Positions 1 through 64,000 of a stretch of DNA of 64,000 nt are shown here, in pieces. The translations under genes were made by a program, and so were the position numbers. The stretch comes from an uncultured Prevotellaceae bacterium (GTDB lineage: Bacteria > Bacteroidota > Bacteroidia > Bacteroidales > Bacteroidaceae): positions 8,773-72,772 of the forward strand of contig ONJJ01000021.1 of assembly GCA_900318115.1 (NCBI GenBank), given 5' to 3'. Within the stretch, counting starts at the first letter, position 1; each line of letters opens with the position of its first letter. The notes under the pieces are model-generated. The model did no database searches. It saw only the letters and a program-made list of their open reading frames with translations, and was not told the origin of the DNA.

Positions 1-3000
1 ATATATGCAAACTCCTTCCCCGCCTCCTTCGACTTCTCGTCCACCTTGTTTAGCTTCATGACCTGGCACGAGTAGCCTATCTTGCCCTCCACCACCGGCA
101 CGCCGAAAGTGCCGCTGAAGTGGCAGTCCTTGAAGTCGTTCTGAAGGATGCTCAGTCCCACCTGATCCAACGAGAACGACCACCCTCCCAACTGTCCCTG
201 GGCGGAAGCAGAGAGTATCTGGTCGGCTGTCAACGTCAGCGTGGCACCACTCTTGTCGAAGAACATATCCGTAGCCGAGATTTTCAGGCGCCGGCCCTCA
301 ACACCCGCTCCATCGTCACTCGAGGGACCACTACTGAACTCCATGCTCGTGGGGAACTGCACGGAAATCTCCTTGATATAGCATCCCTGCCAAGCCACGT
401 CGTTTCCGGCGATGCCAGCTTTCTTCTTGTCGTAGTCTTTGGGGAAGGCACCCATGACCGGAGAGTTACGCTGCGATGCCATATCCACCACTATCTCCTG
501 TGCCGTGAAGGTCCAGCCCGGAAGGTCTTCCACCTGGAAAGGATCCATGGTCACACGATCGACCATGAACTCATTCCAGTCCTCCACGCTGGCAGCGATG
601 CGCAGCTTGGGATTCTCGTCGGTGGGCATCCCACCCACGTCCTTCACCAATCCCGGAATCGTCATCTCCATATCGATGCCGAAGATTTCCAGCTTGTCGT
701 CCTTCCACGCCACATAGCAGCCGTCGGTGGGTTGCAGGAGGTTCTGCGGCGCCTTGAAGGTCATCTTGTAGGTGGTATTCGGGTCTTTGATGGTGAAGTC
801 AGAGAGCAGCGCCAGCGTGCCGGCTTCCGGCAGCAGGCTGTTCGGAGAGATACAGACGCGCGGACAACCCAGCACGAGGATGTCGTTCTCTAAGTAGTCG
901 CTCTCCGGCAACACGAACTGACCGATGATATTCATCGTGGCGTGGTCGGGAGCGAACTTCATTCCTGCAATCTGGATATCCACGGGCGAGGAGTTGATGT
1001 CCTTGGGCAATGCCAGCGGCATGTACAGGCGGTCGATGCTGCCCTTTCGTGCCAGGTCCAAAAGGCTCTTGCCCGTCTTGACATAACCATAGTATTTCTT
1101 CAGGTCGATCTTCTGCGCCAGCCCTCTGGCAACATCCACGTTGGCACCTTGCAGGTATTCGGCGTTAGCAATCTTGCCATCGCCGATGAGGTTGTCGATA
1201 CCCCAGTCGCTGAACAGCTTATCAACACAACTGATGTCGCTCTGCGGGTCGTTGGAATAGCTCTCGCACACGCCTTCATAGACACGGTTCTCGGTGTTGA
1301 TTTTCAGGTTCTTGAACTGCACGCAAACCATCATGGGGAAGCCCATCGGACTCCATTCCACACGCCCCTTGCCTTCGAAGCCCTCTTCTGCAGAACCCTT
1401 GATCTCGTCGATGGTCAATTTATACTGTCCGATATCGACCACCTTGTCTCTGAGTCCGCTTGCAGCATCGTAGGTCGGGTTAAAGTTGGTGATAGTTATC
1501 TGACTGGAACACTGGAAGTATTTCTTCGCCAGATGCTCCGCCATCGCCAGGTCCAGCACGTTGATGGTGTCGGTGGAGAACGCCACAGACTCGCCATTGA
1601 CACACTTGGGTTCTACGCGGAGAACGACGTAGTCACCGAGATTCACGACCTGCTCGATATCCTCCCACGGAATGGTCAGGCTATAGTCCTCATCTTCTTT
1701 CACTTCCTTGCTGAAGACGGGATCCTTGGCCAACGTGGCGGCCTTATCCATCACCTGTCCGCCGTTGAAGAGCTGAACGGTATAGGCAAACTCCAGCGTG
1801 TCCGGCTCCTGACCGGGTCCGCCGAGATGATAGACGCCATCCCACTCCACGTTGATGTCCTCGCCCACAAACAGCTTGCGGGCCGTGGTGGGGTCGGAGA
1901 AGTAAGGAGTCGTAATCTGCGGCACACGGTAGGTGTATTCCTTCGTCGGGTCGATGGCGGCCTCGATGTCGCTGAAGCTGAAGATTCCTTCGATGTCCTC
2001 TTCTTCGTCCCCGTTCCCCTCTTCGTCATCCTCCTCGTCGTCCTCTTGTTTCTTGTTGTCATCCACCTGGTCCGAGGTCTTGATGCGGAAGAGCTTCAGG
2101 TCGCTGCGGCCGTTGCTCTCAATCTGTAAATAGGTAATCTCGCCGCCAGACTTGTTCTTGTTGATGGCCTGTACCCATGCCACATACGTGCTCGAAGGAT
2201 TCATATTCCGTATGTAATCCTGCGGAATGACGCACTGGGGCTGGGTGAGGCCGGAAGCTTTATAGAACGTGGCACCCTTGCGGACGGCATCATCTGCATC
2301 CTGCATGGGAAGCATTTCGACGACGGTGAAGCTGTACTCGAAAGTGGTGGCTGCGGGGTTGCAGACCACCACGGGCGGCATCCACGTGAAGATGGGAGAC
2401 AGGGGATCGACGGGCACAATGTCGCTGTCGTCCTGGCCGAAGTCCATGTTCACGGGTGTCAGGAATTTCGGTGCCTGGGCATTGTAACAGATATTAAAGA
2501 AGCCGATGCCGTCCTCCGGACTGCTGGCAGGCTGCGGCGTGGCGTATGCAGGCTGGTGCCATTTATAAGCCGTGAGATGAACCTGATAAAGGCCTTCGGG
2601 CAGCAGGCCGAAGCTGCCGTTGGAGTAGTTCGTGAAGAGGTCCTGCGGCGCTTTCACCTCTGCCAGCGGGATATGCTTGAACATCTCGTTCATCTCGACC
2701 AACGAGAGTTGATAGACGCCCTTGGCAGGAATGGAATAGGGGCGGGAAGGCTGGCGCCGCGGTGGAGTGGAGATGGAGAGACCGTCATCGGGTACGGTCT
2801 GGTCCAACTGGAATCCCAGATAGACGTCCTGCGTCTCGTCCGTGAGGTTCGTCAACGTGATGTTGAAATAAGCTCCGATGTTGAAGATATAGAGGAATAC
2901 CTGGGGCGGAAGAACCTGCTGGACGGGCGTTACCGTGACCATGACATCCTGTGCCAGGCAGGTTGAGAACTGAGAGTTGAAAGAGGATAGTTGAAGGAGG

Positions 3001-3137
3001 AGGAAAAAGAACAGACCCACTCCCCTGCCCTTCCTGCCAGTCGGAACACGTAGCAGTTCCCCCTTCAGACCACCTGTCATGGAAGGGAGCATATACTTGT
3101 GAAGAAGACGTCGGACTATATTCATTTTATATCTCAT
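1..3137 (-). CDS. Very large secreted protein of unknown function, N-terminal 1045 codons; gene continues beyond the left edge
   Basis: My own reverse-complement translation is open from ATG 3137 (MRYKMNIVRRLL..., hydrophobic segment VGLFFFLLLQL..AQD) to base 1 (..KSKEAGKEFAY). It is absent from the ORF track only because it has no stop in the window. The start lies 10 nt after the stop of the upstream barrel gene. It contains the acidic linker DDNKKQEDDEEDDEEGNGDEEEDIEG. The + strand ORFs 120..893 and 942..2129 are antisense shadows. Confidence 0.8.
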   Translation of the reverse strand, partial: MRYKMNIVRRLLHKYMLPSMTGGLKGELLRVPTGRKGRGVGLFFFLLLQLSSFNSQFSTCLAQDVMVTVTPVQQVLPPQVFLYIFNIGAYFNITLTNLTDETQDVYLGFQLDQTVPDDGLSISTPPRRQPSRPYSIPAKGVYQLSLVEMNEMFKHIPLAEVKAPQDLFTNYSNGSFGLLPEGLYQVHLTAYKWHQPAYATPQPASSPEDGIGFFNICYNAQAPKFLTPVNMDFGQDDSDIVPVDPLSPIFTWMPPVVVCNPAATTFEYSFTVVEMLPMQDADDAVRKGATFYKASGLTQPQCVIPQDYIRNMNPSSTYVAWVQAINKNKSGGEITYLQIESNGRSDLKLFRIKTSDQVDDNKKQEDDEEDDEEGNGDEEEDIEGIFSFSDIEAAIDPTKEYTYRVPQITTPYFSDPTTARKLFVGEDINVEWDGVYHLGGPGQEPDTLEFAYTVQLFNGGQVMDKAATLAKDPVFSKEVKEDEDYSLTIPWEDIEQVVNLGDYVVLRVEPKCVNGESVAFSTDTINVLDLAMAEHLAKKYFQCSSQITITNFNPTYDAASGLRDKVVDIGQYKLTIDEIKGSAEEGFEGKGRVEWSPMGFPMMVCVQFKNLKINTENRVYEGVCESYSNDPQSDISCVDKLFSDWGIDNLIGDGKIANAEYLQGANVDVARGLAQKIDLKKYYGYVKTGKSLLDLARKGSIDRLYMPLALPKDINSSPVDIQIAGMKFAPDHATMNIIGQFVLPESDYLENDILVLGCPRVCISPNSLLPEAGTLALLSDFTIKDPNTTYKMTFKAPQNLLQPTDGCYVAWKDDKLEIFGIDMEMTIPGLVKDVGGMPTDENPKLRIAASVEDWNEFMVDRVTMDPFQVEDLPGWTFTAQEIVVDMASQRNSPVMGAFPKDYDKKKAGIAGNDVAWQGCYIKEISVQFPTSMEFSSGPSSDDGAGVEGRRLKISATDMFFDKSGATLTLTADQILSASAQGQLGGWSFSLDQVGLSILQNDFKDCHFSGTFGVPVVEGKIGYSCQVMKLNKVDEKSKEAGKEFAY

Positions 3138-3146
3138 AGGGTCTTT

Positions 3147-4904
3147 TTACTTTTCTTTTCGCGTTATGGCCTTCCACTCAAACGTATAGGTGTAGTTGAG
3201 GCTGGCGGAGAAGTCGATGTTGCCGAGATCACTGCGCAACCGCGAGAGGTTGACGTCGCCGTACTTGTTGAAGCTCATGGCGGCAGAGAAAGCATGATTC
3301 TTCTTGAGGACATAGCTGGCAGAGGCACTGCCGCCGAGGGAGAGGCTCTTGGACTGATGCCACACCTCATTATATACGATATTGCCCGTCAGGGAGACGT
3401 GCAGGTTGTTTTCTTCGAGGAAGGAGCGACCGGCAGACAGCGAAGCGATGTCGCTGCGATAGCGGGTGTTGTAGCCACGTGTCTGTTGGTCACTGAGACT
3501 GAGGGTGAAATCCACGCCCCAGTCCTTGACACCCATGCAATAGGAAGCACCTAAGGCACGTGTCGTGACGTCGCTCTCGCCCGTAGCATGGGGATTACGG
3601 TCGAGGTTCTGGGTGAAATTCAGGGAGAGAGAAGCCGTATGAGACAGCTTTTCCCGGTCGAGGGAGTAGGAAGGCGTCAGACTGTAGCTGGACATCTGGC
3701 GGTGGATGCGGGTGCTGTCGGGGACAACGACGGTGCCGTTGCCCTGCACCTGCGTGTAGCCATTGTAGTTGGCACCAATATTAAAATTGCTGCTCAGGCG
3801 CGCGTTCGCGTGTATTCCATAAATAAACCCGCGCGTGGTGTACATCTGACGTTTAGTCAGGTTGTCCGCCTGCCCGGAGAAGGTGGCGGAAAGAGAAATC
3901 ATCTTAAAGAGGCTGGTGCTCAAGTTGACACCCAGGCTATGGTAGTTGTTAGCCATATAGTTGAGTCCCAACGAGGTATAGTCGGGTTGCACCATCTTGT
4001 AGGAGAGGTGCGCCGAGATGCCGGACAGGCGCAGATTCATGCTGACATCGCCGGCAAAGCGCATCAGCGAGGAATAGCGCACATCGAAGATGTTGTTCCA
4101 CTTCGTGGCTTCCTCCGTCTTGATGGCGTCGGCAGTGATGTCGGTACTGAAGACACTCATCGCGGCATTGGCGGTGAACGACATCCATTTCAATGGTGCG
4201 ACAGCACCTTTCAGACCAATGATGAGGTTGTCCTTGGCGTTGATTTTCGTCCTCCAGTATTCGTTGACGGAACCATCGACGTCATAGGCTTTCAAGAGGT
4301 AGAGGTCGAGGTAGTTCTTGCGGTTGCCATAGCCGAACTTGAAGCCCCACGCCATGCGCTTGTACTGCGGGCTGCGAGCCAGTGGGTCATCCGGGTCGTC
4401 ATTAACGGCTTTGTGCAGGCGACCATAGAAGATTCCGGCATGCCATCGTTTGCTGTTGTACTCCACGCCGGCTCCCATGAACGACATATTCATGATATAG
4501 TTGGAAAACGGCATGCTGTTCTGACCCAAGTAGCCCGTCCAGTTCTTGTACTGGGGGGTCATGCTCAGTGACAGCTGGGGATAGGAGAAGTCCAGGTTAG
4601 AGTTGCTGTAGTAGAGCGAGAATGGCATATTGAAGCCGTAGAGCGAGATGTTCAGATCGAGGAACAGGGAGTTGCTCAACGGCGAAGAATAGCTACTACC
4701 CGTGGTGTAGCGATAGGTGTTGCGCGTTCCGATGGCACCGGAGATGATAAGCGGATCAGACTTGGCGATTTCAGAGATGTTCTGGGCCGAAGCCGAAGAG
4801 GGGATAAAGAAAGAGTGAAGAGTGAACAGCCCAAAGACACCCCGCAACAGCAGACTTGCAAGTCTGCCTTGGCTGAAGATACTATGGAGTCTCTGGCTGT
4901 CCAT
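3147..4904 (-). CDS. Predicted outer-membrane beta-barrel (porin-like) protein, family not recognised
   Basis: 585-aa ORF. Signal peptide ..FFIPSSASAQ. Long run of short amphipathic Y/S/N/G-rich strands with alternating hydrophobic residues. Aromatic-rich C-terminal strand SASLNYTYTFEW. Tightly packed between two same-strand genes. Confidence 0.7.
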   Translation of the reverse strand: MDSQRLHSIFSQGRLASLLLRGVFGLFTLHSFFIPSSASAQNISEIAKSDPLIISGAIGTRNTYRYTTGSSYSSPLSNSLFLDLNISLYGFNMPFSLYYSNSNLDFSYPQLSLSMTPQYKNWTGYLGQNSMPFSNYIMNMSFMGAGVEYNSKRWHAGIFYGRLHKAVNDDPDDPLARSPQYKRMAWGFKFGYGNRKNYLDLYLLKAYDVDGSVNEYWRTKINAKDNLIIGLKGAVAPLKWMSFTANAAMSVFSTDITADAIKTEEATKWNNIFDVRYSSLMRFAGDVSMNLRLSGISAHLSYKMVQPDYTSLGLNYMANNYHSLGVNLSTSLFKMISLSATFSGQADNLTKRQMYTTRGFIYGIHANARLSSNFNIGANYNGYTQVQGNGTVVVPDSTRIHRQMSSYSLTPSYSLDREKLSHTASLSLNFTQNLDRNPHATGESDVTTRALGASYCMGVKDWGVDFTLSLSDQQTRGYNTRYRSDIASLSAGRSFLEENNLHVSLTGNIVYNEVWHQSKSLSLGGSASASYVLKKNHAFSAAMSFNKYGDVNLSRLRSDLGNIDFSASLNYTYTFEWKAITRKEK

Positions 4905-4946
4905 TCTTCACTCTTCACGTTTTTAGCACTTGTCACTTTTCGTGGT

Positions 4947-7256
4947 TCACTTCACCACCTTACGTCCATTGGTGACCACGATTCCACGATAGCCACGCCC
5001 CACCTTCTGTCCGGCGAGGTTGTAGGCGTCGTTGAACGTCGGGATGTCGGTAGTGGTCTGAATGCCATCCACCACACCACTGCCGCTCAGCTTGACTGGT
5101 GCGCGCAAGGAACCTTGCATGGAGGTGTAGACGATGGACTGATCCAAGTCGGAGAACTCGGCGGTAGCCTTGTTGTACAGGCGGAAGTGCACCAGTTCGC
5201 CAGCCTTACCGGCAACGTTGATGATGAAGAGGTTGCCATCAATGGCAGCTCCCTCGCCGCGGCACTCGTCGCCGACGAAGGCACCGATACTGAAACGCTC
5301 GCCCGTTTCCAGACCTTCGAGTGCAGCGATGACGGGCATGTTGTCAGCGAAAGGACTGGCATCATACGTCCAGGGGCTGGGCTCTGCCATCTTCTCTTCC
5401 TGATGGAGTGCGGGGGAAGCACCCTTCACGCCACCTCCGGCAGGAGCATTGAAGTTCGGGCGGAAACCGCCGCCACCTGTCGTGTAGTAGATATAACCCT
5501 TACCGGGCTGGAAGGTGAAGTCGGCGGGTAGCCAAGTCGTGCCGTTAAAGGTAGCAGAAGTCGTCTTGCCGATAATCATGTCACCGGACTGGGCGGTGGT
5601 GGCCAGCTGGGTCTGAGCAATCGTCGTTGCGGTCTCCAGAGGATAGCTGATCCAAGTATAGCCTGTCTGAATGGTATTATAGACAGCCGTGGTGGAAGTG
5701 ATGGGCACGCAGTCAACACCCAAATCTATGACACAGGAACCGGCATCCGCGTAGGTGGCCTTCACCTTATACATACCACCTGCGGGCGTGAGCTCTGTGA
5801 TGTCGCCAATGAAGCCCCATGTGGCATCATTGTAGAGCAAGGCGGACTGAGAGCGGATTTCGATAATCTTGTTGCTGGCATTGAGGTTCATCCAGGCGAG
5901 GTAGTCGCCGCCACCACCCGTCAGGGGATAGGAGGTCTGACCTGCGCCGAAGGCATACAGCGATATCCAGTCCCAACCCGTGTTGTTCAGGGCCACCTCA
6001 GCCGGGATGCGTACCACACCTGCTGTGCCGTTCGTGGTGCTGCGCATGGGAGTCCCATCGTAGTACACGCGATAATTGTACGTGCCGACGTACTGACCCG
6101 TAAAGTTCCAATTCATACCCGAGGCGTCGGACATGACAGCCGTGGCACAGGGCATCCCCGAAGTGGCGTCGTTGAAGACGATGGTTATCAGACTCTTGTC
6201 GAAGTCGTCGCCAGTAAGGTTCGTGAAGGCGACAGGCGTGGCGTGGAGCTTGGACAGCACCAGGTCTGCGGGATAGTTGAAGCTGACGGGAGTAGGAATA
6301 TTGATGGTCAGGGTGGCTGTCACCTCCGGATTGGAAGCAGAGGCGATGATGACCTTCAGCATACCCGGAGCCGAGATGACATTACCTTCCAGGGTGGCTG
6401 TGCTGGAGGGGTCGATGGAGGTCGTCCAGCTGGCGTCGGTGGCGTTGGCAGGCAGCACCGTCACGGTCACCAGTTCTGCGATTTTCGTGAGATAGTTGTC
6501 GCCGACGGTGGCGGTGATGCTCGTGGGACTGAGGGTGATGGAGGTCACATCGACCACCGGTTCCGTGACGATGACCTTCGTGGAGACCGTGGTGGAGTAC
6601 TGCTTCTTAGCCACGCTGGAGCCGTAGTTCGGTCCCTGTACCTTCAGCGTCAGGTCATAGCCGTCGGGAGGTGTCACAGCAGTGGCTGTCAGCACGTTGC
6701 CCGTCATGGTCATCGTCCCCGATGCAGGCGTCCAAATATATTCGAACTCGCTTTCGATGTTGGATTTGTTCTGGCGCGAGGCTTCGTCGTAAAGAAACGT
6801 GACGTCAGCCGTCAGACCCCTTTCAGCCGGCAACGCTGCAACAACGTTGATGGGATCCACGATGGAGACACCCACCAAGGCATCCAGATAGAGGTCGATA
6901 GGCACGGAGTGCGTGGCGGTTTCGTTGTCAAAGATTTCAGTTGTCGTGAAGACGTACACCAGATTGTTGTAGAAAGCCTTGATGGTTATCGTCTTGTTCA
7001 TATCCTCGGGAGTACCGTTGACACGAAGAAGGTAGGCTGAGTTCCCTAAGTAGTTGGCAGTGGTGGCGGCAGCGCGGCAGCCACCATCGATGAATGCCGC
7101 AACCTCCAGACCTGAAGTAGTAGGAACACCATTTACCGTGACACGCACATAAAGTGGAGTCTCGGCAGAGCCACTGGCCATGGGGGTCCAGATAGCAGCT
7201 GTCATTGGCAGAATGCCGGATATCAACAGCGAGAAAAGAAGGATAAAACGTTTCAT
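4947..7256 (-). CDS. T9SS-secreted cell-surface protein with Big_2-like Ig domain and type-A C-terminal sorting domain
   Basis: 769-aa ORF. Signal peptide MKRFILLFSLLISGILPMTAA. Big_2-like segment VTSITLSPTSITATVGDNYL..VTVLPANATDASW. Repeated module ..AAFIDGGCRAAA.. / ..GAFVGDECRGEGAA... T9SS CTD-like tail AYNLAGQKVGRGYRGIVVTNGRKVVK. Confidence 0.8.
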   Translation of the reverse strand: MKRFILLFSLLISGILPMTAAIWTPMASGSAETPLYVRVTVNGVPTTSGLEVAAFIDGGCRAAATTANYLGNSAYLLRVNGTPEDMNKTITIKAFYNNLVYVFTTTEIFDNETATHSVPIDLYLDALVGVSIVDPINVVAALPAERGLTADVTFLYDEASRQNKSNIESEFEYIWTPASGTMTMTGNVLTATAVTPPDGYDLTLKVQGPNYGSSVAKKQYSTTVSTKVIVTEPVVDVTSITLSPTSITATVGDNYLTKIAELVTVTVLPANATDASWTTSIDPSSTATLEGNVISAPGMLKVIIASASNPEVTATLTINIPTPVSFNYPADLVLSKLHATPVAFTNLTGDDFDKSLITIVFNDATSGMPCATAVMSDASGMNWNFTGQYVGTYNYRVYYDGTPMRSTTNGTAGVVRIPAEVALNNTGWDWISLYAFGAGQTSYPLTGGGGDYLAWMNLNASNKIIEIRSQSALLYNDATWGFIGDITELTPAGGMYKVKATYADAGSCVIDLGVDCVPITSTTAVYNTIQTGYTWISYPLETATTIAQTQLATTAQSGDMIIGKTTSATFNGTTWLPADFTFQPGKGYIYYTTGGGGFRPNFNAPAGGGVKGASPALHQEEKMAEPSPWTYDASPFADNMPVIAALEGLETGERFSIGAFVGDECRGEGAAIDGNLFIINVAGKAGELVHFRLYNKATAEFSDLDQSIVYTSMQGSLRAPVKLSGSGVVDGIQTTTDIPTFNDAYNLAGQKVGRGYRGIVVTNGRKVVK

Positions 7257-7307
7257 AGGCAGGTAAAAATTATGGTTAAATAAAGATTATTTGACTAAAT
7301 TTTGGGG

Positions 7308-7315
7308 CAAAGATA
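7308..7315 (-). promoter_or_regulatory. Candidate Bacteroidota -7 promoter box (TATCTTTG) for the T9SS-cargo/barrel/giant-protein operon
   Basis: Minus-strand TATCTTTG matches TAnnTTTG, about 50 nt upstream of ATG 7256 in an AT-rich intergenic region. Confidence 0.35.
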
Positions 7316-7516
7316 AAGCACCTCTTCGAAACTGCCGTTGAGTTTTTGGGCCAAAATTTTGTAATTTCGAGGCTATTTTCTTGCCGGTATTTGTAATTTT
7401 TGAAGCATGAACCCGCTTAGGCCCTTGAAAAATAGCAAATTGCATTTACAATTCTCCCTCCGGGTCAAGAATCCTTTTTTTTTCATCATTTTCTTGCTCG
7501 TGATAAATAATTAAAG

Positions 7517-7524
7517 TACTTTTG
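7517..7524 (+). promoter_or_regulatory. Candidate -7 promoter box (TACTTTTG) for the TPR/AraC regulator
   Basis: TACTTTTG matches TAnnTTTG, 23 nt upstream of ATG 7547. Confidence 0.45.
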
Positions 7525-7546
7525 CAGCAGCAAATAACGAAAAAAC

Positions 7547-9244
7547 ATGAGACTATCACTCAGATTACCTGTGGCTGCCGCCGCACTCTTCTCACTTCTC
7601 ACTACCACCCATGCAGACTCTGTCGACAGCCTCTATCAGCTTGCTGTGAAGTCTGACAACGCATCGGCCGTTGCCGCTTCCAACGAATTGATGCTACTCT
7701 TGGATGCCGACGGGGTCACCGACAGCCTCATACGCTTCGCGACGCACTGCAGGCATGACGAGCGCCTGAAGACCATTCACCTCAACATGGCAGCATACTA
7801 CTACGGGAACACGGCTGACATGCCTTCGACCTTGCAGGCTGCCCGACAGGCCTCAGCAAAAGGACTGCTCTGCCGGGACACGGCAGCGGTCACCGAGGCA
7901 CTTGCTTATCAGGCGGTAGCTGCAAGCCGCATGGGACAGATCGACGTTGCCTTGGAAGCGACACGGGAGGAACTGAGATTAGACAGTCTCTCCGGGAACA
8001 TCCCGAATCTGGCGCGCGCCTACAACACCCTCGCAGGTTTATCTCTGCAGGCGGGCAGCCTCGAAGATGCTGAGAGCTATGTCCTGAGAGCCATAGACCT
8101 CGAACGCAGCCTGCCGGACAGCTCCCACCTCGGAGTGCGCTACGGACTGGCTGCGGAGATTTATGCCAAGAGGGGCCGCACCCCGCAGGCCTTGCAGTTC
8201 GCACAACGGGCCTATGAGCTGGAACGCACAGCGGGCAATGAGGTGAAGGCCGCCCGACGGTTGTCGCAGATGGCGGATATCTATGCCGCCTCGGGTGACG
8301 ACGTGCGAGCAGAATCTTTCTACCTCAGGGCTGGCGACATTCTTCGAAAGGCGGACGAGCAGCAGTCTCTCACCATCAACCTAAAGCAGTTGGGGCAGCT
8401 GTACCTCCGTCGCGGCAACAGGAGTGCAGCACTGAAGGTGCTGGAGGAATGCGAACAGCGATGCCGACAGAAGGGATTCCGCTACACGCTGCAACAGGTA
8501 TGCCGCCTGCTGGCAGAGGCCTATGCCGCGAACAACGCCTCCAAGGCCGTGGCGTATCTGACTGAAGCGCTGCAGCTGACGGACAGCATCCACAGTGAAC
8601 GTGCCGAGCAACTTTCCGCAGAACTGGGACGCAGCCAGCGCGAACTCATTCGGGAATCGGTTGTGGACGATGAGGCGGGTCACTCGTGGCATCTATACGT
8701 GCTGATTGGGGTCTTAGCCGCCATGGCTGGGATTGGGGGAGGATGGCTGTTGGCTGAGGCACGCCTGAGACGTAGGGAAAGGCAAGGTACAACAGGCAAA
8801 ATGGCCGAAGCATCGGGCACGACGGCCGAAGCCACGGAATCGGGCCTTACAGAAGAAAACGAACACGCGACAGCTACGACAGCGCAGGAGCCACCCCGCC
8901 AGAAAAAAGAGAACCTGGAATTCCTGGCCAAAGTGGCGGAGCTGTATGACCAGAACCTGAAGAACGGCCGACTGAGCATCGACGATTTGGCTTCTGAACT
9001 ATGCATGAGCCGTTCACAGTTCACTCGCCGTCTGACCGCGGCTTCGGGCATGGCTGCCAGCAACTTCCTCAACCGCATTCGTCTGGAGAAAGCATGCAGA
9101 CTACTGAAGGGCACCGAGAAGCCTGTGAGCACAATCGCCTACGAATGTGGTTTCGACGACACCTCATACTTCTCTAACCTCTTCAAAAAACAATACAAAG
9201 TGACACCCATGCAATTCCGCATCATGCCGAAAACCGAAGAATAA
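7547..9244 (+). CDS. Membrane-anchored TPR sensor fused to AraC-family HTH transcriptional regulator
   Basis: Signal peptide MRLSLRLPVAAAALFSLLTTTHA. TPR-like repeats (..AARRLSQMADIYAASGDDVRAESFYLRA..). TM helix YVLIGVLAAMAGIGGGWLLA. C-terminal AraC HTH (..LASELCMSRSQFTRRL.., ..IAYECGFDDTSYFSNLFKKQYKVTPMQFR). Confidence 0.85.
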   Translation: MRLSLRLPVAAAALFSLLTTTHADSVDSLYQLAVKSDNASAVAASNELMLLLDADGVTDSLIRFATHCRHDERLKTIHLNMAAYYYGNTADMPSTLQAARQASAKGLLCRDTAAVTEALAYQAVAASRMGQIDVALEATREELRLDSLSGNIPNLARAYNTLAGLSLQAGSLEDAESYVLRAIDLERSLPDSSHLGVRYGLAAEIYAKRGRTPQALQFAQRAYELERTAGNEVKAARRLSQMADIYAASGDDVRAESFYLRAGDILRKADEQQSLTINLKQLGQLYLRRGNRSAALKVLEECEQRCRQKGFRYTLQQVCRLLAEAYAANNASKAVAYLTEALQLTDSIHSERAEQLSAELGRSQRELIRESVVDDEAGHSWHLYVLIGVLAAMAGIGGGWLLAEARLRRRERQGTTGKMAEASGTTAEATESGLTEENEHATATTAQEPPRQKKENLEFLAKVAELYDQNLKNGRLSIDDLASELCMSRSQFTRRLTAASGMAASNFLNRIRLEKACRLLKGTEKPVSTIAYECGFDDTSYFSNLFKKQYKVTPMQFRIMPKTEE

Positions 9245-9363
9245 ATCGGCTGAAGACGGCGAGGCCTAAAATCAGACCTCGTTTAGTCTGGCTCGTTCTT
9301 TTGCGGATCCCATTGGGATATAAATGAACTTGTCAACTAAGAAAGATAACGAATACATTTCTT

Positions 9364-12087
9364 CTATTTTTCAATTTTCAGATAAGCTGTTCCACGAATC
9401 GTCTGATGGTCAAAGTGAGACTTAGCCCCCTGGGGGCCTTCTTCCTCTGCGCGTGAGAACTTGGTTCCCACGGCGGGGATGCATGTCAGCAGTGACAGTT
9501 GTCCGTCGGGGAAGGCGGGGTCGACGTTCTTGCTCATGTGCTTAGGCTTCGCGGGGGTGAACAGGTGCAGGAAGACGTTGTCGGTGGCAGAGAGGAGCGT
9601 CAGTTGCTGGCTCTTGCCATGCAGTTGCATCGCCGTGAAATGAGCATAATAGCCTTTGAACTCGGGATAGTCCCACGTCTGACCGGTGATGGTGTTGTTG
9701 TAGTTCTTCTCATGAATGTCGAAGGTCACGCCTTTCAGTCGGTTCTTCCATACGCGGTAAGGCCCGTCGGCCAGCAGCGTTGCGCCCGTGACATCGGCCT
9801 CGGGATAGTCGAAGGTGATACCAGCCAAGTCATAGTCGCCGTCGAGGGTGTAGCTATAGTCCAACCGCAGCCAGCCGTCGGCGAGGGCGGTCCATTGCAG
9901 AGCGGCCTTCGTACTGCCGACTCCGACAAGGCGGGGCTTCAGCAGTGCCTGAACAGCAGCGATGGCGGCCTGGGCTTTCTTGCCTTTGAGCGGTTTCTGC
10001 TTGCCGGACAGCAGTCGTTCTGCCAGTTGCTGCGTGTTTGTGATGGGCCATGTCCATGTATAAATCTCGCGACCGTCGGGGGCTATCGCCGTCAGCGTGA
10101 GCACGTCGGCGAGATGCCAGTCGGCAGGCAGATTGAGTTTAAGAGATGCGCCTTCGGTCCACGGAGCCACGTCGGGCGCCGCCACGCTGACCGTGCGCCT
10201 CTGCTCCTGCTTGATATCCAGAGGTGCGGGATAGTTGACCAGTGTTGCCGTGAACCGGCAGTCGCGCAGGTTGGTGAAATGGTAGCGGTTGCTGACGGTG
10301 AGCACTCCGTCGAAGCGGTCGAAATCGGGTTTCTCGACATGAACGGGCGACCATACCTCTTTAATAGTGAAGAAAGAGCCTTCTTTCTCATGGTGCGGCC
10401 CCAATATGCCGTCGGGAGCCTTGTCATTGAAAACGTCGAGGCTGTCATTCAAGTCATGCCGCACCACGCCTTCATCGGCGAAATCCCAGAGGAATTGTCC
10501 GGCTGCGGTGGGCGTCGTACGCACCATCTCCCAATAGTCTTCCAAGCCTGCTCCGTGTCCGCCGTCGTGAAGGCCATGCAAGCTCTCAGTAGGCATATAG
10601 ACCACGTCGCCACGCGAAGCACGCTCCTTGGCGGGCTGATAGCGGGGGTAATGGTGAGTGTCAACGTCGTCGTAGCGCGACCACGGTTCAACGACATGGC
10701 GTTGCTGAATGTCGAGACGCGCGTACCAGGGACGTGCCGCTTTCGGGAAACCGCCTTCGTTGCCGTTGCTCCAGATGACGATGCTGGGATGGTTGACGTC
10801 ACGCTGAATCATCTCGTGCGCCAATCGGATTGAGGTAGTGTCGTCGTAGGCGCTCTGCCAACCCGCCAGTTCGTCTACGACATAGAGACCGAGCGAGTCG
10901 CACACGTCAAGGAAATACTGGTCGGGCGGGTAATGGCTCATGCGCACGGCATTCATATTCATTTCCTTGATGAGGTTCACGTCCTCGATGGCCAACGTCT
11001 TGCTAATGGTACGTCCACTTTCGGGCCAGAAGGTGTGACGGCACACGCCCTTGAACTTCACCTTGACACCGTTGACATAGAAGCCATCGCGCCGACGGAA
11101 CTCAACGGTACGGAAGCCGAAACGCTTGTCATACGTATGCACGGGACGGCCTTCTTCATAGAGGTTGAAGCGTGCAGTGTATAAGATGGGGGTCTCTGAG
11201 GACCATGCTTTAGGATGGTCTATACGCAAAGACACCCGTGCACTGTCTTTTGCCAGCGCAACGGGCTGAGATTGCTCTACCCTGTTCCCCTTATCATCAA
11301 GGATGGCGACATCGACGGTGTATGGTTCTTTCTTGACAGCGTCCACCCACACGTCAGCCTGTAGCTCGCCAGTATGGCGGGCATCGATGGCCACGTGATC
11401 GATGAATGCGTCAGGCTGTGCTTCCAGATAGACTGGGCGGAAGATGCCGCCGAAAATCCAGTAGTCTGCCCGCCGCTCCGCCTCGTTGACACTCTTGTTG
11501 GCCGACTCCTTGCTGACGATAACCTCCAACTGATTCTCCTGCGGCCTATTCACCAACCGGGTGATGTCGTATTTGAAACGATAGAAAGCTCCCTGATGAA
11601 CGGGGCCTGCCGACTGTCCGTTGACACGAACCTCGGCATCAGTCATCACACCTTCGAAGACGATGAATATCCGCTTGTCATTCCACTGCTGCGGAAGGGT
11701 GAAACGGGTTCGGTAGATGCCCTGCTCGTGATGGGGCGGACGGTCGTGGCCGTAGTTGTAATGGCCAAAGCCTTCCAGTTCCCAGCACGACGGCACGGCG
11801 ATAGTCATCCACTGACCACTACGTGATCCGTCGGTACACATAAACTGCCAGTCGACACGATGGTCTTTGTCGATGCCGGAGAGGTAGAGAGCCTCGGTGG
11901 CCTGAACCTGTTGTGCCGATGCTCGCTGAGTGAAGGCACACTTGTCGATGGCTCGCTGCAACTGCACGGTGCAATTGGCGCGGCCATCGCCCTTGGCACC
12001 CATGTTGGTCACTAAAATATCGTTGGCAGATGCCAAAAAGGAGAGGAGTGAGAGACCTGCTAAAACGATTAACTGTTTCATGAGCAT
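9364..12087 (-). CDS. Glycoside hydrolase family 2 (beta-galactosidase/beta-glucuronidase-like)
   Basis: 907-aa ORF with signal peptide. GH2 TIM-barrel hallmarks ..MNAVRMSHYPPDQYFLDVCDSLGLYVVDE.. and ..NHPSIVIWSNGNEGG... Confidence 0.85.
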   Translation of the reverse strand: MLMKQLIVLAGLSLLSFLASANDILVTNMGAKGDGRANCTVQLQRAIDKCAFTQRASAQQVQATEALYLSGIDKDHRVDWQFMCTDGSRSGQWMTIAVPSCWELEGFGHYNYGHDRPPHHEQGIYRTRFTLPQQWNDKRIFIVFEGVMTDAEVRVNGQSAGPVHQGAFYRFKYDITRLVNRPQENQLEVIVSKESANKSVNEAERRADYWIFGGIFRPVYLEAQPDAFIDHVAIDARHTGELQADVWVDAVKKEPYTVDVAILDDKGNRVEQSQPVALAKDSARVSLRIDHPKAWSSETPILYTARFNLYEEGRPVHTYDKRFGFRTVEFRRRDGFYVNGVKVKFKGVCRHTFWPESGRTISKTLAIEDVNLIKEMNMNAVRMSHYPPDQYFLDVCDSLGLYVVDELAGWQSAYDDTTSIRLAHEMIQRDVNHPSIVIWSNGNEGGFPKAARPWYARLDIQQRHVVEPWSRYDDVDTHHYPRYQPAKERASRGDVVYMPTESLHGLHDGGHGAGLEDYWEMVRTTPTAAGQFLWDFADEGVVRHDLNDSLDVFNDKAPDGILGPHHEKEGSFFTIKEVWSPVHVEKPDFDRFDGVLTVSNRYHFTNLRDCRFTATLVNYPAPLDIKQEQRRTVSVAAPDVAPWTEGASLKLNLPADWHLADVLTLTAIAPDGREIYTWTWPITNTQQLAERLLSGKQKPLKGKKAQAAIAAVQALLKPRLVGVGSTKAALQWTALADGWLRLDYSYTLDGDYDLAGITFDYPEADVTGATLLADGPYRVWKNRLKGVTFDIHEKNYNNTITGQTWDYPEFKGYYAHFTAMQLHGKSQQLTLLSATDNVFLHLFTPAKPKHMSKNVDPAFPDGQLSLLTCIPAVGTKFSRAEEEGPQGAKSHFDHQTIRGTAYLKIEK

Positions 12088-12216
12088 TTTATGTTTTTTT
12101 CGGAGTTCCGAGGGGACATACAGGTATCAATTTATTTCGGGGATGAAACGGAGGGTATAGGTGAGAATTGCCCTAAGGTTCATAAGCAGTTCGTGTATTT
12201 TATGAGGTTCTGTTGA

Positions 12217-14835
12217 TTATTGAAATGCTTTTTGCTGGCGCTCCACCTCGTCGAGATGTTCGCGAGTGACCTGCGTCGCAGAAGACACGTGAGGGTTGAT
12301 GTGGCGCACGGTGGTCTGAGGCGCATCGGTATTGGGAGTGGCTCGCACATCATAAAGCAAAGGGAAGGTTGGAGCTACGGAGGCGAGGGTAATCTCAGCG
12401 GGGGCTATGCTGGCGTTGCCCTCATAGACGAGCTGTGCTCTCACGCGGATAGTGCCGGGTGTCGTGGTGGCACGAAGCAGAATAGGAGCGGTGCCGAAGC
12501 TGACGCTGACGGGGTTGCCGCCATTCTGCTCGTTGCCAAGAAGTTGGCCTTCACCTTCTACGGTGAAGAGGATGCGTTCGTTGTTGAGCCGACGCACGTT
12601 GCCGTAAGCATCCTCGACAGAACAAATGATGGTGACAAGGTCACTGCCGTCGGCTTGCAGTGGTTCACCGCCATCATCAACATGGAGTTGCAGACGTGCG
12701 GGGCGGCGGGCAGGAAAACGTTTGTGGGTCGCCACGACCTCACCACCCATGAAACCTTCGGCCAGATAGTAGTCGTCCGTACCACGGTTACGGCTGTGAT
12801 TCATATCGTCGATGTAGCTCCATGCGTCAGGAAAAGTGAGGATGGGGCTGGGCATGGACAGATGCTCGCGGTCGGGACACAGGGTCATCACTTGCCCGCC
12901 CTTGCGGATGGTCAGGCGTACAGAATCGCAGTTGCTATACACGGTGACGTCTGCGGGCGAGAAGGGAGTGAGTTCGTTGGCAATGAACACAATGGGGTGT
13001 TCCCGCTGCTGAGAGGCGAAGAGGTAGTAGGCGTATTTCTCCTGACGAAAGGCGTCGAAGAGTCCGCTATAAAGCGGATCGGGGTGGTAGCCGCGCTGGT
13101 ATTCAAAGGGATGCCAGAGGCAGCCGCCAAGGTGTTTCCGTGGCATCTGCCAAAGGGTCTCAATGGAGGTGTACTGATAGGGCGGATTGCCGTAGTGGAG
13201 TGCTTGTAGCAATTGCGGCACCTCGCCCCAGGCCCGTGCGGCACGGCCGATGGAGTTCTGGGAATTCCAGTCATCGACGATGTCGCCGAACTCGCGGGTG
13301 AAATAGGTCTTGGTGGTGTCCTCCTCCTTGTCGGACCAGCCGGGGTTGCCCGTAGGCGGATGACAGTACCAGACGTCGAAGTGCTCCCGCCCGCTCTGTC
13401 GGCTATCGCAGGCACAGGCTATGGGTGCCCATGGATATTCCTCATGCACTGTACGTACAGCACTGACGGCAAAGGTGTCGGGAAAGTTGGTCTCGTTCAG
13501 AATAGGCTCGAACATGAGCAGGCAAGGGTGGTTACGGTCACGCCGCATAATCTGGCGGATGTCGTCATAGACGTGGGCGGCAAAAGCCGGGTCGCCGTTC
13601 CAGTACTGCCAGCCTGGCGTAGCCTCGATGACGAAGAGGCCGAGCTCGTCGCAGGCATCCATGAAAGCCGGATCCTGCGGGTAGTGGGCGTTGCGGATAA
13701 TGGTCATGCCAGCGGAACGTAGCTTCTGGGCATCGCGGCGGTGATGGCTGTTGGTCATGGCATTGCCCACGACAGCAAAGTCCTGATGGCGGTTGCCGCC
13801 GATTAGCTTAGGTTCGTAGGGTTTGCCGTTCAGCCACAGACCGTCATTCCCACGGAACTCGACACTGCGGATGCCGATGCGCTGACGGTAGCCGTCAACG
13901 ATGCGCCCACGGGCATCCTTCACGCGCACGTATATATAATATAGGTTTGGGGTCTCGGGAGTCCAGAGAGCGGGCTGCCGGACTGTCATCGCACCGCAGA
14001 CGGTCTGCGCACTATTCTGAGGGATATCGAGCGACTTGCTCAGGCGGGCCGCGCTGTGCCCGTCGGGCGACTGAAGCCATAGCTCAGCTTTGCCATGGAA
14101 GCGGTTTGACAGGTCGTTGCGCACGTGCAGGGAGATGTTGACATTGGCCTGTTTGTCGGACACGTTGGCGCAGCTCACCGTCAGTCCTCCGCCCGCCGTG
14201 ATGTGCTCCACATTGGGGTCTGTGATGTAAGTCTTGGAGGTGGCTATGAGCCAGCAGTCGCGGTAGATGCCACCGAAGTAGGCGAAGTCGAGCTGCGACT
14301 GAGGCTTGCCCGGCGGATAGCTGCCATCATCGCTGTTGTCGGCACGCACGGCCAGCAGATTCTCGCCATCTATGCGCAGGCGGTCGGTCACATCAACGAT
14401 GACTGGCAGATAGCCGCCCGTGTGCTCCACGAGGCGTTCGCCATTGAGCCACACCTCAGAGCGGCCCATGATGGCCTCGAAGTGGATGAAGAGTTTCTTT
14501 CCATGAGCATCCTTTGGAGCCTCGAAATGCTTGCGATACCAGACAGGACCTTGGTAGTTCTTTCCGCCACTGGCATCCTGTGGCAGCAGTTCAATGCCAT
14601 TGGGCAGACTCACCTGCATCCAGCCGCTATCGTTGAGCGATATGGACGCCCCGTCAGCCACATCGCCGCGATGCAACAACCAGCCGGGATTCATCGACCA
14701 CACGCTACGCCCCATGCCCTCCACGACAAAGAAACCTGCGACACTCGTGGCGGCGGGAATGTTTGAGGACATTGCCCACACAGGAACATGCAGGAGTGAG
14801 CAAAACAGCAGTGCAAAGACAATAGTTTTTTTCAT
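12217..14835 (-). CDS. Glycoside hydrolase family 2, second paralogue
   Basis: GH2 hallmarks ..MTIIRNAHYPQDPAFMDACDELGLFVIEA.. and ..NHPCLLMFEPILNE... Start moved from the track (14859) to ATG 14835 (MKKTIVFALLFCSLL signal peptide), which removes the overlap with the upstream ORF. Confidence 0.85.
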   Translation of the reverse strand: MKKTIVFALLFCSLLHVPVWAMSSNIPAATSVAGFFVVEGMGRSVWSMNPGWLLHRGDVADGASISLNDSGWMQVSLPNGIELLPQDASGGKNYQGPVWYRKHFEAPKDAHGKKLFIHFEAIMGRSEVWLNGERLVEHTGGYLPVIVDVTDRLRIDGENLLAVRADNSDDGSYPPGKPQSQLDFAYFGGIYRDCWLIATSKTYITDPNVEHITAGGGLTVSCANVSDKQANVNISLHVRNDLSNRFHGKAELWLQSPDGHSAARLSKSLDIPQNSAQTVCGAMTVRQPALWTPETPNLYYIYVRVKDARGRIVDGYRQRIGIRSVEFRGNDGLWLNGKPYEPKLIGGNRHQDFAVVGNAMTNSHHRRDAQKLRSAGMTIIRNAHYPQDPAFMDACDELGLFVIEATPGWQYWNGDPAFAAHVYDDIRQIMRRDRNHPCLLMFEPILNETNFPDTFAVSAVRTVHEEYPWAPIACACDSRQSGREHFDVWYCHPPTGNPGWSDKEEDTTKTYFTREFGDIVDDWNSQNSIGRAARAWGEVPQLLQALHYGNPPYQYTSIETLWQMPRKHLGGCLWHPFEYQRGYHPDPLYSGLFDAFRQEKYAYYLFASQQREHPIVFIANELTPFSPADVTVYSNCDSVRLTIRKGGQVMTLCPDREHLSMPSPILTFPDAWSYIDDMNHSRNRGTDDYYLAEGFMGGEVVATHKRFPARRPARLQLHVDDGGEPLQADGSDLVTIICSVEDAYGNVRRLNNERILFTVEGEGQLLGNEQNGGNPVSVSFGTAPILLRATTTPGTIRVRAQLVYEGNASIAPAEITLASVAPTFPLLYDVRATPNTDAPQTTVRHINPHVSSATQVTREHLDEVERQQKAFQ

Positions 14836-14842
14836 CGGCTCT

Positions 14843-15772
14843 TTACGGTTTGACAACAAACTTCTTCTTTTTCGTCACGTAGATACCCTGAGGTAATTTC
14901 TTCAAGCGTGAAGCGTTCCTCTTGGCCGAGCGACCCTTTACCACTTCTCGTCCACTGAGGTCGTAACATTTACCATTTGACAATTTGCCATTTACCATTT
15001 CGGCCGCTTGGACACCCGTCATCGGGCTGTCGAGCGTGGCGAGGTCGATGATCAGTTGTCGGTTTTCCGGCAGATAGGCCGTGTTGGCCTTGATGGTGGT
15101 CTTGGTGGTGAGTGGATAGAAACCGAGGCCGTCTGTTCCCGCTTTCAGCACGGGCATATAACCTTCGTAGCACAGCAGTCCGTCGCCCTTCGTGACCAGC
15201 GTGGCCTCCAGCGTGTGGGTCCTCGTGATGACGCGCCACAGGCCTGCCGAATCGATGCTCATGGCGTGGACGTCCCTGTCTGCCACCAACTCGGCGGTCA
15301 GCTTCTGGAAGCGGTGCTGGAGGGCGTTGTAGGCGAAGTAGCCCTTGTCAGGTGTCAGCACCACGACGTCGCCCCGCGGCCACACGGCCACACGGTAGGC
15401 CCCGGTGAACTCGGTGTGGTGTTCACGCCGCCCCGAAGTCATATCCCAGCAGTCCAACCCGAAATTGGTGGTCATCCAAACTGTGCCGTCGGCAGCGCCG
15501 TCGATGCTGCGAACCATGACGCCAGCTTCTGCCCACACCTCTGGGCGGTCGGCAAAGGCCACAGACGTACCGTTGCCGTCGAGAATACTCAGTCCGCTGT
15601 ACGTACCCGCCCAGACAAAGCCACGCACATCCTGATACAGCGAAAGGACAAACATCGACGACAGACCGTCGCGGGTATCAACGAAGCGCATGGTCTGACC
15701 GGCTGCTGGGCCGACAGACAACCAGAGGAGCAGCAAAAGACGAAGAAATGAACGGATACGGGAGTGGAACAT
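14843..15772 (-). CDS. Chimeric ORF: signal peptide plus partial two-component-regulator beta-propeller fused to a T9SS-type C-terminal tail; possibly a gene remnant
   Basis: The N-terminus MFHSRIRSFLRLLLLLWLSV..TRDGLSSMFVLSLYQDVRGFVWAGTYSGLSILDG matches the Reg_prop repeat of hybrid two-component sensors. The C-terminus ..GFYPLTTKTTIKANTAYL..CYDLSGREVV..LPQGIYVTKKKKFVVKP resembles a T9SS sorting tail. The track start is GTG 15787; I prefer ATG 15772. Confidence 0.5.
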   Translation of the reverse strand: MFHSRIRSFLRLLLLLWLSVGPAAGQTMRFVDTRDGLSSMFVLSLYQDVRGFVWAGTYSGLSILDGNGTSVAFADRPEVWAEAGVMVRSIDGAADGTVWMTTNFGLDCWDMTSGRREHHTEFTGAYRVAVWPRGDVVVLTPDKGYFAYNALQHRFQKLTAELVADRDVHAMSIDSAGLWRVITRTHTLEATLVTKGDGLLCYEGYMPVLKAGTDGLGFYPLTTKTTIKANTAYLPENRQLIIDLATLDSPMTGVQAAEMVNGKLSNGKCYDLSGREVVKGRSAKRNASRLKKLPQGIYVTKKKKFVVKP

Positions 15773-15806
15773 TGTCAGTAAAGGCACTTTTGGAGGTTTG
15801 TCGCTG

Positions 15807-15814
15807 CAAAGATA
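15807..15814 (-). promoter_or_regulatory. Candidate -7 promoter box (TATCTTTG) for the chimeric ORF / GH2 operon
   Basis: Minus-strand TATCTTTG, about 35 nt upstream of ATG 15772. It sits between the arms of a perfect 13-bp inverted repeat. Confidence 0.35.
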
Positions 15815-15926
15815 GGTATTTCTGCCTTCACACGTACAAAATAAGTCCCCAAAAGTGCCTTCGTGGCCGCAATTCGTACAATTATGACCTCATTTCATGC
15901 AGAATTTGTCACCAACAGCGCTTTAG

Positions 15927-17255
15927 TTACAAGTGCTGCAGCGCTTCGACGGGTCGCTTGCGGCAGGTTCGCCAGGCAGGGACGAGGATGCCGAGGGTGA
16001 CGACAGCGAGGAGGATAAGGTACTGGATGACACAGATGACGAGGTAGTGTATCCAGAAGATTTCCACCCAATTGCGCTCCCGTCCCGTGCCGCTCATGCT
16101 TAGGCCATCGGAGAGGTCCATGTTGATGGCGAACTGGAACCAGATGAGCTGGCCGACGATGCAGGCCAGCAGGGTCAGCAGCGCGGCCTCGCCCCATACC
16201 ATACAGAAGATGTCGCGGCGCTTGGCGCCAAAACTGCGCATGATGCCGATGTCCTCCGTGCGCTTGCGCAGCTGCAGCCAGAAAGTGCCGAGTGTGCCCA
16301 GCACCACGTTCAGCAGGAATAGGGCAAGGAGGATTCCGAGGAGGGTGTTGGTGAGGTTGTAGTCTCTGTTGCCACTCCATGACGACAGCCAATCTTTATA
16401 GGTCTGGAGAGAGTAGAGGAAGTGATTGCCGGCTTGTAGCAGAGAGGCGCTGCTTCGACCGTCGGGAAAACCGACGGGCACACTGACGGTTTGGTAGTGA
16501 TTGATGAAGGCTTCTGCATCGGCTTCGGGCTTCAGTCGAATGAGCATCTGCGGGGTTGCATACTCTTGGATTACAGGAGTCAGAATGGAATAGGCATAGC
16601 GATCATTCTGCTGCAAGCGGAAATCCTCCACGACGCCCGCGATGGTGTAGCGGCTGACGATGACCGGCCCGCCTTGCTCCTGCAGCGCACGGTCGCTGAA
16701 GTCCCATTCCACCATGCGGCGGCCCACTACTTGGTCGGTACCAAAGATGGCCTGTGCCAGGCTGCGGGTGATGACCACGCCGCCCTCCGGACATTCCTCG
16801 GAAAGTACTCTCGCCGAAGGGCTGCCCTCGATAGGCGTCAAACCTTGCGTCTCGAAGTACTGCTCATGCAGCAGGAAACCCTGCATGTAGGCTCCGCAAC
16901 GGCGAGTGGAGTCGGCCTCAGAAGCATAGGAACTGGTATGGTAGGTACCTTGGCCAATGATGTGACTGGTGAAGCCTGCATACTGAACCTCGGGCAGAGC
17001 ACGAATCTGGTCGCGCAGGGCATAGAGGGAAGCCTCACCCACGGAAGACGAATTGGGACTGAAGTCCTTGATTCCCGTCTGCCCCACCAACAAGTGCTCC
17101 TTCTCGAACTCCCCGGCGGGACGACAAAAGTATGTGTCGAAGGTGGTTACGACGAAGTGGTCAATGAAGTAGAAACTGAGGACGGTGATGAGGATAATCT
17201 CAGCAAAGACCCAGCCGTTCTGACGGCGATGGGACCAGAGGTTCTTGAGTATCAT
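15927..17255 (-). CDS. FtsX/MacB-type ABC permease, type-2 paralogue (third pair)
   Basis: FtsX block ..IGIMRSFGAKRRDIFCMVWGEAALLTLL..VPAWRTCRKRPVEALQHL. TM1 is WVFAEIILITVLSFYF. The start is set at ATG 17255, which overlaps the upstream stop as ATGA. The 86 extra codons of track ORF 15927..17513 overlap the preceding gene. Confidence 0.85.
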   Translation of the reverse strand: MILKNLWSHRRQNGWVFAEIILITVLSFYFIDHFVVTTFDTYFCRPAGEFEKEHLLVGQTGIKDFSPNSSSVGEASLYALRDQIRALPEVQYAGFTSHIIGQGTYHTSSYASEADSTRRCGAYMQGFLLHEQYFETQGLTPIEGSPSARVLSEECPEGGVVITRSLAQAIFGTDQVVGRRMVEWDFSDRALQEQGGPVIVSRYTIAGVVEDFRLQQNDRYAYSILTPVIQEYATPQMLIRLKPEADAEAFINHYQTVSVPVGFPDGRSSASLLQAGNHFLYSLQTYKDWLSSWSGNRDYNLTNTLLGILLALFLLNVVLGTLGTFWLQLRKRTEDIGIMRSFGAKRRDIFCMVWGEAALLTLLACIVGQLIWFQFAINMDLSDGLSMSGTGRERNWVEIFWIHYLVICVIQYLILLAVVTLGILVPAWRTCRKRPVEALQHL

Positions 17256-18625
17256 TTCTTCTGGTTTAGCGATTCGACAATAGGTTTGCGTAGTGAGGTC
17301 CATGACGGTATGAGGGCGACCATGAGATTCAGGACGACACAGCAGAGAAAGACGATGAGGAAGAGGGCGGGCGTTACGAACATGTTGAAATCCAATGTGA
17401 TGTCGCCTGTGAGGTTGCCTTCGCGGAGGATGAGCGCCTGGAACATCGCCGTATGGCGGACGGCCAGATAGAACAGCCATGAGAGCACCCATCCTACGAG
17501 GCCGCCGCAGCACGTCAGGACGAGGTTCTCGCGAATGACCTCGCGCAGCAGCTTGCGCCGCTTGGCGCCGAATGCTTTGCGTATGCCCATCTCTGCCCGC
17601 CGCGCTTCCATGCGGTTGCTGATGAGACCGCTGAGGTTCAGGGCTGGCAGCAGCAGAAAGATAAGCATCAGGATGGCGGGCGGCATCAGGTTCTTGGCTT
17701 TGTCGGAAGTGGACTCGTCATCGGAGTGGAAGAAACTGAAGCACACAAAGAAATGTGACTTAACATCTACCGCGAAGTGTACGGGCTCGCCTTCGGCTGA
17801 ACTCTGTGCCGCCTCGTAGCGTCGGCACAGCGGTTCCAACTCCTTCATGAAATCGTTGCGCGAATAGCCATTCTTCAGCAGCAAGCGCACGCTGAGGTTT
17901 CCTTTGTAGCTGGTAGGATTAGCCTCAGTATGGCTTAACTCTTTGCCAAGGTAAGGGGCATAGAACTCGGCATAGGAGGCGTCCATCATGGGGCTGGCAC
18001 TCTTGACGATGCCGATGATGCGGTAGGGGATGGAGTTGATGTAAAGGGTGGGCACGGGGGTGGGCTGTTGGGGATTGGGATGGGTTATCCCAATCTTCTC
18101 CAAGAACTTATCCGTCACCACACACACAGGCTCCCCGTTGCGGAACTCCTGTTCGTTGAAAGGGCGGCCCTCGAGGAACTGGAAGTCATAGAGTTGGAAG
18201 AAACGGGGATCGCAGTACAAGGCACGCAGATTGCTTTCCAGCGGAAGAGGAGCCGACGGAACCGAATCCATCCGGAAGAACTCATAGTTATTTCTAAAAA
18301 GCCCCGTTGCCACCTCCACACTCTCCAGTTTGCTGAACAATTCATCCACGGCGAGGGTGCTGCAGCCCGTGTACATCGGACCGTCCACTTCGTTGTCCTT
18401 GTATTGCAAGGCGGTGACATAAAGTGTGCGGTCGCGGTGCGTCTCCGGGTAGATATTCGCCATCTTGATGTTTAGCATGATGGCTACGACCATGGCGGAC
18501 GCTATTGCCACCGCCGTGCCTGCGATGTAGATGGCAAAGGCAATAAAGTCGGACTCTCCCCCCGCCCTCCCTATAAGGGAGGGAGCAGAATGTATTAGAC
18601 TGGATGTATTCGTATTCGTTTTCAT
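17252..18625 (-). CDS. FtsX/MacB-type ABC permease, type-1 paralogue (third pair), with repeat-encoded N-terminus
   Basis: C-terminal block ..MGIRKAFGAKRRKLLREVIRENLVLT..IPSWTSLRKPIVESLNQKK aligns with the other type-1 modules. The N-terminus MKTNTNTSSLIHSAPSLIGRAGGES is encoded by the palindromic cassette. Confidence 0.85.
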   Translation of the reverse strand: MKTNTNTSSLIHSAPSLIGRAGGESDFIAFAIYIAGTAVAIASAMVVAIMLNIKMANIYPETHRDRTLYVTALQYKDNEVDGPMYTGCSTLAVDELFSKLESVEVATGLFRNNYEFFRMDSVPSAPLPLESNLRALYCDPRFFQLYDFQFLEGRPFNEQEFRNGEPVCVVTDKFLEKIGITHPNPQQPTPVPTLYINSIPYRIIGIVKSASPMMDASYAEFYAPYLGKELSHTEANPTSYKGNLSVRLLLKNGYSRNDFMKELEPLCRRYEAAQSSAEGEPVHFAVDVKSHFFVCFSFFHSDDESTSDKAKNLMPPAILMLIFLLLPALNLSGLISNRMEARRAEMGIRKAFGAKRRKLLREVIRENLVLTCCGGLVGWVLSWLFYLAVRHTAMFQALILREGNLTGDITLDFNMFVTPALFLIVFLCCVVLNLMVALIPSWTSLRKPIVESLNQKK

Positions 18626-18706
18626 TTATGTTTATTGGCATTTAATATGTTTTCAAATCTTGAAGGTAACCACTCCCTCCCTCACAGGGAGGGCGGGGAG
18701 TGGGTC
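18551..18706. repeat. Composite palindromic cassette (two inward-facing ~36-nt GC-rich hairpin units plus 84-nt AT-rich spacer carrying a start codon)
   Basis: Units GGACTCTCCCCCCGCCCTCCCTATAAGGGAGGGAGC (18551-18586) and CACTCCCTCCCTCACAGGGAGGGCGGGGAGTGGGTC (18671-18706). ATG 18625 lies in the spacer. Alignable with 24162-24322. Confidence 0.85.
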
Positions 18707-18744
18707 TGTGGGGGGGGCTGTGGGAGGGGGTCTGTGGGAGGGGG
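18707..18744. repeat. G-run tandem tract (TGTGGG(A)GGGGG(T)C x3) between the cassette and the ATPase stop
   Basis: TGTGGGGGGGGC TGTGGGAGGGGGTC TGTGGGAGGGGGC on the + strand (C-rich on the mRNA). Confidence 0.7.
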
Positions 18745-19506
18745 CTACTGAATCTGCCGTCCATCCAAGAACTTGATAATCCTGTCCGTCTGTTCGGCTT
18801 GCTTCTCGTTGTGCGTCACCATGACTATGGTGCGGCCGTCCTCTTTATTCAGCTTATGCAGTAGCTCCATAATCTCGGCGCCCATCTTCGAGTCGAGGTT
18901 ACCTGTGGGCTCGTCGGCGAGGAGGATTTCGGGGTTACCGATGATGGCGCGGGCGATGGCTACGCGCTGACACTGACCACCAGAGAGTTGCGTTGGGCGG
19001 TGCTTCATGCGGTGCGAGAGGCCTACGCGGGCAATGACTTCCTTGGCCAGCCGCGTGCGCTCGCTGCGGCCTACGCCCCGATAGATAAGGGGCAGCATCA
19101 CGTTGTCCAGTACGTTCAGCGTCGGGATGAGGTGGAAGCTCTGGAAGACGAAGCCCAGCGTCTTGTTGCGGATCTCCGCCAGACGGTTGTCGCTCATCTT
19201 CGGGTCGATGCGCTGTCCGCACAGCTCTATCTCGCCGCTGGTGGGTTCGTCTAAGAGTCCCATGATGTTCAGCAGCGTCGACTTGCCGCAGCCCGAAGGT
19301 CCCATGATGCTGAGGAACTCGCCCCTCTTCACTTCGAGGTTCACATTTTCGAGGGCTTGTGTCTCTACTTCGTCGGTACGGTAGATCTTGTTGATGCCGG
19401 TAAGGCGGATAACAGCCTCACCCCCAACCCCTCTCCGAAAAGAGAGGGGAGTGGTTACATCTTGACTCGGTTGATTCTGGTCGTTAAAAATCTTTTCAGT
19501 GTTCAT
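18745..19506 (-). CDS. ABC transporter ATP-binding protein (MacB/LolD-like NBD)
   Basis: Walker A GPSGCGKST, signature LSGGQCQRVAIARA, Walker B ILLADEPTGNLD. The 31-residue N-terminal extension contains the repeat-encoded TTPLSFRRGVGGEA. Confidence 0.9.
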   Translation of the reverse strand: MNTEKIFNDQNQPSQDVTTPLSFRRGVGGEAVIRLTGINKIYRTDEVETQALENVNLEVKRGEFLSIMGPSGCGKSTLLNIMGLLDEPTSGEIELCGQRIDPKMSDNRLAEIRNKTLGFVFQSFHLIPTLNVLDNVMLPLIYRGVGRSERTRLAKEVIARVGLSHRMKHRPTQLSGGQCQRVAIARAIIGNPEILLADEPTGNLDSKMGAEIMELLHKLNKEDGRTIVMVTHNEKQAEQTDRIIKFLDGRQIQ

Positions 19507-19639
19507 AATTTCCTTTTATTTAGTTAATAATTCTATTCTTGAAACTAATAACTCCCCTCATAACTCCCCTCTCCTTTCGGAGAGGGGTCGGGGGTGAGGC
19601 CACTCCCCTCTCCTTTCGGAGAGGGGCGGGGGGAGAGTC
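19415..19639. repeat. Composite palindromic cassette, variant B (one unit in the ATPase 5' coding region, two tandem units upstream, AT-rich spacer with start codon)
   Basis: GCCTCACCCCCAACCCCTCTCCGAAAAGAGAGGGGAGTGG (19415-19454). ACTCCCCTCTCCTTTCGGAGAGGGGTCGGGGGTGAGGC (19563-19600). CACTCCCCTCTCCTTTCGGAGAGGGGCGGGGGGAGAGTC (19601-19639). ATG 19506 lies in the spacer. Confidence 0.85.
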
Positions 19640-19641
19640 TT

Positions 19642-22203
19642 CTACTCTTCCTTTATTGCCTCCACTATATTACTCCTGCTAATCCTCCACGCCGGTATGG
19701 CCGTAGCCACGAGCACGGTCCCTAATATAATAAGGTACACGCACGCGGAGACGACGAGGAAGTGGGTGCCGAAGCTGTCGAACCAGAAGTGGACGGCGGG
19801 ATTATGAGTGCCGTAGTCGTCGCCGAGGCCACGCGCAGCGGCAAACTGGAAGTAGATGATGCAGCCGATGACGACGCTGACGGTGGTGAGCAGCCACGCC
19901 TCGCGCAGGAAGCCGAGGAAGACGCTCCACTTCGTAGCGCCGAAGGCACGACGGATGCCGGCCTCCTCGCGACGCTGCCGCGTGTACATAAGCAGGGTGC
20001 CGAAGACGCCGAAAGCCAGGTTCGAAGCAAAGAAGGCGGCAATGAGTGAGTTTCGACGGACGCGTCGGTCTGGCCCCGTTCGTCGGTCTCTTTCTGCCGT
20101 GGCTTCCCTACTCGACTGCATACGGCGCACGAAGCAATGCTCCATTGTCAGGTCTGTCTCCATCTGCCGCTGATGACTCTGGATGAACTGCTCTGCATCC
20201 ACGCCCTCGCGCAGCCGCAGGATGATGGGTGCGTTCGGGAGATAGCCGTTGTCACATTCAAAGATACAGGAGAAGTCGCGGTCGTAACTGCTGTAGCGCA
20301 TATCTTCAACCACGGCACGGATTCGGTATTCCGTTTCTATCCATTCTACATTTCCTGTCTCTTCCTTGTAACCAAACTTCGTTCCTCCTATCTTCCTGCC
20401 TGCCACGTCGATAGTGCCGAAAAGCCCCATGGCGGCGGAACGTGTGATGATGACGGTCTCACCATCCACGCAGTCGTGGGTGAGTTCGCTGTTGGGTACG
20501 CTGGGCGTCAGCGATTGGAAACCATAGACTTCAAACATCCGGGAGTCGGGACTGAATTGCCAGTTCCAACCCGTGATGGTGTCGCCGTCGACGAAATAGC
20601 TGCGACCTGGCACCACCACGCCAAAGCCCATCGGAGTGCAGTGTGCCGTATAGGCCATCTCCACGCCATCCATCTCCTGCGCCTTCTGCAGCAGCACCTC
20701 CGCCTCCTGCATGGATTTGTACAAGTCTTTATGCTGCTCTTGTCGCGTCACGGAACGCGCTACTTCCAAATTCACAAGGCGGTCGGGGTCGTAGCCAAGG
20801 GGAAGGTGCGTGACGTAGGAGGTGATGAGTACGGGGTCTAAGGTCCACCAGAGGACGAAGGTGACGAGGATGAGTTCTGCAGCTATCCATATCTTCGAGC
20901 GCCATCCCCCACCCTCGCCCTGCTCTTCATTCATCATGCCTTCCACAATCGGCTTACGAAGGCTGAGCCACGCAGGCAAAGTTGCTGCCAATACATTCAA
21001 CGTACAGCAGATAACGAGGGCAATGAGGAAGATGGCAGGGACAAGGAACATCTCGCCGCGAAGAATAGGCACAACGGGCGACAGGCCGTAGATTCCAGAG
21101 AATATGTAGAACACCCAGTCGCGCCAGGCGTAGAGCGCCAGCCAGGCGAGACACAGCCCCAGGAGCCCGCCGATAAGCGTCAGCGTCAGGTTCTCACGTA
21201 TGACCTGCCAGAGCAGCGTGCGCCGCTTGGCACCAAAGGCTTTGCGCACCGCCATTTCCGGCAGCCGGCGTTGCATACGTGCTGCCACCATTCCGCTGAG
21301 GTTCAGCGCAGGCACCAGCAACAGGAGCAGGATGGCAGGAGCAACGTACCACGTCAGGTTAGAACCCCACGCACTGAACACCGTGCCGAGGTCTTGCCAG
21401 ACGGCGGCGTAATGCGATTTGAGTTCGGCATTCATATCCACAGGTCTGTCGCCATGCACGGCGTTGTAGCGCGATTCCACTTCCTTCAGTTCTTGCATGA
21501 AAGCATCGCGTTGACCGTACGGAACCACAAAGCTTACCTTTAACGGAATCTCGTGGAAATCAGCAGCCCAGTCTTCTACAATGCCTTCGGCTGTATAAGG
21601 GATCCACACATCCGCCACACATTCTTCTGTCAGCACGCTCGGTGTCTGTACTACGCCGATGAGGCGGTAGGGACGGTGGTTGATGATGATGGTTTGACCC
21701 ACGGCTACATTTGCACCCTTCGCCACCTCCTCCGTCACCACGACCACAGGCCGATGGGCATCGAAGTCATCCTGCGTGAACGGAGCGCCTTGAAGGAAAC
21801 GAAACTGGAAGAAACGGAAGAAGCCCGGTTCCGTCAGCTTTACGTTCACTTGGCGGTCGTGCAGGCCATCGGCCAACTTCATATAGAACTCATCGGCGCC
21901 CCAAAAATTCATCCAAGCGGTAATGCACGTAGGCGTCTGCATCGTCTGAAACAAGTCGTGGAACACATCTGGCCGTATGACTTCCACCTTATCGGATTCG
22001 TTCTTCCTGCCCATGTATTCCATATAGTAAGTCTTGCTCCTATTCACCTCCGGCGCGATGTCCGCCACCTTCACATAATAGATCTCGGTGATGAGCATCG
22101 TGAAAGCGATGGCGAGGGCGGTGCCGAGGATGTAGATAGTGGAAAATAGTTTCTCCTCGCGCATCCTGGCCAAGGCCTGACGAATATACATAAACACTTT
22201 CAT
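19642..22203 (-). CDS. Fused double FtsX/MacB-type permease (type-1 half plus type-2 half, 853 aa)
   Basis: The N-half MKVFMYIRQALARMREEKLFS... to ..LPAWLSLRKPIVEGMMNEEQ matches the whole of 24328..25689. The C-half ..IWIAAELILVTFVLWWTLDP.. to ..AIPAWRISRSNIVEAIKEE matches 22893..24230. Confidence 0.9.
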   Translation of the reverse strand: MKVFMYIRQALARMREEKLFSTIYILGTALAIAFTMLITEIYYVKVADIAPEVNRSKTYYMEYMGRKNESDKVEVIRPDVFHDLFQTMQTPTCITAWMNFWGADEFYMKLADGLHDRQVNVKLTEPGFFRFFQFRFLQGAPFTQDDFDAHRPVVVVTEEVAKGANVAVGQTIIINHRPYRLIGVVQTPSVLTEECVADVWIPYTAEGIVEDWAADFHEIPLKVSFVVPYGQRDAFMQELKEVESRYNAVHGDRPVDMNAELKSHYAAVWQDLGTVFSAWGSNLTWYVAPAILLLLLVPALNLSGMVAARMQRRLPEMAVRKAFGAKRRTLLWQVIRENLTLTLIGGLLGLCLAWLALYAWRDWVFYIFSGIYGLSPVVPILRGEMFLVPAIFLIALVICCTLNVLAATLPAWLSLRKPIVEGMMNEEQGEGGGWRSKIWIAAELILVTFVLWWTLDPVLITSYVTHLPLGYDPDRLVNLEVARSVTRQEQHKDLYKSMQEAEVLLQKAQEMDGVEMAYTAHCTPMGFGVVVPGRSYFVDGDTITGWNWQFSPDSRMFEVYGFQSLTPSVPNSELTHDCVDGETVIITRSAAMGLFGTIDVAGRKIGGTKFGYKEETGNVEWIETEYRIRAVVEDMRYSSYDRDFSCIFECDNGYLPNAPIILRLREGVDAEQFIQSHQRQMETDLTMEHCFVRRMQSSREATAERDRRTGPDRRVRRNSLIAAFFASNLAFGVFGTLLMYTRQRREEAGIRRAFGATKWSVFLGFLREAWLLTTVSVVIGCIIYFQFAAARGLGDDYGTHNPAVHFWFDSFGTHFLVVSACVYLIILGTVLVATAIPAWRISRSNIVEAIKEE

Positions 22204-22245
22204 CTTTCTATTGCGATTTTTACGAATGATTATTCACCCATTTCC

Positions 22246-22262
22246 TTGCAATTTCCGTGCCA
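22246..22262 (-). promoter_or_regulatory. Sigma-54 promoter (TGGCACGGAAATTGCA) upstream of the fused permease / ATPase / third permease pair
   Basis: Minus-strand TGGCAC-N5-TTGCA, -12 element about 45 nt upstream of ATG 22203. Confidence 0.8.
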
Positions 22263-22304
22263 GACTTGTAACTCATTGATTCTGAGCGATGCCTTAAAAG
22301 CGAC

Positions 22305-22343
22305 TGTCCATTTCTGGACACACGATGTGTTCGGAAATGGACA
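22305..22343. promoter_or_regulatory. Paired enhancer (UAS) dyads for the NtrC-type activator
   Basis: TGTCCATTTCTGGACA (22305-22320) and TGTTCGGAAATGGACA (22328-22343). The same pair recurs at the other two sigma-54 promoters. Confidence 0.7.
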
Positions 22344-22420
22344 GATGAAGAAATGAGGAACGTCTGCAGGGAACCTGAAATGATTGACCCTGCTGAGGCC
22401 TGTGGGCGGGCAGAAGAAGA

Positions 22421-22861
22421 TTTTTTCATTTTTTAACTTAGAAAAGTGCGCACCTGTCACCAACGGGCGAATCCGGTTGCTTTTCATAGCTCCATTCAGC
22501 CGGACTCATACCCAAAGACTTCCAGTCATATACATATATTCGTCCTTAATTCATCTTAAAACCACCGCGTGGTTTTTACAAATCACGATGTGGTTTTTAT
22601 AACCCACCCCTTGGTTTTGACGAACTACGGTGTGAATTGTAGATGAAAACAGGACGTTTGAAAGAAGAGGCCCAAACAGACAGAGATATCAACCTCCTCC
22701 ATCCAGTTTTTGTAGCGACAACAAAGCGCGCCACATCGTCGTTCCTCTCGAGGATTGATGTGCTTTTGAGTTGGTGAGTTTGTAAAACGACGAGTTAACA
22801 GCAAAGCGCACCTACCCATTGGTGACAGGTGCGCTCTTTTCTAAGTTAAAAAATGAAAAAA
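22421..22861. mobile_element. 441-bp non-coding element bounded by 47-bp terminal inverted repeats (MITE-like or invertible segment)
   Basis: The left arm is TTTTTTCATTTTTTAACTTAGAAAAGTGCGCACCTGTCACCAACGGG (22421-22467). The right arm (22815-22861) is its reverse complement with 2 mismatches. There is no credible ORF inside. It lies between two sigma-54 transcription units. Confidence 0.65.
22558..22640. repeat. Four dyad-symmetric sites phased at 21-22 bp inside the TIR element
   Basis: AAAACCAC-CGC-GTGGTTTT (22558), AAATCAC-GAT-GTGGTTTT (22580), AACCCA-CCCC-TTGGTTTT (22601), GAACTAC-GGT-GTGAATT (22622). Confidence 0.6.
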
Positions 22862-22892
22862 ATTTTGGCTATGTGGCAGCGCAGCCCGGTCT

Positions 22893-24230
22893 TCACTCCT
22901 CCCTCAGCGCATTGGTGATACGTGTCCTTGTGATGCGCCATGCTGGTATGGCGGTTCCGATGAGGACGGTGACTAATATAATAAGGTACACGACGGCGGA
23001 GACGATGAGGAAGTGGGACCAGAAGTGGTCGGGCCAGGTCATATCGGTGGCGAGGTCGTAGAACATGGGCATGTAGAGCGTTTCAAAGGCCGTGACGCCG
23101 TCCTCGGTGGTGGTGATGCCGCTGTAGGCATAGTTCAGGTAGATGATGACTCCGATGAGTACGGCGGCAGTGGCGAGGGCTTCGTTCCGCAACAGCATCT
23201 CGCAGAACAGACGGCGGCGGGTGGCACCAAAGGCTCGGCGTACACCACACTCTTCTGTGCGACGCTTGGCGTGGAGCCAGACGGTGCCGATGACGGCGAG
23301 GACGAGATTCAGCAGGAAGAAGAGGGCGAGGGCCAGACTGCGGTTCACCTCCTGTGTGCGGCCGTCGTCCAATTCCTGCTGCTGCAGACGGTCATCGTAG
23401 GTCATGAGCGTGCTGATGCGAGCGAAGTTAGTCTTGCCGCTACGGATGAGGTCTCGGCCGTGATCCTCCACAAAACGGCGGGCGTCAACGCCCTCGCGCA
23501 GACGAAGAACAAAGAGGCATTGGGTGGTTTGCAGGGTTCCGGGTTTGAGGATAATCGAGCGCTGGTTGAAGGGCAGCGCCTTGCGGAAATCCTCCACCAC
23601 GCCGGCCACCGTCACCTCGTAAGCCGGCTGATAGCATAACGTGAAGCGGCGGCCCACCACGTCGGCGGTGCCGAAGAGGGCAATGGCACCAGAGCGCGTG
23701 AGCACCACCTTCGGTTCCTGCCATGGGATGCGTGAGAGTTCTTCGGCAGAGGGGCTGCCAGGCAGAGGATGCAGGCCGTAGGTCTCGAAGAAGCGGGAGT
23801 CGGGAATGAACAGGACATGTGCCAGCAGGATGGTGTCGCCCTCATTGCAACATTGAAGATAGCCGGAGCTGGTCGAGCCGATGGAGGAGTAGCGGTCGTC
23901 GTAGAGGTACGCTGTCTCCACGCCTTCTACTTCCGTCAGCTGGCGCGTCAGCTGCTGGCGGCGTTTCTCGGTCATCTTATAGGGGTCTGTCAGGTCGCCA
24001 TCCTCATCGGTTTCCCATTCACCATCCACGGTACATTCTCCGTAGAGCAGGCGGCTGGTGTCATAACCTAATGGCAGGTTGCGGTAATAGAGATTGACAA
24101 CGGCAGGGTCGAAGACCACCCAGGCAACGACGGTGATGATGACGAGCTCGAGGAAAAGGACGGACTCTCCCCCCGCCCTCCCTGTTAGGGAGGGAGCGGA
24201 ATGTATTTGACTGGCTGTATTCATTTTCAT
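22893..24230 (-). CDS. FtsX/MacB-type ABC permease, type-2 paralogue (first pair), with repeat-encoded N-terminus
   Basis: FtsX block ..CGVRRAFGATRRRLFCEMLL..AIPAWRITRTRITNALREE. The first 23 codons MKMNTASQIHSAPSLTGRAGGES lie in the palindromic cassette. Confidence 0.85.
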   Translation of the reverse strand: MKMNTASQIHSAPSLTGRAGGESVLFLELVIITVVAWVVFDPAVVNLYYRNLPLGYDTSRLLYGECTVDGEWETDEDGDLTDPYKMTEKRRQQLTRQLTEVEGVETAYLYDDRYSSIGSTSSGYLQCCNEGDTILLAHVLFIPDSRFFETYGLHPLPGSPSAEELSRIPWQEPKVVLTRSGAIALFGTADVVGRRFTLCYQPAYEVTVAGVVEDFRKALPFNQRSIILKPGTLQTTQCLFVLRLREGVDARRFVEDHGRDLIRSGKTNFARISTLMTYDDRLQQQELDDGRTQEVNRSLALALFFLLNLVLAVIGTVWLHAKRRTEECGVRRAFGATRRRLFCEMLLRNEALATAAVLIGVIIYLNYAYSGITTTEDGVTAFETLYMPMFYDLATDMTWPDHFWSHFLIVSAVVYLIILVTVLIGTAIPAWRITRTRITNALREE

Positions 24231-24322
24231 TTATGTTTTATTGTTCATTTAATCTTTTTAAGTGTTTACCATCCTTGAAGGTATTTGCTCCCTCCCTAAC
24301 AGGGAGGGCGGGGGGAGAGTCC
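24162..24322. repeat. Composite palindromic cassette (two inward-facing units plus 89-nt AT-rich spacer carrying a start codon)
   Basis: GGACTCTCCCCCCGCCCTCCCTGTTAGGGAGGGAGC (24162-24197) and GCTCCCTCCCTAACAGGGAGGGCGGGGGGAGAGTCC (24287-24322). ATG 24230 lies in the spacer. Confidence 0.9.
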
Positions 24323-24327
24323 GTTTT

Positions 24328-25689
24328 TTATTGCTTTTCCATCATTGATTCTACAATAGGTTTGCGCAAACTCCACCACGCAGGCACTACGGCGGCGAGC
24401 AGGTTGAGGAGGAGGATGGCAGCGAAAGCACAGAGGAAGAGTGTGGGAGCAAAGAGCATCTCACCTTCCACGATGGGTGCTGTGGTGAGCGTGCTTCTGT
24501 CGAAGAACATGCCAAATATCTCCGTGCGCAACCCGTAGATGGCGAGCCACGATAGAGCGAGACCGATGGCACCGCCGATACTAGTCAGCAGCAGGTTCTC
24601 CCATACTACTTGATTTAAAAGTGTGCTGCGACGTGCACCGAAAGTCTTGCGAACCGCCATCTCCGCCGACCGCCGTTCCATGCGTCCCGCGACAATGCTG
24701 CAGAGGTTCAGTGCAGGAACAAAGAGCAACACGAAAAGGATGCCCGCGTAGTGCTTGAAGAGCTGCCAACCCGTGACGACGCCGAAGACGCCGTCGCGAT
24801 TCTCGGTGCGCAGCACGTGCATCGGGTGCGTTTCCAAGCCCTTGGTGAGCACCATCGTCATCTTCACGCCTTCGCCGAAGCTGAAGTTGCGAGTGGGCAT
24901 CAAATCTGGCTGAGACAGCTGGAGGCGCACGACCAGGTCATCCAGTTCCTGCTTCAGCGCCTGAAGGTGCTCACTGTCTTTCACGGTGGCGATGACGGCG
25001 AACAGGCCGGAATAGGGTGAACCTACATAGAAATCCACAAGCGTGTAGGGGATGATAATGTCGGCATAGCTGTCGGGGGTGAGCTGGCTCCCACTGCGCA
25101 CCACGCCCACCACGCGTGTCTCGGGGTTGTTCTCGATGGTTATCATGCGTCCCAAGGCGTTCTCACCCTTACCGAACAGCCGCTCGGCCAGCGCATCGGT
25201 GATGACACAGACGGCCTCCTTTGCCTCCACCTCCTGTGCTGTGAAAGGCCGACCGCTCACGAAGTCGTACTCGTAGATCTTGAAGAAGTCGGCATTGGTC
25301 CAGTTCTTGACGACGTTGATGTACTCGTCATGACCACGCACCACACAGGCGTGACTGCGGCTATCCATCTTGCCCGTTCCTGCGGCGAGTAGCGTGGGTG
25401 CGCAGTACTCGATATGAGGACTCGGAAGGAACCACTCCTCAAACGCCTTTGGGCTAAAACCCGTGTTGCCCTGTCCACCATTCTCGGCCTGAATGTTAAT
25501 ACCCTCGAAGTACACCGTCCGCGAACGGTTCACTTCGGGGTAGATGGGAGCGAGCTTGATGTAATAGACCACCGCCATCACCATCGTGAAGGCAAGGGCC
25601 ATGGCGGTACCTGCGATGTAGATACCGGAGAAGAGCTTCTCCTCGCGCATCATGGCCAGGGCCTGGCGAATGTACATAAATACTTTCAT
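24328..25689 (-). CDS. FtsX/MacB-type ABC permease, type-1 paralogue (first pair)
   Basis: Start set at ATG 25689 (MKVFMYIRQALAMMREEKLFS), matching the start of 19642..22203. The track start 25755 would run through the sigma-54 promoter. FtsX block ..MAVRKTFGARRSTLLNQVVWENLLLT..VPAWWSLRKPIVESMMEKQ. Confidence 0.85.
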   Translation of the reverse strand: MKVFMYIRQALAMMREEKLFSGIYIAGTAMALAFTMVMAVVYYIKLAPIYPEVNRSRTVYFEGINIQAENGGQGNTGFSPKAFEEWFLPSPHIEYCAPTLLAAGTGKMDSRSHACVVRGHDEYINVVKNWTNADFFKIYEYDFVSGRPFTAQEVEAKEAVCVITDALAERLFGKGENALGRMITIENNPETRVVGVVRSGSQLTPDSYADIIIPYTLVDFYVGSPYSGLFAVIATVKDSEHLQALKQELDDLVVRLQLSQPDLMPTRNFSFGEGVKMTMVLTKGLETHPMHVLRTENRDGVFGVVTGWQLFKHYAGILFVLLFVPALNLCSIVAGRMERRSAEMAVRKTFGARRSTLLNQVVWENLLLTSIGGAIGLALSWLAIYGLRTEIFGMFFDRSTLTTAPIVEGEMLFAPTLFLCAFAAILLLNLLAAVVPAWWSLRKPIVESMMEKQ

Positions 25690-25731
25690 CTTTCTATAAC
25701 GAATTATACAAATGATTATACACCCATTCCC

Positions 25732-25748
25732 TTGCAATTTCCGTGCCA
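25732..25748 (-). promoter_or_regulatory. Sigma-54 promoter (TGGCACGGAAATTGCA) upstream of the first permease pair
   Basis: Identical 16-mer to the one at 22246-22262, about 45 nt upstream of ATG 25689. Confidence 0.8.
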
Positions 25749-25791
25749 AACGCATAACTCATTGATTCTGAGCAATAGCATAAAAAACAAT

Positions 25792-25830
25792 TGTCCATTT
25801 CTGGACAATCGGAGTGTTCGGAAATGGACA
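25792..25830. promoter_or_regulatory. Paired enhancer (UAS) dyads
   Basis: TGTCCATTTCTGGACA (25792-25807) and TGTTCGGAAATGGACA (25815-25830), ending 1 nt before the kinase stop codon. Confidence 0.7.
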
Positions 25831-25831
25831 A

Positions 25832-27118
25832 TCAAGGCTTAGCGGCTGGGAAGAGGATGGTGAAACGGGTGAGGTGGTCGGTGGGGTCGGTCTGAAGGGT
25901 AAAGGTACATCCGTGTGCGGTGAGGATATCGCGGATGAGCAGGAGGCCGAGGCCCTGACCTTGGGGCTTGGTGGAGAAGAAGGGTGTGAAGAGGTGCCGT
26001 GCTGCTTCGGTGGAGATGCCACGACCGTTGTCGGTGATGGTAAGGGAAGACTCTCCCCCCGCCCTCCCTGTTAGGGAGGGAGCATAATGATTTGAAGGCA
26101 GTAACTTCTGAATAGCGACGGTAATTACTCCCTCCCTCATAGGGAGGGCGGGGGGAGAGTCCTTTATACTCTCCACGCTATTCTTAACAATATTCACCAG
26201 CACTTGCTGAAAGAGGACGGGGTCGAGGTGGACGGGGATGGCATCGTCAGTCAGGTGGAAGTCGAGACGGACGTTGGCAGCAAGGCAGAGGTTCTCGAGG
26301 AAGGGTCGACAGCCCTCGACTTCCTCGCTGAGGTCGCAGAGCTGCAGCTGCGGCGCTGGAATCTTGACGACTTCGGCGAAGCGTGTGACGAAGGAGGCCA
26401 TGGCCAAGAGCCGTTCGCGTAAAGCGGTATTGTCCAATGCGCCAACGATTCCCGCCACGCTGTTGTTGACCTCATGGGCTATCATTCGGATGACGCGCTC
26501 GTAGGCTGCTTTCTCTGCCAATCTGACCTCGGAGGTGAGGGACTCGATGAGGTAGAAAGGATGCTGATAGCCGCGGTCGGGGAACGAGAGGTGGCTGATG
26601 CGAAAGATACCAGGTTCGGCAGTCAGACGCACGGTAGTCTCGCTGCCGAGGGGCAGACGTTGCATGGCCTCGGAGATGACGGGCTTCATCATGCTGCGTG
26701 CGGCAGGATTCATGGAGGTGATGTTGCCATCGAGGTCGCATTGCACAACGCCCATGGGCGAAGCTTCGATGAGCAGGCTGAGGAAGGTGTATTGCTCTTC
26801 GAGGCTGAGGTGTTCGGTACGCAGCCGGGCAAGCAAGTCGTTGAAGGTGTGGACGATGATGTCTGTCTCGTGTTGTCCTGACGGGGCGAGGCGTGTGGTG
26901 AGGTCGAGGTCACGCACGAGTTCCATTCCGCTGATGAGGGTGTCGTAGGGCTGAAGCGTACGGCGATAGAAATATATAAGATAGATGAGTAGCAGGACGA
27001 TGAAGCACTCCGTCGTGTAGAATAGCCAAGAGTGACTCTGGAAGGTGGCGAACAGAGCCACACCCGCGAGCAGAAGAATGGCAACCACAAGAATCAGAAA
27101 AGAATACTTCAGTTTCAT
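25832..27118 (-). CDS. Sensor histidine kinase (2 TM, PAS-like, HisKA, HATPase_c) partner of the sigma-54 activator
   Basis: TM helices in MKLKYSFLILVVAILLLAGVALF.. and ..CFIVLLLIYLIYFY. H-box RMIAHEVNNS, N-box VLVNIVKNSVESI, G-boxes TDNGRGIS and GQGLGL. The ATG overlaps the upstream stop (ATGA at 27115-27118). Confidence 0.85.
   Translation of the reverse strand: MKLKYSFLILVVAILLLAGVALFATFQSHSWLFYTTECFIVLLLIYLIYFYRRTLQPYDTLISGMELVRDLDLTTRLAPSGQHETDIIVHTFNDLLARLRTEHLSLEEQYTFLSLLIEASPMGVVQCDLDGNITSMNPAARSMMKPVISEAMQRLPLGSETTVRLTAEPGIFRISHLSFPDRGYQHPFYLIESLTSEVRLAEKAAYERVIRMIAHEVNNSVAGIVGALDNTALRERLLAMASFVTRFAEVVKIPAPQLQLCDLSEEVEGCRPFLENLCLAANVRLDFHLTDDAIPVHLDPVLFQQVLVNIVKNSVESIKDSPPALPMREGVITVAIQKLLPSNHYAPSLTGRAGGESSLTITDNGRGISTEAARHLFTPFFSTKPQGQGLGLLLIRDILTAHGCTFTLQTDPTDHLTRFTILFPAAKP
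26049..26161. repeat. Inward-facing pair of palindromic units inside the histidine-kinase HATPase domain, read through in frame
   Basis: GACTCTCCCCCCGCCCTCCCTGTTAGGGAGGGAGC (26049-26083) and ACTCCCTCCCTCATAGGGAGGGCGGGGGGAGAGTC (26127-26161). 21-nt perfect terminal inverted repeat. Confidence 0.9.
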
Positions 27119-28500
27119 AGGCCGTGCTTCTCGATTTTGCGATAGAGGGCACCTCGGCTGATTCCGAGTTCCTTGGCCACGAGGGAGAGGTTTCCGGCGT
27201 GCTTCTGGATGGAGGCGGCGATGGCGGCGCGCTCGAGTTCTTCAAGGGTGGGAGATGGACCCGTCGGGGAAACCGACGGGCACACTGACTCATGGGAAGA
27301 GGGGGACAGGGACTGGCGAAAGTCGGCAGCGGTGAGTTCCTCTCCTTCTGCCATCAGCACGGTTCGCTCCACCAGGTTCTTCAGTTCGCGAATGTTGCCG
27401 GGGAGAGGGAGGGATTGGAGGAAGGAGATGGCATCCGCGGTGATGGCAATGTCGGTGGAGAGCGTGGACTGATGCAGGAAGAAATCCACAAGGATGGGGA
27501 TGTCCTCGCGGCGCTGGCGCAGGGGCGGCAGGTGGAGACTGATGAGGTTGATGCGGTAGAAGAGGTCTTCGCGGAAGGTGTGTTCCTCCACCATGGAGGG
27601 GAGATCCGCATTGGTGGCGCAGATGACACGGACATCGGTGCGGCGTGTGTGGCTGTCGCCCAGTACCTCGTAGGTCTGATCCTGAAGCACTCGGAGCAGC
27701 TTCACCTGGCTGGCAAGGTCGAGTTCTCCGATTTCGTCGAGGAAGATGGTGCCTCCCCTGGCGAGTTCGAATCGCCCTACCCTATCCTCTTTTGCATCGG
27801 TGAAGGCTCCTTTCTTATGGCCAAACATCTCGCTCTCGAACAACGACTGGGAAATACCTCCGAGGTTCACCTTCACGAAAGGTCCTTCGGCACGACGGCT
27901 CTGCCGGTGAATGGCCTCGGCAATAAGCTCCTTGCCCGTACCGCTCTCGCCCGTGATGAGGACGGGTGCATTGGTGGGAGCGATGCGGGCGATGGTGGAA
28001 TATACGGAGGCGAGGGAGGGGAGGAAGGCCCCTCTCCCCGCTCCCCCCGTGGGGGGGAGAGCTCTGGCAAAAGTTGATTCTTCACAAAGTTTTCGAGCGG
28101 AGCGAGGCTCTCCCCCTTTACGGGGGAGCGGGGAGAGGGTCCTCGCCGTTTCAATCCGATCCATGAGCACGCCGTTGTCCCACGGCTTGGTGATGAAGTC
28201 AAAGGCGCCGGCACGCATTCCCTGCACGGCAAGGTCTATGGTGCCCCAGGCTGTCATGAGGATGCAGGGAAGGTCTGGACGGAAGACCTTAACCTGCTTG
28301 AGCAGGGTGAGGCCTTCGTCGCCGGTAGTGGAATTGTCGTAGTTCATATCCATCAGAACCAATTCCACTTCCGGATGGCTTCGCACGACAGTGATGGCCT
28401 CCTTGGGGTTCTCGGCCAGTGCCACCGTGTAGTCGTTACGCTCCAGGACAAGTTTCAGCGTGAAACGGATGGTCTTATCGTCATCTACAACTAATATCAT
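27115..28500 (-). CDS. Sigma-54-dependent response regulator (receiver + AAA+ + Fis-type HTH), NtrC family
   Basis: Receiver MILVVDDDKTIRFTL..LVLMDMNY... Walker A GESGTGKE. Sigma-54 contact loop GAFTDA (GAFTGA variant). C-terminal HTH LVAKELGISRGALYRKIEKHGL. Confidence 0.9.
   Translation of the reverse strand: MILVVDDDKTIRFTLKLVLERNDYTVALAENPKEAITVVRSHPEVELVLMDMNYDNSTTGDEGLTLLKQVKVFRPDLPCILMTAWGTIDLAVQGMRAGAFDFITKPWDNGVLMDRIETARTLSPLPRKGGEPRSARKLCEESTFARALPPTGGAGRGAFLPSLASVYSTIARIAPTNAPVLITGESGTGKELIAEAIHRQSRRAEGPFVKVNLGGISQSLFESEMFGHKKGAFTDAKEDRVGRFELARGGTIFLDEIGELDLASQVKLLRVLQDQTYEVLGDSHTRRTDVRVICATNADLPSMVEEHTFREDLFYRINLISLHLPPLRQRREDIPILVDFFLHQSTLSTDIAITADAISFLQSLPLPGNIRELKNLVERTVLMAEGEELTAADFRQSLSPSSHESVCPSVSPTGPSPTLEELERAAIAASIQKHAGNLSLVAKELGISRGALYRKIEKHGL
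28027..28142. repeat. Inward-facing pair of palindromic units (variant C) inside the response-regulator linker, read through in frame
   Basis: GGCCCCTCTCCCCGCTCCCCCCGTGGGGGGGAGAGC (28027-28062) and GGCTCTCCCCCTTTACGGGGGAGCGGGGAGAGGGTCC (28105-28142). The outer 21 nt are inverted repeats (20/21). Confidence 0.85.
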
Positions 28501-28560
28501 AGGGAGCGGCTTTGCCGCGGTTTTATTGTTTAAAGTTTAAAGTCATTCGGATTGCGAGTG

Positions 28561-28568
28561 CAAAGGTA
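28561..28568 (-). promoter_or_regulatory. Candidate -7 promoter box (TACCTTTG) for the regulator/kinase pair
   Basis: Minus-strand TACCTTTG, about 60 nt upstream of ATG 28500, in the 144-nt gap after the adaptor gene. Confidence 0.4.
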
Positions 28569-28644
28569 GTAATTAATATCGGGCTTGATGCTTTACGATT
28601 TACAATTTCATTTACTTTAACGTCTCGTCCGTCGTTTTTTGCCT

Positions 28645-29916
28645 TTAGTTCCTCACTCTTAACTTTTCCTTTCCTTTGTACTTGGCCATATCGCTGACCA
28701 CGAGTTCCTCTCCCTCGGAGAGTCCGCTGATGACTTCGATGTAGTCGTAGTTGCATTCTCCAAGCTGCACCTCACGCGGTACGAGGGTGCGGTCGTCCTT
28801 AAATATAAATAAGGTGTACTTGCCCGGTCCAGCGTAGAACGATCCGTTGCGAATGCGGAGGACATCGTCGCGGATGCTGGTGATGACGTACACCTCGGTC
28901 TTCAGGCCAGAGCGCAGGCGCGGGTGGCTGGGATTCTGCGGCTGGACGGTGAAGGTGATGGCTCCGCCCTGACTGAGCGGAGTGACGGTGGCGATGGTGG
29001 CCGGCAGCCGTTCCTTGCCGATGCGCAGCAGGGCTTCGCCGCCTACGAGGACCCGGTCGCTGTAGGTGTCCGATATCTCGCACTCCGCCTTGAAGTGGCT
29101 GAGGTCGCTGACGATGGCTAACTTCTGCCCTGCCCCTACGGTGGCACCAATTTCCGTGGTGATATAGGTCAGCGTGGCCCGGCGTGGCGAACAGATGGCA
29201 GCATCGGCCAGGGTACGTTGTTTCTCGGTCAGTCCCTTCTCGAAGATGCCGTTTTGCAATTGTTGCATCCTCAGGTCGGCCTGCTTCACCCGCACCTCGT
29301 TGGCATACTGCTGGCGCAGTTGTGCCAGTTGTAGTTGGGCGGTGCGCAAGGTGGTCTCGGCACTGCGCACCCGGTCACGCGTGCCGGAGCCGAGGCTGTC
29401 GAGGTAAAGCTCGTTGCGCAGCTGTGCTTCCAATTGCGAGAGTTTCATCTCTTCCACCTCTATTTGCATGCGTCGGTCTGCAAGTTGTGTCTCGATATTT
29501 GCCCGCAGCTGCTCCATCTGCTGACGCCGTATCTCACGTTCGTCCATGGCCTTGGCCAGCTCTGTCTCGGTCGATTGCAGGTCCAGCCTCAGTAGCGGCG
29601 TACCAACGTCCACGCTGTCGCCACTGTGGGCATAGACTTCCAGGATGCGGGAACTGATGGGTGACGTGATAACCTCCTCGAAGGCGGGCACGATGCGCCC
29701 CGTGGCCGTGACACTCACCTCGATGGTGCCACGATCCACCTCTGACACGACCAGCGTCTTGCGATCGATGGTCGTCAGCATCTGAGAACCGAGCCAGGCG
29801 CCAGCGGCCATCACCAGGAGGAAGCCGACGAGCCACCTCCCGACGCGAATCATTTTTCTCTTACGTTGGACATTGAGGGGAATCTGTCTATCCATTGTTT
29901 GATTATCTGCTTTCAT
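28645..29916 (-). CDS. HlyD/MacA-family periplasmic adaptor (membrane fusion protein)
   Basis: N-terminal TM anchor RWLVGFLLVMAAGAWL. Lipoyl-like ..TATGRIVPAFEEVITSPISSRILEVYAHSGDSVDVGTPLLRLD... Long coiled-coil segment. C-terminal barrel ..EVISGLSEGEELVVSD... Confidence 0.85.
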   Translation of the reverse strand: MKADNQTMDRQIPLNVQRKRKMIRVGRWLVGFLLVMAAGAWLGSQMLTTIDRKTLVVSEVDRGTIEVSVTATGRIVPAFEEVITSPISSRILEVYAHSGDSVDVGTPLLRLDLQSTETELAKAMDEREIRRQQMEQLRANIETQLADRRMQIEVEEMKLSQLEAQLRNELYLDSLGSGTRDRVRSAETTLRTAQLQLAQLRQQYANEVRVKQADLRMQQLQNGIFEKGLTEKQRTLADAAICSPRRATLTYITTEIGATVGAGQKLAIVSDLSHFKAECEISDTYSDRVLVGGEALLRIGKERLPATIATVTPLSQGGAITFTVQPQNPSHPRLRSGLKTEVYVITSIRDDVLRIRNGSFYAGPGKYTLFIFKDDRTLVPREVQLGECNYDYIEVISGLSEGEELVVSDMAKYKGKEKLRVRN

Positions 29917-29931
29917 AGTCTTTCCTGTTTC

Positions 29932-31440
29932 TTATTTTATCAAATTCTCGAAATCTACGTGAATGCTCTCTCCCCGCTCGAAGTCCCACAACGCAATGCT
30001 GCGAAGCTGATAGTAGTAGTACCAGTAGTTCTGGAGCTGATAGATGCGTCCACGGCGTGCCTCGTCCTTAGCCGTCTGGGCGTCAGAGAGTTCAAGGGTG
30101 GAGATACTTCCGATCTTGAAGGTCTCGACGTTTGTGTTGTAGCGGCGGCGGGCGATGGTATCTGCCTCACAGGCAATGCGCAGCTGCTGCGCCTGGTTGT
30201 TGAACTGCTCCGTGAGGACAAAGATGTTCTGCCGGAACTCCTGTGCCTGCTGGCGCAACTGCCCCTGGATAATCTCACGGTTGCTCTCGGCCATTCGGCG
30301 CTGCCCCTTACGTTTGCCCCAATCCAGCAGGGGTATTGAGAACCCGACCTGCACCACTTCCTTGCTCAGCAGGTCGCGGTAGGCACCACCCACGCTGCTG
30401 CCCGTTCCCGTGTAGCCCAACTGTGCATAGAGGTTGATGCTCTGCCGGGCCGCGCGTGCGCTGGCCACGGAGTAGTCCGCTTCCAGCTGGCGGCGCCGCA
30501 TGGTGGTGGCAAAGGCGTTGTTCTCCAGTGCACGAGCCAGCACCTCCTCATAATCCAAGCGGAGCTCCGGGACATCGTCGGGCACCTCGGGTTCAATGTC
30601 CACTTCCACGTCGAGAAACGAGCGGAGTGCGAACTGCCGCGCCTGGCGCGAACTCTCGGCATCGGTCAGTGCACTGCGGGCCGTGAGCACGTTCAGACGC
30701 ATCTGCAGAACATCGTTCTCACTGATGGTGCCCATCTCGCGCTTGGCGAGTGCCACCTCATAGAGTTTCTCTGCCGTCTGCAAGTTCTGATTGGCTATGC
30801 CCACCTGCTCGCCTGCCAGCAAGAGGTTGAAGTAGAGGCTGATGGCTTGCATGGCCACCTGCTCCGTCTCGGTCAGGAAACGCGCCTTGGCCTCGCGGTA
30901 GCGCAGCGGCTCGATACGGCGATTCCACCTCATGTGGTTCACACCGAAGAGCGGTTGAGAGAGCGTGATGGCCACGGGAAGGGACATCAACTGATTGCCC
31001 GTCGCTCCACCGCCGGACTGATGCAGGAAATCCAGCGACGACTCCACGGACAGTGTGCCGCCCGTAGGCCAAATTTTTTGCGTCACGTACAGCGAGCCGC
31101 TGAGTCCGAGGTAATCGTTGCGAACGAAGGTGAGGCCACCATCTGCCTGCTGATAGCTGGTGTAGCGCTTATTGTAGCTGGGTAGGGTGGCGGAGAAGGT
31201 CACTTCCGGCAACAGGTCAGCACGATAGCTGCGCCATTGCCAGTAGGCTGCTCGCAGTTCGCCCAGCGCCACTGCTGCGTCCACACTCTGGCGACGTGCC
31301 ATCAGAATACATTCCGCCAACGTAAGGTGCAGCGTAGAATCCGCAACAGAGGAAGTGGCGGGGGAAGCAAAGATGCCTGATGCGCCAGGAAGACCGCAAT
31401 ACACCAATGCTGATAGGAAGAAAAAGATTCTTTTAGTCAT
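29932..31440 (-). CDS. TolC-family outer-membrane efflux channel
   Basis: 502 aa. Signal peptide. Two repeats of TolC-like helical/beta segments (..LTLAECILMARRQSVDAAVALGELRAAYWQWRS.., ..LLTARSALTDAESSRQARQ..). It sits first in the locus, next to the adaptor. Confidence 0.8.
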   Translation of the reverse strand: MTKRIFFFLSALVYCGLPGASGIFASPATSSVADSTLHLTLAECILMARRQSVDAAVALGELRAAYWQWRSYRADLLPEVTFSATLPSYNKRYTSYQQADGGLTFVRNDYLGLSGSLYVTQKIWPTGGTLSVESSLDFLHQSGGGATGNQLMSLPVAITLSQPLFGVNHMRWNRRIEPLRYREAKARFLTETEQVAMQAISLYFNLLLAGEQVGIANQNLQTAEKLYEVALAKREMGTISENDVLQMRLNVLTARSALTDAESSRQARQFALRSFLDVEVDIEPEVPDDVPELRLDYEEVLARALENNAFATTMRRRQLEADYSVASARAARQSINLYAQLGYTGTGSSVGGAYRDLLSKEVVQVGFSIPLLDWGKRKGQRRMAESNREIIQGQLRQQAQEFRQNIFVLTEQFNNQAQQLRIACEADTIARRRYNTNVETFKIGSISTLELSDAQTAKDEARRGRIYQLQNYWYYYYQLRSIALWDFERGESIHVDFENLIK

Positions 31441-31454
31441 AACACTTTATACCG

Positions 31455-31470
31455 GGCAAAAAGGGTGCCA
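31455..31470 (-). promoter_or_regulatory. Sigma-54 promoter (TGGCACCCTTTTTGCC) upstream of the TolC gene
   Basis: Minus-strand TGGCAC-N5-TTGC. The -12 element is only about 16 nt from ATG 31440. Confidence 0.7.
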
Positions 31471-31513
31471 CAGACATAAAGTGCTGATTATCAAAGACGG
31501 CTCAAAAAGAAGC

Positions 31514-31551
31514 TGTCCATTTTCGGACACGCAGGTGTTCGGAAATGGACA
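31514..31551. promoter_or_regulatory. Paired enhancer (UAS) dyads
   Basis: TGTCCATTTTCGGACA (31514-31529) and TGTTCGGAAATGGACA (31536-31551). Confidence 0.7.
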
Positions 31552-31581
31552 GTCTCTAAAAAAAGGATTGCAAGGAATGAC

Positions 31582-34500
31582 CTATGAGTTATACTCCTGC
31601 CAGGACTTGATCTTGATGTCCTCAAGCTCGATGGAGGTGAAGGCCTGGATAAAGGCCTTGGCCAGACGGGTGTTGGTCATCAAGGGGATATTGTGGTCGA
31701 TGGCAGCGCGACGGATGCGGTAGCCGTTGGTCAGTTCGCGCTTGGAGTGGTTCTTGGGCACATTAACGATGAGGTCAAAGCGGTGCTGGGCAATGAGGCT
31801 GATGACATTGTCCTCGTCGTCCTCATCGGGCCAGCTGACGCTGCGCGCAAAGACGCCATTCTGATTGAGGAAGGCAGCGGTGCCGGCAGTGGCATAGACG
31901 TCGAGTCCCTTGCGCACAAGCTGGCGGGCAGGCTCCAGCAGGTCGAGCTTGCCCTTGGCACCGCCACTGCTGATGAGGACGGCCTTCTTGGGCAGGCGGT
32001 AGCCCGTGGAGATGAGGGCATTGAGCAGAGCTTCGTTGAGGTCGTCGCCGAGGCAACCCACTTCACCCGTGCTGCTCATATCCACACCGAGGACGGGGTC
32101 GGCGTTCTGCAGACGAGCGAAGCTGAACTGACTGGCCTTGACGCCGATACGATCGATGTCGAACTCGCTCTTCTCGGCACGCTGGTAGGGGGCATCGAGC
32201 ATGATCTTCGTGGCGGTCTCGATGAAGTTGCGCTTCAGGATCTTCGATACGAAGGGGAAGCTGCGGGAGGCGCGCAGGTTGCACTCGATGACCTTCACCT
32301 CGCGGTTCTTGGCCAGGAACTGGATATTGAAGGGACCGCTGATGTTCAGCTCGGCAGCAATCTTGCGGGCGATCTTCTTCATCTGGCGAATGGTGCTGAA
32401 ATAGACGTGCTGGGCGGGGAAGACCATGGTGGCATCACCGCTGTGGACGCCGGCGTACTCGATGTGCTCGGAGATGGCATATTCCACGATGTCGCCCTTG
32501 TCGGCCACGGCATCGAACTCGATTTCCTTGGTCTCCTGCATGAACTGCGAGACGACGACGGGGAATTCCTTCGAAACCTCGGTAGCCATCTTCAGGAAGC
32601 GCTCCAGCTCCTCGTCATCGTAGCAGACGTTCATGGCAGCGCCCGAGAGGACGTAGCTGGGACGGACAAGCACGGGGTAACCGACTTCGCTGACAAATTC
32701 CTTGATGTCGTCGAGTGAGGTGAGGGCACGCCAGGCGGGCTGATCCACACCGAGTTTATCGAGCATGGCAGAGAACTTGTCGCGGTTCTCGGCACGGTCG
32801 ATATCCACGGGAGAGGTGCCGAGGACGGGCACGCCCTGGCGATGGAGTTTCATGGCCAGGTTATTGGGAATCTGACCACCCACCGATACAATGACGCCAC
32901 GGGGTGTCTCGAGGTCGATGACATCGAGCACACGCTCCAGGGTGAGCTCGTCGAAGTAGAGGCGGTCGCACATATCGTAGTCAGTGGACACGGTCTCGGG
33001 GTTGTAGTTGATCATGATGCTCTTGTAGCCCAGACGGCGAGCCGTGTTGATGGCATTGACGGAACACCAGTCGAACTCCACCGAGGAACCGATGCGATAG
33101 GCACCGGAACCGAGGACGACGACTGACTTGTCGTTGTGGTAGTAGGGGATGTCGTGAGTGGGGGTGTAGGCCTCGGTAGACGATACGCCCATAGTGAAGG
33201 CATCCTGGAAGGCAGGGGTGTGGGTGTAGGTGAAGTAGAGGTAGTTGGTGAGGTCGGGATGCTCACTGGCTACCGTGGGAATACGCTTCACGCTGGGCAG
33301 GATGCCACGCTGCTTGCGATGGCGGCGTACCTCGAGGTTCTCTTTCTCAAGGCTTCCTCCTGCGGGCTTGAGGACGAAGCGGGCAATCTGGAAGTCGCTG
33401 AAGCCGGCCTGCTTGACTTCGAGAAGGAAGGCATCGGGCAGTTCCTCGAGGGAGTTGTAGGACTCGAGCTGGTGCTTGAGGTCCACGATGTGCTTCATGC
33501 GGGTGATGAACCAGGGGTCGATCTTGGTCAACTGCTCGATGCGCTCCACGGTGTAGCCCTGCTCCAGAGCCTCGGCGATGGCAAAGATGCGGAGGTCGGT
33601 GGGGTTCTCCAGGGCATCGTCGAGGTCATCGAAGTGCACGTGCTCGTTGCCCACGAAACCATGCATGCCCTGCCCTATCATACGCAGGCCTTTCTGCAGC
33701 ATCTCCTCGAACGAACGACCGATGGACATGATTTCGCCCACGGATTTCATCGAGGAACCTATCAGACGGCTGACCCCTGCGAACTTGGTAAGGTCCCAAC
33801 GGGGAATCTTGCAAATCATGTAGTCCAACGAGGGAGCCACGTAAGCGGAGTTGGTGGTACCCATCTCACCAATCTGGTCGAGGGTGTAGCCAAGGGCAAT
33901 CTTGGCGGCAACGAAGGCCAGAGGATAACCGGTAGCCTTGGAAGCCAGGGCACTGGAGCGCGAGAGGCGGGCGTTGATCTCGATGATGCGGTAGTCGTTG
34001 GTCACGGCGTTGAAAGCGAACTGGATGTTGCACTCGCCAACGATACCGAGGTGCTTGACACACTTGATGGTAATATCCTGCAGCATCTTCACCTGCTGCT
34101 CGGTGAGCGAACAGGTGGGAGCGACAACGATGCTCTCGCCCGTGTGGATGCCCAGGGGGTCGAAGTTCTCCATGGAAGCCACGGTGAAGCAGCGGTCGTT
34201 GGCATCGCGGATGCACTCGAACTCGATTTCCTTCCATCCCTTCAGGCTCTCCTCAACGAGGATCTGCGGAGCGAAGGTGAAGGCCGACTCGGCCAGCTCC
34301 ACGAATTTCTCCTCATCGGGACAGATACCGCTGCCGAGACCGCCAAGGGCGTAAGCCGAACGAATCATGATGGGGAAACCAATCTGGCGGGCTGCCTTCA
34401 GGGCATCGTCCATGTTCTCCACAGCGTGGCTGACAGGCACCTTCAGGTCCACCTCGGCCAGTTTCTTGACGAAGAGGTCGCGGTCCTCCGTGTTCATGAT

Positions 34501-34860
34501 GGCTTCCACTGAAGTACCGAGCACTTCCACACCGTACTCCTGCAGCGTTCCATTCAGATAGAGCTCCGTGCCGCAGTTCAGCGCGGTCTGTCCGCCAAAG
34601 GCAAGCAGGATGCCGTCGGGGCGCTCTTTCTTGATGATTTCAGTTACAAAATAGGGCGTCACCGGTTGGAAATAAACTTTGTCGGCGATGCCCTCTGACG
34701 TTTGGATTGTGGCGATGTTTGGGTTGACGAGAACGCTCTGGATTCCTTCTTCACGCAGAGCCTTCAAGGCTTGGGAGCCCGAGTAGTCGAACTCGCCCGC
34801 CTGCCCGATTTTCAAGGCACCGCTGCCAAGCACCAGCACCTTCTTCAATGTCTTTTTCAT
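31582..34860 (-). CDS. carB: Carbamoyl-phosphate synthase large subunit
   Basis: 1092 aa. N-terminus [50 protein letters not shown]. A second ATP-grasp repeat begins ..[24 protein letters not shown]... C-terminal MGS-like domain. Confidence 0.95.
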   Translation of the reverse strand: [1092 protein letters not shown]

Positions 34861-34905
34861 GCTGCAAAAGTATTAATAATGGGGGGTCGATGTTTATTTC
34901 GGCTG

Positions 34906-34913
34906 CAAATATA
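34906..34913 (-). promoter_or_regulatory. Candidate -7 promoter box (TATATTTG) for carB
   Basis: Minus-strand TATATTTG, 46 nt upstream of ATG 34860. A second match, TACTTTTG (34865-34872), lies right at the ATG. Confidence 0.35.
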
Positions 34914-35071
34914 CGGAAAAGTTGAAAGTTTGATGAGGAAAGAAGAAAGTTTTTGTGAAGTTCGCTTTCTTTTCTTGATATATTTTGCCTTTTGGACATC
35001 AAAATGTCATCAAATGCCAGACGTTTTTCATTTTTCACTTTCCTTTTTTCACTTTTCAGGTCCCAATTGTG

Positions 35072-35079
35072 TACCTTTG
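35072..35079 (+). promoter_or_regulatory. Candidate -7 promoter box (TACCTTTG) for mutS2
   Basis: TACCTTTG, 23 nt upstream of ATG 35102. Confidence 0.45.
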
Positions 35080-35101
35080 CAGGCGCAAAAACAAGAATAC
35101 A

Positions 35102-37660
35102 ATGATCTACCCGCATACGTACGAAGATAAAATAGGAATGACGGAGATCCGCGCCCTGCTGCGCAGCCACTGTCTCAGCCCTCTGGGTCAGCAGCGCGTG
35201 GAGGAGATGTCGTTCCAGACGGACGGAGCCCTGCTGCGTGAACTGCATCAGCAGGTGGGCGAGTTCGCACGCCTGATGGCGGAGACCGACACGTTCCCCG
35301 ACCAGGGCTACTACGACCTCCGCCCCACCCTGCGCCGCATACGCATCGAAGGGACCTACATCGAGGTGGAAGAGATGTTCTCGCTGAAGCGCTCGCTGGA
35401 GGCTATCGCAAGCATCATCACACTGCTCAGTCGCACCGAAGAGGACACCCTGCCCTACCCTGCCCTGACGCGCATGGTGGGAGGAGCAATGGCCTTCCCT
35501 CAAGTTACCAGGCGTATCAATTACATCCTCGACAAATTCGGCCACGTGAAGGACACCGCCTCACCCGAGCTGGCACGCATCCGCCATGAGCTGGCCAGCA
35601 CAGAGGGAAGCATCAGCCGCATACTGAACAATATATTAAGGAACGCGCAGGCGGAAGGAACCGTGGCACAGGACGTGGCACCCACCGTGCGCGACGGTCG
35701 CCTGGTCATCCCCGTGGCACCTGCCCTGAAACGTAAGCTGAAAGGTATCGTACATGACGAGAGCGCCACGGGACGCACCGTGTTCATCGAACCACAGGAG
35801 GTGGTGGAGGCCAACAACCGCATCCGCGAGCTGGAGGCCGACGAACGCCGGGAAGTCATCCGCATCCTGCGCGAGTTCACCGACGAACTGCGCCCGCTGG
35901 CACCCAGCCTGCTGCAGAGCTATGAGATGCTGGCCGACGTAGAGTTCGTGCGTGCCAAGGCTCATCTGGCACAACAACTTGGTGCCTTCACCACCACGGA
36001 ACCGCAGATTGCCGATGCCCCGCTGATAGACTGGACGCTGGCCGTGCACCCGCTGCTGCAACGCTCCCTGGCCAAGCACGGAAAGAAGGTGGTTCCGCTG
36101 GAGATTGAGCTGACGCGCCGCCAGCGTATCCTGCTCATATCCGGCCCCAATGCCGGAGGCAAGTCGGTGTGCCTGAAGACCGTAGGTCTGCTGCAATACA
36201 TGCTACAGTGCGGACTGCCCATCAGCGTAGGCGAACGCTCGCGACTGGGTATCTTCCAGAGCATCATGATAGACATCGGCGATGAGCAGAGCCTTGAAGA
36301 TGAACTTTCAACATACAGCTCTCATCTACTGAATATGAAGCAGATGATGCGCGCAGCAGACCCAGCAACGCTGTTGCTCATCGATGAGTTCGGCGGTGGC
36401 ACGGAACCTCAGATAGGCGGTGCCATTGCCGAGGCAGTGCTGAAGCGATTCGTACAGAGAGGTGCCTTCGGAATCATCACCACGCACTACCAAAATCTGA
36501 AGCACTTTGCCGACGAGACAGACGGAGTGGTCAACGGAGCCATGCTCTATGACCGCCACCTGATGCAAGCTCTGTTCCAGCTGCAAATCGGGCAGCCCGG
36601 CAGCAGCTTTGCCGTGGAGATAGCCCGCAAGATAGGGTTGCCGGAGGAAGTCATCAGCGATGCCTCCGACATCGTCGGACGCGACTATATCAACGCGGAC
36701 AAATGGCTGCAGGACATCGTGCGCGACAAGCGCTATTGGGAACAGAAGCGGCAAAACATCCATGGTCGTGAGAAACAGATGGAGCAGACCATCAGCAAGT
36801 ACGAGGAAGAGATGGCCGAACTGCAGCGCCAGCGCAAGGAAATCATCCGCAAGGCCAAGGAGGAGGCCGAGCAGCTGGTGCAGGAAGCCAACGCACGCAT
36901 CGAACGAACCATACGCGAGATCCGCGAGGCACAAGCCGAGAAGGAAGCTACACGCCGCGCCCGCCAGCAGCTGGACACCTTCCGCATTCAGGAGGTGGAA
37001 AGTCAGCAAGGAGAGCACGACGAGGAAATAGAGCGCAAGATGGAGAAGATCCGGAGAAGACAGGAGAGGAAGAATAAGAAAACCACTACCGATCCCTCCC
37101 GCCAGGGAGGAGAGACCTCCGGGGCGTCTGCTTCCACGAATGCCTCCAACACTGCGCAGCTTCTCCCCTCCCTGACGGGAGAGGGCGGTAGCGGATCCGC
37201 CGGGCCTTCATATGTCCGCATCAAAGGCCAGACCTCCGTGGGACGTCTGCTGAGCATCGACGGAAAGACAGCCACGGTGCTCTTCGGGCAGATGCGCACT
37301 CAGGTGAAGGTGGACCGCCTCGTGCCCGCGCGCGAACCTAAGAAAGAAGAAACGCGCGCGAGCGTGAGCTTCCTCGGCCGCGAGACCCAGAATGCCATGC
37401 GCGAGAAACAACTGCACTTCCAGCAGGACATCGACGTACGCGGAATGCGAGGCGACGAGGCACTGAACGCCGTACAGCACTTCATCGATGATGCCACACA
37501 AGTGGGCATGGCGCGCGTACGCATCCTCCACGGCACAGGCACGGGCATCCTGCGCCAACTCATACGCCAATACCTGCGCACAGTGCCGTCGGTCACCGAT
37601 GCGCGAGACGAACACGTGCAGTTCGGAGGAGCAGGAATCACGGTGGTGGATCTGGCATAA
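35102..37660 (+). CDS. mutS2: Endonuclease MutS2 (MutS domain V ATPase + coiled coil + Smr domain)
   Basis: Start set at ATG 35102 (MIYPHTYEDKIGM..) after the promoter box; the track start 34985 lies in the AT-rich intergenic region. Walker A GPNAGGKS. Lys/Glu-rich coiled coil. C-terminal Smr ..DIDVRGMRGDEALNAVQHFIDDA..VRILHGTGTGILR... Confidence 0.9.
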   Translation: MIYPHTYEDKIGMTEIRALLRSHCLSPLGQQRVEEMSFQTDGALLRELHQQVGEFARLMAETDTFPDQGYYDLRPTLRRIRIEGTYIEVEEMFSLKRSLEAIASIITLLSRTEEDTLPYPALTRMVGGAMAFPQVTRRINYILDKFGHVKDTASPELARIRHELASTEGSISRILNNILRNAQAEGTVAQDVAPTVRDGRLVIPVAPALKRKLKGIVHDESATGRTVFIEPQEVVEANNRIRELEADERREVIRILREFTDELRPLAPSLLQSYEMLADVEFVRAKAHLAQQLGAFTTTEPQIADAPLIDWTLAVHPLLQRSLAKHGKKVVPLEIELTRRQRILLISGPNAGGKSVCLKTVGLLQYMLQCGLPISVGERSRLGIFQSIMIDIGDEQSLEDELSTYSSHLLNMKQMMRAADPATLLLIDEFGGGTEPQIGGAIAEAVLKRFVQRGAFGIITTHYQNLKHFADETDGVVNGAMLYDRHLMQALFQLQIGQPGSSFAVEIARKIGLPEEVISDASDIVGRDYINADKWLQDIVRDKRYWEQKRQNIHGREKQMEQTISKYEEEMAELQRQRKEIIRKAKEEAEQLVQEANARIERTIREIREAQAEKEATRRARQQLDTFRIQEVESQQGEHDEEIERKMEKIRRRQERKNKKTTTDPSRQGGETSGASASTNASNTAQLLPSLTGEGGSGSAGPSYVRIKGQTSVGRLLSIDGKTATVLFGQMRTQVKVDRLVPAREPKKEETRASVSFLGRETQNAMREKQLHFQQDIDVRGMRGDEALNAVQHFIDDATQVGMARVRILHGTGTGILRQLIRQYLRTVPSVTDARDEHVQFGGAGITVVDLA
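37094..37188. repeat. Two degenerate palindromic units inside mutS2, read through in frame
   Basis: CCCTCCCGCCAGGGAGGAGAGAC (37094-37116) and CTTCTCCCCTCCCTGACGGGAGAGGGCGG (37160-37188), encoding DPSRQGGET and LLPSLTGEGG. Confidence 0.6.
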
Positions 37661-37749
37661 CTTGTTAAAGAACGCTAAATATCGGGGCTGAATGTAATGA
37701 TTCGGCTCCGATACGTGTATATGAGAATAGCAAGCAATCGAAAGACCAC

Positions 37750-38337
37750 GTGAGCTCAACCAGCGGAAACACCATACAACCCGGAGCAAGTCAGCGCCGT
37801 ATAGTAGAGAACCTCCGTCGAGGAGAGGCCGCTGCCCAGAAACAATTCCTGCGGCAGTACGCGCCGGGTGTCTTCCAACTTGTGGTCCGCATCGTGGGCA
37901 ATCAGCAGGACGCAGAGGAACTGACACAGGACACCCTGCTGCGGGCCATCCACAATATTGAGCGCTTCGACTCTGACCAAGCCACCCTCGCCACCTGGGT
38001 GCATCGTATCGCCTACCGACTGGCTATCAACCACCAGCGCGATCATCGCCGCACCACCGTCTATATCGAGGAACTGCCTGAGAGTGCCATACCATCGGAC
38101 GCAGAACTCAGCGCATTCTTCAGCAAAGACACCAGCGACCGAGTGGAACAGCTACTGCAAGCCCTGGACCACCTACCGCCCGATGAGCAGACGCTGGTGA
38201 ACCTCTTCTACTACGACGACCTGCCCCTGCGCGACATCGCCTACATCGTAGAGGCACCACCTGGCACCATCGCCACACGCCTCCACAGAATCAGACAAAA
38301 ACTCTATCACCTCATCCAAAAGAATCCACTACAATGA
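37750..38337 (+). CDS. ECF-type RNA polymerase sigma-70 family factor
   Basis: Region 2 ..DAEELTQDTLLRAIHNIERFD..ATWVHRIAYRLAINHQRD... Region 4 ..LPPDEQTLVNLFYYDDLPLRDIAYIVEAPPGTIATRLHRIRQKL... GTG start as in the track (uncertain). Confidence 0.85.
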   Translation: MSSTSGNTIQPGASQRRIVENLRRGEAAAQKQFLRQYAPGVFQLVVRIVGNQQDAEELTQDTLLRAIHNIERFDSDQATLATWVHRIAYRLAINHQRDHRRTTVYIEELPESAIPSDAELSAFFSKDTSDRVEQLLQALDHLPPDEQTLVNLFYYDDLPLRDIAYIVEAPPGTIATRLHRIRQKLYHLIQKNPLQ

Positions 38338-39809
38338 AACCCCAAGAGCACATTTCCCCCGAAAGCTGGCGCCACGAAGACGCCGCCCTACGGCGTGCCC
38401 TGCAGCAACGGAACAATGCACTTCCACAGCTGCCCGAGGGTTTCGCCGACCAAATTCAGACTCAGCTGTCCGAAAGTGTGCAAGCTCTGCAGTCCGAAAG
38501 TGTCCAGACTCAGCTGCCTGCACAGCCTGCAGCAGACTCCTCCAAGCATTCACACCGTCTGTTGCTCTGGCCCATGATAGCTGCTGCCGTGGTCATCATC
38601 GCCCTATTCATCAACCTCCCCAGCCTCATCCACGAGCAACCGGAGCATGATGAATTAGTTCAAGCACCTGAACGCCCTGTTATCCACTCAACTCAAGAGT
38701 TCCCGACCCAAGCGCCCAACCGCCCATCAATCACCCATACTCCTGAGCGCCCCTTAATTGCCCAAACAACTAACCGCTCATCATCAATCACCGCCACCCC
38801 GCAGTCAGGAACCACCGCAGCCCCGCAGTCAGGAACCACCGCCACCCCGCACTCAGGAACCTCCGCCACTCCGCAATCAGAAAACGCCCCCCTGCCTGAA
38901 TCCATCTCCACCCCTGTCGTCGGCGGTTCGTCCGCCGACACCCCCGCCGACACCCCCGCCAACAATCCCCCCACCTCCACCATCTCCTCCCCCACATCCC
39001 CCTCTCCCTCCATCACCGCCCCCACCTCCCCTCTGAACCTCCACATCACCCTCACCTTCTCCCCTACTGCCGCCGGCACCGATCTCGCCCTCAACGACAC
39101 CTACAACCACTCTGCTTCCCCCTCCTACGAAAATCCCGCCACAACGTCTGCCGACACATATCATTCCTACGACGACAAATACTACATCCCCGCAGGCGAG
39201 GGCTACACCTACGCCGAGCAATCTTCCGCCAGCAGTAGCGACCATTCCGGAAACACTCGCTCTGCCCCAATCCGCCACATCGAAAAAGCCGAAGCTCTCA
39301 ACAAGAGCAAACACAGCCTACCCTTCACCGCCTCGCTGATGGTCAACCTCCCCCTCACGAAGCGACTTGCTCTCGAGACCGGACTGAGCTACTCACTCCT
39401 ACGCTCCACCTTCGACCAAGGCAACGTCACCTTCTATCAGCACACCCAGCAGACGCTGCACTACCTTGGGCTGCCCCTGCACCTCCACTATAACTTCATC
39501 AGCCACTACCGCTGGCGCCTCTACGGATTGGCTGGCCTACAAGTGGATTTCCCCGTCAGCACCACAGCTGAAATCACCCGCCAGGCACCCTACGGCAGCA
39601 GTACTCCCACCACCGAACACCTTTCGGCTCCGGTGCAGTTCGCCCCCGTCATAGGACTGGGCGCACAGCTGAACCTCAGCCGGCACGCTGCCCTCTTCGT
39701 CCAACCGTCCTTGCAATGGTATATCCACACAGGCAGTTCCATCAAGACCTACCGCAGCGAACACCCACTGACCTTCGCCATCCCCTTTGGATTCCGATGG
39801 ACCCTCTGA
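38334..39809 (+). CDS. Membrane-anchored putative anti-sigma protein with long Pro/Thr/Ser linker and C-terminal outer-membrane beta-barrel domain
   Basis: The start overlaps the sigma stop (ATGA). ~75-residue N-terminal cytoplasmic segment. TM helix LLLWPMIAAAVVIIALFINL. ~230 low-complexity residues including 8-aa tandem repeats (PQSGTTAA). C-terminal ~170 residues with porin-like strands (..LALETGLSYSLL.., ..LYGLAGLQVDF.., ..FAIPFGFRWTL). Confidence 0.75.
   Translation: MKPQEHISPESWRHEDAALRRALQQRNNALPQLPEGFADQIQTQLSESVQALQSESVQTQLPAQPAADSSKHSHRLLLWPMIAAAVVIIALFINLPSLIHEQPEHDELVQAPERPVIHSTQEFPTQAPNRPSITHTPERPLIAQTTNRSSSITATPQSGTTAAPQSGTTATPHSGTSATPQSENAPLPESISTPVVGGSSADTPADTPANNPPTSTISSPTSPSPSITAPTSPLNLHITLTFSPTAAGTDLALNDTYNHSASPSYENPATTSADTYHSYDDKYYIPAGEGYTYAEQSSASSSDHSGNTRSAPIRHIEKAEALNKSKHSLPFTASLMVNLPLTKRLALETGLSYSLLRSTFDQGNVTFYQHTQQTLHYLGLPLHLHYNFISHYRWRLYGLAGLQVDFPVSTTAEITRQAPYGSSTPTTEHLSAPVQFAPVIGLGAQLNLSRHAALFVQPSLQWYIHTGSSIKTYRSEHPLTFAIPFGFRWTL
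38797..38882 (+). repeat. 24-bp coding tandem repeat, about 3.5 copies
   Basis: CCCCGCAGTCAGGAACCACCGCAG repeated with few substitutions, encoding PQSGTTAA/PQSGTTAT/PHSGTSAT/PQSE. Confidence 0.8.
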
Positions 39810-39841
39810 AAAGAACATAAAAAATCAACATACAAAACGTC

Positions 39842-41659
39842 ATGAAACAGTTTTCCAAAACCATCTGGCCGCTGTTATGCGGCGTGGCCCTCCTCACGGC
39901 CTCCAGCTGCAGCATTGAGAAAGAAGAACCCGAGCTCATTATTGATCCCGTGGTGGATCCTATCCCCCTTGACTACTCCCCCCTGGTGATCAGCGTTCAA
40001 GTCCTTTCGCCACAAGGCCATAGCATCTTGCCCTTCACCAACCTTATCGGCACCTTCGCAGAATTCCGCGGTCAGCGCTACTATTGCAATGTACCTCCCG
40101 AATCATCGCGCTCATATCTACCCAACTTCTACGGCTTGAAGATGCAGAACGACTACCTGCTCTTTGGTGAGTTGGATGGTAACACAGAATTCAAGAACGA
40201 GCAAGTTGTGATTCACTGGGGAAACGATGCCATCAAGAACGACACTATCATCTTCAGCCGCACGTTTGGCAGCAAGGGAGCAGTGAATGACTATTGGATT
40301 AACGGAATCCAAGTCCATCATCTTCAACCTGGTACGGCTGTTACTACACTGTACGTATTGACTACGGAAAGGGCCGCAAGCAGAGGGCAAATGGTTCTAT
40401 TCAAAGACCTCGCCTCCCTGAACAACGCCAACCTGACGTCCACAAATCCCATCTCTCTAACGGATGAATTAAAACAGTGCAGCTTCCTTAACAATTATTT
40501 TCAAATAAACCTTTTGCACGCCATGCTTTCCTCGGAAACCAAGAGCATCGTAACTTCACCACTCAGCGTTGCTTACTTGCTCGCAATGATTGCCAGTGGA
40601 TGTGGTACCGATAGGAACAGCCCTGTGCAACCGGCTGAGGAGATACTTATTGCATTGGAAGGAAATTGGCATCCAACCTCTTATTCCTCCCTCAATGGAC
40701 TGCAATTTAGGGAAACGCCCATGAATAAACTCCTGGAGACCGTTATTGAACAAGCAAACAATTGTGACCCCAGGGTGGATTTCTCCATCGCTAACGCCTT
40801 CTTCGCACAAAAAGGATTTGATCTTTACAGCGGATACGTGAATTACATTGCCGAAGCCTACCACGCGGACTATGGCCTGCTGGATTTCACATCACCATCA
40901 GCACTGGAAGCCATCAATGCATGGAGCAACCAGAAGACCAAAGGATTAGTCCCAAAGATTCTGGACGAAGTGAGTCCCATGGCGGTAGCTTACCTACTGA
41001 ATTCCATTTACTTCCGAGCACCATGGGCACTACCATTTAATAAGGACAATACAAAACCGGGAAACTTCACTTGCGCAGACGGCACCCAAACCCAAGTTCA
41101 AATGATGCACCAAGAAAACGCACTGTTGTACTTATCAGACAACCGCAAGGAGTTGGTGCAACTTCCATTAGCCAACGGCGCTTTTAATATGACAATTGTA
41201 CTCCCCAAGGAAGAATGGTCAGTAGAACAACTTATTAAGGATGGTATAGGAACGGATCTCGTTCACATCCTCCATAACTTTGACACAAACCAGCAACGAG
41301 TCCCTGTTGATTTGTACCTACCACGTTTCAGCATCGAGACAACGAACGACCTACTGATAGAACAACTTCAGAGCCTCGGCATTAAAAGTATCTTCGCCCC
41401 CGAAAAAGCCAATCTCACGGAAATCTCACCGAAAGAACTTTATGTTTCAAATATGATTCAGAAAGCCCGCATCAAGGTGGACGAAGAAGGCTGTGAGGCC
41501 GCAGCAACAAGCCAAGCTGAACTCATAACTACAGATACTGGAGAAGACCCTGACCCTGTTTCTCCCATCGTCTTCCGAGCCGACCACCCCTTCCTCTACT
41601 TCATTACCGAACGTTCCTCGGGCCTGATTTTCTTTGCCGGGACTTACTGCGGCGACTGA
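39842..41659 (+). CDS. Surface lipoprotein serpin (serine protease inhibitor) with ~190-aa N-terminal extra domain
   Basis: Lipobox ..ALLTASSC followed by the acidic run SIEKEEPE. Serpin core from ..SPLSVAYLLAMIASG... Hinge and reactive-centre loop ..KVDEEGCEAAATSQAELITTDTGEDPDPVSPIVFRADHPFLYFI... Confidence 0.85.
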   Translation: MKQFSKTIWPLLCGVALLTASSCSIEKEEPELIIDPVVDPIPLDYSPLVISVQVLSPQGHSILPFTNLIGTFAEFRGQRYYCNVPPESSRSYLPNFYGLKMQNDYLLFGELDGNTEFKNEQVVIHWGNDAIKNDTIIFSRTFGSKGAVNDYWINGIQVHHLQPGTAVTTLYVLTTERAASRGQMVLFKDLASLNNANLTSTNPISLTDELKQCSFLNNYFQINLLHAMLSSETKSIVTSPLSVAYLLAMIASGCGTDRNSPVQPAEEILIALEGNWHPTSYSSLNGLQFRETPMNKLLETVIEQANNCDPRVDFSIANAFFAQKGFDLYSGYVNYIAEAYHADYGLLDFTSPSALEAINAWSNQKTKGLVPKILDEVSPMAVAYLLNSIYFRAPWALPFNKDNTKPGNFTCADGTQTQVQMMHQENALLYLSDNRKELVQLPLANGAFNMTIVLPKEEWSVEQLIKDGIGTDLVHILHNFDTNQQRVPVDLYLPRFSIETTNDLLIEQLQSLGIKSIFAPEKANLTEISPKELYVSNMIQKARIKVDEEGCEAAATSQAELITTDTGEDPDPVSPIVFRADHPFLYFITERSSGLIFFAGTYCGD

Positions 41660-41788
41660 ACAAGCAACTCGATCCACTAATCATTCACACAGCACCTTTT
41701 TCTTAGAATACTCTCGCTCGGGTGTCGTCGCGTTGAACGCGGCGGCACCCATTTCTTTCATCCAAAAAGGAAGAGCTCACCGCCGCTC

Positions 41789-42997
41789 TCAGCCTTGGCT
41801 GCCGACCTCCTTCACTGCTGTGCACAACCGCTCCATCGCCTGCTGCAACATTGCACGCGGACTGCCGATGTTCAGTCGCATGAAGCCACGACCCTCCGCC
41901 CCGAACATTCCCCCTTCGTTCAGCGCCAACCGAGCACGGTTCACAAAGAGGTCGATGAGTGCCTCGTGGCTGAGTCCCAGGCCACGACAATCCAGCCAGA
42001 TGATGAACGAAGCCTGGGGACGCAGGGGATGAATCATGGGCAGATGGCGCACGCAATAGTCTTCCACGAAACGGACGTTGTCCTCCAGGTAGCCGATGAG
42101 CTGCCTGCGCCACACCTCGCCCTCCTCGCTGAAGGCAGCTATGGTGGCAATGGGCGCAAAGAGTGTGGGGTCAGCCAGCTCGCTGGCGTTCATCCAACTG
42201 AAGAAACGTTGGCGCAGCTGTGGATTGGGCACCACCGCATAGGAACTGACCACGCCCGCGATGTTGAACGTCTTGGAGGGAGCGCTGAAGGTGATGCTGC
42301 ACTGGGCAGCAGCCTCCGAGACCGAGGCAAAGGGGATGTGTCGATGACCGAAGAGCGCCATATCGCAGTGTATCTCATCGCTGATAACCAGCACATCGTT
42401 GGCAGCACAGATGTCTGCCACACGTCGTAGCGTCTCGGCATCCCACGTCAGACCTGCGGGATTATGGGGATTGGCGAGGATGAACAGTCGGTTGCGCGGG
42501 TCGCGCGCCAGCGCTTCCAGCCCCTCGAAATCCATCGCATAGCCCGTCAGCCGGCCCTCATCGTCATGTTGTTCTATGAGCGGATTCATCACGACCTCGC
42601 GTCCATTGTCCTGCGGCACGAGGCGGAAGGGATGATAGACAGGGGGCTGGATGATGACGCGCTCGTCCTGACCGACAAACGCATGGACAACCATGCCGAT
42701 ACCTTTCACGATACCTGGAATGAAAGCCAGCCAGTCGCGCTCCACCTGCCAGCCGTGGCGGTAGCGCAACCAACGCTGAATGCTGCTCCACAGTTCTTCG
42801 GGCACCACGGTGTAGCCCAGGATGGGATGTTCCAGCCGGCGCCGCAGGGCGTCGATGATGAAAGGTGGTGTGGCGAACTCCATATCTGCCACCCACAAAG
42901 GCAGCAAGTCGTCACGTCCGAAGAACTCCTTCAGTTTGCTATGTTTCACGTCGCCACTGCCTGTGCGGTCGATGATGCGGTCGAAGTCGTATGTCAT
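41789..42997 (-). CDS. PLP-dependent C-S lyase / aminotransferase of the PatB/MalY family
   Basis: 402 aa. N-terminus MTYDFDRIIDRTGSGDVKHSKL..LLPLWVADMEFATPPFIIDAL.. is typical of MalY/PatB cystathionine beta-lyases. PLP-lysine region ..ITFSAPSKTFNIAG... Confidence 0.8.
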   Translation of the reverse strand: MTYDFDRIIDRTGSGDVKHSKLKEFFGRDDLLPLWVADMEFATPPFIIDALRRRLEHPILGYTVVPEELWSSIQRWLRYRHGWQVERDWLAFIPGIVKGIGMVVHAFVGQDERVIIQPPVYHPFRLVPQDNGREVVMNPLIEQHDDEGRLTGYAMDFEGLEALARDPRNRLFILANPHNPAGLTWDAETLRRVADICAANDVLVISDEIHCDMALFGHRHIPFASVSEAAAQCSITFSAPSKTFNIAGVVSSYAVVPNPQLRQRFFSWMNASELADPTLFAPIATIAAFSEEGEVWRRQLIGYLEDNVRFVEDYCVRHLPMIHPLRPQASFIIWLDCRGLGLSHEALIDLFVNRARLALNEGGMFGAEGRGFMRLNIGSPRAMLQQAMERLCTAVKEVGSQG

Positions 42998-43119
42998 GTT
43001 ATTAGTGGAGAGTGTAGAGTTTAAAGTGTAGAGTTTAGAGTGTAGGGTTTAAAGTGTAGAGTTTAGAGTAGTTGAGAGTTGAGAGTGTAGAATTTAGAAT
43101 AGAGGGTAGTTTAGAGTTT
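42998..43119. repeat. C-free (G-less on the mRNA strand) degenerate ~14-bp tandem repeat
   Basis: 122 consecutive + strand bases without a single C. Units AGTGTAGAGTTTA(A/G) occur about 7-8 times. The tract fills the whole gap between the SNF2 stop (43111) and the lyase ATG (42997). Confidence 0.85.
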
Positions 43120-45528
43120 CAATGAGGCAAGCAGCTGAGCCGCCCGACGACGGGTATCCTCGTCTGCCAGCAGCAGTTCCGAGAGGTTGGAGGCAAAGCG
43201 TTGCAACAAGGGCTGCTGACTTGCCGAAGCCTCAGCATCAGCATGAACCCCAGTAGGCTCTGCACCCCCATTTGACCCATTTGACCCACTTGACCCACTT
43301 AGCCCATCAGACCCATTAGACCCATTAGACCCATTATCCCCATTAGACCCATTATCCCCATCACCGCCACCATTCTCCTTCGTCTCTTCGAAAGCGAGCA
43401 CCGTCTGCACGGGTTCTCGCCTCACTGGTTGTTCTTCGTCCGCCTGCGAGATGGCTTCTGCGGTGGCTGTCTCGCTCTCTTCCATATAGTTGCTGAGTCC
43501 GCTGAGCAGGCCTTCGAAGTGGTCGTCGCCGAGGAACACGGCATCGGCACCACCATCCAGCACACCCTCGAACAGCGAAGCCTTGAAGCGCAGCTTCGAC
43601 AACATATCCTCCTCAATGGTGCCGGCAGAGATGAGGTTGATGACCTCCACTCCATGTTGCTGACCGATACGGTGAACACGGCCGATGCGCTGCTCCAGCA
43701 CGGCTGGATTCCAGGGCACATCGAGGTTAATGACCACGCTGGCGGCCTGCAAGTTCAGACCCACGCTGCCCGCATCGGTACTGAGGAACACACGCACACT
43801 GGGCGACGAGCAGAAAGCCTCCACACGTTCCTTACGCTCGCGAGGCGGAACATTGCCATGCAGGTAGGTGTACTCCACCCCGCTTCGCTCCAGTTCCTGC
43901 GCCACCAAACGCGTCATACGCTCCCACTGGCTGAAGATGACCACCTTCTGCGAGTTGTCGCCTGTTATCACGCCCGCCTCGTCGAGGATGTTCATCACCT
44001 CCTCCACCTTCGTGTCCGCACGGCTGCGCTCGTCGAGCACAAAGAGGCTGTCGCATGTCATTCGCATCTGCGAGAGCGTCAGCAGCAACTGCTTGCGATC
44101 CATCTCCGAGAGAAAGTGCATACGGTGCCATTTGGCCACGAGACGAGCCGCCTGCATCTTCAGTTCATTGTGGGCATCCAGCTGTTCCTGCGTCATCGGC
44201 ACGAACAGATTCTTGTCGATGCGCGCAGGTAGCTGCAAGGCCACATCCTGCTTGCTTCTGCGGATGAGCACCCGCCGGATGCGCCTGCTCACCTCCTGCA
44301 GGTTGCGGTAGCCTACGGTGCGCCCCGTCTCGTCCGTCACGAGGTAGCGGTCGCGGAACTGGTAGTAGGGCGAGAGCAGGAACTGATCCACCAGTTCTAC
44401 GATGCTGTACAGCTCCTCCAGCCGATTCTCCAGCGGAGTGCCTGAGAGCACCAGGGCGTAGTTCGACTGGATGCGGCGCACGGCCCTGGCAATCTGAGTG
44501 TTCCAGTTCTTCAGACGCTGCACCTCGTCCATGATGACCATATCCGTCTGTAGCTGCTTCAGTTCCTTCAGGTCCTGGGCAATGCTGTTGTACGAAGCTA
44601 TCTTGTAGGGGGCAGGCGTGGTCAGCAACTCACGCCGCTGCTCAGGAGTTCCGTCCACCAGCAGCACCTCGTTGCCCGTGAAGCGTTCGATTTCCCGTTT
44701 CCACTGGAACTTCAGCGTCGTCGGGCACAGCACCAGTACCTGTTCCGCAAAGCGTTCGCGCCGCAGTAGTTCGGCTGTGGCTATGGCCTGCACGGTCTTG
44801 CCCAACCCCATCTCATCGGCGATGATGGCGCGCCCGGCCTTGGCGGCGAAGCGTACACCCTCCTTCTGGTAGTCGTACAGGCGCGTCTGCAGCAGACTGT
44901 CCAGCGCTGCATCGTCGTACTTCGTACTGACAACCTTGCGCCGACGGATGGCCTCGCGCTCGGCCAGTACGTAGTCCTCCGCGTCGGCATAGTATTTGAA
45001 GGTCGGATCCAGCGCCCGTGCCTCGCGCACGAAGGTATCGAAGGACTCATAGACATTGGGTTGTAACTCGTCGAAATCATTGAAATAGCGCCGGATGAGC
45101 TTGCGGAAAGCGTCCGAGGCCGAAGACCCCACACGGATTTTCACACGTCGGTCGTTGCCACGGTAGCTCAAGTACACGCTGGTGTAGGCCGGAAGGTCGC
45201 GATGGATGCGTTTGTGGTGGTCGGCTATCCACTGGCGCGCAGCCTCCACGTGCTTGCACGTTCCCAGCTGGGATGTCTTGAAGTCCATGCAGTCGCAGTA
45301 GTTCCACGGTGACTTAGGACCGCGAAATACTACCTTGTAGGTATTGCCCGACGAGGGGCTGACGACGGTGTACTCACCCGGATTGTAGCGCTCGCTGACG
45401 CAGCTCACCTCGAAGTCCTCGCGGCTGGCCTGCTGCATGCGCAACATCACCTGCCAGTCCTCCAGGCTCAGCCCCTCAGGCTTCACCAGATGACTGATTC
45501 TCTGTCTCGGAAGGTCGGCGTATTTCAT
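43111..45528 (-). CDS. SWIM zinc-finger / SNF2-family DNA-dependent ATPase (helicase-like)
   Basis: SWIM ..WNYCDCMDFKTSQLGTCKHVEA... SNF2 motif I ADEMGLGKTVQAIA, motif II MDEVQRLKN. Helicase C ..VFLSTDAGSVGLNLQAASVVINLDVPWNPAVLEQRIGRVHRIGQ... Confidence 0.9.
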   Translation of the reverse strand: MKYADLPRQRISHLVKPEGLSLEDWQVMLRMQQASREDFEVSCVSERYNPGEYTVVSPSSGNTYKVVFRGPKSPWNYCDCMDFKTSQLGTCKHVEAARQWIADHHKRIHRDLPAYTSVYLSYRGNDRRVKIRVGSSASDAFRKLIRRYFNDFDELQPNVYESFDTFVREARALDPTFKYYADAEDYVLAEREAIRRRKVVSTKYDDAALDSLLQTRLYDYQKEGVRFAAKAGRAIIADEMGLGKTVQAIATAELLRRERFAEQVLVLCPTTLKFQWKREIERFTGNEVLLVDGTPEQRRELLTTPAPYKIASYNSIAQDLKELKQLQTDMVIMDEVQRLKNWNTQIARAVRRIQSNYALVLSGTPLENRLEELYSIVELVDQFLLSPYYQFRDRYLVTDETGRTVGYRNLQEVSRRIRRVLIRRSKQDVALQLPARIDKNLFVPMTQEQLDAHNELKMQAARLVAKWHRMHFLSEMDRKQLLLTLSQMRMTCDSLFVLDERSRADTKVEEVMNILDEAGVITGDNSQKVVIFSQWERMTRLVAQELERSGVEYTYLHGNVPPRERKERVEAFCSSPSVRVFLSTDAGSVGLNLQAASVVINLDVPWNPAVLEQRIGRVHRIGQQHGVEVINLISAGTIEEDMLSKLRFKASLFEGVLDGGADAVFLGDDHFEGLLSGLSNYMEESETATAEAISQADEEQPVRREPVQTVLAFEETKENGGGDGDNGSNGDNGSNGSNGSDGLSGSSGSNGSNGGAEPTGVHADAEASASQQPLLQRFASNLSELLLADEDTRRRAAQLLASLKL
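43268..43360. repeat. 9-bp coding tandem repeat (about 10 units) in the SNF2 C-terminal tail
   Basis: CCATTTGAC / CCACTTGAC / CCATTAGAC / CCATTATCC units, encoding GDGDNGSNGDNGSNGSNGSDGLSGSSGSNGSNG. Confidence 0.8.
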
Positions 45529-45559
45529 GTTTCAACTGTAGTTTCAGGGGGATATTATA

Positions 45560-46408
45560 TTATTTATAGGTATAATCTATTACCATCGAGATGTAGCCCT
45601 TGGGCCATTTCACTTTGTCCAGGTAGAACTTAGCCGTGCCATGGGAGAGCAGGTAGAGGCCGGGCCTCACCTCGCGGAACTCGGCGATGTGTACGGTCAT
45701 GCTCTCTAACTTCACGGTGTAGAAGGTCTTGCCTTCCGCCGTATAGCTGCCGACGTAGGTCATGCCAGTGTCCTGCCGCTTCCTGCGTTTCTTCTGCAGC
45801 TCCTTAACCTTCTCGCGCACTTTCTTGTAGAACTTGTCATAGACGTTGGCGCTGAGCATGCCATCGTGCTTCAGGAAGGAGGCCACCTGCTTCGGGGTCA
45901 GTTCCTGTTTCATCTCCACCATTCGGACATTTGAGGCCGTGGTCTTTCCTCCGGCATAGTGCACGTCCTCTGCCATGGTGATGCCGAAATGCTTATGTTC
46001 CCGGAGGGCAGACACGATTGGGCCGTAGCCAGCCACTCGGGCGGCAAAGGTGACAATACGTCGATGCGGAAACTTCTTCAGGTCTATATCTTTCTCCAGC
46101 TTGCACGTCACCGTATAGTCCAGCGACTGGACGTGTGCGCTCAGGGGCTTGGCATTGTCCAGCACCTGCTGCAACAGATATTCCTCGAAGGACATTCCAC
46201 CGGGCAGCACCACCGCCTCTGGCATGTCCGTCGTGTATGCGATGTCATCATCATCATCCTGGGCAGAAACGTTCACAGCGAAGAACAGCGCTGCCAGAAG
46301 GAGGACTCCCCGGCCCTGCCGGCATCCTTCCTGGAAGGTCAAACGTATTAAGATTATCCAACTCATAAGCGTACAAGCCCCTTCGGCTTTGGCCGCATCC
46401 CTGTTCAT
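45560..46408 (-). CDS. Secreted hypothetical protein
   Basis: ORF with signal peptide ..GVLLLAALFFAVNVSAQ followed by DDDDD. A TATCTTTG box (46446-46439) overlaps the track start 46441, so the first ATG downstream (46408) or ATG 46366 is the more likely start. Confidence 0.6.
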   Translation of the reverse strand: MNRDAAKAEGACTLMSWIILIRLTFQEGCRQGRGVLLLAALFFAVNVSAQDDDDDIAYTTDMPEAVVLPGGMSFEEYLLQQVLDNAKPLSAHVQSLDYTVTCKLEKDIDLKKFPHRRIVTFAARVAGYGPIVSALREHKHFGITMAEDVHYAGGKTTASNVRMVEMKQELTPKQVASFLKHDGMLSANVYDKFYKKVREKVKELQKKRRKRQDTGMTYVGSYTAEGKTFYTVKLESMTVHIAEFREVRPGLYLLSHGTAKFYLDKVKWPKGYISMVIDYTYK

Positions 46409-46641
46409 CGGGATTTGCTCAAACCTTCTAAGGCGCCGCAAAGATACAAAAAAAATCAGCGAAACTCATGAGACTCGCGGATTTTTTAACTTTATAACGT
46501 TATTTAGCTGCAATTCAACAACCGGCTGCTGCTGTTGATGTCTTCGCAACCGGTCTGCCCGATGGCGGTAGCCGTCGGGGGATATCCTATAGCTGTCAAC
46601 GCGATGCGGTCATATCTGTAACTTATTTGCGGCATCGGCAG

Positions 46642-46677
46642 AAAAAAAACATCCGCAGGAAAGTGTTCCTGCGGATG
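46642..46677 (-). terminator. Rho-independent terminator after the tRNA pair
   Basis: Perfect 12-bp stem CATCCGCAGGAA / TTCCTGCGGATG with a 4-nt loop, followed on the minus strand by eight U. Four T on the + side make it weakly bidirectional. Confidence 0.8.
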
Positions 46678-46687
46678 TTTTGGGGTG

Positions 46688-46761
46688 AGCCTCTTGTCGG
46701 ATTCGAACCAACGACCCCGAGATTACAAATCACGTGCTCTGGCCAACTGAGCTAAAGAGGC
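46688..46761 (-). tRNA. tRNA-Thr (anticodon UGU)
   Basis: Reverse complement GCCTCTTTAGCTCAGTTGGCCAGAGCACGTGATTTGTAATCTCGGGGTCGTTGGTTCGAATCCGACAAGAGGCT folds as a cloverleaf: 7-bp acceptor, GTTCGAATC T-loop, anticodon loop TTTGTAA. Confidence 0.9.
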
Positions 46762-46908
46762 GGGTGGGAATGCGATCTGCATCGCGCCGCTACGACCAAG
46801 TACCCTTGCTGCGGTCAAGCCCTGGGGGATTCCGAGGGAGCTGGCCGTACAGGACATTCCCGTGGATGCTGCCTTGGGGCAGTTAGCTGCTGCTTGGATT
46901 ACAGCTTG
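46762..46908 (-). ncRNA. Candidate structured RNA, or an unusually long structured inter-tRNA spacer
   Basis: 147 nt between two co-oriented tRNAs. Helices on the minus strand: GGGAAUG/CAUUCCC enclosing CCUGUACGGCCAG/CUUGGUCGUAGCGG (with G-U pairs that would be C-A mismatches on the other strand), plus the local hairpins CUGCC-CCAA-GGCAG and GCGAU-GCAG-AUCGC. No family recognised. Confidence 0.25.
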
Positions 46909-46996
46909 CGGAGAGAGCGAGATTCGAACTCGCGAACCGGTTTTGCCGGTCACACGCTTTCCAGGCGTGCCTCTTCAGCCACTCGAGCATCTCTCC
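46909..46996 (-). tRNA. tRNA-Ser (anticodon GGA), long variable arm
   Basis: Reverse complement GGAGAGATGCTCGAGTGGCTGAAGAGGCACGCCTGGAAAGCGTGTGACCGGCAAAACCGGTTCGCGAGTTCGAATCTCGCTCTCTCCG: anticodon loop CTGGAAA, variable stem CCGG/CCGG, T-loop TTCGAAT. Confidence 0.9.
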
Positions 46997-47026
46997 TTGT
47001 AGGGCGTCCCTTTCGGAATGCGGGTG

Positions 47027-47034
47027 CAAAGGTA
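47027..47034 (-). promoter_or_regulatory. Candidate -7 promoter box (TACCTTTG) for the tRNA-Ser / spacer / tRNA-Thr transcript
   Basis: Minus-strand TACCTTTG, about 30 nt upstream of the tRNA-Ser 5' end. Confidence 0.4.
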
Positions 47035-47218
47035 GTCTTTTCTACTGACGTGACCAAACTTTTTGGAAGAAAAATGCGGAGAAAGTAGCTTTTTCGAGGA
47101 AAATGTGGGGTCGGAAGGGGGCAAAAGGAAGCGAACGGGGCGGAAAAAGAAATAGAGGAGTGCGATGGTCGCACTCCTCTATGATGATGTTTTTCGGGGA
47201 TTGAAAGGGGCTGGTGTA

Positions 47219-49426
47219 TCAGCGTCCGATCTGTCCCTTGAAGTTAATGAACCAGCGCTTAGGATCGCTGACTACACTGGTGAGGTTGGGATCGCGACGT
47301 CCAATCTTCTCTGCCATATAGGCTCCGGGGTTGCCGCTGCGATAGGCGGAACGCATGAGTCGTCCAAAGCGGAATCCTTCGAAGGGGGTCTCGAGGGCGG
47401 ATTCGACATCGAGGAGGCTGTCAACAACTACGAGCTGGCGAGCGTGCACCTGCGGGAGTCCGTACTCATGGTACCACTCATTGGCTGCTGCAACCCAGGC
47501 ACCCTGAATGCTGTCAGAGTAGGCCTTCATATTTGCATCGAACTGGCGCAGAACTTCGAGACGTCCTGTTGTAGGATAATCTTCGAGGTTGAGGATCTCT
47601 ATACCATCGTGCTCATAAGCCCAGGCAAAGAAGTCGGTGTTGGCATCCACAATCTTAGGCAGATCCTTGGCGGTGTCTATGAAGCTGGTGACGGCCTGTA
47701 CATAGACGGGTGGCTGCACGGGGTAGCCTCCGCCGAGGGTGAGGTCTGCAGGGATGTCGTTAGAGGGATCATAGTAGAAAGGATTGCGGGGGTAGAATCC
47801 GCTGCCGCGAGCATGGATACCAATCTGGTTGACGTCCTGAGCGTTCTCTGCGAGGTCGTAGGTGACGGTGACGTCGGTGCCGATGATGGTGTAGTTAAGT
47901 ACGCGAGTCTTGAAGAATCGTGAGGGGAAGTCGAAGTACTGGACGAAGGTGCTGTCGGCCTTGGTATTGCACTCGCGGAGTACTTCGTTCTCGATGACGG
48001 TGTTGTCCAGACCCACGGTGAGGATGGCAAGTGCGAACTTGGGATAGCCTGCCATGTTGAGTGCCTCGGCCATGCGGAGGTAAACTTGTCCGGTGCGATA
48101 TACGATGACATCCTGTGCCATGTAGGTTTTCCAGATGGTCTGTGACTCCCAGTCGTTGTCGCGAAGTCTGTTGAGGCTGAGGTTGGCAGCCAGACGGAGG
48201 TCGCCGACATAGTGACGGGCAACCATGGTCTCGTTGAGGACGTTCTTGGGCACGAAGCCGAAGACAAGCTGTGAACCATCGTTGTAAATCTGTCCGTAAA
48301 CCTGGCTGTCGGAGTAGTCACAGCAGACCTGAGAGGGTGCTATGCTGGCCTCTACGTTCTCGTTCTCGCGGTCGTAGTTGTAGAGCACACGCAGGGCATT
48401 GTAGTTGTCCTCGGATGCGAGCGAGTCCATGGCGATGGCGGAGATGACTTCACTGTTGGCGGTGCCGAAGGAAGTGGTGGACCAGTAGGCGTTGCTCTCA
48501 GCGAAGCTGTTGAAGTTACTGGTGATGAAGTTGTTGACGAGCCAGTAGGTGCGGTTGGCGGTCGTTACAGTCTTCTGCTTGTAACCGGTGTTGTTGTCCA
48601 CTCCGAGTTCAGTGGGAAGCCAGCTGATGTAGTCGTAGTAGCACTTGGCTGCTTGTCCGGCGAGTGCGGCATCACCTCCCTTGAGGCTTGCGCTCCAGAG
48701 GTAGAGGTCTCCGAGCACGAGCTGGATGGGCATGACGGCCATGCGGGCGGGCATACTGTAGCCATAGGTGTCGTGGTGGTAGGGATATGCGAACCAGGAG
48801 ACATAGGGCTTGAGGTCCTCGATGAAGTAGTCGCATATCTGCTCAAAACTCTTCTTCTCGGTGCCTTCGAGGATATCGTTGGCATCGTCGAGGGAAAGAA
48901 TGGGCTCGGTGACGAGGGGGATGTTGTCGCCATAGACCTGAGCGAGCTGGAGATAGACCCACGCGCGGATGGCACGGACGGCACAGTACTCTGCCTGAAA
49001 GACGCGGAAGTCATAGGCTGAGAGTGTGGTGGCGTCATAGCGGCGCTCCATGAGGGTGGTGTCGGCGTTGGCCAGATAGTAGTTGCAGTTGTTGATGACT
49101 GAGTAGTAGTCGCGCGGGTTGTTGTACGCGTTGGAGTCCGTGACCTCGAAGTTGGAGATGGCCTTGAGGTCGGCATTTGCATTGTTGTTAACGACAACGA
49201 GGTCTCCGCGGAGTTCTCCATAGAGATTGGTGCGTACGGCAATCTTCTGGAGTTGTGCGAGTATGCCAACGAAGGAGTTGACGGTGTCGGTGCCTTGTGT
49301 GAGATGATTCTCGTCGGCATAGAGCACATCGTCGTTGCCCATATCGAGCATGTCGTCGCACGAGATGATGGACGTTCCCATCATCGCCAGCAGAGCCAGG
49401 GGCAGGATATATTTGATTCGTTTCAT
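47219..49426 (-). CDS. SusD/RagB-family outer-membrane lipoprotein (long, 735 aa)
   Basis: Lipoprotein signal ..AMMGTSIISCDDMLD. Lies immediately downstream of a SusC-like gene. TPR-like helical N-terminal region ..SFVGILAQLQKIAVRTNLYGELRGD... Confidence 0.8.
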   Translation of the reverse strand: MKRIKYILPLALLAMMGTSIISCDDMLDMGNDDVLYADENHLTQGTDTVNSFVGILAQLQKIAVRTNLYGELRGDLVVVNNNANADLKAISNFEVTDSNAYNNPRDYYSVINNCNYYLANADTTLMERRYDATTLSAYDFRVFQAEYCAVRAIRAWVYLQLAQVYGDNIPLVTEPILSLDDANDILEGTEKKSFEQICDYFIEDLKPYVSWFAYPYHHDTYGYSMPARMAVMPIQLVLGDLYLWSASLKGGDAALAGQAAKCYYDYISWLPTELGVDNNTGYKQKTVTTANRTYWLVNNFITSNFNSFAESNAYWSTTSFGTANSEVISAIAMDSLASEDNYNALRVLYNYDRENENVEASIAPSQVCCDYSDSQVYGQIYNDGSQLVFGFVPKNVLNETMVARHYVGDLRLAANLSLNRLRDNDWESQTIWKTYMAQDVIVYRTGQVYLRMAEALNMAGYPKFALAILTVGLDNTVIENEVLRECNTKADSTFVQYFDFPSRFFKTRVLNYTIIGTDVTVTYDLAENAQDVNQIGIHARGSGFYPRNPFYYDPSNDIPADLTLGGGYPVQPPVYVQAVTSFIDTAKDLPKIVDANTDFFAWAYEHDGIEILNLEDYPTTGRLEVLRQFDANMKAYSDSIQGAWVAAANEWYHEYGLPQVHARQLVVVDSLLDVESALETPFEGFRFGRLMRSAYRSGNPGAYMAEKIGRRDPNLTSVVSDPKRWFINFKGQIGR

Positions 49427-49492
49427 ATTAGTATTCGGATTTGCGAAATATCGAATGTGAGAATATCGAGATATCGAAATAACGATTAAACA

Positions 49493-52400
49493 TTAGAGGT
49501 TGATCTTGACACCGACGTTGACGGTGCGTCCCTGTGAAACCCATCCGGCGTCGATACCTTGCGAGATGACACTGTTGCCCATGGAGAACTCGGGGTCTGT
49601 GCCGAGGTAGCGGGTGATGGTGAACAGGTTGGTGGCGTTACCCCAGACGGTGATGCCCTGGATGTAGGTGTTGTTGATGGGCAGCTTGTAGCTGAGGGTG
49701 ACGTTCTTCAGTCGGAGATAGCTGCCATCCTCAATCCATCGGTCGGAGAAAGCGCTGTTACCCATGGGATCACCATAGGTTGCGCGCGGGATGTCCGTGG
49801 TCTGTCCCTCGAAGCTCCAGCGCTGCAGCATGGCCGTGGTCTGGTTCATGAATCGTGAGCCGGACTCGAGCTGCTGGCGCATGTAGTTATAGACGTCGCC
49901 TCCGAGGCTGTAGTTGAAGCCTAAGTCGAGGGTGAGCCGTTTGTAGCTGAGGGATGTCCAGATGTTGCCGTAGATGTCGGGGTTGGCATCGCCGATGATG
50001 GTACGGTCGTTGTCGTCGATCCTGCCGTCGTGGTTCTGGTCGATGTACTTGACGTCGCCCGCGGAGAAGTATGTCTTGGTGACTCCGTCGGATGCGAGAC
50101 GGTAGAGTCCGTCAGCAGCAGCCTCTGCGCTGGTGGCATAGACGATGCCTCCAGAGCGGGTCTCTGCGGTCTTCAGTCCGTAGAACTGATTGATGCTGCT
50201 GCCCACCTTGCTGCGGATGGTGGCTCCGAGCACGCTGTGGTCCTGATAAGCGAGTCCGTCGGGCAACTCCGTGAGTTTGTTGACGTAGTGTCCCATGCTG
50301 GCTCCCACGCTCCAGTTCCAATTGTTGCCGGAGATGAGGTGTGCGTTCACGCTGACGTCGAAGCCCTGGTTCTCGAGTTTGCCACCATTGCTCCAGTACT
50401 GGTTGATACCGGTGAGGAAGTTGGAGCTGCGGAGGGTGAGCAGGTCGCTGGTCCAGGAATAGAAGTAGTTGAAGGCTGCAGAGAGACGGTTGTTGAGGAA
50501 TCGTCCCTCAATGCCAGCGTTGAAGCGGCGTGTGGTCTCCCACTTGAGTTCGGTGTTACCGATGTTCTCGAAGCTGAGAGCGGGTGTGGCACCGAGGAAG
50601 AGGCGGCTCTTGAAGTAGCTCTTGGCGGCGTCGTAGGGCAGGCGGTCGTTACCGCTGAGTCCGTAGCCGGCCTGCAGCTTGAGGTAGTCCACTCCGGCGA
50701 CGTCGAACCACTTCTCGTTGGTCATCACCCATCCGGCCTGAATGCTGGGGAAGATGCCCCATACGACACCTGCGAGCTTCAGCCCAGAGGCATCGCGGCC
50801 GAACTGAGAGTTGGTCTCCATGGCGATGTCGCCTTGGAGGTAGTATCGGTTGGCAAAGTTGTACTTGGCCTGACCGTACCAGGAGAGGGTGGCCCAGTTC
50901 TCGCGGCTGCCGTCGATTTGCTTCTGCTCGGTGCCGGAGATCTGCGGGGTCTTGTCGTTGCCGGTGTTGTAGCCGCTCTGCTGGGTGAGGTAGTAACCCT
51001 CATTCATGAAGCGGAATCCACCGAGGAGGTCGATGCTGTGAGCGCCGTAGCGATTCTTCCACTCCACCTTGGTGTCGCTAAGGACGCTGTTCTGGCGGGA
51101 GTAGAGGGAGCCGATCATGTTCTGCATCTTCTGGTGGAAGGCCTCAACCCAGAAGGCGGGAACGCCATTCATGGGGATGTAGCGCTTCTCGTTGGTGTTC
51201 ACCAGGGAGTAGCTGAAGAGCGAGGAGAACTTCAGGTGCTTGTTGGGGTGCCATGCAGGTGTGATGGCGAGGTTGACATAGGAGTTGTCGTAGTAGTTCT
51301 TGTTCTGCGCCGTGCCGTACTCGAGGATGGCCGTGGGGTTGGAGAGCTGGTAGTTGGCGTTGCGCAGCTGGGAGATCTCGGCGAGGTAGTCCTCATCCTC
51401 GATGTCGAGGTGCGCAGTGGAGATGATACCAGGTCCTACGTTGGAGGCCACAAAGCTGTAGGGCGAGAGCATGGGGCTCTTGGCGTAGCTGAGGAAATTC
51501 AGGGAGGTGACGGTGCTCTGGTCGTACTCCTCGGGAGCGCCGAGGTCATAGAGCTTGCGGGTGGAGTTGCTGAAGCTGGCGTCGAAGCGGACATCAATCC
51601 AGTCTGTGATCTTGATGTCGGTGTTGAAACGGATGTTCAGACGGTTGTAGTTCATCTCCTTGATGACCTCACCAGCATGCAGATAGCCGATGGAGAGCAT
51701 GTAGTTGGCTACGTCGCCACCACCTTGCACGCTGAGTCCATAGCGCTGGGCGACGGCTGCGTGGTAGGCTTCCTTAGTCCAGTCGGTATTGTTGGCGTAC
51801 TTGTTGTAGTAGTAGTTGTAGTTGTAGGGGTCGGCGGCGTTGTAGGGACGCTCGTCGAGGAACTTGAAGCTCTGCATCTTGGTTCCCGTGGACTGCATGA
51901 GGGAGCTAGCATAAGTCTTGAACTGAGTGCCGTCCATCATGCTGAAGTGCTTGGGAATGAACTCCACGCCTACGCTGGCCGTGGCGGCGATGCGCGTGGC
52001 AAGGGAGGTGTTGCGCTTGGTCTTGATGAGGATAACGCCGTTGGCACCCTTGGCGCCGTAGAGGGCGGTTCCGTTGCGCATGACTTCCACGCTCTCGATG
52101 TCATTGACGTTGAAGTTCGAGAGGATGTCGTTGTAGAATCCGGAGTGGATCATCTTGCGGTCATACTCCATCTCGGTGATGACACCATCGATAACCACCA
52201 GGGGCTGGGCACCGATGAGGTAGCTTCCTACACCGCTGACCTGCATGTATGCTCCGAGGCCGTTGATGCCGCTACGCTCGGTGGTTCTCACCTCAGCTCC
52301 GAGCTGATTCTCGATCTCGGTGGCGATGTTGGCAGCAGAGGAGAAGTCGAAGCCCTTGGCACGGGAGTGACCGAGGATGTTGTCGTCGTCGCCATAGAGT

Positions 52401-52792
52401 GCACAGGCGGCGTCGCTCTGCATGACGATATCACGGAGTTTGCCGCTCTCGTTGAGTCCCACGCGTACCTTATTATATCCGGGGATGGTGACCTCCACGG
52501 CGGAGCTGTAGAGGGGCACCTGCAGACGGAAGGTACCATCTTCCTCGGTGAGTGCTGAGTATCCTGTTCCAGCGATGGACTGCACGAGCACACCAGCGAG
52601 TGGTGCGTGGTCCTGCTGGCTCACTACCCTACCCGATATCTCGCGGGTGGGTTCCTGTTTCTTGATTCCCTTTCGCACGCGCTGCACGGCGGTGGTGTCG
52701 ATTTCTTCTTCCTCGACGTCATCCTGCGCGAAGCCCGCAAGAGGCGCAGCTACCAGAAACAGGGAGAGACAAATATAGCCTACTGTTTTCAT
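49493..52792 (-). CDS. SusC/RagA-family TonB-dependent outer-membrane transporter
   Basis: Signal peptide. CarboxypepD_reg-like ISGRVVSQQDHAPLAGVLVQS..TEEDGTFRLQVP. Plug ..VVIDGVI..IESVEVMRNGTALYGAKGANGVILIKTKR. Terminal strand ..TVNVGVKINL. Confidence 0.9.
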   Translation of the reverse strand: MKTVGYICLSLFLVAAPLAGFAQDDVEEEEIDTTAVQRVRKGIKKQEPTREISGRVVSQQDHAPLAGVLVQSIAGTGYSALTEEDGTFRLQVPLYSSAVEVTIPGYNKVRVGLNESGKLRDIVMQSDAACALYGDDDNILGHSRAKGFDFSSAANIATEIENQLGAEVRTTERSGINGLGAYMQVSGVGSYLIGAQPLVVIDGVITEMEYDRKMIHSGFYNDILSNFNVNDIESVEVMRNGTALYGAKGANGVILIKTKRNTSLATRIAATASVGVEFIPKHFSMMDGTQFKTYASSLMQSTGTKMQSFKFLDERPYNAADPYNYNYYYNKYANNTDWTKEAYHAAVAQRYGLSVQGGGDVANYMLSIGYLHAGEVIKEMNYNRLNIRFNTDIKITDWIDVRFDASFSNSTRKLYDLGAPEEYDQSTVTSLNFLSYAKSPMLSPYSFVASNVGPGIISTAHLDIEDEDYLAEISQLRNANYQLSNPTAILEYGTAQNKNYYDNSYVNLAITPAWHPNKHLKFSSLFSYSLVNTNEKRYIPMNGVPAFWVEAFHQKMQNMIGSLYSRQNSVLSDTKVEWKNRYGAHSIDLLGGFRFMNEGYYLTQQSGYNTGNDKTPQISGTEQKQIDGSRENWATLSWYGQAKYNFANRYYLQGDIAMETNSQFGRDASGLKLAGVVWGIFPSIQAGWVMTNEKWFDVAGVDYLKLQAGYGLSGNDRLPYDAAKSYFKSRLFLGATPALSFENIGNTELKWETTRRFNAGIEGRFLNNRLSAAFNYFYSWTSDLLTLRSSNFLTGINQYWSNGGKLENQGFDVSVNAHLISGNNWNWSVGASMGHYVNKLTELPDGLAYQDHSVLGATIRSKVGSSINQFYGLKTAETRSGGIVYATSAEAAADGLYRLASDGVTKTYFSAGDVKYIDQNHDGRIDDNDRTIIGDANPDIYGNIWTSLSYKRLTLDLGFNYSLGGDVYNYMRQQLESGSRFMNQTTAMLQRWSFEGQTTDIPRATYGDPMGNSAFSDRWIEDGSYLRLKNVTLSYKLPINNTYIQGITVWGNATNLFTITRYLGTDPEFSMGNSVISQGIDAGWVSQGRTVNVGVKINL

Positions 52793-52794
52793 TG

Positions 52795-54759
52795 TTAGTT
52801 GTATTCTTTCAGGTTAGACAAATCGAGCTCGAAGCTGTTAGCTTCCTCGGCGGTCTCGAACGGAATGTAGATGAGGCGGTTGATGCGCAGCACATTCGTC
52901 TGGCCACGTAGTCGCATACCCACGCTGGAGGCGCTGGAGGCGATGCTGTAGCGGATGACCGGTTCGCTGTTGTAGCTCAGGAAATTGTAGGAAGAGAACT
53001 GGGGGTGCATAGCCTTCTGCAGGCAGATGACTTCCACCTCACGCCCGGAGGACAGGAACTCCGTGTCGGAGTACTTGTGGGTCTCTCCGGCAGGAACGGT
53101 CAGCAAGTGACCGGTGCCCTTGGCAGGATCGTAGCGGGTGGCATCCATGTTCTGTGACTCATAGAGCAAATCCTCGTTGGGGTACTGCTGGAGGAATGCG
53201 CTGTCGGTCTGGAAGCGGCTGTTGCTGCCGCGATAGCTTTCGCGGGCTTTCTCCAGGCGTTCGTGGAAATAGACCTGGAAGGGCACGGGCTTCACCTCCG
53301 CGGGATCGTAGCCTTCACGAGAGAAGAAGGAAGGTACGGTGACCAAATAAACATTGTAGTAGAGGTTGGCGAACGTGTTGGGCAGGTAGAAGTATGCACG
53401 GCTGACGATGTTGGCGGGCGAGAGTCCCTGGTAGGTCAGCGGGGAGAGTTCGAGGTAGTTCTCTCCGCGGAGCAGGTTCTCCTTCTTCATCTGTTCGATC
53501 ACGTAGTACGTGCTGTCGTAGGTGATGGTGTCCACGAGGGTGCGGATGGAAGCTGAAGTGGAGGGGAATATCTCTCCGCTGTAAGCCAACTTGGCGACCT
53601 GGAAGTCGCGGGGCGACGTGGCACTGAGGTAGCGTGCCTCCAGGAGAGTGAGCTTCGGGTCGATACGTCCCTCGCTGTCCTTGTACACGCGTCCGTTGGA
53701 GCAGTGCCAGGGGACGAGGCTGCCGAGCAGGGCTGTCTTGTCAAAGACGTTGAGACCGTAGTAGTCCTTGTGGCGGACGTACATGGTGTTCGTCAGGGTG
53801 TCGGCCTCCTCCACGGTCTTGCCGCGCTGGTCGTTCATGTTGAAGAAACGGCCGCTGATGATGGCCATCTTGGCGTTGAGCAGGGCCACGCTGTCGCGGT
53901 TCTGCACCTCAGAGACGTAGTGGAACATCGGGGCGAAGCGCTCCAGCTCGCGCTTCCACACCTCATTGGTGGGAGCGAGGAAGAGGTAGGAGCTGTCCTC
54001 GCGGTTGATCCATCCGAGCTGATAGAGCTGGTTGGACATCGTCAGCACGGAGTCGGCATAGACGATGCGTCCGTCCACGATACCGCGCTGGACGCTGGAT
54101 GCCTCGTCGAGGTTGTACTGATCCAGCAGTTCATAGAAGTTGGACACGCTGTCGAGGTCAGCATCGAGGGCCAGGCTCTCGCGCACGCTGGGCGAGAAGG
54201 GCTGCAGCCCGCTGAGTACGTAGAGCACGCCGTTGTTGGCAACGACGTTCTTGCGCTTGAAGCTGATGCCGTTGAAGTCGTTCTCGTGGAGCATGACGTA
54301 CTTGCCGTTCATGAGTCGGAGCGAGTCGGAATAGCCTTCAAAGACGGTGCGTCCGTAGAGTGCCATGTGGTTCTGCAGGAACTGGGTGATGGCCTTGTTG
54401 TCCTTGTCCTGGATGTATCGCTGCGAGCCGTCGGGCATGGTGATGATGGTCTGCTTCTGCGCCTTGTAGAGGGCAATGACGCTGTCGGCCTGCTCACGGG
54501 TGAGCGTGGGAGCCCATACGGTGAGTGCCTGGCTGCCTGCGAGGACCTTGTCGTAGCCCGTGTTGTCGAGCACTCTGACAAACTCCGCGAGCGAGGCGTC
54601 GGCCTTGATGAGCTCATAGAGCGATGGCTGGTCGGCAGCCGTCACATTGCCATCGCCTTCGTAGTGGTCGTTCCACTCGTCGACACAGGAGACAAGTCCC
54701 ATGGCGCCGGACGTCAGGAAGGCTGTGGCCAAGAGGGTTATATATCTGAATGTTTTCAT
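52795..54759 (-). CDS. Fasciclin (FAS1) domain lipoprotein
   Basis: Lipobox ..AMGLVSC. FAS1 signature LYELIKADASLAEFVRVLDNTGYDKVLAGSQALTVWAPT. The stop is 2 nt before the SusC start. Confidence 0.8.
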   Translation of the reverse strand: MKTFRYITLLATAFLTSGAMGLVSCVDEWNDHYEGDGNVTAADQPSLYELIKADASLAEFVRVLDNTGYDKVLAGSQALTVWAPTLTREQADSVIALYKAQKQTIITMPDGSQRYIQDKDNKAITQFLQNHMALYGRTVFEGYSDSLRLMNGKYVMLHENDFNGISFKRKNVVANNGVLYVLSGLQPFSPSVRESLALDADLDSVSNFYELLDQYNLDEASSVQRGIVDGRIVYADSVLTMSNQLYQLGWINREDSSYLFLAPTNEVWKRELERFAPMFHYVSEVQNRDSVALLNAKMAIISGRFFNMNDQRGKTVEEADTLTNTMYVRHKDYYGLNVFDKTALLGSLVPWHCSNGRVYKDSEGRIDPKLTLLEARYLSATSPRDFQVAKLAYSGEIFPSTSASIRTLVDTITYDSTYYVIEQMKKENLLRGENYLELSPLTYQGLSPANIVSRAYFYLPNTFANLYYNVYLVTVPSFFSREGYDPAEVKPVPFQVYFHERLEKARESYRGSNSRFQTDSAFLQQYPNEDLLYESQNMDATRYDPAKGTGHLLTVPAGETHKYSDTEFLSSGREVEVICLQKAMHPQFSSYNFLSYNSEPVIRYSIASSASSVGMRLRGQTNVLRINRLIYIPFETAEEANSFELDLSNLKEYN

Positions 54760-54811
54760 TGCTGATTGAAATTCGGGTTAAAGATACATTGTTTCAGCGT
54801 ATAGACTTTGG

Positions 54812-57022
54812 TTAGAGGTCGTCCTCGGCAGCATCTTCGCTGTCCACGCCATAGACGCTCTTCGGCACGATCTCGAGATAGTCGAGCATCAGCTCTGCAC
54901 CACCGATGGCCATGACGGAACGTATGCGCATGGTGTGCTGCTTGTTTCCGTCGAGGTAACCTTCGAAGATGACCTTGCGGGGGTTACGTGCAGCCTCCGA
55001 GGCAGCACTGGAGTTGTTGGTGCTCAGTTGCAGGTCGTCCTTGACGCTGCCGGCACCCGTGCTGACATAGCGTGTGGAGCGCGGGCCGTGGTACCAACCA
55101 AGGTTGTGCATATCCTTCTTGGACTGGTCGATACGGGCCTTGGCCGTTCCTGTGGGAGTACCCGTTCCGGGGATGGACACCCAACCACCAATGCGCTGTG
55201 CGAAGATAGCGTCGTCCGTATTACGCATATCGAGAGGTATGCCCTGAGGAATATTGTCAACATAGAACTGAGCGATACCTCGAGTGGCCATAGCGCAGAA
55301 GCCGAGACGGATCTGGTATTGACCGCTGGGAACACTGGGCAGGTTGAAGGTGATGTCGTAGGAGTCGTTGTCCGAGCGGAGGTTCAGCTCATCGCCCTCG
55401 TAGCTCCAGAAGTAGTTGCGGGAGTTCTGCAAGAAGAAGTCGCCGTCCTCGGAGAGCTCCACGTTGTCCAGGTAACCCGGAGGGAAGATGTAGTTCTTGG
55501 CGTCGGCATTGGGATCTTCCGTAGGCAAGTTGCCCCAGGTACGGGAGGTGCGCATGTCGTTGTTCATCAGTTCGGGGAAGACGGTGTAGAGGTCGATGCG
55601 CATACGGGAGTTGAAGACGCGCTCGTGGGTCCTGGCGCCGTAGTCAATCAGGCGGTCGATGTAGTAGTAAACACCGTTGATGGCCTCCTGCGTGTAGCCC
55701 TTGGCCACAGAGGGACTGACGATGGCACCGCGGTTGGTCAGAGCCGGGCGCGAGGGGTCATACATACGGTTGAGGTACAGGGTGTTGGGCTTAGCGTCGC
55801 CGCGGAAGCGGTTGACGGTAGCTGCGATGTGCTCCACCTTCAGGGTGGACAGCGGGCTCATGGTGCTGTACCACTCGGTGGAGTTCACTAGAGCGTGGTA
55901 GATGGAGCAGTTGGTGTAGAGCTTGTTGTACATACCCTTGCGGTTGAGCAGGTGGTATGCGATGAGCTTGTACAGGGGGTTGCGGGGATCCTTCAGGGCC
56001 TCGGCATCTTTGCCATAATAGTCGGCTCCTGCTCCTTCGGGATATACGAAGCAAGCGTAGTCGTAGAGATCCTCCCAGGAATTGATGTCGCGGCTCCACC
56101 CTGTCTCGGCAGCGTACTGACTGTAGTTGGCCAGGATGCTATCGGGCACGCAGAAGGCGGTGTAGCCGAAGCGGCGTTCCTGCGGAACGTGACAGAAGTC
56201 GTACTGCGCACCCGTCCAATATCCTTCGGCGCGTTCCAACTTCTTCTCGTCGCGCCAGTAGTAGGGATCATAGCTGGCATCCTTGATGCGGTACATCTGC
56301 TGTGTCAGGCCCGTCATCTCCAGACAAAGGTAGAAGAGGCTGACGTTGGGGTCGTTCTTCAGCAGCATGGGCAGCGTCTCGGACGTTGCGGCCACGAGTC
56401 CGTCCACGGGGTGCACGACACCGTTCTCCACGGAGTCGTTCTGCATGGTGTAGATGATGGTGCCGCTCTTGTTGATGCGGTAGGTGTAGGCTTCCACCTC
56501 CTGCACGGTACCGTCGGCCTGCTCCTGCTCCACGGTGATGGGCATGGCTTCGATGCTGAGGTAGCGTCCGAGGAGGTTGGTGGAGGGCAGCCAGGCGGTC
56601 TTCTCGACATTGGCGTCAGTGTCGTCGGCAGCCTGAGCGAGTTCCTCACCGAGTTCGGTGGTGAAATACATACGGTCGAGCACGGCGGTGCAGGCCAGGG
56701 TGTCGCAATCTTCAACGGAGAGCTGGTCCACGGAGGAGAGTCCTCGGGACTGCAGGTACTCGCGCACGGCAGCGTTTGTCGGTGCGAAGCAGGTATAGGT
56801 GCCATAGGTGGAGAAGAGATCCATCTTTCCGGCACGTTCCACGATGGCTGCAAACTCAGAGAAGTCCTCGTTGTTGCGGAGCCAGTCACTGAGCATTTCA
56901 GCCTTGTAGGTGTAGAGGTCGTCTGTGGCGATGTCGTCATTGCACGAAGTCATTGAGAGGGCACCCACAGCCAGCGCTCCTACTGCAGCCAACCATGTAA
57001 AATAGTGATTTATCCTTTTCAT
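54812..57022 (-). CDS. Fasciclin (FAS1) domain lipoprotein
   Basis: Lipobox ..GALSMTSC. FAS1 signature ..LSDWLRNNEDFSEFAAIVERAGKMDLFSTYGTYTCFAPTNAAVREYL... Confidence 0.8.
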   Translation of the reverse strand: MKRINHYFTWLAAVGALAVGALSMTSCNDDIATDDLYTYKAEMLSDWLRNNEDFSEFAAIVERAGKMDLFSTYGTYTCFAPTNAAVREYLQSRGLSSVDQLSVEDCDTLACTAVLDRMYFTTELGEELAQAADDTDANVEKTAWLPSTNLLGRYLSIEAMPITVEQEQADGTVQEVEAYTYRINKSGTIIYTMQNDSVENGVVHPVDGLVAATSETLPMLLKNDPNVSLFYLCLEMTGLTQQMYRIKDASYDPYYWRDEKKLERAEGYWTGAQYDFCHVPQERRFGYTAFCVPDSILANYSQYAAETGWSRDINSWEDLYDYACFVYPEGAGADYYGKDAEALKDPRNPLYKLIAYHLLNRKGMYNKLYTNCSIYHALVNSTEWYSTMSPLSTLKVEHIAATVNRFRGDAKPNTLYLNRMYDPSRPALTNRGAIVSPSVAKGYTQEAINGVYYYIDRLIDYGARTHERVFNSRMRIDLYTVFPELMNNDMRTSRTWGNLPTEDPNADAKNYIFPPGYLDNVELSEDGDFFLQNSRNYFWSYEGDELNLRSDNDSYDITFNLPSVPSGQYQIRLGFCAMATRGIAQFYVDNIPQGIPLDMRNTDDAIFAQRIGGWVSIPGTGTPTGTAKARIDQSKKDMHNLGWYHGPRSTRYVSTGAGSVKDDLQLSTNNSSAASEAARNPRKVIFEGYLDGNKQHTMRIRSVMAIGGAELMLDYLEIVPKSVYGVDSEDAAEDDL

Positions 57023-57042
57023 AGTCTTCTATTATGCTGATA

Positions 57043-58851
57043 TTATTTATTCATTTCGATGCCTTCGCTGGCTTCGTTCTTGTAGATAGCCTTCTGGACG
57101 AGGTTGGTGTTCACCTTCATCTCTTCCTTGTTATAGGGCCAGAAGAGGTGTGCCAGGCTTGGGAAGCCGGTGTTTCCGCTGGCGCTGCCTCCGGTGGTCT
57201 TGGAGGAGGGCACGTTGGCGCGGATGATATCGGTCTTGCCATCGCGCATGGCGTAGCGCACAAGGTCGAACCAGCGCTTGCCTTCGAACATGAGTTCGCG
57301 GTTGCGTTCCTTCTGGAGGAAGGTGATCATCAGACCGCGAGTGGCCAGGGCCGGAGCATTGGTGGCCAGCTTGCGAGACTCATCGGAAAGCGAGCGGAGG
57401 TTGACCAGGTAGATGAGGTCGAAGGCTCGGTGCATGAGCTCGGTGTTCTCCTGGGAGGTCTCGTCGGTGGCCTTCTGCAGCAGGGCTTCTGCCTCCATGA
57501 GCATGACGTCGGTCAGGCGGTAGAAGATCCAGTTGCGGTTGAACTCGCGGTCGAGGGTGAAGCTTCCGGTCAAGGGCACTTCCGAGGTGGCACCTTCCGT
57601 GGAGGTACGGAAATCGGTGGCCACGAGTTTGCGGATGTAGCCCGAACCGTAATCGTTACTCTCGGGAGCGATGGAGTTGTAGAAACGGAGGTCATACTGA
57701 TGCTGGAAGTAGCTGAAGGTCTTGGCCTTGACATCGGAGACGATATCGGGGCGCACGGTCAGCCATCCTGCTCCGGCGTTCGTTGCTCCCAGATCTCTAT
57801 TGGTATTTCCGGTACCATAGTAGCTTGCCAGCGTGGAGCTCTTGATGTAGCTGGTGGCATTGCTGTTCCAGTTGAAGCTGAGCTCGAAGATGCTCTCGAA
57901 GCTGTTGCCGGTGCCGAAGATGGCATTGAAGGCCTGGCTCTGGTTCTGACGGGGATTCTGGTAGAGGTAGGCCACACGTCCGTAGGGAGCTGGTGTCATC
58001 TCGCGAGGAGTCTCGGACAGGGTGCTGCTGGAGGTCTGTGTGCTATAGAACTCCTTGTAGTCAGCAGCCTTCTGAGCCATAATCTCCTCGGCAGCGGCGA
58101 TGCACTTGTCCCACTCGCCGGTCCAGAGGTACATGTCGCAGAGCATAGCATCGATGCCATAGCGAGTGATGCGGTTGCAGTTGCTGTTGTAGCGCTGGCC
58201 GATGGCGTCCTGACTGGTGACGGGATAGCGGGAGATGGCATCATTCTTGACGGCCTCGAGATCCTTGATAATCTCCGCGAGGATATACTTGAAGCTGCTG
58301 GGAGCGAGGTATTGCACCTCGTCTTCCTGCTGCACGCTCTCGCGGTAGAAGGGCACATCCTCAAAGGCACGGATGAGGTAGAAGTAGCAGAGTGAGCGCA
58401 GGGCCGTCATCTCAGCGATGGTGGCGCGGACATCACTCTCGCGGTAGGAGGGGTCCTTCTGGCTCACCACGGGAGCCATTCGGATGATGGTGTTGCACTT
58501 GTTGATGACGGCGTAGAAGCTGCTCCAGTTGGTGAACTGGTTTGTGGAAAGCAGGTTCTCGCGCAACGACTGGTAAAGATCGTAGTTGTCATTCTGCACG
58601 TTGTTGCCGGGGAAGATGTTGTCGCTGCGGAGCTCTCCCCAGACAATGCATCGATTGATGAAATCCTCGCTCTGCATGGACGCATAGCAACCGGCCACCA
58701 TCTGATCGATATCGGCCTTCTCGTTCCAGAAGTTGTCCTCCGTGACGATGTCGCGGGGTTCAATCTCGAGGAAGTCGGCACATCCTGCTGCAAGCAGGCC
58801 GACACACGCGGCCAGTGCAGCTGTCTTTATATTATTATATAGGTGTTTCAT
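57043..58851 (-). CDS. SusD/RagB-family outer-membrane lipoprotein
   Basis: Lipobox ..LLAAGCADFLEIEPRD (typical SusD start). ..FYLIRAFEDVPFY.. and C-terminal ..LMFEGKRWFDLVRY.. motifs. Confidence 0.9.
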   Translation of the reverse strand: MKHLYNNIKTAALAACVGLLAAGCADFLEIEPRDIVTEDNFWNEKADIDQMVAGCYASMQSEDFINRCIVWGELRSDNIFPGNNVQNDNYDLYQSLRENLLSTNQFTNWSSFYAVINKCNTIIRMAPVVSQKDPSYRESDVRATIAEMTALRSLCYFYLIRAFEDVPFYRESVQQEDEVQYLAPSSFKYILAEIIKDLEAVKNDAISRYPVTSQDAIGQRYNSNCNRITRYGIDAMLCDMYLWTGEWDKCIAAAEEIMAQKAADYKEFYSTQTSSSTLSETPREMTPAPYGRVAYLYQNPRQNQSQAFNAIFGTGNSFESIFELSFNWNSNATSYIKSSTLASYYGTGNTNRDLGATNAGAGWLTVRPDIVSDVKAKTFSYFQHQYDLRFYNSIAPESNDYGSGYIRKLVATDFRTSTEGATSEVPLTGSFTLDREFNRNWIFYRLTDVMLMEAEALLQKATDETSQENTELMHRAFDLIYLVNLRSLSDESRKLATNAPALATRGLMITFLQKERNRELMFEGKRWFDLVRYAMRDGKTDIIRANVPSSKTTGGSASGNTGFPSLAHLFWPYNKEEMKVNTNLVQKAIYKNEASEGIEMNK

Positions 58852-58872
58852 ATCTTCAAATCTTGCTTGATG

Positions 58873-61800
58873 TTAGAAACCAATGGTGAGACCTACGGTG
58901 TAGGACTTCGAACGCGGAGTCTGGGAGCCGTCGGTGGTGACACCGTAGCCGCCGTAGCCGATTTCGGGATCCACACCGGAGTACTTCGTCAGGCAGAAGA
59001 GGTTGTTGGCGCTGGCGTAGAAGCTGAGCGTGCTCATGTGCCATTTCTTCAGCTTCTTCGGGTCGAAGCTGTAGCTGAGCTGGAGGAAGTTCAGACGGAG
59101 GAAGGTACCATCCTCGACGAAGCGGTCGCTGATGAGCGTGTTGTAGTTCGAACCGTTACCGAACATAGCGCGCGGGATGCTGGTGATGTCACCTTCCTTG
59201 CGCCAGCGGTAGTTGACGGCTTCACTCTGGTTGTTGTTGCTGATCATGGATTCCATGTCCAGACGGGCCATGTTCAGGATGTCGTAGTCGATACGATAGT
59301 TGAAGTTCGCACGCAGGGCCAGGCGGTCGTAGTGCAGCGTGAAACCGAAACCACCAGTCAGACGAGGCAGGGAGTTGCCCAGGTACATGATGTCGAGCTG
59401 GTTGATGTTACCGTCGTTGTTGACATCTTCGTAGATGGCGTCGCCACCCTTGAATGCATAGCCGTTGCCGGAAGAGGTCTTGTAGGCGAAGCGCGTCTGG
59501 ATGGGGTCACCCTGAGCGTTCTTGACGTAGGTTCCGTCGGCGTTGAGCACGATAGGATAGGTCCAACCCTTGTTCAGGTTCTCCTGCAGGCGGTCCACGG
59601 CGGTGCCGTTGGCCTTGTTGCTGCGGTTGTCTTCGCGGACGATCCGGCGGGCGGTGTCGTAGTTGTACATATAGACGCCCTTAAACTTGAATCCGTAGAT
59701 GGAGCCGAAGGGGTTGTTGAGCTGCACGCGCTGGAGGACGCTGCGGTTGTTCTCGGTCCAGTCGATGTTCAAGCCGGCGAGGATCTGAGGATCCATGGCG
59801 GTGATGACGTTGCGGTTGTTGGCGAAGTTCACGTAGGCATCCATGTAGAACTTGCCCTTCTTGAGCAGGCGTTCGCCATCGATCTGGAATTCCCAACCTT
59901 CGTTCTTCATGTCGCCCACGTTCTTGTAGGTCAGGGCGGACCAACCGTTGCTGGAAGGGATGCCGGCGTTGGCCATGAGCATGTCCTTGGTGGTGCGGCG
60001 GTAGAGGTCAACCACGAACTTCAAGCGGTCGTCGAAGAAGTGGAGACGCAGACCGAGGTTCCAGGTGTAGATATTCTCCCACTTCATCTCGGTGAGCTTC
60101 AGTCCGCTGGGGTTCATGCTGACCTGGTCGAGGTAGCGGCTGCCCTGTGCGAAGCGGTTCATGTAGAGGTAGTCCTGTCCGGGAGGGTTACCCACGAGAC
60201 CCCAACCAGGAGCCACGCTGAGCATGCTGATCTTGAGCTTTTCACGTGCCCATTCCATCCAGGGCTCGTCGATGACGTTCCATCGGCCGGAGATGGCGGG
60301 GAAGTAACCCCATCGGTTGTTTGGTCCGAAACGGGTGGTAGCGTCCACGCGCATGGAGAAGTCGGCCATGTAGCGGCTCTTGTAGCTGTAGTGCGAGGAG
60401 AAGGTGTAGTAGAGGGAGCGCCACTCGTTGAATCCGCTACCCATTCCCGTGACGTGAGCTCCGGAAGTGACGGACTCGAGGTCTGCGGGCAGGCGGTTGA
60501 CGTTGGTGCTCTGGTTGCTGGAACTGCCGCTGACGAGCTGGAAACGTCCCATGGCCTGGAGGTAGTGGTCCTCGTTGTTGAAGTGGGGCTGGAAGGTCAG
60601 CGTGTGGGTAGTCGTGAAGGCCAGGTTCTTGCGGGAGAAGCTGTAACCTGTTCCGGCATCCCAGTAGTTGTTGGTGATCAGGGAGCTGGGGAAGCTCTGG
60701 TCGGTGTATTCGTTGTACACCTGAACGAGCACACGTCCCTGGTAGTTCAACTGGTGCTTAGTGTCGTCCAGACCCAGGAGCTTGTAGTTCAGGATCAGCT
60801 CGGGCTGGATGTCGTAGGTCGTCTGGTCGTTCTTGGCGAACTTGGCGCTGGCCAGCGGGTTGTGGAGGTCGCGCTGATCGTTGAAGTTGTTGCTCTGCTG
60901 GGTGCTCAGCCGGCCATAGTCGGTGAAGGCGTAGCGCGGAACGATGTAGTAGTCGCCGGTGTTGTAGGGGTTGCCTTCGGCGTCGTACTCCCAGCGGTAG
61001 GGCGAGAGGTTAGGCATCTTCTTGTAGGCAATACCGAGCAGACCATCGTAGTTGCGGTTGTTCTTCGTGTAGGTCAGCGAGAAGTTGGAGTTGATGGTGA
61101 TGCGGTCGTTGACGGAGTAGTCCAGGGCCATACGGGTGGTGAAGCGGTTGAGCTTCTGCTCGATGATGGTACCGGTCTCGTGGTCATAACCGCCGGAGAT
61201 GCGGAACTGCGTCTTCTCGTCACCACCGTCGATGGTGATGTAGTGGTTCTGGCGCAGACCGTTCTGCTTGACGAGGTCCACCCAGTCGGTGTTCTTGTTG
61301 AACATCAGGAATTCGGAATAGGTCTCGTCGTAGTTCAGCTCGCGTACCTGACCGACGTAGGTCTGCTGCTGCGGGTTGAAGTAGGACTCCTTGAGGAGCA
61401 TCGTGTAGTGGTCACCGTCCAGCAGCTTGATGCCGTCGGGCTGGTGGGTCATGGTCATCTTCACGGAGTAGTTCACGCGGGGCGGGCCCTTGCGACCACG
61501 CTTGGTGGTGATTTCGATGACACCGTTAGCACCTTGCGAACCCCAGATGGCCGTTGCGGCAGCATCCTTCAGGACCTTGATGTCCTCGATGTCCTCGGTG
61601 TTGACGTTCAGGAGTTGAGCGAACTTCTCGTCGTTGGCGGTGGCCACGTCGAAGTCAGAGAGATCGACGCTCCAGACGTTGCCGTTGACGACGATGAGCG
61701 GTTCGTTGGACGTCAGGGTGGACACGGTGGTAGCACCACGCAGACGCATGGAGGTTCCGCTGCCGAGGTCACCGGAGTTCATGACGATATCCAGACCGGC

Positions 61801-62265
61801 GATACGTCCCTGCAGGGCTTCGTCCACGGAGGTGATGCCGAGTCCTTCGAATTCCTTGGCGGAGATGCCCTGGGCGGAGAAGCTGACTTCTCGTTCGGGG
61901 ATGGCCAGACCGGAGGTCTTCATCTTTTTCTTGGCCGTCTTGACCACTTCCTTCATCGTCTTGGTGGCGTCCTGCATCGTGATCTTGAAGACGTTCTTGT
62001 TGATAGGCAGCTGCTGGGTCTTGTAGCCCATGAAGCTGATGCGCAGTTGGTTCTTGGCGCTCTTGATGGGGAGCACGAAGTTACCGTTCATATCGGTCAC
62101 GGTGGCATTGACGACACGGTTCGAAGCATCGACCTCTGCCACACTGGCGCCCGGCAGTACGTCGATATCATCGCTGACGGTACCGCTGATGCGCGAAATC
62201 TGAGCCATTGCCAGTGTGCTGACCAGCAACAGGCTGAGCGTTATGTAATATCTTAGTGTTTTCAT
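58873..62265 (-). CDS. SusC/RagA-family TonB-dependent outer-membrane transporter
   Basis: Signal peptide ..LLVSTLAMAQ. CarboxypepD_reg-like ISGTVSDDIDVLPGASVAEVD..TDMNGNFVLP. Plug ..VDEALQGRIAGLDIV..IWGSQGANGVIEITTKRG. Terminal strand ..YTVGLTIGF. Confidence 0.9.
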   Translation of the reverse strand: MKTLRYYITLSLLLVSTLAMAQISRISGTVSDDIDVLPGASVAEVDASNRVVNATVTDMNGNFVLPIKSAKNQLRISFMGYKTQQLPINKNVFKITMQDATKTMKEVVKTAKKKMKTSGLAIPEREVSFSAQGISAKEFEGLGITSVDEALQGRIAGLDIVMNSGDLGSGTSMRLRGATTVSTLTSNEPLIVVNGNVWSVDLSDFDVATANDEKFAQLLNVNTEDIEDIKVLKDAAATAIWGSQGANGVIEITTKRGRKGPPRVNYSVKMTMTHQPDGIKLLDGDHYTMLLKESYFNPQQQTYVGQVRELNYDETYSEFLMFNKNTDWVDLVKQNGLRQNHYITIDGGDEKTQFRISGGYDHETGTIIEQKLNRFTTRMALDYSVNDRITINSNFSLTYTKNNRNYDGLLGIAYKKMPNLSPYRWEYDAEGNPYNTGDYYIVPRYAFTDYGRLSTQQSNNFNDQRDLHNPLASAKFAKNDQTTYDIQPELILNYKLLGLDDTKHQLNYQGRVLVQVYNEYTDQSFPSSLITNNYWDAGTGYSFSRKNLAFTTTHTLTFQPHFNNEDHYLQAMGRFQLVSGSSSNQSTNVNRLPADLESVTSGAHVTGMGSGFNEWRSLYYTFSSHYSYKSRYMADFSMRVDATTRFGPNNRWGYFPAISGRWNVIDEPWMEWAREKLKISMLSVAPGWGLVGNPPGQDYLYMNRFAQGSRYLDQVSMNPSGLKLTEMKWENIYTWNLGLRLHFFDDRLKFVVDLYRRTTKDMLMANAGIPSSNGWSALTYKNVGDMKNEGWEFQIDGERLLKKGKFYMDAYVNFANNRNVITAMDPQILAGLNIDWTENNRSVLQRVQLNNPFGSIYGFKFKGVYMYNYDTARRIVREDNRSNKANGTAVDRLQENLNKGWTYPIVLNADGTYVKNAQGDPIQTRFAYKTSSGNGYAFKGGDAIYEDVNNDGNINQLDIMYLGNSLPRLTGGFGFTLHYDRLALRANFNYRIDYDILNMARLDMESMISNNNQSEAVNYRWRKEGDITSIPRAMFGNGSNYNTLISDRFVEDGTFLRLNFLQLSYSFDPKKLKKWHMSTLSFYASANNLFCLTKYSGVDPEIGYGGYGVTTDGSQTPRSKSYTVGLTIGF

Positions 62266-62277
62266 CTTCGGGCCTTT

Positions 62278-64000
62278 TTATTTGCGTTTCACCGAGTTGC
62301 GAGTGGGCGGCACCGGGTAGGGGAAGCCGTCGGGCAGCAGCTGGTCGTTGGAATAGAGGAGGACATCATCTATGAGGTGAATGACCACGGGCGATGTGAC
62401 GTAGTACCAGCGAGTAGCCTTGGTGAAGACATACTGGCGTGCTACGAGGTTGCTGCTGGAAACAACGACGTTGGCCGTCTTGCCGTTGGCATCAGTCACA
62501 GTGATGGCGGAGCCGGTGTTGTTGACCGTGAGACGACGGAATCGGCTGGAAGCGTCGTCGAAGCTGGCGGTCTCATAGACACCCTGTCCCTGCTCGCCGC
62601 CGAGATAGACGGATCCGTCCTGCACGTGGTAGCGGATGAAGTTGTTGATGGTCGTCTGGATGATGGCCTGGCAGGAGTCCTTCAGAGCGCGGACGGAGTC
62701 GAGCTCCTCATCGGTCATCAGGCTGTCGCGGTTGAGCATCACAGCAGAATCCAATACGGCAGCCCAGCCGTCGTATTCCTCCAGCGAGGGCAGCTTGTGG
62801 GCGGCCACGAGTTCATTGATCTTCTCGGCCGCGGGGACGTAGATGGTGTAGTGGAAGTTACCCATGATGTTCAGGGCCCGTCCGATGCAGACGTGTGTGC
62901 CGTCGAAGTCACCGGAGGTACTGAGGATGGAGGAACTGGCCATCAAGTCGGCAAAGGGCAGGAACTCGGGATGCTTCACGGAGTCGTTGAGGATCTCGTA
63001 GGGGGTCGTCAGCGTCGTCGTGGGCAGCTCGTCGAGCAGGTAGGAGATACCGTTGCCGTTCTCCGTCAGATCATAGCGGTCGGCAATGGGGATGAAGGTG
63101 CCGGCTTCCATCTGGGCACTGCCGGCGATGCCTGTCACCTGTCCGCCCTCGAAGCGCACCTGGATGGGGTTGCCGCCCTTGGTCAGATAGATGCTCTGAC
63201 CCTCATGGAAGGTCTGCGCGCCCTTCTGTCCGTGGACGATGATGAGGTTGTCGAAGAAGTCCGTCAGGCGGTTGTTGATCAGACCCAGGCCGCCGTCGGC
63301 ACCCGAGAGGTTATGCGTGCGGGGCTGGAAGGTGGTGGCAGTCTCCGTGGGGGTGTACGTCATCGTGGCGGAGTCCAGCACGGCCTCATAGACCGTAGCC
63401 GAGACGGGGAAGTACTGGTCCGAAGGATCCACGTAGTACTTGTAGGCCGCGGGCTTGCGCTCGTAGATGGAGAACGGGTCGATGACGGCACCGAAAGCCT
63501 GGTCCTTCGGCAGCAGGTAGCTGTAGGTCGAAGCCATGGAGTTCACATAGGCCTTGTTCTCGTAGCCCGTCCAGTTCTGGGTCCACCTCACATCGCCACC
63601 GGGCTTGTAGCGGGTGTCGGAGATAAAGCGGTACATGATGCTCTGGTCCTCATCCTGGCGCAGACGCACGGGGAAGAACACACTCTGGTGGTCAGGCGCC
63701 ACGTACACGGCGTTCATCTGATAGACCACACCGTTGCAGGCCATGAAGCAGCTGTCCACCTTGTCGATTGAAAGGCCCATGGCCTCGGACTCGGTATTCT
63801 TCACGTTCTCGAACTTGCTCGGGATGGTAGAGATAAGGCTGCTCTTCATGCAGTTGTTGAGGAAGGGAATCACAATCTCATCGGGCACGTTGTCCCAGTC
63901 GTTGCCGTACTTGGCACCGATGGCACGGCCGTCACCCGAGGTGAGGTAGTACTTCATCCATTCGTCGGTGGGCACGAAGATGGCAGCACCGTCGTTGCCG
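62278..64000 (-). CDS. Fasciclin (FAS1) domain protein, C-terminal part; gene continues beyond the right edge
   Basis: The track starts it at GTG 63975, but the frame stays open to base 64000 (..GNDGAAIFVPTDEWMKYY, a FAS1 xxFxPT motif). A second FAS1-like region is ..FHYTIYVPAAEKINEL.. / ..FIRYHVQDGSVYLGG... Confidence 0.75.
   Translation of the reverse strand, partial: GNDGAAIFVPTDEWMKYYLTSGDGRAIGAKYGNDWDNVPDEIVIPFLNNCMKSSLISTIPSKFENVKNTESEAMGLSIDKVDSCFMACNGVVYQMNAVYVAPDHQSVFFPVRLRQDEDQSIMYRFISDTRYKPGGDVRWTQNWTGYENKAYVNSMASTYSYLLPKDQAFGAVIDPFSIYERKPAAYKYYVDPSDQYFPVSATVYEAVLDSATMTYTPTETATTFQPRTHNLSGADGGLGLINNRLTDFFDNLIIVHGQKGAQTFHEGQSIYLTKGGNPIQVRFEGGQVTGIAGSAQMEAGTFIPIADRYDLTENGNGISYLLDELPTTTLTTPYEILNDSVKHPEFLPFADLMASSSILSTSGDFDGTHVCIGRALNIMGNFHYTIYVPAAEKINELVAAHKLPSLEEYDGWAAVLDSAVMLNRDSLMTDEELDSVRALKDSCQAIIQTTINNFIRYHVQDGSVYLGGEQGQGVYETASFDDASSRFRRLTVNNTGSAITVTDANGKTANVVVSSSNLVARQYVFTKATRWYYVTSPVVIHLIDDVLLYSNDQLLPDGFPYPVPPTRNSVKRK

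Follow-up and report, generated by a model that had tools for sequence, protein, structure and literature searches.

We analysed a 64,000-nucleotide stretch of contig ONJJ01000021.1 from an uncultured Prevotellaceae bacterium (the window). It contains a sigma-54 regulated efflux locus of the MacB/TolC type, which includes the genes for a sensor histidine kinase and its partner response regulator. The two-component genes and the MacB/FtsX genes are driven from three sigma-54 promoters, which have paired palindromes upstream. Given these promoters, the proposal in the initial annotation that the kinase regulates the very locus it belongs to is very probably correct. The features that we discuss are listed in Table 1.

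Table 1. Features of the kinase gene and related elements in the window (position 1 is the first nucleotide of the window).
Feature	Position	Strand	Description
Sensor histidine kinase gene (host)	25832..27118	-	HAMP-PAS-DHp-HATPase_c, ZraS/NtrB-like, 428 aa, intact; assigned from domains, boxes, and fold
N-box helix	26165..26203	-	VLVNIVKNSVESI (V306-I318)
Palindromic element, 113 nt	26049..26161	-	Probably a complete short-form copy; in-frame translation is kinase residues D320-S357
Arm 1 (first on coding strand)	26128..26161	-	Encodes DSPPALPMREG; internal 8-bp hairpin at 26130-26148
Spacer, 45 nt	26083..26127	-	Encodes (G)VITVAIQKLLPSNHY; both ends fit family subterminal sequences; first 9 residues are predicted strand beta1
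Arm 2	26049..26082	-	Encodes APSLTGRAGGES; internal hairpin at 26062-26080
G1-box	26015..26032	-	DNGRGI (D363-I368); native strand beta2, SLTIT, just before
Related hairpin-pair element, other subfamily	28026..28143	-	In frame in the REC-AAA+ linker of the partner sigma-54 response regulator, about residues 120-159
Long-form copy	24155..24329		43-nt arms, 89-nt AT-rich core; between two FtsX/MacB genes; gives the ATG and first ~23 codons of ORF 22893..24230
Long-form copy	18552..18706		5' end of FtsX gene 17252..18625; start codon of the ORF lies inside the copy
Third-subfamily element	19414..19640		Right arm duplicated in tandem; 5' end of ABC ATPase gene 18745..19506

The kinase has all of the expected catalytic motifs (HEVNNS, NIVKNSVES, DNGRGI, FTPFFSTK, and GQGLGL for the H, N, G1, F, and G2 boxes) and matches the HATPase_c family (PF02518) in Pfam with 58.6 bits, against a cut-off of 26.4. 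The uninterrupted reading frame and the complete set of boxes bear out the earlier description of the kinase as intact. Outside of the element, the gene differs from its counterpart in L001 by 60 synonymous and 21 non-synonymous changes (dN/dS of about 0.1), and the part downstream of the element is strongly conserved. The gene evolves under purifying selection and is not a pseudogene, which the initial annotation had raised as something to check. The element lies between the N-box and the G1-box; the ATP lid is instead between the F-box and the G2-box.

The element had been noticed as an in-frame repeat pair, with two outer peptides of repeat origin and a perfect 21-nt terminal inverted repeat, and all of this holds. 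Two arms of 34 nt each, which are 94% complementary, are 45 nt apart. Their outermost 21 nt (GACTCTCCCCCCGCCCTCCCT) are a perfect inverted match, and the mismatches further in are confined to the 3-nt loops of the internal hairpins (each arm has its own 8-bp GC hairpin). The arms encode the two outer peptides: on the minus strand, the element reads K-DSPPALPMRE-GVITVAIQKLLPSNHY-APSLTGRAGGES-S, flanked by VLVNIVKNSVESI and LTITDNGRGI, within the kinase's reading frame. Translation of the element is expected to yield the tryptic peptides EGVITVAIQK and LLPSNHYAPSLTGR. A 19-nt core of the arm occurs six times in the window, versus 0.02 expected. Several independent assemblies (L001, L002, L136, and P0001-P0006) have the same insertion, which rules out an artefact of assembly.

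Repeats of this kind form a family that is abundant in, and scattered through, the genomes of uncultured rumen Prevotellaceae. A unit comprises a C-rich outer tract, an 8-bp GC hairpin (CCCTCCCT-NNN-AGGGAGGG), and a moderately conserved tail of ~15-20 nt. The consensus of the arm is RGACTCTCCCCCCG-CCCTCCCT-NNN-AGGGAGGG-AG, and arms are 34-43 nt long and 85-95% complementary. In the sampled metagenome contigs, we found at least 55 pairs and at least 64 solo units. Besides solo units, the matches listed include inverted pairs whose spacers range from 37 to 436 nt, pairs of mixed subfamily, and tandem arrays (with a 54-nt period in L169); spacer classes of 45 nt and 48 nt recur in other genes.

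About half of the pairs listed sit within long ORFs. At least 16 copies are intragenic, and 13 of the 16 use the same frame, which reads DSPPALPxREG[AV][VI]T...HSAPSLTGRAGGES. When 10 of the 16 host ORFs were scanned with Pfam, all 10 proved to be recognisable genes; the hosts are CPSase, CbiJ-CbiD, MFS, TamB, GH59, an AAA_12 helicase, altronate dehydratase, RecQ, a RapZ-like protein, and SDH_alpha. Compared with GarD (6u7l), altronate dehydratase has the arms plus the spacer as a clean insertion of 39 aa. For CbiD and the helicase, divergence from solved structures around the element is too great to give exact limits for the insertion. Intergenic long-form copies have a tail variant, REGAVTCAIVR, that is close to REGVITVAIQK in the kinase.

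Among 43 non-redundant pairs listed, we found no target-site duplication (direct repeats of 1-7 nt are at or below chance), and one flank always has R next to the element and the opposite flank Y. The matches listed include no insertion sequence with matching ends that could be the parent, and in them the sole ORF seen between distant arms is a DUF559-like ORF of 121 aa at a single conserved locus. We considered arms 415-436 nt apart around this ORF as an autonomous parent and rejected it: both cases are the same ClC-fmt locus in related genomes and are therefore uninformative on mobility. A search against RNA families gave only sub-threshold microRNA-hairpin noise, and a literature search with Prevotella, MITE, REP, RAYT, and the element's peptide and DNA strings returned no description of the family.

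Orthologues of the kinase indicate what the element did to the protein. The distance from N313 to D363 is 50 residues, as first reported, versus 26 in insert-free orthologues and 28 in ZraS. Similarly, the segment between the N-box and the G1-box has 44 aa in the kinase and 19-22 aa in insert-free orthologues, which are frequent, close relatives included (P0019). In diverse homologues, this segment has 19-27 aa in 87 of 95 cases and at most 38 aa in the other eight. P0019 and L059 (roughly 70-86% identity) read GSSDGFIAITASARA at the element's place. From 44 residues with the element and 19-22 without it, ~15 native residues (a loop, strand beta1, and a turn) were apparently replaced, so the element appears to be a replacement and not a pure insertion. 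None of the orthologues compared has both the native beta1 and the kinase element.

The site is also variable in other ways. L058 has a different, shorter element in the beta1-beta2 turn, and across orthologues the site holds arms of several subfamilies, some of them perfectly paired. The arms have decayed in some lineages (L013 and P0100), a deletion adjacent to the element takes away part of the N-box in P0020, and there are extra nested insertions in the L002 and P0067 lineages. The kinase insertion itself is retained across lineages of 88-95% identity. In a neighbor-joining tree, four states of the site occur within a clade of at least 80% identity, and the gene is a recombination mosaic.

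The initial annotation proposed either two independent insertions of ~33 nt around a native strand or, alternatively, a shortened copy of a 160-bp cassette at 24162-24322. The cassette is real (the copy spans 24155-24329), and so is the likeness between its spacer ends and those in the kinase, which holds family-wide. Scored with a position weight matrix of the family's subterminal sequences, the G-V-I-T codons give 8.9 bits over 8 nt (p = 1.6e-4) and the S-N-H-Y-A codons give 12.6 bits over 14 nt (p = 8e-5). The subterminal sequences read REG[AV][VI]T ... [IE]HSAPSL in unrelated host proteins, of which there are at least 10. We rejected the match to the T2 tail as stand-alone proof, since native I-T codons alone give its TYAC core; the native strand of the insert-free L009 scores 5.9 bits by chance, and the match in the kinase drops below the family's range past 8 nt. 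Our preference for a single element rests on the T1 tail, on the peptides that unrelated hosts share, and on L191, where the insertion is clean. The cassette alternative, a single shortened element, is better supported, except that it is a replacement and no pure insertion, as ~15 native residues are gone. Overall, the kinase element is probably one complete short-form copy of a non-autonomous, REP/MITE-like palindromic family; one could just as well call it a head-to-head dimer whose two units are ~56 nt each.

In the two-insertion scenario, solo hairpin units in opposite orientation entered the pre-beta1 loop and the beta1-beta2 turn, and the native GVITVAIQ survives between them. The lengths fit: the net gain of 22 to 24 aa corresponds to two arms, and 44 minus two 11-aa arms is 22, the length of the base state. 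Also, solo units are common (at least 64, versus at least 55 pairs, in the sampled contigs), both loops accept unrelated insertions in other orthologues (L019 and P0118), and GVITVAIQ is similar to GVISVTAS, the native ZraS strand, and to the native strand in orthologues. For the ~8 codons at the middle of the spacer, other copies offer no clear equivalent, and an alternating hydrophobic pattern is seen here only in the kinase versions, all of which keep it. However, the G-V-I-T and S-N-H-Y codons fit family tails that are found in unrelated hosts, spacers of 45 nt recur as a class within the family, and the pair plus its spacer is entirely foreign in altronate dehydratase. This scenario also needs a repeated double hit, or later overwriting of both arms, for several subfamilies at two identical positions. 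We consider it quite improbable, and the claim of two independent insertions is unsupported.

To place the single element in the protein's fold, we used AlphaFold. We replaced an earlier full-length model built with 35 close orthologues, whose pLDDT was 49 (~30 for the CA domain), with a model of DHp-CA alone with 129 diverse homologues (mean pLDDT 89.5, pTM 0.81). In this model, arm 1 is coil (model residues 126-135), the spacer-coded GVITVAIQK is the beta1 strand (136-144), and a second coil (145-162), which contains arm 2 and is the lowest-confidence part, leads into a strand (163-169). Both arm peptides are thus modelled as coil, as had been suggested, and we take these Pro/Gly/Ser-rich peptides to be surface loops. 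The element-coded strand is predicted to stand in for the core beta1 of the ATP-binding domain. As GVITVAIQK would pair with beta2 in that role, the Bergerat ATP-binding fold would be kept, and the kinase presumably stays functional despite the element.

The best match from Foldseek is ZraS (9jfj_A, TM 0.72, E = 6e-17), which is also the best profile match among solved structures. Like ZraS/NtrB-type kinases, the protein has DHp and HATPase_c domains, all catalytic boxes, an NtrC-type partner, and sigma-54 promoters in its locus. It differs from ZraS in the spacing from N to D (50 residues versus 28) and in that beta1, as modelled, and its two flanking loops are encoded by a mobile repeat.

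How might the element have persisted? Being open in the frame used, it would be translated as a passenger. In the kinase, it takes up all of the space from the N-box helix to strand beta2; the native loop, beta1, and turn would have been lost either when an adjacent stretch was deleted later or through a replacement-type event. What we infer here is the order of events, how the element was mobilised, and that kinase activity is retained. Most likely, the element has no dedicated function; as a side effect, the very stable hairpin in mRNA or DNA could reduce or modulate expression of the kinase.

Alternatively, the element could be kept as an RNA regulator, with its ~34-bp stem serving as a site for RNase III, as a brake on translation, or as a polarity signal that determines the kinase:regulator ratio within the operon, and with the element in the regulator gene acting likewise. 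As RNA, the kinase element is extremely stable (folding energy of -78.7 kcal/mol, z = -10.4). Both genes of the two-component operon have elements; the varied, sometimes perfectly paired arms at the kinase site are matched by a regulator linker that is occupied in many lineages. Furthermore, the element differs from that of L001 by 0 synonymous and 4 non-synonymous changes, while ~6 synonymous changes are expected from the gene-wide rate and flanking windows show ~7-15 per 38 codons, which suggests that DNA or RNA is constrained or homogenised here. Nevertheless, the same elements are found between genes and inside many genes that are unrelated, orthologues without an insert are frequent even in close relatives (P0019), the arms decay in L013 and P0100, and the RNA-family search gave no match. 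A retained RNA regulator is very unlikely. That the kinase is decaying, inactive, or a pseudokinase, and tolerates the insertion for this reason, is hardly credible: the ATP-binding domain appears to have had a core strand replaced, P0020 has lost part of its N-box, and insertions are nested in the L002 and P0067 lineages, but the ORF is intact with all of its boxes, dN/dS is about 0.1 with strong downstream conservation, the fold is confidently predicted, and the insertion is retained across lineages of 88-95% identity.

A broader proposal, which we hold tentatively and regard as rather unlikely, is that the elements are a self-renewing pool of translatable modules that rumen Prevotellaceae use repeatedly to rebuild segments of proteins. 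This would come about through concerted evolution in situ, driven by gene conversion, or through homing-like replacement. Several observations point toward this proposal. Occupied sites stay occupied while arm subfamilies and spacer lengths change; such succession is seen in the kinase (N-box/G1 site), in the linkers of the regulator and of CPSase, and in the SDH_alpha loop. Arms remain perfectly paired, and the kinase element has no synonymous change while its surroundings diverge. An element-coded segment seems to have taken over a core beta-strand of the ATP-binding fold, and long forms provide some essential genes, fmt among them, with a start codon and an N-terminus.

Among known systems, the closest analogues are the Rickettsia palindromic elements (RPEs) and intragenic REP dimers. 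RPEs are described as palindromic repeats of ~100-150 bp that lie in frame in many unrelated functional genes, with a conserved peptide per copy that is compatible with the host fold (Ogata et al. 2000, via PMC10969869). The Prevotellaceae element is likewise a repeated palindrome that is in frame in unrelated, otherwise intact genes. By inspection, its sequence looks unrelated to that of RPEs. We know of no recognisable RPE sequence in the Prevotellaceae arms, and we treat the family as an analogue of RPEs and not as a member. There are other differences: the hosts of RPEs are obligate intracellular alpha-proteobacteria, whereas these are rumen Bacteroidota that are presumably free-living; each Prevotellaceae arm has its own GC hairpin, and units also occur solo and in tandem arrays; and the kinase element seems to replace a core beta-strand, whereas an RPE only adds a surface loop.

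GTAG- and CGTC-tagged REPs are short GC-rich palindromes with stems of 8-9 bp that occur mostly as head-to-head dimers but also as singles and clusters (Di Nocera et al. 2013, PMC3733652). Some of the dimers are intragenic and encode 20-40 aa, there is no evident target-site duplication, and different REPs can be found at about one site of orthologous genes, as with recB in Xanthomonas (PMC3733652). The Prevotellaceae units are also short, GC-rich, imperfect palindromes that are found as singles, head-to-head dimers, and clusters. In contrast to these REPs, their arm consensus lacks a GTAG or CGTC tag, the unit is longer (about 55 nt with its tail), and about half of the pairs listed are intragenic and not extragenic. 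The family also resembles classical bacterial MITEs (Correia/NEMIS, ERIC/IRU, Nezha, and others) in having terminal inverted repeats, a short non-coding core, long and short forms, and occasional in-frame fusions or donation of a promoter or start codon. Unlike MITEs, the Prevotellaceae elements lack a target-site duplication (43 pairs listed), their arms are themselves hairpins and also occur solo, and the matches listed contain no parent insertion sequence with matching ends.

The family has practical consequences for annotation and assembly. At fixed sites, orthologues differ in length by tens of residues, start codons as annotated may fall within repeats, and breaks or chimaeras may arise at the hairpins. 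The kinase is also a test of how robust this fold is, as a mobile repeat appears to supply a core strand of a histidine kinase's ATP-binding domain. Natural alleles with and without the element are available at roughly 70-86% identity (P0019 and L059), so a direct comparison is possible. More broadly, the family would be a second large case of selfish DNA in coding sequence, outside of Rickettsia and in abundant gut and rumen bacteria. For these hosts, it is less obvious that one can invoke relaxed selection in small intracellular populations, as is usually done for Rickettsia.

The initial annotation's repeat pair in the histidine kinase is confirmed, and its interpretation was partly right. 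The inward-facing arms are there: the outer 21 nt form a perfect inverted repeat, each arm contains an 8-bp hairpin (CCCTCCCT-NNN-AGGGAGGG), and the arms mismatch only in the 3-nt hairpin loops. Six copies of the 19-nt arm core are found in the window, where 0.02 would be expected, and the element's RNA fold has an energy of -78.7 kcal/mol (z = -10.4). From N-box to G1-box, the translation reads K-DSPPALPMRE-GVITVAIQKLLPSNHY-APSLTGRAGGES-S. The distance from N313 to D363 is 50 residues, as originally counted; orthologues without the insert have 26, and ZraS, the best-matching solved kinase, has 28. The insertion is also found in independent assemblies (contigs L001, L002, and L136; orthologous proteins P0001-P0006), so it is not an artefact. 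Nearly all of the orthologues are from metagenome-assembled genomes of uncultured rumen Prevotellaceae or 'Bacteroidaceae'.

Features of the window and of the kinase model
Feature	Position	Strand	Description
Element arms	26049-26082 and 26128-26161	minus (gene)	34 nt each, 94% complementary, 45 nt between
Kinase ORF	25832..27118	minus	428 aa; HAMP, PAS, HATPase_c; element in frame
NtrC-type sigma-54 response regulator	27115..28500		kinase gene comes after it
Hairpin-pair element, other subfamily	28026-28143		in frame, REC-AAA+ linker of partner regulator
Long-form elements	24155-24329 and 18552-18706		source of start codon for downstream genes
Third-subfamily element	19414-19640		arms GCCTCACCCCCAACCCCTCTCCGAAAAGAGAGGGGAGT, right arm tandem-duplicated; overlaps 5' end of ABC ATPase gene
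Sigma-54 site; palindrome pair	22247-22262; 22305-22343	minus	
Sigma-54 site; palindrome pair	25733-25748; 25792-25830	minus	
Sigma-54 site; palindrome pair	31455-31470; 31514-31551	minus	
N-box helix	kinase 300-319 (model 106-125)		helix
DSPPALPMRE	kinase 320-329 (model 126-135)		coil
GVITVAIQK	kinase 330-338 (model 136-144)		strand
LLPSNHYAPSLTGRAGGE	kinase 339-356 (model 145-162)		coil
SSLTITD	kinase 357-363 (model 163-169)		strand

We scanned metagenome contigs for the arm pattern. Among the matches listed are inverted pairs (spacers of 37-436 nt), solo units, direct tandem arrays (54-nt period), and mixed-subfamily pairs; the arrays and mixed pairs resemble BIME-like clusters. Head-to-tail arrays with a period of ~54 nt are at L169 9023-9162 (four copies), L085 7406-7503, and L114 3488-3591, and units paired with arms of other subfamilies are in L083 and L113. 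Two types of tail, T1 (consensus CAGAATGTATTTGACTGG) and T2 (CGGTTACCTTTGAAG), extend beyond the 34-nt arm and are moderately conserved. Among the matches listed, short-spacer copies (37-69 nt) are nearly always within long ORFs, copies with AT-rich cores (71-92 nt) are intergenic, and the bases flanking the 43 non-redundant pairs are always R and Y. Thirteen of the 16 intragenic copies examined share a reading frame, DSPPALP[VIM]REG[AV][VI]T - variable - [IE]HSAPSLTGRAGGES. All 10 host ORFs scanned against Pfam are recognisable (CPSase fusion, CbiJ-CbiD, MFS transporter, TamB, GH59, AAA_12 helicase, altronate dehydratase, RecQ, RapZ-like protein, and SDH_alpha). At L086 9416-9882 and L098 10230-10717, arms 415-436 nt apart surround a 121-aa ORF, between a ClC channel gene and fmt, that by eye resembles DUF559 (Vsr-like endonuclease). 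Both examples come from a single locus shared by related genomes and are therefore no evidence of an autonomous element.

The 113 nt in the kinase are likely to be a single element, or two units joined tail to tail, that enclose no native DNA. Both tail types are recognisable in this copy: T1 scores 12.6 bits across 14 nt (p = 8e-5), and the start of T2 (TAATTACC) scores 8.9 bits across 8 nt (p = 1.6e-4). Its 45-nt spacer recurs in at least three other genes, and a 48-nt spacer in at least five. In altronate dehydratase, a 39-aa unit lies opposite three residues of GarD (6u7l), so arms and spacer are foreign there. Furthermore, a tail variant carried by intergenic long forms (L085 and L171) reads REGAVTCAIVR, near REGVITVAIQK in the kinase (16 of 26 nt match; p ~0.02 after the best of 232 comparisons). 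Together, these results indicate that the codons for G-V-I-T and S-N-H-Y-A belong to the element, and the whole spacer is probably of element origin. The initial annotation's main proposal was two independent insertions of ~33 nt around a native strand. Two arms do equal the net gain in length, the strand is similar to GVISVTAS of ZraS, the T2 match fades after 8 nt, and a native strand can score 5.9 bits by chance; given the tails, the recurrent spacer, and the GarD comparison, we nevertheless consider two insertions improbable. Its alternative of a single shortened element is favoured by the presence of both family tails and by the recurrent 45-nt spacer class.

This single element has apparently taken the place of a core strand in the ATP-binding domain, which goes beyond adding a loop. 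The segment from ES(I) to DNG has 44 residues in the window kinase versus 19-22 in insert-free orthologues; among 95 diverse homologues (mutual identity <50%), it has 19-27 residues in 87 and 38 at most. The element encodes 38 of the 44 residues, so ~15 residues of the native sequence are missing (such as GSSDGFIAITASARA of P0019 or TTQGLVTLEVTTPA of L009). A first AlphaFold model was set aside (pLDDT 49). The model used, of DHp-CA alone with 129 diverse homologues, has a mean pLDDT of 89.5 (lowest, 59, in block 151-160) and a pTM of 0.81, and its top structural match is ZraS (9jfj_A, TM 0.72). Since GVITVAIQK is called as a strand, the model places an element-coded segment at the beta1 position. 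The arm 1 peptide and the arm 2 region, which had been proposed as loops, are predicted to be coil.

The kinase is unlikely to be a pseudogene, which had been raised as a concern: its catalytic boxes are all intact and, relative to L001 (RUG12444; 95% protein identity), the gene outside the element has 60 synonymous and 21 non-synonymous differences (dN/dS roughly 0.1). Downstream of the element, 38-codon sliding windows contain 9-15 synonymous and 0-3 non-synonymous differences. The element itself has zero synonymous and four non-synonymous differences, versus ~6 synonymous differences predicted by the gene-wide average and ~7-15 observed in flanking windows, which suggests DNA-level constraint or homogenisation, or a patch left by recent recombination. 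Recombination has clearly made the gene a mosaic.

Orthologous sites are occupied by different elements. At the kinase site, L003 has 36-nt arms of another subfamily, a 66-nt spacer, and a conserved tail coding ...ITAQL; L064, L068, and P0007 have GCCCCCGAGGGGGC-type arms; L007 and L069 have hybrid arms with a 35-nt spacer; and L058 has a small element in the turn and retains native beta1. Every arm type is also found elsewhere in the genomes, and four site states, including insert-free P0019, occur within one clade of at least 80% identity. In a sister lineage (L002 6925-7140; also P0002, P0003, P0005, and P0006), arm 1 is split by a nested 36 nt with its own 9-bp hairpin (GGCGGAACA/TGTTCCGCC), which adds 12 residues (EPVQAEHSVPPS); P0067 has a comparable insertion in arm 2. 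In P0020, the N-box stops after its first half and arm 1 is missing (NIVK------LLEVAFKG...), which looks like an element-adjacent deletion and may have inactivated this allele. Spacers at one site also differ between CPSase orthologues (45 nt at L185 1828-1924 versus 68 nt at L116 11757-11876) and between SDH_alpha-family orthologues (37 nt at L091 1704-1792 versus 105 nt at L092 6882-7038), as do the element's reading frames.

All five hairpin-pair elements in the window lie within a 10-kb regulon (18.5-28.2 kb), with none in the other 54 kb. The regulator linker, with 62 aa versus 41 aa in the base state and an element of 39 aa, shows the same replacement pattern as the kinase, and in orthologues it is occupied by many differing subfamilies. 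The two long forms, as well as one at an L086 locus (9829-10998), provide the start codon and ~20 N-terminal residues (M..N/T..SQIHSAPSLTGRAGGES) of downstream genes; for the essential gene fmt of L086, this is the only plausible start, which gives it the N-terminus MNTTGQIHPAPSLTGRAGGES-SLRLIFMGTPDF. An unrelated 441-bp MITE-like element (22421-22861) lies between two permease genes, with 47-nt terminal inverted repeats (96% complementary) and three tandem 21-nt units (22559-22621).

Each of the three sigma-54 sites (consensus TGGCAC-N5-TTGC) is 45-60 nt downstream of paired TGTCCATTTCYGRACA palindromes (six versus 0.09 expected), candidate sites that the NtrC-type regulator probably binds. 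The units that they head include TolC-like, HlyD-like, regulator, and kinase genes, as well as several MacB/FtsX permeases and an ABC ATPase. Because such promoters head both the two-component and the MacB/FtsX units, the earlier suggestion that the kinase regulates its own locus seems reasonable. The start that was listed mechanically for ORF 24328..25755 is probably spurious, as it is upstream of a sigma-54 promoter; the true start is probably closer to MKVFMYIRQ.

We found no published description of this family in the literature, for Prevotella or by element sequence strings, and no Rfam family matches the kinase element. Rickettsia palindromic elements are a described class of in-frame repeats that behave similarly (PMC10969869). 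Intragenic REP dimers also behave similarly, including different repeats at one site of orthologous genes (PMC3733652). The Prevotellaceae family departs from the described classes in defining features: it has no GTAG or CGTC tag and, among the matches listed, no target-site duplication flanks any of the 43 non-redundant pairs, and intragenic copies make up about half of the paired ones. The feature adds a Bacteroidota member to an already recognised class, the in-frame palindromic repeats, and what is unusual about the kinase element is its apparent replacement, as modelled, of a core strand in an ATP-binding domain.
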